Shown here: positions 1 through 64,000 of the stretch, piece by piece | How positions within the stretch are numbered: the first letter of the stretch is position 1 | Layout: every line of letters starts with the position of its first letter | The notes under the pieces: model-generated | The model's input: the letters and a program-made list of their open reading frames with translations, nothing else | Databases searched by the model: none | What the model was told of the DNA's origin: nothing | Program-made: the position numbers and the translations under genes | DNA from: Antedon mediterranea | Taxonomy: Eukaryota; Animalia; Echinodermata | Direction: 5' to 3' | Length of the DNA: 64,000 nt | Assembly (NCBI RefSeq): GCF_964355755.1 | Contig: NC_092680.1 | Span: forward strand, 1,798,001 to 1,862,000

Positions 1-70
1 TCTAACATTACAAATTACAATTCCCAAAAAAACTCAAAATCTGTTGAAGTCGTTATTAAGAATAACTTAC

Positions 71-3000
71 TTCATGTTGGGTCCGTCTCCGCTTCTAACT
101 AGTACCTTTAATGCGTTTTCGCTGTGCTTTGACAGACGAAATCCTTTGCGTGCCAACTCGATAACCGGTTCAAACAGTCTCTTCCAGGAAAGTTTGCCAT
201 ACTTCTGGTGAGCTTCCCACATCCCTTTTAATTCTCCAGGCGTCGCAATGGCTAACCCACCTACGGAATATAAGTTAAACCAAGTTCACAATGTGTGTCG
301 AGAAAGGTTGAATTACATGCTTTACTTTCATGAAGCGTGGATTCCACTTGTGATTATTCGATACAGCACTTTTATTTGCGTCAATACGTACGTCGCTGCG
401 TTGCGTTCTAGTGGGAACCACACTTAAAGCTTGGTTTCCACTATGACGCAACGCAAGGACGTAAACGCAACGCAAACGTGTTGACAATGACAAGCGACAG
501 TCGAATAATCCATCGCTTGAGATTGGTCAAATCCCTTACGTTGCGTTACGTCCTTGCGATGCGTTTCTAGTGGGAACCAAGCTTTAACCAACCAAGAGAT
601 GACTGACCACGTCCTCTGTCCCGAGACACAACTTGACGGATCATACAAATGGTTCTATGGCGTGGCGAGAACTTGTCAGACTGTACTGATAATGTAATGA
701 GGAAGGGCACGTCATACTGTACACTAGGCCTACCTATATATTACGTACGGTAGGCCTACTCTTAGTAGGCCTACAAGGCACCTCCAACAAAGAGCATATC
801 GTTTCTACGGTCTAGTACGAGTTAATAAGCCTATACTTCTTAAGGGTTTTTCACACCTGTTCCGGCACGGCGAAACGTACATCAATGTTTCGTTTTCACG
901 ACGCTCCACGCCGCTATGCACTAATCGATATGCGTGTAGCCGCGTGAAGCCGCGTGAAAACGAAACATTAACGTTCAATTTGATTTTCCGGCGCCGGATT
1001 GGAACCGTGCCGGAACACAGGTGTGAAAAACCCTTTATACGAATAATGTTATCGCCATAATTATGATCTTACCAATCTTGATCGTATCAGGATGTGCATT
1101 GAACATGTCTTGTGTAGTAGCTGCAGGTGAAGTTTCTCTCGCATTTATGAACTCAACTTTCTTTGCACTCCTATCATAAATCAGTAAAAACGCGCCGCCT
1201 CCAATTCCAGATGATTGGCCGTGGACTAATCCTATGCACAGCAATGACGTTATTGCAGAATCCACTGCAGAACCACCTTCCTCTAGTATAGAGCTATGTT
1301 GTGAAAAAAGGGTAAAAAAAGAGAAAGAGTGAATGAATTTCACTCAATATAGGAGTGAGAAAAGAGTGAAATCAACTCTTTTTCTAGATTGACTACCAAT
1401 CCGCAATTAAAAGAGTTATCATTCAATCTCTAAAAGCGTGAATTTTTCAGTATAGAGATTATAGGATGTTGTATCAGTGTCTGAAAGCACATTTCGCAGA
1501 AGTTGGCATCATTGTGAACGTCCCAACAAACTCTGTAAGAAGTTTGGTAGCCACCAAGATCCCATAGGGTACTCTAAAGTGGCGAAATTAGTTACGATGT
1601 TGATAGTGTTGACAGAGCTTTACGCAATAAAAAAACGCCAGCGGCGCTTAGCAAAATAAATAAAGTTACAATAGTGGATAACATTCGTTTTTGTAGATTA
1701 CCTTCCCATTTGTGAACACTCAGCAATATCGGTAGCAACTGCAGCCTTGCTGAACTGACGACGGGGTTGTGGATCGTCGTCGTCGTCATGTCGGTCGATC
1801 AGCGTGACGCACAACACGACGGCAAAGATGATCAGGCATAGTAAAATAATACAAATGATAGCAGTAATCTTTCGTGACTTGTCACGCTCTCTGAAAAATA
1901 AATGAAACCACAGGATGAGATCTACTGTATTATTAGCAGGGGCGTAACGCAGATGCCTGATGCCCCTGGTTTAGGAAGTGGCCCTCCAACGCTGGAGGCT
2001 TCGGGCCTGTTTTTTCCCTCTGCTCAGGAGCACTGGGGCCATGGGTTTAGCCAGTGAGCGCTCATAGACATTACGTCACTGATTATTAGACGATATTGTC
2101 ACGATTTCAGTTTAATATTTTCGACGATATATTTCGTTCGAAGAATCTTATCGGGGCATCAGTCCATGCGACAATTTCATCTTCAAGATCAAAACTGAAT
2201 CATCACATATCGCTCTCTGAAAAACAAACGAGATAACACCTCTGATAAGACCTCTGTATTATTGGACGATGCATTTTAATCGAATCGCGCTTTTACAGTA
2301 GTATAATTTTTAGACGATGGATTTCAATCGACGAATTCTTATTCGGGGCATTGTAAGATCAAAGGTAGGCCTACTGTAAGATCAAAGGTAGGCCTACTGT
2401 AAGATCAAAGGTAGGCCTACTGTAAGATCAAAGGTAGGCCTACTATAAGATCAAAACCGAAATGAAATCGTTAAATAAAGCCCTCGGAAAAAAAGTAAAG
2501 AGTTCTTTGGTTGATGGATAAATTATGTACATATTTTATTGATGATTGGTAATATTAGGAGAAACAGCAGATTTATTGAAGATGCAGTGGCCTTGACGTA
2601 TGGTAATATATCATGATGCATTTGGTCAATAAGCCGGGTAGGTCGGTACGCTACTGGTAGGTACCGTACGCTACTGGTAGGTACAGTAGGTACTATAGGC
2701 TTCTGTTGGGCATTCAATGCAATTTCATTAGTCAATGAATAAACTTGTTTTCTTTTTAGAGTGTTATAAAAAACAGAATTTTTAGTAGAAAGATGAAGGC
2801 ATTCCAACTTACTGTAAGTATATAATGTAATCAAATCTTATTATTCAATACAATTCTTATATAATTTTTCCAACTACGGCACTGATTAAGGATGGAAAGT
2901 AATAAAATCAGAATTATAATGTGTAAAGGGTCTTTCACACCTGTTCCTACACCAGCAAATCCAATCGAACGTCAATGTTTCGTTTGTACGCGGCTACGCA

Positions 3001-6000
3001 CATATTTATTGGCGCATAGCTGCGTGAAGCGTCGTAAAAACGAAACATTGGCGTTCGGTTCGCCGGACCGGAACCGTGCCGGAACAGGTGTGAAAGGCCC
3101 TTAAGCCAAAATTATTTTATTTCATTTTTACATGATTTAGACCTGCTGGTAAAATTAGACTTAAAAGATCGAAAGTACAAAGCTATAAGGCCTACACCAA
3201 AAAAACAACGTATTGAGCCAAACGGCTGTCCAGTAAGTTTTTTCTGGATAAAAGGGTCTTTCACACCTGTTCCGGCACGGTTCCGACGATTCGAACATCA
3301 ATGTTTCGTTTTCACGACGCTTCACGCGGCTATCTATATGCGCTAATCGATATGCGCGTAGCCGCGTGAAAACAGAACGTTCGATTGGATTTGCCGGTGC
3401 CGGACCGGAAACGTGCCGGAACAGGTGTGAACAACCCTTAATACAGTATATACTGTATACTACTCTTTTGTTTAAACACGTCCGGCCTTATGAGTAATGA
3501 ATATAAGCAATATTTACAAAAATAGGTTTCTTATTGACATAAATAAAACCATCAGATAACCCTGTTGCAAAACAAAATTATAATTATGTTTATTTTTAAT
3601 TTTAGTTGCAAGTCATAAAAAAGAACTGTCATCTATGTAAACAGGTAATTTACATTCTTATTATAAGGTGACCGATGATACAATAACATATTTATTTACA
3701 TATACAATGTGGAGCGATGTTACAATACGCTACACTAATGTCTACAAACGATTTAATGTACATATTAATTAATTGAGCAATTTTTTGCTTTGTTTTTAAT
3801 TTGTTTATTTTTAATTTTGTTATTTATTTATTTTTTATTTAGGCCTAATGATGTGTAATGATTGTATTTGCTCTTTGTGTACCGCCAAACCAAACCAGGC
3901 GTTTGTTGTCGGCAGGATTAATGACTTATGATTTCAATTGGACACTAGGCCTATAATAGGTTTATTCTTGGATCGATTAGGCCTAATTACATCAGTGAAT
4001 AATAATAACTTAATACCTGCACATTGTAGCTACTATTATTAGAACAAATTATGAAATTCACGTTTTTTGTGATTTAAAAATCAATTACTTAGCTATTAGG
4101 CCTACTTGTGATTTCAATTCTGAACACTATATAGGGATTAATTAATTTATGTTTTGTGTGATTTAAAAATCAATTATGTAGCTATTAAAGTATTTAGTTT
4201 CTCATATTTCCCAGCTGACTTTGACTAGATAGGTTTCCAGGGTACACGTCATGTTTGTCCCTAATGTGTGGCATGACAAATGCAAAACAACTAAATAACG
4301 GGAAAAAAAATTAATGTAAATATTCTATTTGTAAAAACTATCAATTGAATTGAATGAAAAATTGCATACACAAATAATCAATACAAGGCCTAATTGAATT
4401 AACTATTAAAGCACATCACCTGTTGTTTTCCACGGGGAACCCTTTCACGGAACTACATCATAATATATCATGATACATTTGGTCAATAAGCCGGGTAGGT
4501 ACCGTACGCTACTGGTAGGTACCGTACGCTACTGGTAGGTACCGTACGCTACTGGTAGGTACAGTAGGTACTAAGCTTCTGTTGGGCATTCAATGCGATT
4601 TCATTAGTCAATGAATAAACTTGTTTTCTTTTTAGAGTGTTATAAAAAACAGAATTTTTAGTAGAAAGATGAAGGCATTCCAACTTACTGTAAGTATATA
4701 ATGTAATCAAATCTTATTATTCAATACAATTCTTATATAATTTTTCCAACTACGGCACTGATTTAAGGGTCTTTCACACCTGTTCCGGCACGGTTCCGAT
4801 CCGGCGCCGAAAAATTCAATCGAACGTCAATGTTTCGTTTTCACGCGGCTACGCGCAAATCGATTGGTGCATAGCCGCGTGGGGCGTCGTGAAAACGAAA
4901 CATTGATGTTCGATTCGCCGGACCGGAATCGTGCCGGAACAGGTGTGAAAGACCCTTAAGGATGGAAAGTAATAAAATCAGAATTATAATCTGTAAAGGG
5001 TCTTTCCCACCTGTTCCGACACCAGCAAATCCAATCGAACGTCAATGTTTCGTTTGTACGCGGCTACGCACATATTTATTGGCGCATAGCTGCGTGAAGC
5101 GTCGTAAAAACGAAACATTGGCGTTCGGTTCGCCGGACCGGAACAGGTGTGAAAGGCCCTTAAGCCAAGGTTATTTATTTCATTTTTACATGATTTAGAC
5201 CTGCTGGTAAAATTAGACTTAAAAGATCGAAAGTACAAGGCTATAAGGCCTACACAAAAAAAAAAACAACGTATTGAGCCAAACGGCTGTCCAGTAAGTT
5301 TTTTCTGGATAAAAGGGTCTTTCACACCACCTGTTCCGGCGCGGTTCCGACGATTCGAACATCAATGTTTCGTTTTCACGACGCTTCATGCGGCTATCTA
5401 TATGCGCTAATCGATATGCGCGTAGCCGCGTGAAAACAAAACGTTCGATTGGATTTGCCGGTGCCGGACCGGAACCGTGCCGGAACAGGTGTGAACAACC
5501 CTTAATACAGTATATACTGTATACTACTCTTTTGTTTAAACACGTCCGGCCTTATGAGTAATGAATATAAGCAATATTTACAAAAATAGGTTTCTTATTG
5601 ACATAAATAAAACCATCAGATAACCCTGTTGCAAAACAAAATTATAATTATGTTTATTTTTAATTTTAGTTGCAAGTCATAAAAAAGAACTGTCATCTAT
5701 GTAAACAGGTAATTTACATTCTTATTATAAGGTGACCGATGATACAATAACATATTTATTTACATATACATTGTGGAGCGATGTTACAATACGCTACACT
5801 ACGTCTACAAACGAATTAATGCAAATATTAATTAATTGAGCAGTATTTTGCTTTGTTTTTAATTTGTTTATTTTTAATTTTGTTATTTATTTATTTTTTA
5901 TTTAATGCTGTGTAATGATTGTATTTGCTCTTTGTGTACCGCCAAACCAAACCAGGCGTTTGTTGTCGGCAGGATTAATGACTTATAATTTCAATTGGAC

Positions 6001-6516
6001 ACTAGGCCTATAGGTTTATTCTTGGATCGATTAGGCCTAATTACATCAGTGAATGATAATAACCTAATACCTGCACATTGTAGCTACTATTATTAGAACA
6101 AATTCATGTTTTTTTGTGATTTAAAAATCAATTACTTAGCTATTACTTGTGATTTCAATTTTGAACACTATATAGGGATTGATTAATGTTTTGTGTGGTT
6201 TAAAAATCAATTAGGTAGCTATTAAAGTATTTAGTTTCTCATATTTCCCAGCTGACTTTGACTAGATAGGTTTCCAGGGTACACATGTTTGTCCCTAATG
6301 TGTTGAATGACGAATACAAAACAACTAAATAATGGGAAAAAAAAATTAATGTAAATATTCTATTTGTAAAAACTATCAATTGAATTGAATGAAAAATTGC
6401 ATACACAAATAATCAATACACGGCCTAATTGAATTAACTAAAAGCACATCACCTGTTGTTTTCCACGGGGAACTCATTCAAGGAACTTACACTGTAGACA
6501 CCTCTAAATGTATCAT
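71..6516 (-). CDS. GGT: Gamma-glutamyltranspeptidase / glutathione hydrolase family paralog A (5' part only; the gene continues off the left edge)
   Basis: Exons read on the minus strand: 1702-1890 (ERDKSRK, TM helix [43 protein letters not shown]), 1073-1293 (GGSAVDSAI...SSGIGGGAF...INARETSP) and 71-260 ([26 protein letters not shown]). GT-AG boundaries and phases 2/1/2 are consistent. The first coding exon 6491-6516 (MIHLEVSTV, phase-compatible GTAAGT donor) is tentative. Confidence 0.9.
333..584. mobile_element. MITE family C (TIR AGC(T/G)TGGTTCCCACTAG), two adjacent copies, PIF/Harbinger-like
   Basis: Same TIR and internal CGTTGCGTT motifs recur at ~9965-10052, 10349-10602, 12690-12795, 20499-20624, 20960-21145, 21498-21647, 39457-39675 and 50190-50313. 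Flanks are TAA/TTA-like. Confidence 0.75.
843..1034. mobile_element. MITE family B (PIF/Harbinger-like)
   Basis: TIR AGGGT(C/T)TTTCACACCTGTTCCGGCACGG at both ends, with a TTA target duplication on both sides. Further copies at 2927-3101, 3253-3438, 4766-4956, 4997-5160 and 5314-5502. Confidence 0.85.
1937..2081. mobile_element. hAT-type MITE
   Basis: Imperfect TIR CAGGGGCGTAACG / CATTACGTCACTG and a perfect 8-bp TSD ATTATTAG (1929-1936 and 2082-2089). 8-bp TSDs with CAG termini are typical of hAT elements. Confidence 0.8.
2352..2455. repeat. 23-bp minisatellite (TGTAAGATCAAAGGTAGGCCTAC), about 4.5 copies
   Basis: Tandem copies seen directly. Confidence 0.9.
2604..6473. repeat. Tandem segmental duplication (~1.85-2.0 kb unit): 2604-4440 and 4461-6473
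   Basis: Both copies start TAATATATCATGAT and end CCACGGGGAAC, and are near-identical along their length. The duplicate MESNKIRII ORFs come from this. Copy 2 has one extra MITE. Confidence 0.92.
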
Positions 6517-7139
6517 ACTTCACCATATTTTAGTCCAACATGTAGGGCTATACCTACACGCTACACTAAAAACATGCATGTCGACTATACGGGATAGTAT
6601 GGGACTCTTCCTTCTTCTTTCTCCTGTCTACCACCTTCCCACAAGAGCACCGAAACCGCCGGATGATATCGAATAGATCACCATTATTATCATTTTGGTC
6701 AAAAGATGCGGAAAACAATATTAATAATATCACCAAATATCGGAGGGATGCGTTTTAATGTCAAATCAAAAGGTGGCGCTACCACCAAACCAAACCAAAT
6801 AAGCAACAACAATATATTATACAATAATAATAATACCTATAGATATGTTTACAAAATAAACATTTAACAACTACTAAACAAAACAAAACAAAAGATGGAC
6901 ATATTTGCCCTATATTCGTTATACATTTACTGTAAACCTTTATTTATATAGCAGTTGATTGCTTTTAAAATTGTTAAAATGCAACCTAGATTTTTTTTAT
7001 ATAAAATAATGCCATATTTTGGTTGTTTATAAGAAATTTTGTTTGACATCATTGTAAAGCGGCAATTTATGGTACACATCAATCCATTATGCCAGAATGT
7101 GATGAAAGAATGTGATAATAGCGCGGTTCGCGGATTCGA

Positions 7140-7218
7140 ATAGAAATGTATAGGCATAATAGAAATGTATAGGCATAATAGAAATGTATAGGCATAATAG
7201 AAATGTATAGGCATAATA
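7140..7218. repeat. 19-bp minisatellite (ATAGAAATGTATAGGCATA), about 4 copies
   Basis: Tandem copies seen directly. Confidence 0.85.
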
Positions 7219-8203
7219 TTATTAATTGTAATAATGTAGGCAATATGTGAAGAAGGGAATAAATGCGCCTGTTTTTCCTATTTCCGACTGTGTCTCGTGA
7301 ACCAAAACAGGATACGATTGTTACCGTAATATTGTACTAGGTCACACATCGCACAGACACGAACTCTCGTCATGATTTCTTAGTTACTTGAATTGGGCCT
7401 AGTATATTTTGTATGATCTAAGCTTATGCCTACCTTATATCTCTTGGTGGTTCGTAATCAATTTCCAAATCATTGTTGGGCATTTTTATTCGATATGCGC
7501 CGCACGCCTGTTACACGACACCCCTAGTCAAACCCGTGTCTATAGTGAGGTAGTACCCTGGCTGTTACACACGTCAATGCACTTTGTGAATGTTCCTATA
7601 TGTCCCTAGTTATGCCACTATAAATCAGTAACTATTGTATTGCATCATTGGCAAATTACAAAGCTTTTTACACTGAATTAACAGTCAACCTGCATGTTAA
7701 TACAATCAATTTACTCAAAGGATTTGATTCCACGTTCCGCGAAAACACGTTTTCTAGACCAATGTCCAATAATCAATAGAATCTCATTAAGCCCCGCCCA
7801 GTTCCTGTCTAACAAAAGAAAGCATACATTTTATTGTTTGAAAATGACTCAGTTTTGTAGGTCAAGTTAAGGTCTAGTGTTTGTGTTTCCTTCATTTCAG
7901 AATCGACCCAACGACACGCACCCCTCCCTCCTTCCCACCTTAACGTCTGACTAAAATGGGATTCGGCCACCATAGTTCCTAAATACAAATAATATTAATA
8001 ACTGGTTGCTAGGTCTAGGGCAGCGGACGCTGTCGTGACGTATGCAAATCCAGTATTATGATTGTAGTATTGTAAAAATAATTCAGAAAAGCAATATTTT
8101 ATCTTAATAGTTCTATTTTTTTTTTTTTTACAAAGTTTTTTTAAACCTAGTTTTGATCAGGAGGGAAAAGTAGTACTGGAATCTGTTCATTTAACGACTA
8201 ACT

Positions 8204-8341
8204 AAAGCTCACACAAGTTTGACAAAAAAAAGTGTGATGTGCCCAAATGTGGTAGTGATATGCCCAAATATGGTAGTGATATGACATCATCATGTCCATA
8301 TATGGGCATGATTTTTTTACATAATAGTGTAGACAGAGGTC
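8204..8341. mobile_element. MITE family A, short copy (family TIR AGCTCTGTCTACACTATCAAAC; 1-3 internal 21-bp units)
   Basis: Shares the TIR-derived ends and internal GTGATGTGCCCAAATATGGTAGT units with copies at ~19464-19600, 27148-27269, 30294-30458, 35934-36065, 36083-36190, 37751-37892, 46693-49669 and 53497-53620, plus fragments at ~52700 and ~57570. Confidence 0.75.
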
Positions 8342-8576
8342 TCAAGCCAAAGCATTCCACACACTCACCTGCAATGCAAATACCAAGGCTATTGCCTATA
8401 CATGTTATAATTAGCCATAAGAACACTATTTAAGACTTGGGTACATTGTTCTGCATGCATTTTCTACATGCGTTAGATGTATTTATAATAAAAAACACGT
8501 AACAGGCTCATATAAACAGAACATTGTTAGGGAAAGATACATTGTAACTTAATACAGGAAACTTTAAAAAAAAATA

Positions 8577-11500
8577 ATGATCATGATATTTTTACTGTGT
8601 ATCATGATGTTTGTTTTTATGATAACATTGAACAAGGTACACAGTAGGCCAGCTAAAGGTGTTGAAAAGCGACAATTTGGCAAGGCTGCAGTTGCTACCG
8701 ACATTCCGGAATGTTCTGAACTAGCTACGTAAGTTTTTCACAGTTAATATTTTATTCGTCGAAAAGTTAAGGCTACATATATCTAATATAAAGATGTCAT
8801 TTTAGCATATTCTCACTCCTTGTTATTATTTATTGGTAACCAAATAAATATTACACTGTATTAACGGAAAGAGTAGAATTCTGTATATCTATTTACTTTC
8901 GAATATGATTTGTCTTAAGTTACAGAGAAGGGCGTCCTCTATATCGTCACACAATTTGTACACTTCCACACAGCTCCATACAAAATTTCTCATGAAACCA
9001 ACTTTATCCGAGTAAATAAGTCAATGAAAACTATGACAAAATAAGTCTGATATATATTTTTGTATTATGACGTCACAGGTCGATACTAAAAGAAGGAGGT
9101 TCTGCTGTTGACGCGGCAATAACGTCAATTCTGTACATCGGTTTAGTAAACGGTCAGACGTCCGGTATCGGCGGGGGTTCCTTTATGCTCCTTTATGACA
9201 GAAAATCCAAAAATGCGGAATACATCGATGCTCGAGTCAGCGCACCAGCAGCTACCACCCGAGATATGTATAACCACAATCATATTTCTAATAAGTACGG
9301 TAAGAAAAAATGTCATTTCTTATTTAATCATAAAACATAAATATTTCTTCACTTTGGTGGAGCTGTAGCTCAATCATGCCAACAAATGGACACCAATTTC
9401 TATTAACTATTCTTTCTCTATAGGTGCGTTAGCCATAGCGACACCTGGAGAGGTTAAGGGAATGTGGGAAGCTCACCAGAAGTATGGCAAACTTTCTTGG
9501 AAGAGACTGTTTGAACCTGTTATCGAGTTGGCACGCAGAGGATTCAAAGTTACAAATCACGGGGCAATGAGCCTTAAACTTCTTGTTGAAATGGCAGGAG
9601 AAGGACCGCATATGAAATAAGTTTATATTTTGTGTTCCTTCACTTTAGATTTAATTTACTTTATTAATATATGTATTACTTTAATGCATTTAAATACTGT
9701 TGCGTATTGTCGTGTTTCCGTATAATATAATTTTTAACTTTTATACAATCGGAATGTTCAGATAGCAAGTATATTTTTAGAACACTTTTATTAACATTTT
9801 ATTATAGCATAATTTTTTTCTATTTATTTTTCTAAATTTGTTAAATCTCGGTTTTATTGTATCGTCCTAGTTGACAGGGGCTGGTCAAGCACATCACAAG
9901 ATGACAGTGTTATATACTTTTGCTTTTCCGCTACTCCCCTGTTATACTTATATATAGTATTATACTTGCGTCGTCGGTTCCCACTTGTGATTACACAATA
10001 CAGCACTCTTTGCGTCAATACGTCGCTGCGTTGCGTTCTAGTAGGAACCATGTTTTAGGTATTATGTTACTTTCATTTGTATTTAAGGCTTGGAAAGATT
10101 TATACTTCAAAAACAACGGAGCCCGTCCTAAAGAAGAAGGAGACATTGTAATACGTAGCAACTATGCCGACACGCTGCAACGAATTGCTGACAATGGCTG
10201 GACTGAATTCTATAATGGAACAACAGCTGATATGATTATTGAAGATATGAAACTATACAGTGAGTAAAAATATAAATCTTTATTTTCACAATGGAACATC
10301 ACGATTTCGTAGGCCATCACATGACGTCATGGTCTTAACAGCTAATAAAGCGTGGTTCCCACTAGCGACGCAACCCACGCAACCTACGCAACGTAGGAAA
10401 ATGCCCTTCTAATAATTGTGTTTGCCCCGCCTCTCCTGCGTGAAATCAAACCTGCGATGTTTGCAGCACTGTTGGATCGTCGGTTCCCACTTGTGATTAC
10501 GCAATACAACACTTTGCGTCGATACGTCGTAGCGTTGCGTTACGTTGCGTCGCTAGTGAGAACCACGCTTTGCTGCGTTGCGTTCCAGTAGGAACCATGC
10601 TTTATGAAGGAGAGAAACTACAGGTCTAATAATTATGCTAAAATACAAATTATCATTAATTGCAACAATTCTATATCACCTCTTTATACATATACATATG
10701 TTTTAAATATGTAGGCTATGGGGTATTATGGGGTAATGTTTATTGCAACCTTATTTCATTCACAACAGATGGTATCTTAACGAAAGCTGACTTACAGAAC
10801 TACAACGTACGATGGTCTGACGTAATAACGACACCATTCTTGGGTAATACTATATATTCACCCAGTCTACCGTCTGGCGGACCAATCTACCAATTTATTA
10901 TAAATGTAATGAAAGGTATGTTTTTGTGTAGTGACGTCACTAGAAATGAAACGCAACATCTTTACTGTCTTAGCTCTATTATTACGCACATAATAAGGTT
11001 TATCGCCAATCATTTCCGCGAGGAACGTCATTGCACAATGCATGATGGGAAGGGTTTGAGAGCAAACGTCACGCAGCGTACGTACAAACAACACGCGTCG
11101 TGACGTTTGCTCCCAACCCTTCCCATCATTCGTTGCGCACGCTATTTGCGATAATATTTATATTAGATCATTTTAACATAACTGCCATAATATTTTTATT
11201 AATACATTTACTTTAGGATTTGATTTTGATTTATCAACTGACGAAGCCAAAGTTAGGACTTTCCATCGTTTTATTGAAACTTGCAAACTTGCATTTGGTT
11301 TGAAATTGCGTCTTGGAGACGTGGACACAGCGGATGTACGTCAGGTAGGTGAGATAGTACATGACTGAAACATCATGACATGAGCTAATACCTAAATCTT
11401 AAATAATGAAATATAAAGAGACAACCATTATTGTTATTATCAACCCAGTATTTTTCTAATCTTATTTTCCATTTAAGGTATTGAATCAGTTAGCGTCTAA

Positions 11501-14500
11501 GGATTTTGCCAAAGAAATTCAAGATAAAATTAACAGTGAACTGGAATACCCTAAAATTGAATTTGCCACTAAGAACCAAAATACTAACGATGTAGGCAAT
11601 GCTGGAAGTACGAGTCACGTGAGCATTTTAGCTGAAAATGGAGATGCAGTTTCTGTAACGACTTCTGTTAACTTTTAGTAAGTTAAAACAAACTGATTAT
11701 GAAACGCTACTTCTTTATCTTAAGTTTAATTAAGGTACACCATACGTAAGTACGGAAGCTTCTAAGTGCCATCCACTTGGCGACTTGTCAAGATATTATC
11801 TTGTGTCAAGTCGTTATGACTATTATGTCGACATAGTGACCGTCGTCGAGGCAAGATATCGTACATTATCTTGCCAAGTAGCCAAGTGGATGGCACTTAG
11901 AAGCTTCCGTAGCTTCCCTATGTAAGTCTGTGTAAATATGTTTTTGTATATTTTTACTTTTAGTTATGGCTGCAAAATTATGTCCGCTACGTCAGGCATC
12001 ATATATAACAGTATGATGAGTAATTTTACTATTCCTAACATGCCAACCAATGGGGGCAAAGCAATCGCCGAAGCCAACTATCCAGCGCCAAACAAACGCC
12101 CGCTATCGACAATGTGTGGAAGCTTCATTCTTGACAAAAATGATGACGTCAGATTTGTTATTGGGTCGTCTGGTGGAAATCAAATAATTACAGCAAATGC
12201 ATGGGTTTGTATATTGTTGTCTGCAATTCGATCTGCAATGCGATCACTTGTTCTTTATTGAGGCCGTGCTCTAATTTTAAAAGGAGTTCGTAGGGGCAAA
12301 CTCGTTTTATAATGCTTCATGGCCAACATAATGCATTTCCTAAACAGTACGTCTTGTTGACTGGGTCTACTTAAACCATCAACAAGACTGTTTATTGCTA
12401 TATTGTAGGCCTATTGTTTGCTGAGTAAAGTCTACTGCGCAAAAGTCCTTTACAATTACACTATTATAGTCATAGAATATAATGTAGTTGTGTTTGCTTG
12501 GCAAATATTTTGTAGGCGTATGGGTTAAATTACAAATAACACCTACCCCAAAACCCACTCCGAGACTGGCCTAAGGGAAGACACTGATCTGAAACTTATG
12601 TTTTACTTTAGTTGCATAAAATAGTTGTAACAAAATAAGCTCTTCGTACAATCGTACGTAGACCACCAATCACAAGTTCGGATGATCCATCGCGTCGTGA
12701 TTGGTCAAATCTTTTACGCTTGGTTCCCATTAGCGACGCAACAAAACGCAACGCAGCGACTAACGTCCTTGCATTGCGACAAAGTGGGAACATTTTCTTT
12801 TTAAATACTAACTAACCATGGATTTGTATCACAATGTTTTTAGGTAACACTCGTTACATTAGCAACCGATACCTCTTTAATGCAAGCTATCGAATGGCAT
12901 AGAATTCACACTGACTATGAAGAAGAAGGGGTTAGCTACGAGGACGGAGTGCCACAGGTAAAAAAAAAGAAATTTTGTTTCCCCGGCCGCGATATTTCTT
13001 TTCGTACATATATGTTAGTGACCCCATATGTGAAAGATAGCCAAACTACTTATAACTAATCCTAACACTCTAAATAATCTCTATCTTACTATAAAGTAAA
13101 AAAAAGTTGCTCGTGGGATTCGAACCCCATACTCCGACATGTAAAGTCCATAGTCTAATCCACTCAACTACACAGCCGGACGGCTCGACGGAAAGAGTTT
13201 CCATTAGCTCAATTTTTTCATCACACCTTCTGGATATGACTGAACATTCATGTTTATTTTGTGATGTTTCATGAGGAGTCCCCAACTTATGTACGAAAAG
13301 AAATATCGCTGCCCGGCCTGTGCCACACTTGACTTGAATGTTCTTTCTATAATTGAGCTTTTATTACTCTATTACTTTATAACTTTCGGAAACGAAATTA
13401 TACTCGTCACCTGGCAATATAAAAAGGTGCTTAGATCAACAACAACAAACAAAACGTATAATGTCATTAAACAGCATGACATTTTTAAGCTCTTACGGTA
13501 AAACATTTGTTTTGGAAAAGAAAAGAGAGAAAACAACAATTAAGAATTTATATCAGAATACCTTCCTGTTAAAAGAATGCTTCACAAAACTAAATCTAAT
13601 GCATATAATGTCACTAAGCCAATAATGTCGATCCAATAGGACATAAACTCTTTAAATAATCATGGTATTCTGTGTCTAGCTTAATTTTCAACTTTATGCC
13701 TACGAAATATTGTTTATCGCTGTCGAATCAGGGAATCAGGGAACTCTTCCCTGGTCGAATATAGTTCCACAACAATTACCTGTTAATAACATTCCTTTCG
13801 CCCGCCGTTTCTATCTTTACATCAGTGGTGTCCATTCTTGCCTCCTGTACATGGATTCCAACTGTTAAATGTCTGAGACCTGGATGATGTGCAGTGTACA
13901 GAATGTCAAATCAAGGCAAACAGAATTGACCTATGTGTATTTTGTTTAACAATAGGTGAATTCAATCACTTTCACTGTTGATCATAAAGGCATTATACTT
14001 ATCCGTGAAAAAAGGCATACTTAAAGGATAAATATAGGCCTACACAACAAAATCATTGAAGCAAAAACTTTTTCAAATCAGTAATGCCTTAATAAAATAA
14101 TTTATATTATTATTTTGATCTAGACTGTAATAACAGGACTATTGGAACTTGGTCATAATATTAAACCGATTGACAAGAGATCTTTTGCTGTAGTACAGGC
14201 AATATTAAAAGATAAGTCGGGTATAGATGCGTATTCCGGACATAAACTCTTTAAATAATCATGGTATTCTGTGTCTAGCTTAATTTTCAACTTTATGCCT
14301 ACGAAATATTGTTTATCGCTGTCGAATCAGGGAATCAGGGAACTCTTCCCTGGTCGAATATAGTTCCACAACAATTACCTGTTAATAACATTCCTTTCGC
14401 CCGCCGTTTCTATCTTTACATCAGTGGTGTCCAAAACATTGAAGCAAAAACTTTTTCAAATCAGTAATGCCTTAATAAAATAATTTATATTATTATTTTG

Positions 14501-14656
14501 ATCTAGACTGTAATAACAGGACTATTGGAACTTGGTCATAATATTAAACCGATTGACAAGAGATCTTTTGCTGTAGTACAGGCAATATTAAAAGATAAGT
14601 CGGGTATAGATGCGTATTCCGATTCAAGAAAACTTGGAAAACCGGCTGGATACTGA
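8577..14656 (+). CDS. GGT: Gamma-glutamyltranspeptidase family paralog B (10 coding exons; atypical active site)
   Basis: Exons 8577-8728, 9079-9299, 9424-9616, 10087-10259, 10769-10915, 11217-11344, 11478-11677, 11964-12204, 12844-12957 and 14507-14656 (truncated alternative copy at 14124-14258). Motifs: [30 protein letters not shown], the nucleophile GS|TSHVSI, SVTTSVN, KRPLSTM, GSSGG, and C-terminal DSRKLGKPAGY*. All introns are GT-AG except intron 3 (AT...AA, see findings). Confidence 0.9.
11000..11154. repeat. Fold-back / small MITE-like inverted repeat
   Basis: ATGATGGGAAGGGTTTGAGAGCAAACGTCACG (from 11042) pairs with CGTGACGTTTGCTCCCAACCCTTCCCATCAT (to 11129). Outer arms TTATCGCCAAT / ATTTGCGATAA. 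Confidence 0.65.
11751..11911. mobile_element. MITE-like element with a 31-bp perfect inverted repeat
   Basis: TACGGAAGCTTCTAAGTGCCATCCACTTGGC ... GCCAAGTGGATGGCACTTAGAAGCTTCCGTA. No clear TSD. Confidence 0.7.
12983..13316. mobile_element. TIR element carrying an internal tRNA-like sequence
   Basis: TIRs CCGGCCGCGATATTTCTTTTCGTACATA / TATGTACGAAAAGAAATATCGCTGCCCGG, with imperfect extension to ~55 bp. Confidence 0.75.
13106..13177 (-). pseudogene. tRNA-derived pseudogene / Pol III cassette (possible Val-TAC origin)
   Basis: Minus strand reads GGCTGTGTAGTTGAGTGGATTAGACTATGGACTTTACATGTCGGAGTATGGGGTTCGAATCCCACGAGCAAC followed by T8. It has an A-box, a B-box GGTTCGAATCC and a Pol III terminator. 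The acceptor stem pairs poorly. Confidence 0.6.
13639..14621 (+). repeat. Tandem duplication (~600 bp) covering the GGT-B last intron end and last exon
   Basis: GGACATAAACTCTTTAAATAATCATGG starts at both 13639 and 14238. Copy 2 lacks ~215 bp of intron. Copy 1 of the exon is cut after DAYS. Confidence 0.92.
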
Positions 14657-17220
14657 ACTTTAAACACACGTGAAACCAACGCGCACGTCCAACCAACGCG
14701 CGTGCACGTCAAGCCAACGCGCGCACACGGTTGCGTACTTCAACGTGCTTGCCATGCATTATATCTAAAAAAAATTATTTAAAAAAAGTAGTAGTAGTTT
14801 CGTAGTTTTTTTACGCAATTTGAATTTGGTCATTTCAATAGGCCTACTGGTTTTCATAATTTTATGAGTTTTAAAACATTCCTTATTTATAAAAGTTGTT
14901 TTAATTTAATTTATTGCAATTTTCTTTTGTGCGTAGTAACAAAAGTGAGTGAGTAAAGTATTAAGTTATTAAATAGTATTTTATTATTGTTATAGTATAT
15001 TTATATTATATTTTTCGTCAATTACAATAACGTAAAATAATTACCTTGAGAAATCGTAGAAGTAACCAAATATATGAATATAAAGTATAAAGAATAGATA
15101 GAATTTATTATATAATTATGATAATGTGATCAACCAATGTATATAATATTCAATTATTGCAATATCTATTTAGAAATACATTTGAATTATGATGCCATAC
15201 GTTATAGTATAATATTATAAATGATTAAGGATAAAAGTTGCTGCATAAAGATTATTTCTAATTTATAATAAATTATTTGTAATTGTAATATTGAAACTAA
15301 ATTATTTACCTTGCTTATTACGATCAAGTCATCGACTTATAGATTAACCTAAATTACCTTAAATGTGTCGTAACGATCTTTAAATATTAAAAAAATATAA
15401 TAAAAAGGATGTGAAAAAATAAGCACATGTTGTTTTAATGTTCTCATGTGTCCATCTATGCAACAATAATTTTTTTTTTCAATAAATTTTAATATCTAAA
15501 AAATAAGATAGAAACTAGTAGTGGTTCAACCATAATTTACATTCGGACAAGATTTGTAATTAAGAAAACAAATCATTTTGTATAGGCTTATAGAGAAAAC
15601 AATTTATATTATAAAAAAAAACAAGATATATATTCCATGAACCATAAATTAACTTTTATAGAGAAAATGGAAATCAAGGTTTAATTTCATTTTCACTAAA
15701 AACAAAACAACATTAAAAACAAAGCTTAGATTTGTATTATAAGAAAGACTTTTTTTCGGAAAGGATAGTGTTTTGAAACAGCATAGGCCATATAAGTTAC
15801 TACAGGACATCTTTTAAAAATGTTTTTAATTTTTTTTTATAAAAATAAATCAACATCAGCATCAAGAATTTGTATTCACAGAATAGGTAGCCGTGTATTA
15901 TAGATTGATTATCCTGTACATGTCAATAGACCTGTATAATGGAACAGGCGTAAAAATTGTGCCCTCTTTAGTTTGTTATTTCGGCCAACCCCCTGTATAT
16001 TATAAACAGCTTGCTTAGCATGATTTGATTAACCTCGACACCTGCGCAACTACAGTATAGACTAAGTCTCGACTAGGTTACCACTCAATCTAATGTTAAG
16101 TATAATCGAATTACAATAGAGTAAAACAAGTGTATATATTGATTTGTTTTATTGTTTTGCAATTTTGCCGTATTTTAAAGTTCCAAATAAGTGATTATTT
16201 TGTTGCCATCAGCTGTAAATTAGTCCAAATCAAGGATGTACAAGGACCAGCGAAAGCGTACGAAAAACGTGAGGGAAACCGCCAGGTGGGACAGAACAAT
16301 TACTAATCTGTACTGTTGTATCTTATGGTATATAATCACACTGTAAAAACTATTACATCTATTCGTTGAGAGTGTTGATAGGCTTACCTAAGCACTGTAC
16401 CGTAGTGCTATGTTTGCCACGAGGAGAATTTCCTCTTTCTACGAGCATGTACGCAAGTGCGTCTATGGTTTTAGATTAAGAGTTGTGAATAGTGAAAATG
16501 ATCTGGTTAGGTGTACTATGAACTATTTGTTACGATATTCAATCTCTACACTAAGTGGGAAAAAATCCTATATTAAGTTTAATTTTCCGGTTTAGTATTA
16601 TTTGTTGTTGTACAGTATATGTGGAATATTTATTCTGAAATAAAGTGATCACATCAAATCAAATAACTATATACCGAAAAGAGTCCTAACTACCAGTACT
16701 ATTGTTAAAAAAGCATTATTACAAAATAATGTATTATTTATTTATTTATATAATTTATAAATATTTATTCTATTTTACGGATCCTTAGTGTCCCAAGTTT
16801 ATATGTATATAATTCTATATAGTCATAGATATTCGTCCGACGCAACAACAATTAGTTTCTGACAGCTTCAGTAGTTCTCACAATATACAATATTGTGTTT
16901 AAAAAACTGATACACAAATCACAGGGATAAACACAGCACTATTTTATGTGTATTTTTCCTGATGTCGCGTGGACATGTTGATCTATTTATACATCCATGT
17001 GTTGACAATGAATTTGACCAAATACATGAATTTAATGAATATATTGGTAGCAGCATTTTAAATCTGGATCCCGTTAAATCAGGATTCTTAGAGACAATCA
17101 ATACCGCCGAGGTGGGTATAGTAGTGAAGTGCTCAGAGTTTCGGCTGTTTTTTTCGTTTTCTCCAATCGTTATTTCATTTTTTGTTAAGAGGAGAAGAGA
17201 AGAAAGATAACGGGCGGATC

Positions 17221-20200
17221 ATGGCGGTTGTGAAGATAGTTCTGCTGAGTATTGCAGTGTTTGTGTTGGTGGTTACGTTCTCTATAGCAAATCGTGAGAA
17301 TGCGACTGTAACCCGCCGCCGTCAGTTTAGCAAAGCTGCTGTGGCCACTGATGTGCCTGAATGTTCTGAAATGGGAAAGTATGGTGTATTTTCATTTGTT
17401 TAAAATTCTCGTATTAACCATCGTTATAAGAAGTTGTGCAGCCTTTATTCAAAGAAAACATAAATATAAGGGTTTTTTTTTATCCGCGGCAGATCCATTT
17501 TACTTGAAGGCGGTACCGCTGTTGATGCCGCAATCACATCGATGTTATGTATTGGACTGGTGAACGGCGAGTCGTCTGGAATTAGTGGCGGCTTTTTTAT
17601 GATGATGTACGATACAAAAGCTAAAAAGGCAGAGTTTCTCGACGCTAGGAACACTGCACCTGCAGCTACAAATGTGAATATGTTTAACTCTAAACCACAC
17701 ACCATGATATACGGTAAGACTCTTTCAAACAGACCTAACATCGGCTGCTGTTTTATGAAAGATGTATGTAAATATATTGTTGCTTTACTGTAATATCGTT
17801 ACTTATAACAGAATAGCCGATGTAATAACAGATAATATAACAGATAATTCGTGTGTATTCTTTAGGTGCGTTGGCTATAGCGACACCTGGAGAGGTTAAG
17901 GGAATGTGGGTAGCTCACCAGAAGTATGGCAAACTTCCTTGGAAGAGACTGTTTGCACCTGTTATCGAGTTGGCACGCAGAGGAGTCGAACTGACCATTC
18001 ACGGAGCAACAAGCATTGGTGATATTCTACAGAATTATGGCAAAGGACCTCATATGAAATAAGTTACATTGACTGTGTTACCTAAATACGCACTTAACAT
18101 CAGATGTATTGTCCCTTTGTCAAATTCCAAAAAAATAAAAATTAAAAGATTTCGAAAAAAGTGGGTAATTTTGAACTATCATAATAGTTATTAACTTTCA
18201 CCAAAAATTAGTCAAAAAAAAAATCATTTAACTGAAATACAGACGTTTTTTGGTTCAAAAAATAACTTTGACTTCCTGTCAAAGTTTTCGATCAAAACAT
18301 ATCTCATAATGCAATGCGCTTGTTTGGCTACTCTGTATGCATAATCATAAATCTTCCTCGCGATCTGTGTGAAAACACTTTCTCAACCGTGACAAGTTGT
18401 AAACAATCCTAATTAGCATCATGCATAATGCATATTCATGGTTTGAAATCTTTGTTTACTTTCGCTCGCGACTATTTTCCAGACGAAATGTAATACAATT
18501 AATTTAGCTGTTAATTACGTAAAATTGTTGTTTTTGGCTTGAATTTTCGACTTAAAGTGAATAACTTTAATATTACTTTGATATGGCCAATTAAAATTTA
18601 GTATATTTTGACCTTAATTTGTGTGTGTTTCAAGGGACAATACATCTTTAAGTAAACACATCATAAGTGGTATTTATATTCGTAGGTTAATGTGTTTAAG
18701 TATATACCTTTTGGAAGCTGTTCTCCTATCAGGTAGTATAGTTATGTTGATTTAATTTACACTAAATCAATTTATTTATTTATTAAGGCTTGGAGGGAGT
18801 TATACTTTAAAGATAACGGAACCCGTCCTAAAGAAGCGGGTGACATCATATTACGTAGCGAATACGCCGACACGCTGCAACGAATTGCTAACAACGGCTG
18901 GACTGAATTCTATATTGGAACTACAGCTGATATGATTATTGAAGATATGAAAACATATAGTGAGTTTATAGGTCATTTTGAAAACGAGTTCGAGTAAAAT
19001 ACTTTAAGATATATTAAATCGTGCCTCTCAAGTAAGGAGTAATAAATTGTTTTTTGTCTTTGGTTCAATGAAGACGCGAAATTTGCACGCGCGATTTACA
19101 CGCGCGTTCAAACTTTGATGACAAGATACAGTATTTGCAAAGGCGTGTCAAGAGTACTCAACTACTGGAAAAAGTTTTAAAAGTGTTTAATTATTATTAA
19201 TTAAATTGTATTATGGAAGTTAAGATTTATGATTTATTTTATGAGTTTGTTTTCTTCAGACGGAATTTTAACAAAAGCGGACTTAAGTAACTATGACGTA
19301 AGATGGTCTGATGGAGTAAAGTCCTCATTTATGAACTACACGGTATGTTCTCCAGGTTCACCGAGTGGAGGGCTGGCCTACCAGTTTTTTCTAAATGTAT
19401 GGAAAGGTACAGTTGGTAGATAATTATACACTCAATTAATACTACTACAAATACTACTTTTGTAAAGCTCTGTCTACACTATCAAACGAGTTTGACAAAT
19501 AAAAGTGTGATGTGCCCAAATATGGTAGTAATGACATATGACATAATGTCTATATATATATGAGCACATCACATTTTTTGTCGCATAAAGTTTGATAGTG
19601 TAACGCATCTATTGCTCGCGGATGGTGTCTGCATAAAATTACGTCGATCATGACTTGTTTTTATGATTAGGCTATGAAATTGATCTGAAAACTACTGCAG
19701 ACAAAGTGCGAACGTTCCACCGTTTTCTAGAGACGTGTAAGTTTGCGAGTGGTCAGTTTTCCATCATGGGTGACGTCGATAATCCTGAGGTCCGTCAGGT
19801 AAGAATATCCTGGGGTTTCAGTTGGTGAATACGGTAAGATTCTAATTTTGTAAAAATATCACGGCCGTGTTTTATTACTTTACTTAGTTTATTTGCCAGA
19901 TAGTCTGATGATTTTCCCGCCTCGGCTGCTTTGCTTATCTCGGATTGCTTTTCTCTAGTCCTGTCTGTTTTCTGCTATTCTCCGAACCGTTTCTGTATCT
20001 GTTATGCTATTAATCCTAGGCGGTAGTGCAGTTGATGATTGTTTATGAAGAGTGATCAGGTCGTTCGGATAGAGTTACCGGTAGCGTGGACCGTGGCCGT
20101 GTTTTATTGATAATATTAAAAGCGAACTGTGTATCCGCCCGATTTAAACACCAGCTTTTGTTCGGGGTTTATATTATGATCTTCTGTGACACAACGTGTA

Positions 20201-23200
20201 ACATGTTTATACTTTTAATGTTGTCTTTACTATCGTCCTATCAACATTTTGTACATTAAGGTGATGGAAAACTTGGCATCTGAAGACTTTGCGTCAAATG
20301 TACGCTATACGATAAAAGACGATCGGCTCACTTACACCAATTTAAGCTATTATAGTTCTGGAATTTTTGACGAAACTGAAAAAAAAGGAAGCACTAGTCA
20401 CGTGAGCGTCTTAGATGAGAATGGAAACGCTGTATCTGTGACGACGACTATAAACTATTAGTAAGTTACAAACACAAAATGGTTGTAGATTAAATTAAAA
20501 CGTGGTTCCCAGTAGAGACGCGCAACGCAAGCGAGTTGACCAATGACAAGCCACTGTTCGAATAATCAATCGCTTGTGATTGGTCAAATCACTTACGTTG
20601 CGTTACTAGTGGGAACCAAGCTTTACTTTATCGTTTATTTAGTTTCGGCTGCAAAATAATGTCAACAAAATCCGGAATAATATACAACAACCTGATGACA
20701 AGTTTTACTAGGCCTAATTCAGAAAAATCGTACCAGAAGAAAGGATTTAACTACCCTGGCCCAAATAAGCGGCCTAAGTCGGGGATAAGCGGTAGTATCT
20801 TCCTCGATAAACACGGTGACGTCAGATTTGTGGTGGGAAGTTCTGGAGGAAATACAATTGTACCTGCAAATGCATGGGTAGGTTTAGGTAAAAACAAAAG
20901 TACGACGAGGGTTGGTGCGAGAACCTCGCAACATAATTTACATAACAATGCCATAATAAAGCTTGGTTCTCACTAGCGACGCAACGTAAAAAAATACCCT
21001 TCCAATCATTGTGTTTGCACCCGCCTGAGTAAATTCAAACCTACGTTCGCAACAATGTTGCGTCGTCGGTTCCCACTTGTGATTACGTAATACAACACTT
21101 TGCGTCGATACGTCGCTGAGTTGCGTTCTAGTGGGAACCGCGCTTAAGCGAGAATTTATTTATTTTATGTCTTTAGGCAATGTGGCCAAGGATTACCCAT
21201 AGTGAATTAATCACTGTCCTATCAGATAGGTGGTAATCCTCCTGATACAGGGGCTATTGTGTGAACCAGTTCACCGGGGTAACCCCCCCCCCCCCCACAA
21301 GGTAATTAAATGGAACAAAATAAATCCTTCTATCGCAATGGATTAATGAAAAATAAACGTTATAGTGGCAGTGGTATGAACATACCGTAATGTGAGCAGT
21401 TGCTGTTTTGAAATTCAAATTGACAAGAGAAAAAGAGAAACCTTTTCATGGTCTGACATACACGGCATTGAGCCCATGATATCCAGTGCAACAAATAAGC
21501 TTGGTTCCCACTAGCGACGCCCCCGCCTTCGTGAAATCAAACCTGCGATGTTTGCAGCACTGTTGCCTCGTCGGTTCCCACTTGTGATTACGCAATACAT
21601 CACTTTGCGTCAATACGTCGCTGCGTTGCGTTCTAGTTGGAACCAACATGTGCTGTTTAGGCCACCGAGTTCAAATGACGATTGGCTCACTAATCAATTC
21701 CACGATGTCGTTGATTTTATCCTATCTATTTTACATAAGTACTGTGGTATAATTTTAACTGGTGATTTTAATTATGATTACGGTGTCAATAGTCCCTTAG
21801 TTTATAAGAAATTTAAAGAAATTATTGCTCCACTTGATACTATATAATTTGTTGATTTTTATACTCGTGTTTCTAACACCAAAAGTAGCATTATTGATCT
21901 GGTCTTGTGCAATAACCCTGACATTGTATGTAATTTCAGAAGTCATCCCGGTCTCAGTACAAGTGACCACCTTGGGGTTTATTTTAATATTAACGCTAGA
22001 CGCAGTAAAGTTAAACCTGTAGATAGATATTATTGTCAATATAGTAAATGTGACCATGACGATCTTTTTACAACGTTGGGGGCGGTTCCTTGGGGTCTGT
22101 GCCTGGAACAATCAGACTGTGAGGAAATGTGGGAAAATTTTAAAGACCTCTTTCTCGCCATTATCAACGATTGTATCCCTAAAGTCAAAAGTAAAAAGAG
22201 AAACAGGCCAGCTTGGATAACTCAAGAAATGGTTACCATGGCTCGTAAAAAGAAACGAATGCTAAAAGAGGCTCATCGTCATCCTCATAACCCAAGTAAG
22301 ATGGACAATTATAGAAAGTTTAGTAATAAATTAAGAAACCTAACAAAAAAAGCTCATTTACAATATATTAGGAAATTAAGTGTCGCCTGTGTAAATGTTA
22401 TGTTAAGACACGGCAGTAAGACTGGACAAGTCAAAAACTTTGTTTTTAACGGTATACCCTTGGTTTCTGATATCGATGCGGTAAATGCATTTTCCACATT
22501 CTAATTGCGTCAAACTTTAACGAACCTAATCGTAATTTCAATGTTAACCATGAGATCTGTAATTGTGTTCACCCAGATATTGTTCCCCTTAATAACATTA
22601 ATATTAGTGAAAAAACTATTTTCGAGGCTCTATTGTCCTTGAAACCCAACAAATCCTCTGGACCTGACGGGATTACACCTAAAATGTTATCCATGTCAGC
22701 TCCAATTATTGCCCCAGTGTTGTGCAAAATGTTTAACAAGTTCTTAACGGATGGCTTTGTACCAAAAGATTGGAAACTCGCGAATGTCACTCCTATTTTT
22801 AAGTCGGGTAATCGTAACGAAGTTAATAATTATCGACCCATATTGCTATGTTCTATTATAGGTAAGGTTTTTGAACGTATTATAGCAGATAACATTCTTT
22901 TTTATCTTCAATTTTTTGGATTTATAAGTCCCACGCAACACGGGTTTTATCCAGGTAGATCGTGTATTACACAGGCCTCAGCGTTATATCATGATTGGTC
23001 ACAAACAATGGATGTCAGACAACCTCCTGTAATTGATGCAATATTCCTTGATTGGGAGAAGGCCTTTGACCGTGTTCCCCATGATTTAGTAATCAAGAAA
23101 CTGCACAACATGGGAGTATGTGGATCTCTCCTAAAGTGTCTTCACTCCTTTCTCAGTGACAGATTCCAACGTGTTGTTCTTAATAAGGAGCATTCTGATT

Positions 23201-24922
23201 GGGATAGAGTGGGCTCGGGTGTTCCTCAGGGATCAGTGTTAGGCCCGCTTCTATTCAATCTCTTTGTTTATGACCTACCTCTAAATACCTCTTCTGTTAT
23301 GAAGCAGTATGCAGATGATACAGTAATTTATAAACCTGTATTCAGTCGTCATGATGCACTTACCTTACAACAGGATCTTTGTAAAATTTCCAAATGGTGT
23401 GAGGATAATAAAATGAAATTAAATGCAAAGAAGTGTAAAGTCATGCACATAACTAGGAAACGTAATTATATCACTCATTTTATTTATACAATCGAATCCA
23501 ATCCCCTTGAAGCTGTTAATTCACATAAATATCTTGGTATTAACTTCTCACGTGATTTAACATGGTCTGCTCACGTTAATGATGTACGTATCGATGAAAT
23601 CTATGAGAATGCTTGGGTTTATCAAACGGTTTGTAGGTTTCAATGACACCGAAATTTTACTACGACTTTTTAATGCACTATGTCGACCTGTTATTGAATA
23701 TGGTGCTCCTGTGTGGGATCCACATCAAAAACAACATAATATAGCTATTAACAAGTCATTAAGACGGGTTACTAAATTGTGTGTTGAAGGCGATTTCACT
23801 GACAGGCTTAAGATACTAAATTTACCAGATATGGTTCAAAGAATGAAATTTCATAGTATAATTTTTGTAGTTAAGTGTTTGCATAAGTTAATTGATTTTG
23901 ATATATTTGAATACCTTACAATTAATTCTCGGTATCCAGAGTCCCTCACCTTTAAACACATGTATGCTAGAACTAATGCATTTAAATACTCCCTGTTTGT
24001 TAATTTCCCTCGAATATGGGAATGTATCCCGCATGAAGTTCGTAACAAAGTCCTGTTTAACTTTGGTGGGTTTAGAAGGGACTTGAAAAAATGTATTACT
24101 GATATCGAATTCATCTAGACTTTCTCTGTGTTTTTATGTCTATTGCGTTTTTCGTACTATTAGTTGGGAAAGCCACTCGACAGTGCGGTTCTTTTGAACT
24201 GATCTACTTTTGGTTACCCGCAGGTGCTGATAGTGTACTTTTGTTCTGTTTTATTGAATGATGCCGTACCTTGTTTTTGATTTTTGTATGTTACCTGGAA
24301 ATTGAATAAAAAAAAAATAAAAAAAAATAGAACACTCTTTATTGACATTTTAAATGTAATGTTTGTTTCAAATATTGTTTGTAGCTAGATATAGTCTGGG
24401 ACAGATACGGCACTTTCTTTACAGATGTTGTTTTGTTTTTAGCGATTCTACCGTGCTACACCTTTCATTATGTTTTCAAACCCGTCTTTCACAGGCAACG
24501 CTGTTAGTTCTTTCTTCAAATTATACGTTAAAAAAAGCCGTGGAATGGCGTAGGATATTCAATCCACTGTTTCCAAATGAAGGCATATATGAAGAAGGTT
24601 TTCCAAAAGTAAGTGGATGTTGATTGCTAGCATACCACCCACCGTTACCACCCACCGTAAATTACGAATAATACGAGGTCAATTTGTAATTGAAGCTAAT
24701 ATTTTGAGTTTAATATTTTTATTTTGTAAATTAGTTTTTGAACATGATAACTTACTATTTTGTTATTTATAGGAAGTTTTATCAGGCTTGGAGAAACTCG
24801 GTCACGTTGTAACACAACTGCCATCGTATAAGTTCGCGGTTACCCAAGCTATATTAAAGGATGACAATGGTATAGATGCGTACTCGGACTCGAGAAAACA
24901 GGGGCAAGCCGCAGGATATTGA
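17221..24922 (+). CDS. GGT: Gamma-glutamyltranspeptidase family paralog C (10+ coding exons; atypical active site)
   Basis: Exons 17221-17378 (may extend to an acceptor at 17189/17190, implying an upstream exon), 17493-17713, 17866-18058, 18787-18959, 19260-19406, 19671-19798, 20261-20460, 20643-20877, 24495-24608 and 24773-24922. Exon lengths 221/193/173/147/128/200/114 are identical to GGT-B. Motifs GS|[20 protein letters not shown] and [11 protein letters not shown]. Intron 3 is AT...AA. Confidence 0.9.
18102..18647. mobile_element. Non-autonomous Kolobok-like DNA transposon (family D), inverted relative to the 62588 copy
   Basis: TIR AGATGTATTGTCCC / GGGACAATACATCT with TTAA at 18648-18651. 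The internal sequence is the reverse complement of 62588-63130. Confidence 0.75.
21650..24327 (+). mobile_element. 5'-truncated, decayed CR1/L2-group LINE (APE endonuclease + reverse transcriptase)
   Basis: Endonuclease motifs FRPP, GDFN, IDLVL and SDH. RT motifs [48 protein letters not shown] and [11 protein letters not shown]. In-frame TAA at 21845-21847 and frameshifts near 22500-22630 and 23590. A-rich tail at 24305-24327. Confidence 0.92.
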
Positions 24923-25518
24923 TGATCAATAGGCCTACCTATTATTTATAAATATTGATTGATGATTGGTTGTTACCCTACCAAATCTAATTAGATAATC
25001 ATAGCACTTCTTTATCAATTTCAAAAAATTAATAATATGTAATGCAAATATCGACCCTCTTCTATTTTGATAAAGCGCGCATAATAAATCTTAGTATTAA
25101 AAGATATATTAACAAACAAGAATATAGGCCTAATCTGTGCTTATTTACATTTTTTTACATTTTACAGGTTGCAAACCATAGTCATAATTTGAACCGGGAA
25201 ACCGTTTAATAATATTAAAAATGAATTTTGATGGTGACAAAACAGTATTGATGAGAGACCATCAATCCTTTGAAATCGTTAATAAAGAAAATCGTATTAA
25301 AAACAGTCTATTTTTATTCGCATTGTGACTTCTTTAAAAGTATTGTTGAATATCAGACCCCTGGAATAAATGAAAAGATGAGACATTCATGATCACTTGA
25401 ATTGTCATTATGTACTATACTTTTACTTTAGTTAAAAAATTCAAAAAGAGAGCCCTCTATTTTAGATCAGACAAAAACAAAACAAAATCTTGTTTTTTGA
25501 GTGTTGGCTCGTAAAAGT

Positions 25519-28500
25519 ATGTTTTGCAGATCAACCATACTGTATTTATGTAGGCGATGCAGTAAGTTTTTGAGAAATGATGTAGCTTTGTATTCAAGTA
25601 TTTCTAAAACCAACAAATATGACAACACGGCGGTTGTTGAATCATCACCGGCTAGGCCTAGGCCTAAGCCTAATCCTAGTCAGGAAAGGCAAGCATCCGA
25701 CAATCATCGACAGGCATCGATGCCCTTTAGTGGGGCGAAGCTTGGTGTGTTTACGCAAGTGAAGCCCAAGTTGACTAATGTTTTTACTGAAGATAAACTA
25801 CTTACAGATTTCCTCAAACGGACGATGCCAAAAGATGTAGGTTTCATTTTTTTTTTATCATGAATGACCTTTTGGTGGTCTATGATGAGTAAGAATAGAT
25901 ATAGGATAATCCTTTTTATTTGTGGCCGGACATGACCTTTTAATACGTACCTGGATATGCAAATTAGGTGACCTGAATAAGTGAATGATATTACTAGGTA
26001 GGTAGGTAGGTAGGTGTACATACACATACACATACTTCTTGAAAGTGTAAAATTGGTATGGTATCAATTAATAATGATGATGTTTTTTTTTCAAACATTT
26101 TTACATTTTTCAGGTGCTGCAAGAAATTTATTCGGATTTGGAAAGGTTTGGTAAAAGAGTTGCAACAGAAATCGATGATCTTGGAAAAGAATGCGAGAAA
26201 AATGTACCAAAAATTATAACATTTGATGCATGGGGTAACAGAATTGACGAATTGATCACATGTGATGCCTGGAAGAAACAGCACGATATATCAGCTGAGG
26301 AAGGACTCGTAGCAATACCTTATGAAAAGCAGTATGGCCCATGGAGGTAATTTCAATTTCTTTTATTTCAACTTTGTTTTGCCTGTCAAAAACAGGTGAT
26401 ATAGATTATAGTAGAAAAATTATCATTCAAGATATGTTTTGCTGCCTCAACTGTATTACGGTATATAAACTTTATATTTATAATTGTCTAGCCTGATTTT
26501 TATCTATGCATATCATACATATCTATATGACCTGGTTATTGTATTTGCTTTTATATTTATCTTTCACTTCAGCCATCTATATCAATTTGTTAGTTGTATC
26601 TACCACGATCTGACAATTTTATTTCTGTTTTATTTTCATCTTTCAGTCGAGTATACCAACTTGTTAAGCTCTATCTATATGCGCCATCATCAGGGCTGTA
26701 TTCGTGTCCTTTGGCTATGACTGATGGAGCTGCTAAATTTTTTCAGGTGACTTTCTTTTTATAGAAAAACATTTTTTTGGAAAATCAGTGAAAATAGGTG
26801 CCTAAAAATGGCAAATTTTAGGTGCCAAACTGAAATTATATTTTTATTATAGTTTTGCACAATTTAGGGGGGCCTAGGCCCTTGAATTCGCCTTTGTAGA
26901 GAGGTAGCAGTTGACAGCCAGCAAACAGGTTTTTTAAAATGCCAATTAATTTTTCATTTATATTTTGTTAGATCCACCCAGATTTACCTATGAATGAGCG
27001 GGCATTTTCAAGACTTATTTCTCGTGACCCAAAGCACTTCTGGACGTCTGGTCAGTGGATGACTGAGAAGAAAGGCGGTTCTGATGTCGGTATGTGTCAA
27101 CAGAAGTAGGCAGTATTTCTACAAATTTTTGTGACATTGCACAAACATGTGATGTGCCCAAATGTGGTAGTGATATTCCTTAATATGGTAGTGATATGAC
27201 ATCATCATGTCCATATATGGGCACATCACATTTATTTGTCACATAAAGTTTGATAGTGTAGATAGAGCTTTACAAAATGTATTTTATTACCATACGAATT
27301 TAAGTTACTAGATTATAAAGATTCTTTTTATTTAGGTCTGGGGACAGAAACGTTGGCTGTTCCTCAGCATGATGGCTCGTACAAACTGCATGGGTTTAAG
27401 TGGTTCTCATCCGCTACTGATGCTGACATGACACTGACACTTGCTAGAATAGTAGATGAATCTGGACAAGCAACACCAGTAAGTTCATACTTAAAACACC
27501 ATAAATTGAAGAATAACATAACATTCTTTCATATTTTTAATTTCTTTTTTTTTTAATGAGACTTTAGAAACAAAAAATTGACACAAACCTGGTTCTGTAA
27601 TGAAAACAATGCAAATTTTGTGCATTTTGCTTGGACCCCTTTCACACAGAAAAATTAAAGAAATTATTATCTTGTGTGTGAAAGGTGTAGACAGACAACA
27701 ACATTGGCTTTCTAACCCAAATAAAGCTGCCATTTTTTAGAAGGCAGCATATTTTTAAATAATGCAACATCATAATAATAAAGAATTGATTAGTGTTTTT
27801 ATTCCTTTTTTGTTTTTTTCCTGTGAAGCGCATTATGCGCTTAAGAGTCCAAATGTATTATTATTATTCTAGTCAATCAAGTGTGAATGAAGCCTAATTC
27901 TGTAATTTCAGTGTGAAAGATGCTTTAATTTCAGTGTGAATGAGGCTTTAATTTCAGTTTGAAAGAGGCTTTAATTTTACCTGTCAACTCTATAGGGATC
28001 AAGAGGACTGTCAATGTTCTATGTAGAAACAAAGACTATTGATGGTACATTAAATGGTATTGAGATACAAAAGTTAAAAGACAAGCTAGGCACAAGGCAG
28101 CTACCAACAGCTGAACTGCTTCTAGATGGTACCATTGCCCAACTGGTAAGAGCTCTTCACTGTAATGTATGTAAGGTTAAGTCAATTCAATCTTTTAATT
28201 TTGACGTCGCTTGAGTAGACACCCTTAAATCATGACATTAAACTACATACACCTTTTGAATCTACGACTGTCCTTTACCTAAGTTCCCTATTGTTATTAA
28301 CTTCTGTTAGGTATCACAGAAAGGGAAGGGAGTGTCTAGCATTACCACTATGTTGACTATCTCAAGAATACATACAATTATGATGGCTGTCAGCAGTATG
28401 AGAAGGTCAGTTCTAATATTAAACTTCTTTTCTCTTTTTTTTGGTATGGTTTTAGGTGTCAGATGAAGGAAGAGGGGTGGTTGGTATAACTCCAATGTTA

Positions 28501-31224
28501 ACCATTACCAGGTTACATAACACATTATCAGCTGCGTCATCTATGAGAAGGTAACAAGATTCTCATACAAGTTGTGGCTTTGGCAATGTTCTTGTGAACA
28601 GACTATACTTTGACGACATCCATTGTACAATTTGTACAGAATTGTTCATTTTCTTTATCTTTTGTTCTGATTATTAAAAAAAGTTGTGCAATTTCTACAG
28701 AATAGTGCATTTAGCCAGAGATTTTTGCCTAAAGAGGGCGGCATTTGGTAAAGTTATTGTAGAACATCCTCTCCACATGCAGACACTTTCAAGACTTGAG
28801 GTACCGTTTTGTTGTAGTTTTACAAAGAGATTTAGAATAAAGAAAATATATGGTTTCATTTATATATGTGGCTAATTATATACATTGAATGATGCTTAAA
28901 AAGTGGTGTTACATATCTGTAATATCAAAATCTTTGAAAAGTACTACTTTAAAGTAGTGGAGTAGAGTAGTGAGAGAGGCAAATGCAAGTATTTTGTATC
29001 CGTAGGCAAAATACTTTACTTACGTTTGCCTCTCTTTACCCTGGTTACTAGTTGCATTATGGGATTATGTTTCCATACATGTTTGATAAATTTATCAATG
29101 GGGTAATAATGTTCAGCACTTTGAGGTTTCACAAAGTGAGTGGCCGAGCGGTTAAGACAGTGGAACCGTAATCACGTAGCCATAACATCGGCAGGGGTTC
29201 GAGGCTCACTCACTCCATGGTTCTGGTGGTAGAACGAGTCTTCTCGGATAAGGACTATAAACCGTAGGTCCAGTGTACACAACTTGCTCGTGTGCACTTT
29301 AAAGAACCTAGTACATCTTTCGAGACGAGTAGGGGGTTACCCCGGTGTATTAGTACATCACAGCCACTGATCACCAACTGGGCCCTCTGAGAGATCAGTC
29401 TTTGACTGAAGAGGTCACCCAGTATAAATATATAAAGATAAAACAAACAAACAAATCCAGGATATTATTATTTTGTTTGCATTCATTGTGTTTTGTTATC
29501 AGGTAGAATCAAGAGCAGCCTTCTTAATGGTAATGGAAATTGGTCGTCTGCTTGGCTTAGAAGATTGTGGTGAAGCCAGTGATGATGAGTTGGATATGCT
29601 GAGGCTGTTGACACCTTTGGCTAAGCTATATACTGGTAAACAGGTAAGATATATAGCTCAGTATTCAGCTTGAAATATGTTAAATTATTGAAATCTAATA
29701 TAATATAAATATTGTTATTGTTTTGTGTTATTGATAAAAAATTAATATTAATCTGTCAATAAATAGAATACCAAATATTATGATTGTTTATATATGTACA
29801 GGCTGTTTCAGTAGCATCAGAAGCCTTAGAATGCTTTGGAGGACAGGGCTACATTGAGGACACAGGTTTGCCTGTATTTTTAAGAGACGCTCAGGTAATT
29901 TAATGAATACGCCCAGTCATTTTTATTCATAGATGATCTATGAGCATTTTCTAAATTTAAGTACAATATACGACAACAGGCACACATTTTAAATTTGTAT
30001 AACCATGTGTTATAGGTCCTCAGTATTTGGGAAGGAACAACGAATATTTTATCTCTGGACGTGTTACGTGCCATCACAAAGAGCAATGGAAAAGTATTAT
30101 TGTCGTTCTTTAAAGACGTTGAACAAAAACTTACAAAAGTGGCCATGTCAGAGGTCAATGACCTTCAAAATAGTACACTTAATGTCTCGCAAGCTCTTAA
30201 GGTAAATCTTTTGACAATTTTTGTTGTCTTATGTATTTTATTTTATAGGTTTCTTGTTAGTACCCAGATTGTATCCACGATGTCATTGTAAGCTCATAAA
30301 TTGAATATCTACACTATCAAACTTTATTTGACAAGAAAATATGATCTGCCCATATATGGACATAATGTCATATCACTACCATATTTAAGCATACCACTAC
30401 CATATTTGGGCACATCACACTTTTTTTTGTCAAACTCATTTAAAGTGTAGACAGAGCTTAAACTTAAAAACATGGTTTTTTGACTAATCATATGCTGTAG
30501 GAATTTCTCAGAACCTCCATTAAATCTTTATTCTTTTATAAAGGTTTCCTCTTGGTTATTTGCCAAATTTCTAATAAATAAATCTTTCTCTAACATACAC
30601 CTGAAGGAATATTTTATTATTATAATAAGTAATTATATAAGTAATAATTTTACTTTACTGGTTTAAGAACCTATCTATCCACCAACTTTAATATTTTATG
30701 TAGATTTCTATACAATTTGAATGTCAATTTTATTTTAAAAATATATATCCTTTGTAGGATGTAAAGGAATTTGTAGAAATGTCATCTCAACAGTCATTAT
30801 CATTTATGGAAGCTGCAGCGCGAGATTTTGCGTTTAGTTTATCAAGAATCTACATGGCAGCTGTTATGTTGGATCACGCCGCCTGGCAAGGAGCAGACGC
30901 GTCTGATGTCATGGCTGCCAAACGGTAAGAATACTAGTTTTTGCAGGACCACATACACGTTAACTTTAATGCTTTTTTCCAACAAGCAATGTGATACACA
31001 TTGTATATGCCAGTTGATATTCAGAGCCCCCAATTGAATTAGGGGATGAATTCAAGAAAGTTTACCCACTCAATCCTTTCTTGAAATTTCTTGTATACTG
31101 TAGGTGGTGTGAAATGGATCTTGTACCAGTGATAAAAAATGCCGCTAATGGACACTATAGTTGTGAAGCATATGGACTGGATTATGCAATGGTATTAAAT
31201 GGTCATCCAGAAGCCAGTAGGTAG
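25519..31224 (+). CDS. Acyl-CoA dehydrogenase of the AidB / invertebrate ACDH-11 (ACAD11-like) type, probably mitochondrial
   Basis: 13 GT-AG exons: 25519-25836, 26114-26346, 26647-26746, 26972-27089, 27336-27478, 27996-28145, 28311-28405, 28701-28800, 29503-29643, 29802-29894, 30016-30201, 30759-30924 and 31104-31224. Motifs [55 protein letters not shown] and [19 protein letters not shown]. The Arg/Ser-rich N-terminus resembles a mitochondrial presequence. Confidence 0.92.
29134..29455 (+). mobile_element. tRNA-derived SINE, full length
   Basis: A-box TGGCCGAGCGG, B-box GGTTCGAGGC, a conserved body and an (AAAC)n tail. Diverged copies lie at 44281-44570 (+) and ~43005-43301 (-). Confidence 0.85.
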
Positions 31225-34200
31225 ACTTTAAAAAACCAAGAGGTGTGTGGGCAGTACCAGAGGCATGTGTTTGGTAGGAAAAGAATTTACTACTGGTATA
31301 AACCTATTGTACATACACACTTTTTGTGCAGGATAAGTCAGAAGCCGAAAGGAGGAGATCTGTAGGCAGTAAGGCGACTTACTGGATATGGTGAAGTGAA
31401 CAAGACTGTTGGTGTAAACTTACAATCATACACATACATTTATGTGCACAAGACCAAAAACAGTCATGCAGGAGCCAGTAGGCAGACATCGAAAGGCAGA
31501 GAGCTGTTCAGACAACATTCTTGGTAGACATGTGACATAAATAAAACAGAAGTTTACAAGACTACTGGCGCAAAAGGCGTGTACATTACATTTGTACACA
31601 AACATGACATGGTTCTCCAATATTATACTGTTAAGTCTAAATAATGTACATTATATCAACTACTTTATTAAAAGATTAAATATTAAGTACATATTAAAGG
31701 TACTAACATTTCATTAATAAAGAAAATGTGGTTAAATATTGTGAATTTACTGATAAAAAAAGCTCATGGAATATTTATATAAGATAACATTTATATTACT
31801 TGGAGTGGTAATGAATATACTGTATATATAATAAACAATTATGGTCATTGGTAGTTTGTTAATGAATATACTGTATATATAATAAACAATTATCGTCATT
31901 GGTAGTTTGTTACTTCTGAAGAATATAAAAATTAGTTGGGAATAGAATTTTCAACAAAATCTCTGTACTATTACTATAGTACAGGGATTTTTTCAAAAAA
32001 ATAGCAATATATCCCCCTTTTATTTTTCGACGTTACTATGGCTCTACACGATGATGATAACACAATAATACACATAAATGGCAATATTATTGCATAATTA
32101 TTGAATTTTAATCGATATATAGCTATTTAAAAAATAATCCCTGGAAAAATTGTACGTATTAGCTAACACATACACTTTTTGAGACTGTTTAATAATTATA
32201 AAAATCAACATTTTATTCAAAATACAGAAATTATATAGATTTTTCTTTTAGAAAACAATAATTGCAAAATACAATTTATAATATAAAAACATTGAGAAAA
32301 GCATTAGCCTGATGCAAGTACATATAATGAAAACATATTAATACGGTAGACTATTGTTTGCAAGGTATAAAAAGGCACTTGGAGGTAATTGGCACATCAT
32401 ACTACATATACAATATACAGCAAACTAAAGTATTATGTTAGTTTCTACTTGCAACGACTTAGGCACAATGCAAGTAAGTTTACCAATCACAAGCTACAGT
32501 TTGATGATCAATAGCATTGTGATTAGTCAAATCAAACGTTCTTCTGTTGTGTCCAATTGGAAACACATCTTTAGTGGCCTTCACAAATAGAGACAACAAA
32601 AACCATGAACAAAATCTATGGTAAAACCAATGTAAAGTTTGAGCTTTTTATGCATTATCAGCTTGTGGTAGTTAACAAACCGTGGTAGCCCAGAAAATTT
32701 AATAAAAGCGGTAAGAATTAACTTTCTAAATATTAAAAATCTTGTAAATCGTACATAATTTAGAATTGCTATAAATACAAAACTTGTAATCTTGTATACC
32801 AGATGAACCTAGTTTTAATGCTTATAATACACCATATGTCTAACAATGTGCCCATGCTATGCTTACATAATAACAATCCAGGCAGTACAGTATCAATTCT
32901 TACTTATAAATCCCAAACCCCTTTATTGCCGCCAGATCATTACTGAGAAAGGTCTACTGTTCGATTTATTTTAATTAAAAAAAAGCATTAAATTTACATT
33001 TTATAGTATAACAAACTGAAAATATCTAAAAAATATCTACGTTCTGTTCAATCAAGTACAAAATGTAACACTACACGTTTTTGTTAAGTACATACAAAAA
33101 TGGTATATTCAAATCTCCCAAACTCTCTTAACATCACAAATGTTGTCCTATGATATCAATAAATATGTCAGGAGTTTTTGGGGTCAGCCCAAGAGTGTAG
33201 TGCCTGATTTGGACTATAGGCTCTATCTATATTAAGGCTCGTTGTACACATTTATTATTGCTTTATTTTTCAACCTAAACTAAAAAAACATTTTTACAAA
33301 CAAGGTACTCTTATTAAAAAATTATACATTTAAAAAATTAACAATCACTTTTTCTTGAAAAAAAAAAAACCTCACAAAGATTTAAATTAAATGATGATAG
33401 GCATTTTTATAAATATCTGGAATTATTAATATTAAATTATTTAAATTGAGTATCAAGGTTCATTTTATTTAAGGTATGTATAAAAATAATGACCAACCCA
33501 AATTTAGTCATTATGATAAAGTATTACCCTTATTTAGACATGTCACATGACTTATTCTAAATACCATACTATGGGCACTAGGTAATATATATATATATAC
33601 ATTACTGTCTGTATTTTACCATATTAAAATAAACAATTCTTTTCTAGATATACCATCCCATTTTTGCTATTATATTTGTTTGTTTATATATAGAAAAAAA
33701 CAGTGAAAAATATATTTAAACTTCAGAAAAGAAAGGCATTAATTTAATTTCATTTTTTTCATTTTTCTTGCATTCAAAATGTGTGCGCACTTTTTAAATC
33801 AAGTTTTGCTATACAAATTTTATTTCATGTATATTCAGTACTAGGAATGTAATAATAAGTGGTAGAAATAAAGCTAGCTTGGTTAAAATTGAATTTAGAT
33901 ATTGTTACATACTTTGACGCATTCCCATCAAATTTAGAAATGCGGACGGATTGGACAATTCTATTCTTTAACAGTATATACTTATTTGCTACTTTTTTTT
34001 TCTTTGGCACTATAGGCTTAAACCTATAGCTTCACTGTGAATGTGATATTATATTGTTGCATAATAATTATCAAGGTAATAAATATGATTATGATGTTGA
34101 ACTTGATGGATACTTTGGAAGACTCTTAACTGTATAAACGTAAGCTAATCTCTTACCTACTAAATACACAAAATATCTGGTACAAAATAACAGGATTTCA

Positions 34201-34850
34201 ATATAAGGTACAAAATGTATCATTATTATTGTATTATTGCTTAATAAAATGATTATTATCCAAGTATAAAATCTCTCTTAATCTATAGCAATACGCCACC
34301 AGTTAAACACAATACCTTGTTTATGCCAAAATCATGTACATAATCTATAAAGATAAAACCATTCTGTGTAATGAAAACATCTAAAGTTAATATGTTCTAA
34401 TTTCTAAGCTGATGCAATTTCTGCTATTAACTGAGTAAATACCAAAATATAAAATTTAAAAATTAAAATTAGTAATCTTCTTCAAGGTTGGGAGTTTACG
34501 GTTCTTACAGCATCTATGACATACACAACACAATGGATGTGACAATTTTAAATAAATTCTCAAATAAATTATATACCTAGCAATTAACTTTGCTGAAAAT
34601 TAGAGGGTGGGACTACACATGGATTTTATAAACAATGGACTGGAAATTCTTGTATCTGAATTTAGCTTGAATAAGGGGGTGGGATTATACTTGAGAATAA
34701 GCTTATACTCTGTCCATAGAAATAGTATAATATCTCTATGCTCTGTCATATACAGTATGCGCATATTTCTTCATATTTTTGTTTTGTGAATATAAAGGTA
34801 CAAATTTCTGTTTTTTTAAAATGATTTTTTAAATGCAAAAATATTCAATA

Positions 34851-37800
34851 TCAGTATATTTCTTCATTTTCATCATCATCACTTGGGTATTCGTCCGTGT
34901 CCTCTTCTTCAGGCGACATGTACTCGTGTCTGTTTGGCATTCCTGGCTCTTTTGATAGCACAACATGAACGTTAGAACCGTTATAATACGTAGGTATACG
35001 ATCGTAAGTAGAGAAACAAAGCGTGCGGTTACTACGTGCTTGTAAGACGCCGAAAATGGCGAAGAAAACTACGATGACACATAAACAGGATAGGATGATA
35101 ACAGTCACATGACCACTGGTAGTTGATTTTCTATTGTTATTATTATTGTCTGGTTCATTTTTGGATAAATCCTCGGATGGTGGACCTGGTCTGCAGTGAT
35201 CTGAAAGCAGGTAACATTGTTATTTAATGTGTATCACAAAAATCATCATCATCACAGTTAACATGCAAGATAATTTCAAATTGAAAACTTCAAAGCCACC
35301 AGAATATTAAGTGAGAAATAAAGAGAAATAAACCGGTCCGGTTTTTTCTGCAAGGAAAGGGAACTATCTCTGTTCAAGCCACAGGGTTATCAAAGGCTTT
35401 TTACCATACTGGTGGCTACGGCCCTGATATTTACATTGGGAAGTTGTAAGGTCGAGGGTTCAATCCTCACCTAGTGCCAGGGTTGTAACTCATGACTCTT
35501 TCCACTCCCTAATTGGCAAGTCTGTGCTAGCAGTTGGATTTGTATGAAATTAAAAAAAAAATATATAAAAAAAAAAAAAGAATTTGGTATATTTTCTAAT
35601 ATAAAGTTGATCAATCAATTATCAAATAATAATCAATACCTTTTTTATTGCATTCACAGCATTTTCCTATTTCGGTTGGTTTGCCTTCTTCACAGCAAGG
35701 TACACAGTAGTGGTGATCCTGGTCTATGTGGTGTATGTTCTTTCCCTTTGCACATGTTATACATTGATTTGGTTCAGATCCGTAACACTCAGCACAAGGC
35801 TCTTTACAATCGTTACAAGAACTATTTGTTGGATTGATTGCCTGAACAAGTAAAAGATATAAAATATTAAAAACTATTCATTGACCAACTACAAAAGTAA
35901 CACAGTAAATTCAGTTAAAATTCCATGTTATTAAGCTCTGTCTACACTATCAAACTTTATGTGACCAAAAAATGATATGTCCATGTATGGATATGATGTT
36001 GTCATATCACTAGTACCATATTTGGGCACATCGCATTTTGTTGTCAAACTAGTTTGATAGTGTAAAAACAATTTTGTTGTAAAGCTCTGTCTACACTATC
36101 AAACTACTTTGACAAAAAAAAGTGTGATGTGCCTAAATATGGAGGTGATATGCCCAAATATGGTAGTGATATGACATCATTGTGTCCATAAATAATAAAT
36201 TAAATATTACTAATTACATTAAAGTATGTCATTGATATGCATTTTGGATAGCAAACACCATTATCAAGTATGTGTCCTGGATGGCACCCATCACAATCAA
36301 AAACACCTCCACCTGAAAGAAGAAAATCAACAGTTAACATATGATTAATGGAAAAATACCAAATCTTTGGAAAAAATCCAAAAATTATCCCTAAACCAAA
36401 ATTGTCTTACGATTCACAAACTCACAATCTTTCATATTATAAATATTAATAATCTTTATTGAAATAAAAACTATAAAATTATTCTACTGCAATTTTTTAA
36501 CTGAATTAACAATATTTTGTTTGCTATGTTTATGCAACTATTTAGTAAGCTTTCTTTGTGGCAATCAAAGGGCATGTTTATACAAAACACTATTACATGC
36601 ATATTCAAAAGTATACAAACATTAAGTGTGTTGTATAACATAAAAAAGATATTTTGGGTAATGAGATTTCAATTACGAAAAGGGCTACTTTGCTGAATTC
36701 TAAAATTATGTGGATTCCTGGTAGATGGAAGTGTCCCCGGTGTATTGTTTAGATCTCTTTGCGTTTCCATTTTTAAGTGTACACCATATTTTCTGATAGT
36801 GACAGTGAACACAACAATCAATAGGCAAAAAACGTACAGTAGTTGCTGCAGTAACTGAGGTAGAATAATCTTTAAATGATGCGTTACCTTCAGTACAATT
36901 CAAGCATGAAGAATGGCAATGCCAGCATTCATTTCCGTATGGTGTTCTCAGACAGTAGTGATGTTCAGGCTTATCTTCTAAGCATCGTCCTTCAACTAAG
37001 TATTTATTATCCTTACACGTCACACAGTTGTCGGCAGATGGTCCGTTACAGCTCTCACACCCTGCATTGCAAGGTTTGCACATCTTTGATTGGATATCTT
37101 CATAAAAACTGAACAAAATAATTATATATATTATAAATATTAAATTACATATTATTAGATTACACATACGACTCTCCCAAAGAGGATCTTGAAGAATGGC
37201 TTAACAGAAATGTAAAAAGATCAAGAGGAAGAGCAAAATCAACATGGATCATGAAAGTTTAAAAGGAAATAAAAAATTATAGACAAAATGCAAAACTATC
37301 CTGTCCATGATAGATAAAAATGTCAAAAAAAGTCATTAAAAGTTGACTATAACTCGTTATTTATTGACAGTAGCAACATAATTATAAATAACAGGTAGGC
37401 TTACTAAGTTCCACAGTTGACGACACATTTATTGCCTTTGAGAAACAAGTTATTTTTACATGTGGTGCAATCATTATTTTCAGGACCAAAGCAGGTTAAA
37501 CAGCTGACACTGCATGTACGACACTCATTAGTACTGCTTACATACTGGCTATCATCTTCAGTGGCAAGGTAGTGGAAGTATCCTCTTTCAACTGGACATG
37601 TTGTCACGCAGGTGTCAACTATATATAAAAATTGGGTATGAATGATAATGGCTTGCCTCACCCTTTGTCTGAGTTAGTTTTATATTACCATATATCAAAC
37701 TTATTTACTGTTTTAGTGCACACTCTGGTTAACTGGGTATATTTATTTAAAGCTGTCTACACTAACTACTATGATGGATCCATATATGGACATGATGATG

Positions 37801-38708
37801 TCATATCACTACAATATTTAAGCACATCACTACCATATTTGGGCACATCACACTTTATTTGTCAAACTAGTTTGATAGTGTAGACAGAGCTTTAGAATAG
37901 TTGGTTTAACTATGCACACAAATTTGTACATTTGAAAACCACCCAGAGTGGGGTAGGGGAATTACCCACTCTGGGGTAGGGGAATTACCCACTCTGGGAT
38001 AGGGGCATTACCAACTCTGGGGTAGGGGAATTACCCACTCTTGGGTATGGGCATTACCCACTCTGGGGTAAGAAAATTACCCATTCTGGGGGAATTCAAT
38101 ATGAAAATGTTTTTTGTTTAACTTACCAAGAAGATACGTTTCTCTTGGGCATCCTAAACAGTTGTTTTCGCCATCTCCATAGCATGTTTTACAGTTTTCG
38201 TGACAGTCAACACAGTCCTTGTCTTTGTTGAAGTAGAATCCTGGTGGACACTCATTTTCACATGAATCATAAAAGCCCAAGTACATGCCGCTGGCGCAAC
38301 TATCGCAGCTATTTTGAGATGGTCCTTTGCAGGTTTTACAAGTAGAGTGACATTCTGAAAAGATTGTTGAGATTGTTGTTTTAAATAAAATAAATACAAG
38401 TATTATTTTCAAAAAGACTGTTATCTTTAATAACAAATGTAGAAAGAGAAAGTTGAATACTATCTATTGCAAAAATTAAAATCAAACAAGTTAAAACTGC
38501 TTCAAATTTATTAACACGACTTGTTTCAGACATAGCCTATCATCAGGTGCAGAGAATTGTAACAAAGGATATACATATATCAGTCACAGAATTACATAAT
38601 AAAACAAATCAGCCATAAAAATTAGTTGTATCTAACTCTTAAAACGTAACCTAGGCCTCCTAATAATCTCTTATTATGCTACAATATCTCACATGAGATG
38701 AAGATGGC

Positions 38709-38744
<36 letters not shown>

Positions 38745-41700
38745 TATAATAAAATGTCTATTAATATTTGTACTTTTTAATCTTTCTCGTTGTTTCTATT
38801 GTTGTAATTTTGTATTTCTTTCTGTTGGATGATTATGATTATGATTATGATTATGATTATGATTATGTTTTACTTTGGAGACCAACTTGATAGTTTGATT
38901 TAGTTGCTTTTGGGAATCCTGTCTCTCTCTATTGTTTTTTTTATTTTTTTTATCCGAGACAAAATAAATGAAATGAAAAAAAAAAAATAAAGATGATGTT
39001 TAACATTACTAGAAATAAAACTGTACGTTTGCCTTACCTCCGCATTTATCATTATCTTTATATGTTCCATCTGAACATTCTGACACACACTTTCCATTTT
39101 CAAGTAGAAACTCATTTTGGCACAAGAGACAATCAAAATCTCTGGCACCTAAACAGGTTCTACATGACGCATCGCAATCTTGACAAGCAACGCCATCAAA
39201 AAACTGGTTTTCTCTACAATCAACTGTGAAATTCATGCAGCCTCCAAAGTATATTGTATATCCCTCATTACATTCTAAAAAAACAAAAGTAAAATCATCA
39301 ATTAGTGGTTATAATGATTGTCTACTAATCTCAGGATTTGGGGTTCAAATCCAAATTTATTCTTTATGCAGAATACATTATATGGATGTCTTTTCTGGAT
39401 TACCATTTATTACAACAGTGCGTACTTATAACAAATGGTTAAAATAAATGCTTTAAACTTGGTTCCCACTAGCGACAAAACGTAATGTACCCCACGTAGC
39501 GTAACAAAATGCCCTTCCAATAATTGTGTTTGTCTCGCCTGCATGAAATTAAACCTGCTTGTTGCGCATCAACATTAATATGCCGTGGACTTGTTGTTGG
39601 TTTCCCACTTGTGATTACGCAATACTGCACGTTGCATCGATACATCGCTGCGTTGCGTTTTAGTGGGAACCACACTACATAACGTTACAACTTACTTGTG
39701 CAATAACCACCAGTACACTCATCACAAAATGGAGGACAGATGTACTTATCTTGCTGCGCTTGGCTTACAACACAGTGTCCTGATTTACCATCATAACCAC
39801 TTTACAGTTTAAAATAAATAAAGAAATATTTTAAGATAATAATATTTGATATACAGTTGACTCTCTCAATATCGGGCTTCCTGAAAATTGGAAAATCTCT
39901 TAAAACCAGACTTTTCGTGAGATCTAAAAGTTCTTAAATTACCATTAAAAACACAATGAGAATTCTAGAAATTCTGGAAAACCAGACACATATTAGGCCA
40001 GCTTAAGGGTATCAGGTATTGTGACTGTATACTTACAATATATTAACATAATTTATAAAATATTATAGTTGTAATAACTTCATTATTTTTTTAATAAGTT
40101 TAGTGTGCAACATTACTTAGAATGTCAGTGTTATTTTAAAAAAAAGCCTGTCAAATTTAATTTGGCTTTAGCTTTGTTTAAATAATCGTTTAATCTATTA
40201 TAACTGATCATTAATTTTGGCCTTACAGGTAAAATAAAGATTATTTCCGAATGGGTTTTATATAAACACATGTTTACACTTACATAGGGCAGTCTCCAAG
40301 GCAGCGACCTTTGTGTAGAAATTTCCCAGAATCACACCTCGTACAGTTGAGGTATTCCCCCATGCAATCAAGGCATTCTATTGAGCACTGTCTACAGTTA
40401 AGTTCCTCACTATTGTCATATTCATAGTATCCCACAGGGCACTGTGAATAGCAGTACCGTCCCATGTGCAAGTAAAAACCTAGAAAAAATAAAACACATC
40501 CAAGACTAAGTATTTGTTTACTGCATGTCATGGGTGATTTGTAAAACACATCCAAGACTAAGTATTTGTTTACTGCATGTCATGGGTGATTTGTAAAACA
40601 CATCCAAGACTAAGTATTTGTTTACTGCATGTCATGGGTGATTTGTACAACACATCCAAGACTAAGTATTTGTTTACTGCATGTCATGGGTGATTTGTAA
40701 AACACATCCAAGACTAACGCCCGTATTCTTAAACCGGACTTTAGTCGTAGTTCGAGCTAAAACTAAAAAAATGACGTCATTTTAATTCATAAACCGAACT
40801 TCAACTAAATCACCGACTAAATCAGGCCAACCTCGACTAAATCGAGACGGATTTTGATCGATTTTTTTAGTCCTGGAGGGGGCAGACTAAATGGTCGACT
40901 AAATGGTTTTTAAACGATGTTTATAAAAAACGTAACAGTCATTGAGTTGTTATATTGGCCAGATATTGAAGAATGAAATATCTATATTTATATTAGCTTA
41001 ATTAAATATACATTGGTATAAATTATAATAATGAAAATCATCTTTATTTACAACTGTATACAAATTACATTATTTTCTTCGCGCAAGTCCGACTTGAGCT
41101 ACGTCACGCCATAGCGACAATGGGAGATGCGGCAATTCACCACGCGATGGAATGTTTAGGGGGCCTAGCGCTTTCTTGTCACGCTATGAAGTGCGTGGTT
41201 CGTGGCGATCATACTTTGTTGGGGTCCTAGAAAATATAAAAGTTACCGTACCGCCATGGTTCCTAAATATATTTTTAAGATTTTATTTGTTGTTAATCAA
41301 ATATACTTCACTGTTAAATTAATACTGATATTGTTCTAATAATTAACGATTAAAATTATTTTTCATGTATATAGTCCTGATGCGTAAAAAGTGTTGTAAG
41401 AAATGGAAAGTGATATCAATGCGCAAAATTTCGTCTGCTCCTCAAATACTCTCTTGTCATTGGCCAATGTATAGCCTTTGTTACCCAGACGTGTGCAACT
41501 CGACTAAAAGCTCGACTTCATTAAGTCGAACTGCAAACTTCGACTACTTCGTTTTTGAATCGAATTTGAAGTAATAGTTCGAACTACGACTTTTCCAAGT
41601 CGAACTTCGAACTACGACTAAAGTCCGGTTTAAGAATACGGGCGTGAGTATTTGTTTACTGCATGTCATGGGTGATTTGTACAACACATCCAAGACTAAG

Positions 41701-44700
41701 TATTTGTTTACTGCATGTCATGGGTGATTTGTAAAACACATCCAAGACTAAGTATTTGTTTACTGCATGTCATGGGTGATTTGTAAAACACATCCAAGAC
41801 TAAGTATTTGTGTACTGCATGTCATGGGTGATTTGTAAAACACATCCAAGACTAAGTATTTGTTTACTGCATGTCATGGGTGATTTGTACTACAGAATAG
41901 AACGATATACATTATAAAATGACCTCTCCTTATCAATGCTTAGTTAGTATGTTAGCCAACTTTATACAGTACTTTATTTTCCATAACCCTAACCCATTTA
42001 TAATTTGAGGTGACTGTATGAAAATCTCAGGGCTTGACGTTTGAAATTTTAACTTAACTAGACCACTGGGCTAGTTCATGGTAAGTTTTACTAATCCACT
42101 CAATGTTTCACAAGCCCATTCATTTGCAAATTGTGTCTACCTTGTATCTTTTTGGGCAAGGTCCCAATTTTGGCGCCCTAAGCTAGGCACCTGTGCATAT
42201 AGTAAGTTGACTAGAAGTGTTTTTTAAACTAAACATTGTATGCTGGAGTAGCGAAATATCGAGCCCTGAACCTTTACAAATACTGGGGAAAATTTTTTTA
42301 TATTAGAACAGCCAATTGCTACTACCCATTATATCTAAACTATACAGGTTCATTCCCTCATAAAGTTTAAATATTCTATTACCTTCTTTGCAAGTGAGAC
42401 ACTCTGACGATTCATAACTGGCACAAGTCAGACAAGTCGGGAAACAAGGTTTGCACACGTTGTCTTGAAAATCAGGGTAATATGTGTCATTGCAATGACT
42501 CACACATTTACCATTAGGCATCAAGAAAGTGGAGTAGCTACAGGCAAGGCAATCGGCTGATGTCGGCCCAGAACAACTTTCACAGGATGGCTCACAGTCT
42601 TTACAAATAGAATCTACAAAGTACAGTTAGACATTAAATGAATAGCATAGAAATAAGGGGACGCTACCCATGATGCAATCCGAATACTCACCCGTATTGA
42701 AATACTGTCCAGCACCGCAACTTGACTGACACACACCATTCTCGTCTTTTGAGAAATTCTTTTTACACTTTTCACAATCAGTGGCATCGGGTCCATTGCA
42801 ACCACTACACGTTGGATAACAAGGAACACACTCGTTGGTTTGTTCATCCGCAAACGATTCACTACCACATTCGTTTTTCTCAACACATAGATGCTTTAAT
42901 ACTCCGTTTCCATCCGCTTCAGCTGAGCAAAAAAAAATTACAACAACTGTTAAATTATGATTGATACTTCTTTAAATTACATTTATTTAACACATCCATT
43001 AATGATGCAAAAGTCTTCCTGTGATGTACTAGTACACCAGGGTAACCTAATCCACATCCATTAATGATGCAAAAGTCTTCCTGTGATGTACTAGTACACC
43101 AGGGTAACCTAATCCTCTCGAAAGATGTACTAGGTTCTTTAAAGTCCACATGAACTAGATGTGTACACCGGACATACAGTTCATAATCTTTTTCCGAGAA
43201 GACTACCACCAGAACCATGGAGCGAGTTAGCCTTGAACCCTTGCTGATGTTATAAATACGTAATTACGTTTCCACTGTCTTGACCGCTTGGCCACTCGCT
43301 CGCTATAATATCACTATATGTAGCATCTAAAATTTAGTTAAAAATATCTTTACCAAAAAGGAATCTTCCATCTGCACACATAAGGCAATCATCAGCCTGA
43401 GGTCCAGTACACTTAGCACATCTATCATAACATGGGGAGCATTCCCATTGGTTGTTTTCTCGATTTGGGTATGTTCTATCATACCAAATACAATCTGGTG
43501 AACATGTACTCTCTGGTGTTAGGTAATAGGATGGGATACAGGTAGTGCATTCGTGATGGCTTATCCCTGAACAAGTCTGGCATGACGGATGACATGCTCC
43601 ACAAATTTTGATTTCATCTAATTTAGTGAATTTCTCCGGGCATTCTTTTACGCATTTACGGTTGTAATAATAGAAACCAGCTTTGCATGTATCACACTGA
43701 AAATCTAGAATATGGAAAAATAATTATTGAAAATTAAAATTTAATTTCAATGCAGATACAATAAGTAGAAAGCTAAATCAAGTAAAGTAAACTGTTTATT
43801 TTTTTTTATTTTAGTGAAATCCTTATTTTGGTTTATTTTTTTCTACAAAAATGAATAACTTTATTAAAACCACAGAATTGACTATTCAAAGTTTGCTTTT
43901 ATGTAATCTTCATTTTTTATGTTTTTGGAGGAAAATACATCTTAAAAGTGGAGATTGAAGTATTATGTGTACCTGTACATATACAGTTGTCTGGACATTC
44001 AAATGAATCTTCAGTACATCTATTTGAATTTGAATCATACTTTAAACCATCCATACATTTGGTACAGTCCGTAACGCTAGGCCCATCGCAACTGCTACAT
44101 GTCTCATCACACTTAGAACACTGGGGATAAAGTGGATATTGTGTGTCCTCGAAATATCCAGATGGGCAGGATAATATACATTTGTGCTTGTAAAGAAAAC
44201 GCTTTGCAACTAGAAAAAAATTGTATTTCTTTTTAAGATAAGAAGGAATGAAACAAAAAAGATGAAAATAATAAAAGTGACGAGTAGTGATTGACCAAGC
44301 GGTCAAGACAGTGGAACCGTAATTACGTAGTCCATAACATCGGCAAGGGTTCGAGGCTCACTCACTCCATGATTCTGGTGTTAGAACGAGTCTCCTCGGA
44401 TGTAAACAGTAGGTCCAGTGTACACATCTAGTACATCTTTCGAGACAAGTAAGGGTTACCCTGGTGTACTAGTACACACACAGCCACTGTCACTCAAAGC
44501 CACTATGATCATAACTGTTTTTGACCAGTCTTTGACTGAAGAGATCACACAGTATATTTATATAAAACAATCACAATAGCTTGTTTCAAACCACTCCATA
44601 TAATTTTCAAGCAAGCAGGTGCGAATATTTCTCTCTTTGTTTTTTTAACTCTCACATATTTTCAACTTATACTGTTTGATTGCATATCAATTTCAGCATT

Positions 44701-47700
44701 ATCGGTTACCTTGGTTGCATTGGATGCAATCGTGTGGATCCCCTCCAGTACATTCCTTACATGTTGAATGGCAACTGTAGCATGCACGGTCCATCTCATA
44801 CATTCCATGTGGGCACCCTTCTTGACAACCGTTTTCAGTCAAAACCCTGCCATAATTATAACAATGGATATCGTAACAATACAGTCGCCTCAATCAAGAT
44901 GACCTATATTGGGCCGATTTATTCTCAATGTAGCGTGATTGAAAATTACTATTTCTCAACTTTATGTACTTAAAACAAAGATCAAATTGGAAGCCTACTG
45001 TCACTTGTGTTTTTGTCAAAATCTAACTTTACTTTTGGAAAAGAAAACCAGTTTTCTTACCAGCCATCAACACACTCCATGCAGGCCGTACTATTAACAC
45101 AAGTTTTGCATTTATAAGCACAATTTGCACAGTTACCTTCCTCATTTACATATTGCCCTAGGAAGAAAAAAACATGTTATTAAAATAAATATACAAGGGT
45201 TGGTGTATAGTACCATGTATTCTGGTTGCTTACTTTATTATTGATGTCATTCAGATATTTAAAAAAAATATATTTTCAGCATAGAATAAAGATTATAAAT
45301 GTCAGCAAGACAAAATCGCATGGTTCATCAAATAGGCATAAAAACATTTCACATAAATTAGTGTTTTACAATTCTTGGAAACTGTTGAATCGTTTATCAC
45401 TTTAATATTAATAAAACTGTACACTGGTAAATGCTAAATTACTAGTTACAATAACATGACGGTACATAAAGAAAATTCTATTCATGCAAACGGATATCTA
45501 AAAATTGTGGATGGTGGTTCAAATATAAAATATGATCATGTGATCAGATATCGTCCAATCAAATTAACTGTACAAGAATTTACTAACTTAGGTACACTTA
45601 CTATCGCCGCATGAAGCTAGGCAATGTTTATCAACCAAGATGTACGGCTCTGAACACATGGTACAGTCATGGTCCTCTGGTCCATCACATTCAGAGCATG
45701 TTGGGTGACAACTGAGATTATAACAAACGTTTAATTAGATGAATGATTGGTCAGACACTTTGCCCTACTCTGACATTAATTGTTACTTTATATATGGTAC
45801 ATTTGAGAACACGGAAAAGAGTCTCTTGTGTGACTATCAAACTCGTAACCATCAGATCAATAGGGCGTTCATAAATAAACTATAAAATGGTTAATTAAAT
45901 AGGAATGTTTATTCTTATAAATCGCAAAAATGGTACTTTTTAAACATTTTATACAAACCTTATACACTCATCATTGTCATTGATAAAAAGCTTATTTGAG
46001 CATTTAGTGCGTTGAACACAAGTTCCATTCTTAATTGTAAAGCCAGCGTTGCACGTGGTACAATGTTTGTTGTGGGGCCCATTGCACGTAGCGCATGGAT
46101 CTTCACAAACACGGCACATTCCATCATCCGAGATGTACTCATTATTGTCGCACTCCTCAACACATCTACTTTGCGAGTTTAGATATCTTCCAAGAGGGCA
46201 TGCAGTGCAGAAGTCTTTGTAGTTGGAACAAGTATAGCAAGATGCTTCACAGAACCTGCATATCCCTTTATCATCTATATAATAATAGAAAAATTTATTA
46301 TATATTGGATCCCTGAAAAGATCAAGACTTAACTGGTGCTAACTTACACACTGATCCCCAGTTAGCGGAATATGAATATGGTGTACTCCGGTTTGGATGC
46401 TAGCTTGGTGTTTTTGTCTTTTTGTTCTCTTCCTTTTGTTTTCCACTCTTTCTCTTTATTGTCAGCGCATAGAGACATTGTTTATTTGCACTATATAAAT
46501 CTATCTATTATCATTATATACAAAACAGTGCTGCTATATAACTAGATTTAATGTTTTACTGTCCTAGCCCTAACATTTAATCTAGCACATTATTCAAAAT
46601 TTAAAAGACATTTAATACCTGTTTACTAAGCAAATTTATTCGTACAAAATGTCTCCTTGAAATTTTAAGAAGCAGCTGTGCATGCTTGAGTAAGCTCTGT
46701 CTAAACTATCAAACTTTATGTGACAATAAAAATGTGATGTGCCCATATATGGACATGATGATGTCATATTACTACCACTTTTGGGCACATCACTACCACA
46801 TTTGGGCACATCACTACAATGTTTGGGCACATCACTACAATATTTGGGCACATCACTACAATATTTGGGCACATCACTACAATATTTGGGCACATCACTA
46901 CAATATTTGGGCACATCACTACAATATTTGGGCACATCACTACAATATTTGGGCACATCACTACAATATTTGGGCACATCACTACCACATTTGGGCACAT
47001 CACTACCACATTTGGGCACATCACTACAATATTTGGGCACATCACTACCACATTTGGGCACATCACTACAATATTTGGGCACATCACTACAATATTTGGG
47101 CACATCACTACCACATTTGGGCACATCACTACAATATTTGGGCACATCACTACCACATTTGGGCACATCACTACAATATTTGGGCACATCACTACAATAT
47201 TTGGGCACATCACTACAATATTTGGGCACATCACTACCACATTTGGGCACATCACTACCATATTTGGGCACATCACTACAATATTTGGGCACATCACTAC
47301 AATATTTGGGCACATCACTACAATATTTGGGCACATCACTACCACATTTGGGCACATCACTACAACATTTGGGCACATCACTACAACATTTGGGCACATC
47401 ACTACAATATTTGGGCACATCACTACAATATTTGGGCACATCACTACAATATTTGGGCACATCACTACAATATTTGGGCACATCACTACAATATTTGGGC
47501 ACATCACTACAATATTTGGGCACATCACTACAATATTTGGGCACATCACTACCACATTTGGGCATATCACTACAATATTTGGGCACATCACTACAATATT
47601 TGGGCACATCACTACAACATTTGGGCACATCACTACCATATTTGGGCACATCACTACAATATTTGGGCACATCACTACCATATTTGGGCACATCACTACA

Positions 47701-50700
47701 ATATTTGGGCACATCACTACCACATTTGGGCATATCACTGCCATATTTGGGCACATCACTACAATATTTGGGCACATCACTACCACATTTGGGCACATCA
47801 CTACAATATTTGGGCACATCACTACCACATTTGGGCACATCACTACAACATTTGGGCACATCACTACAATATTTGGGCACATCACTACAATATTTGGGCA
47901 CATCACTACAATATTTGGGCACATCACTACAATATTTGGGCACATCACTACAATATTTGGGCACATCACTGCCATATTTGGGCACATCACTACCACATTT
48001 GGGCACATCACTACAATGTTTGGGCACATCACTACCACATTTGGGCACATCACTACAATATTTGGGCACATCACTACCACATTTGGGCACATCACTACCA
48101 TATTTGGGCACATCACTACAATATTTGGGCACATCACTACAATATTTGGGCACATCACTACCACATTTGGGCACATCACTACAACATTTGGGCACATCAC
48201 TACAATATTTGGGCACATCACTACAATATTTGGGCACATCACTACAATATTTGGGCACATCACTACAATATTTGGGCACATCACTACAATATTTGGGCAC
48301 ATCACTACAATATTTGGGCACATCACTACCACATTTGGGCACATCACTACCATATTTGGGCACATCACTACAATATTTGGGCATATCCCTACCATATTTG
48401 GGCACATCACTACCATATTTGGGCACATCACTACAATATTTGGGCACATCACTACCATATTTGGGCACATCACTACAATATTTGGGCATATCCCTACCAT
48501 ATTTGGGCACATCACTACCATATTTGGGCACATCACTACAATATTTGGGCACATCACTACCACATTTGGGCACATCACTACCATATTTGGGCACATCACT
48601 ACAATATTTGGGCACATCACTACCATATTTGGGCACATCACTACAATATTTGGGCATATCCCTACCATATTTGGGCACATCACTACCATATTTGGGCACA
48701 TCACTACAATATTTGGGCACATCACTACCACATTTGGGCACATCACTACCATATTTGGGCACATCACTACAATATTTGGGCACATCACTACCATATTTGG
48801 GCACATCACTACAATATTTGGGCACATCACTACAATATTTGGGCATATCACTACAATATTTGGGCACATCACTACCACATTTGGGCACATCACTACCACA
48901 TTTGGGCACATCACTACAATATTTGGGCACATCACTACAATATTTGGGCACATCACTACAATATTTGGGCACATCACTACAATATTTGGGCACATCACTA
49001 CCACATTTGGGCACATCACTACAATATTTGGGCACATCACTACAATATTTGGGCACATCACTACAACATTTGGGCACATCACTACAATATTTGGGCACAT
49101 CACTACAATATTTGGGCACATCACTACAATATTTGGGCACATCACTACAATATTTGGGCACATCACTACCACATTTGGGCACATCACTACAATATTTGGG
49201 CACATCACTACAATATTTGGGCACATCACTACAATATTTGGGCATATCACTACAATATTTGGGCACATCACTACAATATTTGGGCACATCACTACCACAT
49301 TTGGGCACATCACTACCATATTTGGGCACATCACTACAATGTTTGGGCACATCACTACAACATTTGGGCACATCACTACAATATTTGGGCACATCACTAC
49401 AATATTTGGGCATATCACTACAATATTTGGGCACATCACTACAATATTTGGGCACATCACTACCACATTTGGGCACATCACTACAATATTTGGGCACATC
49501 ACTACCACATTTGGGCACATCACTACAATATTTGGGCACATCACTACAATATTTGGGCACATCACTACAATATTTGGGCACATCACTACAATATTTGGGC
49601 ATATCCCTACCATATTTGGGCACATCACTACAATATTTGGCGAACTAGTTTGATAGTGTAGACAGAGCTTAACGTTTGAGACCCAATACATACGATGCCT
49701 AACATAATATAATATTTAAATTAAAGAATATATGAAATGCTAACTAACCTGCAAAAAAGCCATTACCACAACTTTCTACACATGTGGCAGAGTCTTCTCG
49801 TAAGAAGTAATCTTTATAGCATGTCAGACAATTCTCGTTAGAATGACCAAAGCATGTCTTACATTGAGGATTACATAATCGACATCGTTTGTGACCTTCT
49901 GGCGGTGTAAACTGACCCTCTGGACACGTTGAAACACATGCACTGCAAAAGAATCATTACTTATTTTAATCTTTTTTGTACTGGCCATTTACAGTGATAT
50001 AACTGCATATAAATATGAGGAACAACTTTAATTTTTAAATGTTTATAAAGGATTCTATACGATAAGCTAATTCTTTAATATAGGATAGGATTAGCATAAC
50101 AATAATAATAATGTACTAATGTAATAGTAATAATAGAACAGTGCATACTTGAAAGCAAGCGGGGTGAACAAGGTCAAAGTCTACGGCAACTAATGTTGAT
50201 GCACAACAAGCAAGTTTGATTTCAGACAGGCGCGGGCAAACAAAATTATTGGAAGGGCATTTTGTTGTGTTGCGTAGGTTGCATTAGGATGCGTTGCTAG
50301 TGGGAACCACACTTTATTGTTGTTGTTTGTGGAGATACAGCACTCAGAATCGGTTAAATAAACACAAGCAAAGAATAAAGCTTACTCGGTTTGTTTATCA
50401 CGGTACATCTTGCACTTGTAACATTCCTGAGGCAGTGGCCCGGAACATCCTGCCGCGTCTGAACATTGTTCGTGACAATCAAAGTCATACGAATAAGTAT
50501 AAGAATAGTCTTCCGATGATGGTTCACCATCAATTGAACGCGACTTTCTTCTGTGTGTCGTGTCAACTTTATTTGTTCTTTTTGTAACACGATGTGACGT
50601 TTCAGTTCCATGCAACACAAGAAACACACTGTGAAGCTCACCTGTTAAAAAAAATATTGATAATATGATACAGAAACCTATCCTATTTAAATTATTTACT

Positions 50701-53700
50701 GGAACACATATTTGTATATAAAACAGCTATTACAGAATAACAAAAATGCACACTTTTAATTAAATTCAAATTTATGCTTTCTTTTGGCCATTAAAAAAAC
50801 TCTTGTGGCCGTTATGTTCACCATTCACACATTTAGGTTTAAAGGGAAATGCTTACCCTTAAAACTTAAAAAATCTAAATGAATACAATTTAAGGAAAAT
50901 ACTTAAGTTAAAGTTAAATGAAATACTTAATATTTAAGGGAAATATCTCACTTAAGTATGATTGGTGAATACAGCCACTGGCAATTTGAAGAGATTTGAA
51001 CCCCACCTTCTGTGTTGTCGTAAGAAAACATACCAAGCACCACATTTCCTTACCTGAATGCTGAGATCCTTCTACGGAATCTTCTATCTCTAAAATCCAA
51101 GTACCATTAGCCTCTTCTCCCCAGTTGTGAGTTGTCATAAACGGCCAATCTCGGAACTCTCCGGCGTTATCATCATTTGACCGCGTACCAAGCAAACGAG
51201 AACGTGTACCCATCGGAGAGGTCAGCCAGATGTTGAGGTTGCCGCGTGAACTATACGATAAGCTTATTCGTACTTGGACGTGTTCCAGATATTTTACCTG
51301 GTTTCCACAATGCCATTCGGTATTAATAAGAACTTTAAATTTACTCCCTCCTGATAATTTACTGAAAAAAAATCATGAATTTTGTTTTAATCTCAAAGTC
51401 CTATGTTTAAATTCTACATAAATGTACAAAAGATAAAATTAAAATAAAAGTGTATAGGGTTGTAATTGTTGTTAACTACTACTAGTGTATAGCATGGTAT
51501 AAATGTAGATCACCAGCAGTGAAGTGAACTGATACTAGGTATCCGTCAATGACAGCCATGTGTCTTTAATAGAAGAGGGCTACCAGAACCGTACCAATAA
51601 CACTTGATCCAGTGGCGGAGATAGCTCCAGGCTTGGTTCTACCACGATTTTTTTATGTAAACAATCTTGTTTATGTTTGTCTTATGAAAGGATTGTCTTG
51701 TCATTAGTAAGGCTCCACTAACTTTTAACTTTCTTAGATTTATGTAAATAATAAAGTGAGTTTACCCGTTTGGATATAAGCCTTTCATTTCACATTTATT
51801 TTGAGTTGGTAATGGTTTCCAAGTTTTTGCTAGCTGTGTCATTTTGAAAGAATCCATCAATCCAAACCCATAGCGATTGCTTACTGAAGAAAATAAACAT
51901 ATATCATATTAATAACATAATATGATGATCAAATTTTTAATATGCTTTACGTATATCTCAACTCATTTCAAAGTAAGCAAACAAAAGCACCCGATAACAA
52001 CTTGTAAGAAACTGATTCGTGGTCTGTGAATAAAGGTTGCATTCAGTTTCTCGGAGCACTCACATAATTTGGGTTAAAATGCATTGCTATCAATTTTTGA
52101 ATTGGAAGTAGACATTTCTCAATAGTCATTAAGCCTTACCATAAAAGCCTGCACCATTTTTCTTCCAGTTGCCATCTATTAGTGGTTCATGGTTAGATGT
52201 TTCAACCACTATATATTGCATATCACGCCAACTTAGATTTGGGCTGAAAATTACAAAATGTAGATTATATCACCATGGACCTCCATGATATCACTGTATA
52301 TAAAACTAGTAATATAATAGTACAATTAAATGAATACAAACTATTTACTATTATAGAAATTAAATGAAATAGCAAATTCACACTTGATGATGAAGATAAT
52401 GATGATGATAATGATGATGACGATGATGATGACAATGACGGTGATGATGATGATGATCATCATCATCATCATCATGATCATGAAAATAATGATGATGATA
52501 AATACATTTACTGTCATTTAAAAACCGGATATACAGTATTAATCTTACTTGGCTTGGAAAGCTAGTGCACACATTGCAGCAGCCATTGGCGCCGAGGCTG
52601 AGGTACCAGTATGGTGCTCTGTACATTTTCCTCTTAAATCAGTTTTAACCTATTAAAAATAATTATACAATTATTTGTTTTAAAGCCACTAATGTACACA
52701 CTTTTTTTGTCAAATTAGTTTGATAGTGTAGACAACTCACCACTTGTTTTTGAGTTGCATTACCACTACTAAAGGTCGTGGCTAATATAGACGAACACTC
52801 TTCAGCGTACCACGGTTCTTGTCCACTCTCTGTTACCCCACTAACTGTCAATGTATAGATGCTATTGGCATAGCCATCACAGTTACAATCATCGTGATAC
52901 CTGCCTCCATTACCTGAGGCCCAGATCTGAATTGAACCTTGACCTTTCCGACCCTGTATAAATAAAAAGAAACTTGTTTAATTAAAATTATGGTTATATT
53001 TATTTAATTGTTGAAGCTCTAAATAATATGCTGTAATATAAATAATTTGTTATGATAAATAAAAAAATATAAGTAATCAATTGATTTGAACCCAGACATT
53101 CTGCTTGATATGTAGGCAACCTACAATTAAACCAGTTAGTGTGTATGGTATTTCCAATTTTTTGTCAATTTATACACACAGCAACTGGGAGTATAAGCAG
53201 CATATGAAAATGTAATAATGTTAGTACAGCACAAAAAACAATTGAATTGGAAAATGGAAAGAGAGAGTTGTACTCTTTACCTTAGTTACTGATGCCTCCA
53301 AGGCAAGTGTTGCTAAATAGCCAGGACCGTCGACTGTTTTCCCATCATCATCAGGCCCCCAACTTGAACTGTAAATATCAATAACATCTGGATTGTAGCT
53401 TAGGGCTGCTGCCTCGACGGCGTCAGTGACGTCGCCGTCAAGCATTCGTATACCTGTAAATAAAGGTGCCAGTCATTCAAACATAAAGCATACTAAATCT
53501 CTGTCTAAACTATCAAACCAGTTTGACAAAAAAAAGTGCTCAAATATAGTAGTGATATGCCCAAATATAGTAGTGATATGACACATCACATTTTTTTGTT
53601 TGATAGTGTAGACAAGGCTTAAGTAACCGTAACATATTTAAAGTACATTACTAAAATCTTGATTGCTGTTACTTGAGGAAAACTTTTTCAATTAAACATT

Positions 53701-56700
53701 TAATAATTCATTTTCGTCTGTGGTTTGGCAGGTCCACATGAGAAACCTGGACAAATGTGTCAATATACAGAGCAGCCACTAACAACTCAGTCTACATGTT
53801 TGAGTTATTTGTTGTGTTCTGAATTGTTTTTAGATGCCAACTCTGTTATGTACCTCCAATTTTGGCATCATACGCAATTCCAACGCCACATATCGTATTA
53901 TTAGCATACATTGCTACAACCCCTGCACATCTGGTACCATGTCTAAAAAGAAAGAAAGACAGTGTGTTCTACATAAGTGCGTATAGCTCCAAGTGTACAA
54001 TGTTTTAAAACATTTTTTGAAAGTTTTCTTTTCCCTAAGGAATAATTTATATGTTCTATTTGTCCTTGTATACTGCTTGGATTATTGTACAGCGCTTTGG
54101 TCCTTTTTTTGGGAAAAGCGCTTTATAAATCTATATAGTATAGTACAAGTGTATGTATATTTGCAAAATGGTGATAATGGTGGCTTGCCACATATAATAA
54201 CAAATCTTGATAATCATTTTCCAATCCTGGTTTCACAATCAATGTTACTGACTTTAATAAAGACCACTTTTTCTTGATTACTTTCCCTGTAAATTTTATC
54301 AATTCATTTCTGAAACTTATATATAAATGATTAACTTTAATAATAAACTATTAAGTTGTGTACCAATTATATTGAATCAAGACCTTAAATTTCTATAATT
54401 TACATAAGAATGAGGCTATCTGCAAGGTTGGCCATAGTCTATTGTTAGTGTGGTGGCTGTTGGTGTTGTCATCTAAGCGTGAAATTTATTGTTTTCTATC
54501 TAAATAAGCCAACCATGCGTCTATTGCTAGACCAAGTGCAAGGTTCAGATTAACTGAAAATTTTAATCAATGGATTTTTGCTTTTATTAGTAATTATTTA
54601 GTTTTTAGTATTATAAAAGAAAATTATGTTTTGTTTAACAAATACAACATGCGGGTAAAACTGAAGCTGGACACAAAAATTTGATCTTACTTATTCTCAT
54701 TGAAAAAATCATATCTAGGCATTGGATCATGATCATGGTCATTGACATCATAACTAGCTTTTGGCTCCTGCAAAAAAAACCATTTATTTTAAAACTATTC
54801 AATAGTATCAGAAACAATTATTTCAATTGTAATTCTACTTTTTACAAATTATTACATTCCTACAACTGCTAAATTATATTCTAGCCTGGTTTCTCCCTCC
54901 TCTGTTGATATTTCAAAGCACAATTTTCAACTGATATAATTGTTTAATATCTACATATATCTATTGTTTAATATCTACATATATCTATTGTTTAATATCT
55001 ACATATATCTATTGTTTAATATCTACATACTGTATATCTATTGTTTAATATCTACATATATCTATATACTGAAAATTAATCAATTTAGAAACTATAAAGA
55101 TGAGGAAATCTGTGAGAATAAGAAAAAGTTGCCAAAACTTCAGATGTCCTAAACATTACATGACTGATGTTTAACTTCAGATGTCCTAACCATTACATGA
55201 CTGATGTTTAACTTCAGATGTCCTAACCATTACACGACTGATGTTTTCATGTATGGTTCAAATTCGATTGAATATCAACTATATAAAAACCCACAGCGTG
55301 GCACAACACTAGTCCCTCAATTGTATGCACGCGCACCAGAGATCATATTGATACGCCCTTATCTTAAATTCACAAAGCGGGATGTCAATACACATTCTTA
55401 CATAGTTATCCTTTAAGTCAGGGTGAGTCCATTCAAGACCATCATCCAGGATTGACACAACTACACCCTTGCCAGTAAAACCATTGCTCCAGGTTTTGTA
55501 CACATTGTGGCTCATTGGCTTTCCACCCTGGCAAAAAAAGAAAAAATAAAGGTTTAAAATAGTGAATACAAAATGTTGTGGATAGCCAGGTCTCTACTTT
55601 TGTACTAAATAAACATTTTTCAGAGGCAGTGGATCCATGATTTTCAGGGGAGCTAACATAACCTGTCAAAAATATTTATAAAAAATTAGTGACATTTTAA
55701 CTGTCACAAAGAGGGAGCCTGCAACCCAAGTGCTACAGTACTCTATTTTTTTAAAACAAACTTTTAATAGTGAACAAAATATAATCTACAGTAGTAATAT
55801 AATTTGAGATTTTACGGTTATTTTTCTATTTTTAAATTGTATAGGTCATTATAAACAATAATATGTGGTTAGATTAAGTCTAAACTTAATAGCCAGTTTG
55901 TCTATGAAATCGCCATGCCAACTAGCAAAAAACTCTACCTTTATATGACCGTGTACAGTGCCAATTTTTCATTAAGTAAATAGGCATTAAATAAATAGTG
56001 TTTATCTCATAGAATGCCTATTGATACAAAGTAATGGATGTGTATTTTGTCAATGAGTACCATGACCCAGTATACACACACAAGCAATGCCTATAGCTGA
56101 ACAGGCAATCTATACACAGTCAGTCATGACCCAGTATACACACACAAGCAATGCCTATAGCTGAACAGGCAATCTATACACAGTCAGTCATGACCCAGTA
56201 TACACACACAAGCAATGCCTATAGCTGAACAGGCAATCTATACACAGTCAGTCATGACCCAGTATACACACACAAGCAATGCCTATAGCTGAACAGGCAA
56301 TCTATACACAGTCAGTCATGACCCAGTATACACACACAAGCAATGCCTATAGCTGAACAGGCAATCTATACAGAGTCAGTCATGACCCAGTATACACACA
56401 CAAGCAATGCCTATAGCTGAACAGGCAATCCATACACAGTCAGTCATGACCCAGTATACACACAAAAGCAATGCCTATAGCTGAACAGGCGATCTATACA
56501 CAGTCAGTCATGACCCAGTATACACACACAAGCAATGCCTATAGCTGAACAGGCAATCTATACACAGTCAGTCATGACCCAGTATACACACACAAGCTTT
56601 ATAGCTGAACAGGCAATCTATACACAGTCAGTCATGACCCAGTATACACGGTTTCGATCCAAGTCGGCCCTAAACCGTCTCGGCCAAAGTCAAGTCGGCC

Positions 56701-59700
56701 CCAAGTCAAGTCGGCCTCAAGTCAACTCGGCCGCAAGTCAACTCGGCCTCAAGTCAACTCGGCCTCACGTCAACTCGGCCAAAAAATAATCGGTCAACTC
56801 GGCCCATTAAAGTATGGAACGCAAAAAGTGCAAATAAAGGGGATTGATAAAATAATATTTCTTCACAATTTTTTAACTATGAATAATTCTGACTTTTAAT
56901 AAATATTATTATTTAGACAATAATATATTTAGCAAAAAAAATAGGAATGATTTCACCAACTTTCCTTTATTTACGTTTAATAAAATTTCGTAGCTGTGCG
57001 TTTGCCAGCTTTTTCGATATCTACAACTGCTACGTGTTTTCGCTGACCGGGGGATTCCCCTTTTTTTAAAACGCAAATCATGCACAAAAACGATGTACGA
57101 TCATTTTTTCTATGGCCAAATGGTGGAACGTAGGCCTCCGTCTTCGATTTCCTAAAATACGGTACCTGCACGTGTTTTTTGTAACACACGGGTACTTCTA
57201 ATCTATTCATATCGGCAATGAGTTCATTTTTTTATATGATATTATATTTTTTATTTCTTCATTTTTTTTAAAACGTGGATAGTAAGAATCGTAATAATAT
57301 TAAGCACTTTTTGCGTTCCATACTTTATTGTGGCCGAGTTGACCGATTAGTTTTTGGCCGAGTTGACGTGAGGCCGAGTTGACTTGAGGCCGAGTTGACT
57401 TGAGGCCGAGTTGACTTGGGGCCGACTTGACGTGGGGCCGACTTGACTTTGGCCGAGACGGTTTGGGGCCGACTTGACCTGCAACCGTATACACACACAA
57501 GCAATGCCTATAGCTGAACAGGCGATCTATACACAGTCAGTCATTCTTCATATTAATCTTTCATCTTAAGCTCTGTCTACACTATCAAACATTATGTTTC
57601 AAGAAAAATCATCACATTTCTCTCACATAAAGACAGAGCCGCCTAATTTGTTCTTGAGCTATGGAGAATTACTTTTTTTTTCGAAATAAAAGGTGAATGA
57701 ATGATTATCTTTAAAAAATATTTGAACACTTACCACATACCACTCATCAGACAAATCTTGATCATTAAATATCATATTACGCTTTGAACGATGAAGCAAA
57801 GTTTGCTGTTCAACAAAATGTACCTAAAACAACATCAAATACGAATAAGAACTTGACTATTGTATAATATGAACAATTAAATGTATAACATTGCGTTTCT
57901 TATTTAATACTACATTTAACTACATGTTTTCGACTATTTTATTGTTTATCATTACATTATTTTTTGTTTTAAATTTTTCATAAAACATTCCCGTCTCTAC
58001 ATTCTTTTATTTTAGATATACAATTATGCAATATGTACATTTTTTTTACAATTTTAAATGTTTTTTCTGTCTTTTTTTACAAGATTTATTTATTTATAAC
58101 GTTCTACTAATTTAATATGTAATTTTACTATTTTATATAAATTTCTCTATTTTAACATTGTACTGGACTTAATACTTACAACCTACTTTTACGTTTTTCT
58201 TTTGAGTTCCATTTTCGTCCGTCATGTTATTTTAAATGTATTAATGTGTTTTTTTAACAAAATAAATAGATATTGAATTGAATTGATTGATATATCTTGC
58301 TTACTTGAGATTCTTGAGCCAATTGCATGTGATATCCATTGCTAATCTCTGCTGATCTTTTACTCAACTTATCATGTGTGAAGAGATAGCGATCTTCAAG
58401 TTCGCCAATCTTTACAAAGGAAGAAAAATTGATTATTGTAATTTATACCAGAGCCGATAATGAATGAATTCTTGTGTAGCGCTATTTTAATAGATTATTG
58501 CTTCTTGAGCTGTGGCACTTTTCATGCTTTTCCTATCACATCATGCTAAATCAGCCAAATACAGTACTGTACTATCCATGTCCAGTGGCTGTGTGTGTAC
58601 AGCACGGGATAACCCTTGTAATTCATCTTGAAAGATGTACAGGTTCTTTTAAATTGTGTAATTTAAAGGAAATACATTTGAATTCAACATTTTAGGTGGG
58701 GTTTTCTACTTTAAAAACCCTTATATTATTGAGTTAAGTAAAATACTTAATATTTAAGGGAAATATCTCACTTAAGTTTGAATAGTGAATACGCCTACAG
58801 GTTCTTTTAAAGTGTACACAAAGATTGTGTACACTCATAGACATATCTATGGTACACTGGACATACAATTTACAGTCCTTAAAATCCAGGAAGACTTGTT
58901 CTACTGTACCACCATGGAGCTGTATCAGCCACAAACACTTTCTGATATTATAGCTATGGATTAATATGGTTTAATTAACAGTCACTTTTTACTCCTTAAT
59001 ACTAATATTTAGTAGGAGTTATAATCAGATACTAAGAATCAATAAAGCATATTTTTATTTAAATTTACTTAACACAACTACTAGTTTACACAACTACACT
59101 GTAGTATAAGATTATCATTGTCATCTAGCAATGCAATGACACCAGAAGTCATGACACCTAATTTTAATAACAATACAGTAAGTTTAAAATACCTATAAAT
59201 CACAATATTGTTATTCTTAAATCTGTCTGATTTTGTCTGATGTTTGAATAAAGTGTAACATTTTATGTATTACAGTATATAGGCGGTTTGAATAGAGGGG
59301 GCGCAGAGGGAATAAAAGTGACACAATAAGTATTTGAGTCACATGTGTGGCTAGGCATTTAGCGTGGGCCTTAATTTATATATATTTATTAAGGAAAAAA
59401 TTGAATTTATTTATTTACAAAATTTAGGGGAGGGGGGGGGGGCTGGTTAAACACTGGCTATTTAGTATTTTGAACACAATACATTGGTTACAGATTTTTT
59501 TTTTAGAACACCACAAGTTCTTTAGTTCATAAAAAACTTATATTGAACAATAAAGACCAACTTTACTTTATTGTTAGTTTGAACAATAAACTGGGAAGTG
59601 TATTATGACTAACACCCCAATGTCATTATCTAATTCGACATTTTCCCAAAATTAAAGAAAGCCCTGAGCCTCGACATATTCTGATACAAATAACAAAGTA

Positions 59701-62004
59701 GGGCACTCACTACTAAACGTACTTCAATTATGATCAAACTTGAAGATTAAAATTCAATTTTAAAAGTTTTTAGATTTAAATTGATAAGATATTATTACCA
59801 CTGGCATTGTATTTGAAAAAGTTTTGTGCTAAAAAGGTTTATGGTTAAGGGTGGCAAAATCAGTCTTTTTTGGGGGAAACTCAGATCTGGAAATTGTGAA
59901 GATATTTTAGATAGTTTTTGGTTACTTAAAGTGAGAATTAACAATGTATTCATCAATGTCATATCTTGAATTTATAATTTTACTATTTTTATAACTTATA
60001 AATTTAGTGTAAATATTACATTACTGTATATCTACATTGTCATTACTGTATTTTGGGAGGTAGGAAGGTGATGAATACTATGTAAGTAAGTAAAGGTTTT
60101 AGAACTTAACAGTTTGATTATATTTACTGTTTTTTTTATTGATTTATTTTCAATTACCACTTTTAATATTTTGTCTATAATGGATTTGTTACTTTTTCAA
60201 GAATTGTGCCACTGCACTGAAGTATAAATAATACTATACTTTTTATTTAAACATTAGTACAATTGGCAACTCAGAAACAGGTCGTTCTAGTAGTGTAATC
60301 ATATACTACCTAATAATAAACATGATTACCAAGTAATTTCCATATATTACAGAATGCTATATGAGTATTATGCTAATGTATAAAGTTCACCAGATAACGC
60401 ACCTGATAGGAGGAAGTCGTCCAGTTGAATTGACACAAGGATAAGTTCCTATTACCATACAATTATCAATTAATTCTAGCATTTAAATTACACCATAGAA
60501 CTGAAAACTGGTTAAACAGAATGATTATTGATTAATGGAAAACATTGTTTGGCTTTTTTCTAGGTGATTAACCTATTGCATTAGCTGGCAATTGAATTAG
60601 AACAGTTTCACTTTGTTGAGTCTTAAAGTTATTCCAGAAATAATAGTTGATAGACTAGGATCTAAGACATAGTACATTCTAGAGTTTGGTGCCAATATTT
60701 ATCAAACCCATTTTTAGGTCCATGTGTCTTGGATTCGTTATTCATTTTCACTTTGTTCAATATGTAACAGTGATCGGAAAAATTAATTTCAGGTCCAGGT
60801 CTTGGATTCTCTTTTCATTTAAACTTTTCTTCAATACATGTCTTAACAGTGATCGGAAAAATCAATTTAAGTGGACGACGATTTACGACAAATGATGTAA
60901 TGCTTAGAGGTCCTCGGTCATAGAAAAGAGAAAGCTCCCTAATATTGTAAGGACCACAAGTTAAAAATCATTTTTAGTGGCAGTTTATGACAATAATATC
61001 TACTAGATTTTAATGTCTCCTTATTTTATACAAAAGCAACTAAAGGCTAATGCCCTTTATACAACTTGAGACAACAGTGAAACCACAATACAAATAAATG
61101 TCTATAATACAGTCTAAAAGGTTCCTTAACAAAAGCATAGCAGGTAAAAACAACCTCATTTGACTACAATCAATCCAAAATTCAAGGACAATTGTACCAT
61201 ATTAAACGTTTTTTATGAAAAAATAATATTTAAAGTTTATTGAATACCTACAGTACCTACTATACTTATAGTTTGTAATAAAAAATTAGGCCAAATAAAA
61301 ATAATAAAAGTCTCTATCATAATTATGATATACTATTAATTAAAGCGTTTTTATGTATTTTTTCGCCAAAATTGCATGATCATGGTCATCAATCATTCTG
61401 ATGTGGGACCTGGACCAATCAAACTATTCTCATGTTGGCCAATATAGAAGCCTTCATAAAAAAACTGCATAACTATAAAAATTTATGTTAAATGTTAAAC
61501 CAAAACTGTTGCCACCCCTCTCCACTTAACACATTCTTGACTGAATACAGCTAGTAATAAGTCACAAAGAAATCAATCAAATTCATTTACAACATAGTTG
61601 ATACAGTATGTACACGTAATTTGAAATCTCAACATTGCACAATTTATTTACAGATTTGTAATTTATAACTTAATACGTACGTAGAGTACACTGGTGGGTA
61701 TTACTTAAAAACAATTTCATTTGTAATATTCAATAATCATATAAAAATATAAATATTGTTAGTTGGTAAACACAAAATTTCAACACGGTTAATTAAAAAA
61801 GCTTATTTACACCTATAATGATGAACCTACCTGACCATGGTAACGGAAACCATATTTTAGGGCTAAACTACTAGCCACTTTCTCCCCACCTGAAACGTGC
61901 ACCGCAAATTGATTGGAATACAGTTCTCCAACAACAACACTTAGGAATGGTAAAAACAACGTTAAGCATCCAATTATTGACGGAATCAGTGATGTCAAAT
62001 TCAT
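34851..62004 (-). CDS. PCSK5: Proprotein convertase subtilisin/kexin type 5-like (PC5B / furin-2-like, long Cys-rich, membrane-anchored form)
   Basis: About 31 exons: 61831-62004 (signal peptide), 58305-58409, 57734-57823 (HRSKR prodomain site), 55402-55527 (VVSILDDG), 54691-54767, 53854-53942 (HGTRCAG), 53281-53453 (SWGPDDDG), 52741-52953 (WASGNGG), 52549-52649 (HTGTSASAP), 52140-52243, 51766-51883, 51054-51361 (P domain) and 50386-50641. About 17 exons of furin-like Cys-rich repeats follow between ~49940 and ~35640. The last exon ~34851-35200 has a TM helix, YDRI and an acidic tail. PCSK5 versus furin-2 orthology is not resolved. Confidence 0.9.
37950..38091. repeat. 23-bp G-rich minisatellite (GGGGTAGGGGAATTACCCACTCT), about 6 copies
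   Basis: Tandem copies seen directly. Confidence 0.85.
38710..38866. repeat. (AAT)n and (GATTAT)n microsatellites
   Basis: Seen directly at ~38710-38750 and ~38830-38866. Confidence 0.85.
40491..41892. repeat. 52-bp minisatellite (~9 copies) interrupted by a TIR element
   Basis: Unit CAAGACTAAGTATTTGTTTACTGCATGTCATGGGTGATTTGTAAAACACATC at 40491-40717 and 41645-41892. Confidence 0.9.
40718..41644. mobile_element. Non-autonomous DNA transposon (927 bp, PIF/Harbinger-like)
   Basis: Perfect ~36-bp TIR CGCCCGTATTCTTAAACCGGACTTTAGTCGTAGTTCG. Inserted at the TAA of a minisatellite unit, with flanks TAA / TGA. Subterminal CGACTAAA motifs. Confidence 0.88.
43005..43301 (-). mobile_element. tRNA-derived SINE, decayed copy
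   Basis: Reverse-complement similarity to 29134-29455 (GAGTGGCCAAGCGGTCAAGACAGTGGAAACG...). Confidence 0.75.
44281..44570 (+). mobile_element. tRNA-derived SINE, decayed copy
   Basis: Colinear with 29134-29455 (GCGGTCAAGACAGTGGAACCGTAA...GGGTTCGAGGCTCACTCACTCCATG...GTCTTTGACTGAAGAG). Confidence 0.8.
46693..49669. mobile_element. MITE family A copy swollen by an internal satellite
   Basis: Left TIR AGCTCTGTCTAAACTATCAAAC at 46693 and right TIR GTTTGATAGTGTAGACAGAGCT ending at 49669. The 5' body is the same as in the short family A copies. Confidence 0.88.
46770..49640. repeat. 21-bp tandem satellite (TTTGGGCACATCACTACAATA and variants), about 137 units
   Basis: Seen directly. The 7-aa periodic ORFs in five frames show there are no frame-shifting indels. 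It lies in a PCSK5 intron. Confidence 0.97.
52385..52500. repeat. (GAT/CAT)n trinucleotide microsatellite
   Basis: Seen directly; intronic. Confidence 0.85.
54938..55245. repeat. 24-bp (TTGTTTAATATCTACATATATCTA) and 37-bp minisatellites
   Basis: Tandem copies at ~54938-55065 and ~55138-55245. Confidence 0.8.
56061..57545. repeat. 64-bp minisatellite (~10 copies) interrupted by a TIR element
   Basis: Unit CATGACCCAGTATACACACACAAGCAATGCCTATAGCTGAACAGGCAATCTATACACAGTCAGT at 56061-56648, resuming at 57488. Confidence 0.9.
56649..57487. mobile_element. Non-autonomous DNA transposon with long (~185 bp) TIRs built of 17-bp subterminal repeats
   Basis: CGGTT...AACCG termini and tandem CAAGTCAACTCGGCC(T/C) motifs mirrored at both ends. 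TATACA is duplicated at 56643-56648 and 57488-57493. Superfamily unresolved. Confidence 0.85.
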
Positions 62005-62587
62005 TGTGTAAACCTCAACAATGACACAAATAAATTAGGTTATAAAACAGTAATATCACAGGTTTGGTCACAAGCCAATCGTCGTCACACTGACACCAAA
62101 AGATGGGTTCTCCTCGGCACCTGTACAATAACCTAGGCGCCTAGTGACTGAGTTTACACTGTGCTTAAATTACGGAAACAATATCACGTCTTTTTCATCA
62201 CAGCCACACTTAATGCTGTCAAATACACCAAAATGTCCCCATGTATAACTAAGCTGTTTCGGCTGATTGACAGAATAACTTTCTAAGCTTCTTCAAATAA
62301 TTGAATAAAAGAAGATTAATTTCGAAATTTTGCGACCTTCTTTTTCGTATTATCACTGGTGACGAAGTTGAGAAAGAATGTTCACAAAGAACACTGTGTT
62401 GAGTTGACTCGCTCAGTTTGCTTGTGCTCTAGCTTGTTGCGTGACATCTATTAAATGGTGGTATAGTGTGGCGGTTTCAGAGAGCCGCAACATGATGACA
62501 TCTCTGCGAAATGCAGCATACTATTCCTGTACATGCGCACCGTACCTCCTCATAAGTAAATAAAAAATAAATAGGTAAAGATATTAA

Positions 62588-63130
62588 AGATGTATTGTCC
62601 CTTGAAACACAAAAAATAAAAAAAATATTCTAAATATAAATTGACCATATCAAAGTAATATTAAAGTTATTCACTTTAAGTCGAAAATTCGAGGCAAAAA
62701 CAACAAGTTTACGTAATTAACAGGTAAATTAATTTGATTACATTTCGTCTGGAAAATCGTCACAAGCGAAAGTAAACAAAGATTTCAAACCATTAGTATG
62801 CATTATGCATGATGCTAATTAGGATTGTTTGCAACTCGTCGCGGTTGGGAAGGTGTTTTCACACAGATCGCGAAGAAGTTTTATGATTATCCATACAGAG
62901 TAGCCAAACAAGCACGTTGCATTATGAGATATGTTTTGATCGAAAACTTTGACTGGAAGTCAAAGTTATTTTTTGAACAAAAAAACGTCTGTATTTCGGT
63001 TAAATTATTTTTTTTTCGACTAATTTTTGGTGAAAGTTAATTAACTATTATGATACTTCAAAATGACGCACTTTTTTCGAAATATTAAAAAATGTTTTTT
63101 TGTTGAATTAGTCAAAGGGACAATACATCT
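62588..63130. mobile_element. Non-autonomous Kolobok-like DNA transposon (family D)
   Basis: TTAA|AGATGTATTGTCCC ... GGGACAATACATCT|TTAA. A TTAA TSD with RR...YY termini is the Kolobok signature. The second copy is at 18102-18647. Confidence 0.8.
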
Positions 63131-63215
63131 TTAAAAGATCCAAATTAATTATTTAATACAGTGGTGGCGCCAGCGGGGGGCCGGGGGGGCCAGGCCCCCC
63201 CCCCGTCGGGGAAAG

Positions 63216-63255
<40 letters not shown>

Positions 63256-64000
63256 TCGGGGAGTATTGGCCATATTTGTCGGGGAGAAAAATATGATCAT
63301 TTCTTTTCTGGTAAAAAATAAAACAATATTAAGTGTACTACTATATATTTTAAGTAACTGCGGCATTCCATTTTTGACGTACGTACGATATACTGACAGC
63401 GAAGTAAACAGTATGTGGTACGCATTTGTCTGGCGGTGTCTGTTTGTACGAATCTTTCACTCACTGCGGTATACGCGTCGACATATCTGGGCTGTATCAT
63501 ATTACATCCAGGGACCAAAATATGTATTTTTCAGATTCCAGGCGAAAATCGAAAATTCATTTGCAACTACGCATCGACGTACGTTCATACAGGGATAAAG
63601 GTACGAGTTATGTTCTCACGGTTGAGTTTACGAATTGTTTCAATTTACCAATAACCCTTGCGTATATGTTCGCTGTCGATTAAAGGGGTTTGGGTGGGGG
63701 TTCGATTGGGAAAAGGAAGCGGTTGGCCCGAACCATAAAACAGGGTCTGGTCACGTTTCTTTTCGCGCATAAATCTCGATCTAGGGTAGGTGGGTGAATA
63801 GGGTGGCTTACTTCTAAAGGGAAAAAAAAGATGCAACAAACCCGTGACCGTCGCTAGACGCGGATTCGGCGCACTTGACTCTTTTAATTAAGAAGAGTAG
63901 GCTAGAGCTATAGTTGTGTAAATAGGCCTACATAGTGAAAGAACTATTTATGAATTCAAGAGTTTAAAAAGAAAACGCAATTTAAAATCTTCGGAAAATA

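Follow-up and report, generated by a model that had tools for sequence, protein, structure and literature searches.

An AT-AA intron with U2-like splice signals is removed in frame from a gamma-glutamyl transpeptidase transcript of Antedon mediterranea

Intron 3 of GGT-B, a gamma-glutamyl transpeptidase gene of the feather star Antedon mediterranea (Echinodermata), begins with AT and ends with AA, and a transcript contig shows its in-frame removal. Its splice signals resemble those of U2-type introns and, judged by these signals, it is probably cut directly by the major (U2) spliceosome. The gene lies in the 64,000-nt stretch of DNA analysed here (the window; NC_092680.1, positions 1,798,001 to 1,862,000 of the forward strand), together with a tandem paralog, GGT-C, whose homologous intron carries the same two ends.

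In the major spliceosome, the first and last bases of the intron pair as G·G or, rarely, as A·C. To our knowledge, reports of A·A come only from mutant substrates, where it supports splicing weakly; AT-AA introns found in nature have been filed under the minor spliceosome. Yeast G1A mutants, studied by Chanfreau in 1994, reportedly activate UAC/ and UAA/ acceptors. As described in PMC11585973, the 3′ splice site is positioned by a non-Watson-Crick pair between the two terminal bases of the intron. According to PMC8283771, which cites Scadden and Smith (1995), A·C can substitute for G·G in this pair and A·A weakly supports splicing; the same source describes A·C and A·A as fitting the geometry inferred from mutants, not the geometry seen by cryo-EM.

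Results

GGT-B (8577..14658, plus strand, with a putative start codon at 8577) is a 10-exon gene of the gamma-glutamyl transpeptidase family. Exon 3 (9424..9616, plus strand) is an open frame homologous to exon 3 of GGT-A and GGT-C and is covered in part by a spliced contig. It ends in …CAT ATG AA at 9616 and is followed by ATAAGT from 9617, so the coordinates given in the first-pass annotation are correct in the sequence, and read-through of this donor stops at once, at the TAA in 9618-9620, as that annotation had stated. Intron 3 (9617..10086, plus strand; 470 nt, phase 2), defined by the sequence and the spliced contig, runs ATAAGT…TTTAA. Exon 4 (10087..10259, plus strand), an open frame with 100% identity to RefSeq XP_071965543.1 over 57 aa, then begins G GCT TGG. 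The 5′ splice site of the intron, ATAAGTTT (9617..9624, plus strand), agrees with the U2 consensus at +2..+6 and has A at +1. Its 3′ tract (10059..10087, plus strand) is AG-free and T-rich and contains the 3′ splice site, TAA; an AAG lying one base further on (AG at 10086-10087) goes unused. At the homologous point, minus-strand GGT-A was correctly described as reading ATG AA/GTAAGT (exon 3 at 260-71, donor at 70-65); it serves as a GT control whose acceptor lies beyond the window. The other introns of GGT-B and GGT-C, eight in each gene, are GT-AG without exception (16/16).

Cutting after 10086 yields ATG AAG GCT TGG and keeps the GGT-B frame open to its natural stop. With this AT-AA cut there is no internal stop between 8637 and the final stop, whereas use of the AG at 10086-10087 breaks the frame and leads to a stop at codon 189. 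Both outcomes had been anticipated from the sequence. The further claim that the frame needs an AA acceptor does not hold, because a TA-AG cut (9618-10087) is likewise in frame and likewise encodes Lys (AAA versus AAG). The two cuts differ only in this Lys codon, and an RNA contig is therefore needed to decide between them.

The AT…AA ends of GGT-B intron 3 are confirmed in genomic DNA and are not a sequencing slip. A contig spanning the donor (9467 to 9799 or 9801) is found in 3 of 3 DNA runs, all from one sample that may be the assembly's own, and these contigs contain no other letters. At the acceptor, the contigs of the three runs contain 0, 0 and 2 other letters, none of them listed at the acceptor itself.

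Transcript evidence comes from X1, whose sample and study differ from those of the DNA runs. X1 is a presumed RNA run, none of the 5 runs found being recorded as RNA. Three canonical introns, namely introns 7 and 8 of GGT-B (11677→11964 and 12203→12843) and intron 4 of GGT-C (18959→19260), are removed in its contigs, so X1 behaves as RNA. In one X1 contig (record 2; depth 5.4), 298 nt long, 9484-9614 is followed directly by 10085-10251, and the only letter that departs from GGT-B lies in the earlier piece. We assign the contig to GGT-B on account of this single difference, whereas GGT-B and GGT-C differ at 50/298 positions. The predicted junction ATG AAG GCT TGG is present in the contig, which corresponds to a cut at 9616/10087. 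Equivalent registers of this cut would have AT-AA, AA-TA or AA-TT ends, and only AT-AA fits the position of the GT donor in the paralog. RNA support for the junction consists of one bridging contig at low depth from one sample; contigs lose rare forms, and decay would hide a frameshifted product. Listed X1 cover is absent at GGT-B exons 1 and 5, and such holes carry no evidence. GGT-B intron 3 is thus confirmed as a real AT-AA intron, removed in frame in a transcript contig.

Other cuts were considered and rejected. An AT-AG cut of GGT-B intron 3 is frameshifting and unlike the X1 contig. The frame is kept by 61/288 GC/GT-AG pairs in GGT-B and by 63/324 in GGT-C; all of these delete exon sequence or add intron sequence, and none fits the contig.

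GGT-C, a paralog absent from the first-pass annotation, contains a second AT-AA intron. The gene (17221..24923, plus strand) has 10 exons and encodes 572 aa, its frame is open with an AT-AA cut, and X1 record 7 is spliced at its intron 4. Intron 3 (18059-18786, plus strand; 728 nt, phase 2) has AT…AA ends in the sequence, and its junction reads ATG AA/ATAAGTTAC … TTATTAA/G GCT TGG. The interiors of intron 3 in the two genes share a best match of 12 nt (E 0.03). On the donor side of GGT-C intron 3, an X1 contig (record 2 over GGT-C) stops at 18056 and has 30 more letters that are unlisted, against a bridging threshold of 31 letters; on the acceptor side, the long contig of X1 record 7 starts at 18785. 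An unspliced X1 contig also covers this acceptor (18699-18814), at a depth of 2.7 versus 5.1 for the spliced form; canonical intron 6 of GGT-B has an unspliced X1 contig too. Position 18785 is where the spliced and the unspliced GGT-C forms converge, as expected for AT-AA (a TA-AG cut would place the point at 18788), and from these contig ends, with no full bridge, we infer that GGT-C intron 3 is spliced as AT-AA. In the one DNA run compared with GGT-C (X5), the acceptor is spanned by 18629-19450 with 0 other letters, and the hole that lies over the donor carries no evidence. A homologous intron with the same two non-canonical ends and a spliced contig that uses them is more than chance would be expected to give.

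The animal that supplied the RNA could have had a canonical GT…AG allele, with the AT…AA alleles of the window poorly spliced or dead. X1 does come from a sample other than that of the DNA runs and has allelic differences, and X1 provides no unspliced cover of either donor or of the GGT-B acceptor. Such an allele is nevertheless very unlikely, given that the same two changes are found in two paralogs with both frames intact, that X1 itself carries the AA acceptor in the unspliced GGT-C contig, and that the DNA contigs over the GGT-B ends have no second letter there.

The RefSeq models of GGT-A, GGT-B and GGT-C match PF01019 at 409-491 bits (cut-off 27). A TSH motif is found in all three; its Thr opens the small subunit and is the GGT nucleophile. 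Both the GGT-B and GGT-C frames are intact, and whole-gene dN/dS between the two is 0.18, a rough value with dS near saturation. These data agree with the earlier view that GGT-B is not a pseudogene, and they support an intact gene under purifying selection.

The first-pass annotation had predicted that gene predictors would mis-model an AT-AA junction, and both RefSeq models concerned, those of GGT-B and GGT-C, are wrong there (2/2). XP_071964321.1 (GGT-A) reads GPNMKAW across the junction. XP_071965543.1 (GGT-B) inserts the intron-derived QNHVLGIMLLSFVF; the one cut that yields this model exactly is 9610/10045, with TA…AG ends, and GC-AG cuts at 9607 come within one residue of it. XP_071965545.1 (GGT-C) loses 15 codons, which equals a GC-AG cut at 18039/18813. 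Since intron residues are added in one model and 15 codons lost in the other, such introns are invisible to annotation-based surveys.

The avoidance of the AT-AA junction by the RefSeq models, together with the low RNA depth, is what might be expected if the junction were an artefact (an assembly error or a template switch of reverse transcriptase), if the gene were dead, or if the true cut were TA-AG. We find this scarcely credible. The DNA contigs confirm the GGT-B ends, the junction repeat is just 2 nt, the cut sits at the intron position of the paralog, and a dN/dS of 0.18 speaks against a dead gene. The TA-AG cut of GGT-B intron 3 was rejected because it predicts AAA and the X1 contig has AAG.

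Further features of these genes were observed. The RefSeq GGT-B model leaves out the end of exon 5 and the whole of exon 6 (10769-11344), which are open and homologous to GGT-C. An in-frame ATG upstream of the RefSeq start (8577-8636) would give GGT-B a hydrophobic N-terminus that is signal-anchor-like. Most of the last GGT-B exon is covered by an exact 185-nt direct duplication (14054-14238 and 14437-14621), which may be a real tandem duplication or an assembly artefact; with the truncated first copy the protein would have a different C-terminus, and the RefSeq model strings both copies together. In the small subunit (11964-12204 in GGT-B, 20643-20877 in GGT-C), the NEMDDF motif of human GGT1 is replaced by SMMSNF in GGT-B and by NLMTSF in GGT-C, and PLSSM is replaced by PLSTM and PKSGI, respectively. 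These motifs presumably form the glutamate-binding pocket, and the residues predicted at them suggest that the substrate preference of GGT-B and GGT-C may be altered with respect to human GGT1.

The splice signals of the two AT-AA introns were compared with U1 and U12 consensus motifs, scored as mismatch counts with no trained matrix. On this measure TAAGT at +2..+6 is perfect (5/5) in 2/2 AT donors versus 4/16 canonical donors of GGT-B and GGT-C, and the AT donors match U1 at 7 and 6 of 11 positions, the canonical range being 5-10. The 3′ end of the GGT-B intron has an AG-free zone of 28 nt and a pyrimidine fraction of 0.70, and for both AT-AA 3′ ends the pyrimidine content and AG-free zone fall within the values seen across the 16 canonical introns. 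An AAG acceptor is used in intron 6 of both GGT-B and GGT-C, so the skipped AG beside the TAA is a real competitor.

U12 signals are lacking at both ends of the introns. As had been claimed for GGT-B, the U12 donor is absent: ATAAGTTT, and likewise ATAAGTTA, have AGT rather than TCC at +4..+6 and do not conform to RTATCCTT, and the AT donors match the U12 donor motif at 5 and 4 of 8 positions, no closer than their canonical neighbours. A U12 branch site resembling TCCTTAAC is absent from the last 60 nt, where the best candidates have 3 mismatches in GGT-B and 2 in GGT-C, the latter overlapping the acceptor. GGT-B intron 3 ends in AA, and the nearest AC, 16 nt upstream, is unused by the contig. 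Intron 3 works like an AT-AC type II intron but does not share the AC end of that class, and it lacks both U12 signals.

The introns could still be degenerate U12-type introns, removed by a minor spliceosome that is known to accept AT-AA. PMC10639083 gives AT-AA as the most frequent non-canonical pair of ends in minor introns, Table 2 of PMC1557818 contains 8 AT-AA introns, every one U12-type, and the 'Total' sheet of the PMC4176328 supplement has 25 human ATAA rows, of which 20 are typed U12, 5 neither and 0 U2. The U12-type introns of these sources (RASGRP4, MSH3 and others) share their terminal dinucleotides with the GGT intron; unlike it, they carry an RTATCCTT donor and a U12 branch site. 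In GGT-C, moreover, the best branch-site match is the acceptor itself, and the paralog intron has a plain GTAAGT donor. Removal by the minor spliceosome is accordingly a highly improbable explanation.

A-to-I editing of one or both terminal adenosines would let the major spliceosome meet an ordinary GT-AG-like intron. Editing rescues human GT-AA and AT-AG sites, 7 of which appear in Table 2 of PMC4176328, and inosine supports the terminal pair according to PMC8283771; edited molecules are spliced away and thus hard to see. The sites rescued in this way (GT-AA in ADARB1, NRK, HOOK3 and COG8, AT-AG in C14orf37; PMC4176328) resemble the GGT intron in having a genomic A for G in a U2-like context, but there one end is altered, whereas the GGT introns carry A at either end and lack a covering duplex in the regions searched. 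Within ~1.5-kb regions, inverted repeats over the intron ends number 0/11 pairs in GGT-B and 0/22 in GGT-C. The best duplexes of the four ends within 1.5 kb have energies of -14.4 to -17.8 kcal/mol, against -12.4 to -25.2 for 32 canonical ends, and this absence of a covering duplex lowers the case for editing. Editing would also have to strike a pair of sites 470 nt apart in one intron and 728 nt apart in the other, the interiors being unrelated, and the unspliced X1 contig over the GGT-C acceptor joins the spliced path at 18785 and would hence be unedited at -1. We consider editing unlikely and favour direct cutting of the genomically encoded AT-AA ends by the major spliceosome.

Repeated DNA was observed at several points of the cluster. 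Short inverted-repeat elements of high copy number flank exon 4 of GGT-B (9780-10055 and 10346-10605); one of them stops ~30 nt short of the AA acceptor and has a copy in intron 4 of GGT-B with which it pairs. GGT-C has no comparable arrangement of flanking elements among its listed pairs. A reverse-transcriptase frame (PF00078, E 1e-33; 22471-23643) lies within GGT-C intron 8 and is likely a LINE remnant. Between GGT-A and GGT-B there is a direct duplication (~2886-4298 and 4956-6332) with 94% identity over ~1420 nt.

The two AT-AA introns likely share one origin through gene conversion. Synonymous third positions differ between GGT-B and GGT-C at 13/86 sites in exons 3-4 and at 123/219 in the other exons, and dS is 0.32 in exons 3-4 versus saturation elsewhere. 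GGT-B and GGT-C are grouped in a protein tree of exons 3-4 (73% bootstrap) and ungrouped in a tree of the remaining exons, both trees being built from 7 sequences after removal of columns gapped in GGT-A, GGT-B, GGT-C or the Anneissia japonica protein P0005. The exon 3-4 tract was thus likely copied between the paralogs, so both introns count as one origin. Two bases often survive by chance at a dS of 0.32, and their sharing by GGT-B and GGT-C is therefore weak proof of selection on the A's. The first 120 nt of exon 3 show 86-95% identity among the three paralogs (140-263, 9421-9567 and 17859-18009), compared with ~61% for the proteins overall, which suggests repeated gene conversion in the cluster. 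At the junction, the Anneissia japonica proteins P0003 and P0005 read VS[QD]AW with differing lengths, and proteins carry no intron ends; VS[QD]AW may be true exon sequence or the product of models bent round an unusual splice site. A metagenome scan for relatives returned 15 loci at 28-31% identity, none of them close.

Discussion

Splicing of the GGT introns can be accounted for by a departure from the usual terminal pair. U1 and U6 would bind the perfect TAAGT at +2..+6 despite the A at +1, and an A·A pair of the first and last intron bases would take the place of the usual G·G. After branching, a final A would be a better partner for A(+1) than a final G, so that TAA is chosen, and the frame-shifting AAG one base downstream would be passed over or its product lost to nonsense-mediated decay. 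Part of the output may be stalled or frameshifted and then degraded. That intron 3 is a natural, constitutive and unedited U2-type AT-AA intron, in which an otherwise conventional spliceosome uses TAA efficiently over an AG one base away, is a fuller claim that we advance tentatively, as it falls a little short of what we would call probable. The one locus and one RNA sample give no sign of a regulatory role for the intron.

The AT…AA ends would have arisen once, from a GT-AG intron like that of GGT-A, and the exon 3-4 tract would then have been copied between GGT-B and GGT-C. A GT-AG ancestor is suggested by the GGT-A donor and the intact GGT-A model, the acceptor of GGT-A being outside the window.

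Several known systems share some of these features. U2-dependent AT-AC type II introns, of which PMC1557818 reports 24 in five genomes, including those of human SCN4A, SCN5A and TAF2, likewise have A at +1 on a U2-type donor, no U12 signals, a pyrimidine tract and a last base altered along with the first. Unlike them, the GGT intron ends in A rather than C, which would give an A·A pair, and faces a competing canonical AG one base downstream. PMC4299874 reports that, in Aspergillus telomerase RNA, a natural AUAAGU donor is taken through the first step by the major spliceosome and its +1A blocks the second; it also reports inhibition of splicing by +1A in tests in S. pombe. The GGT intron has the same natural AUAAGU donor, which the major spliceosome uses in Aspergillus and probably also here; however, exon ligation is blocked and the cut RNA released in Aspergillus, whereas the GGT exons are joined. 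Fritillaria borealis splices introns with very diverse ends and does so without the minor spliceosome, according to PMC13326754. It resembles the GGT genes in its non-GT/AG ends, which are handled without the minor spliceosome there and presumably here as well, but 95% of its introns are non-canonical and its U2AF is duplicated, whereas all 16 neighbouring GGT introns are GT-AG (16/16).

In the literature searched, most subscription papers being outside its scope, we found no description of a U2-type AT-AA intron, and the term AT-AA is absent from the main text of PMC7072748 and PMC11347168. The end pair that occurs here with U2-like signals is listed as U12-type in the intron surveys checked, and in the tables concerned none is listed as U2.

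A working natural case of A·A would be a ready substrate for the dispute over terminal-pair geometry between mutants and cryo-EM, and the locus offers a built-in read-out (TAA versus AAG one base away) with a GT paralog as control. If the proposed reading is true, the major spliceosome would have A·A as a third natural terminal pair in addition to G·G and A·C, and the GGT intron would be the first to be seen of a hidden class of introns, annotated as false insertions, deletions or pseudogenes.
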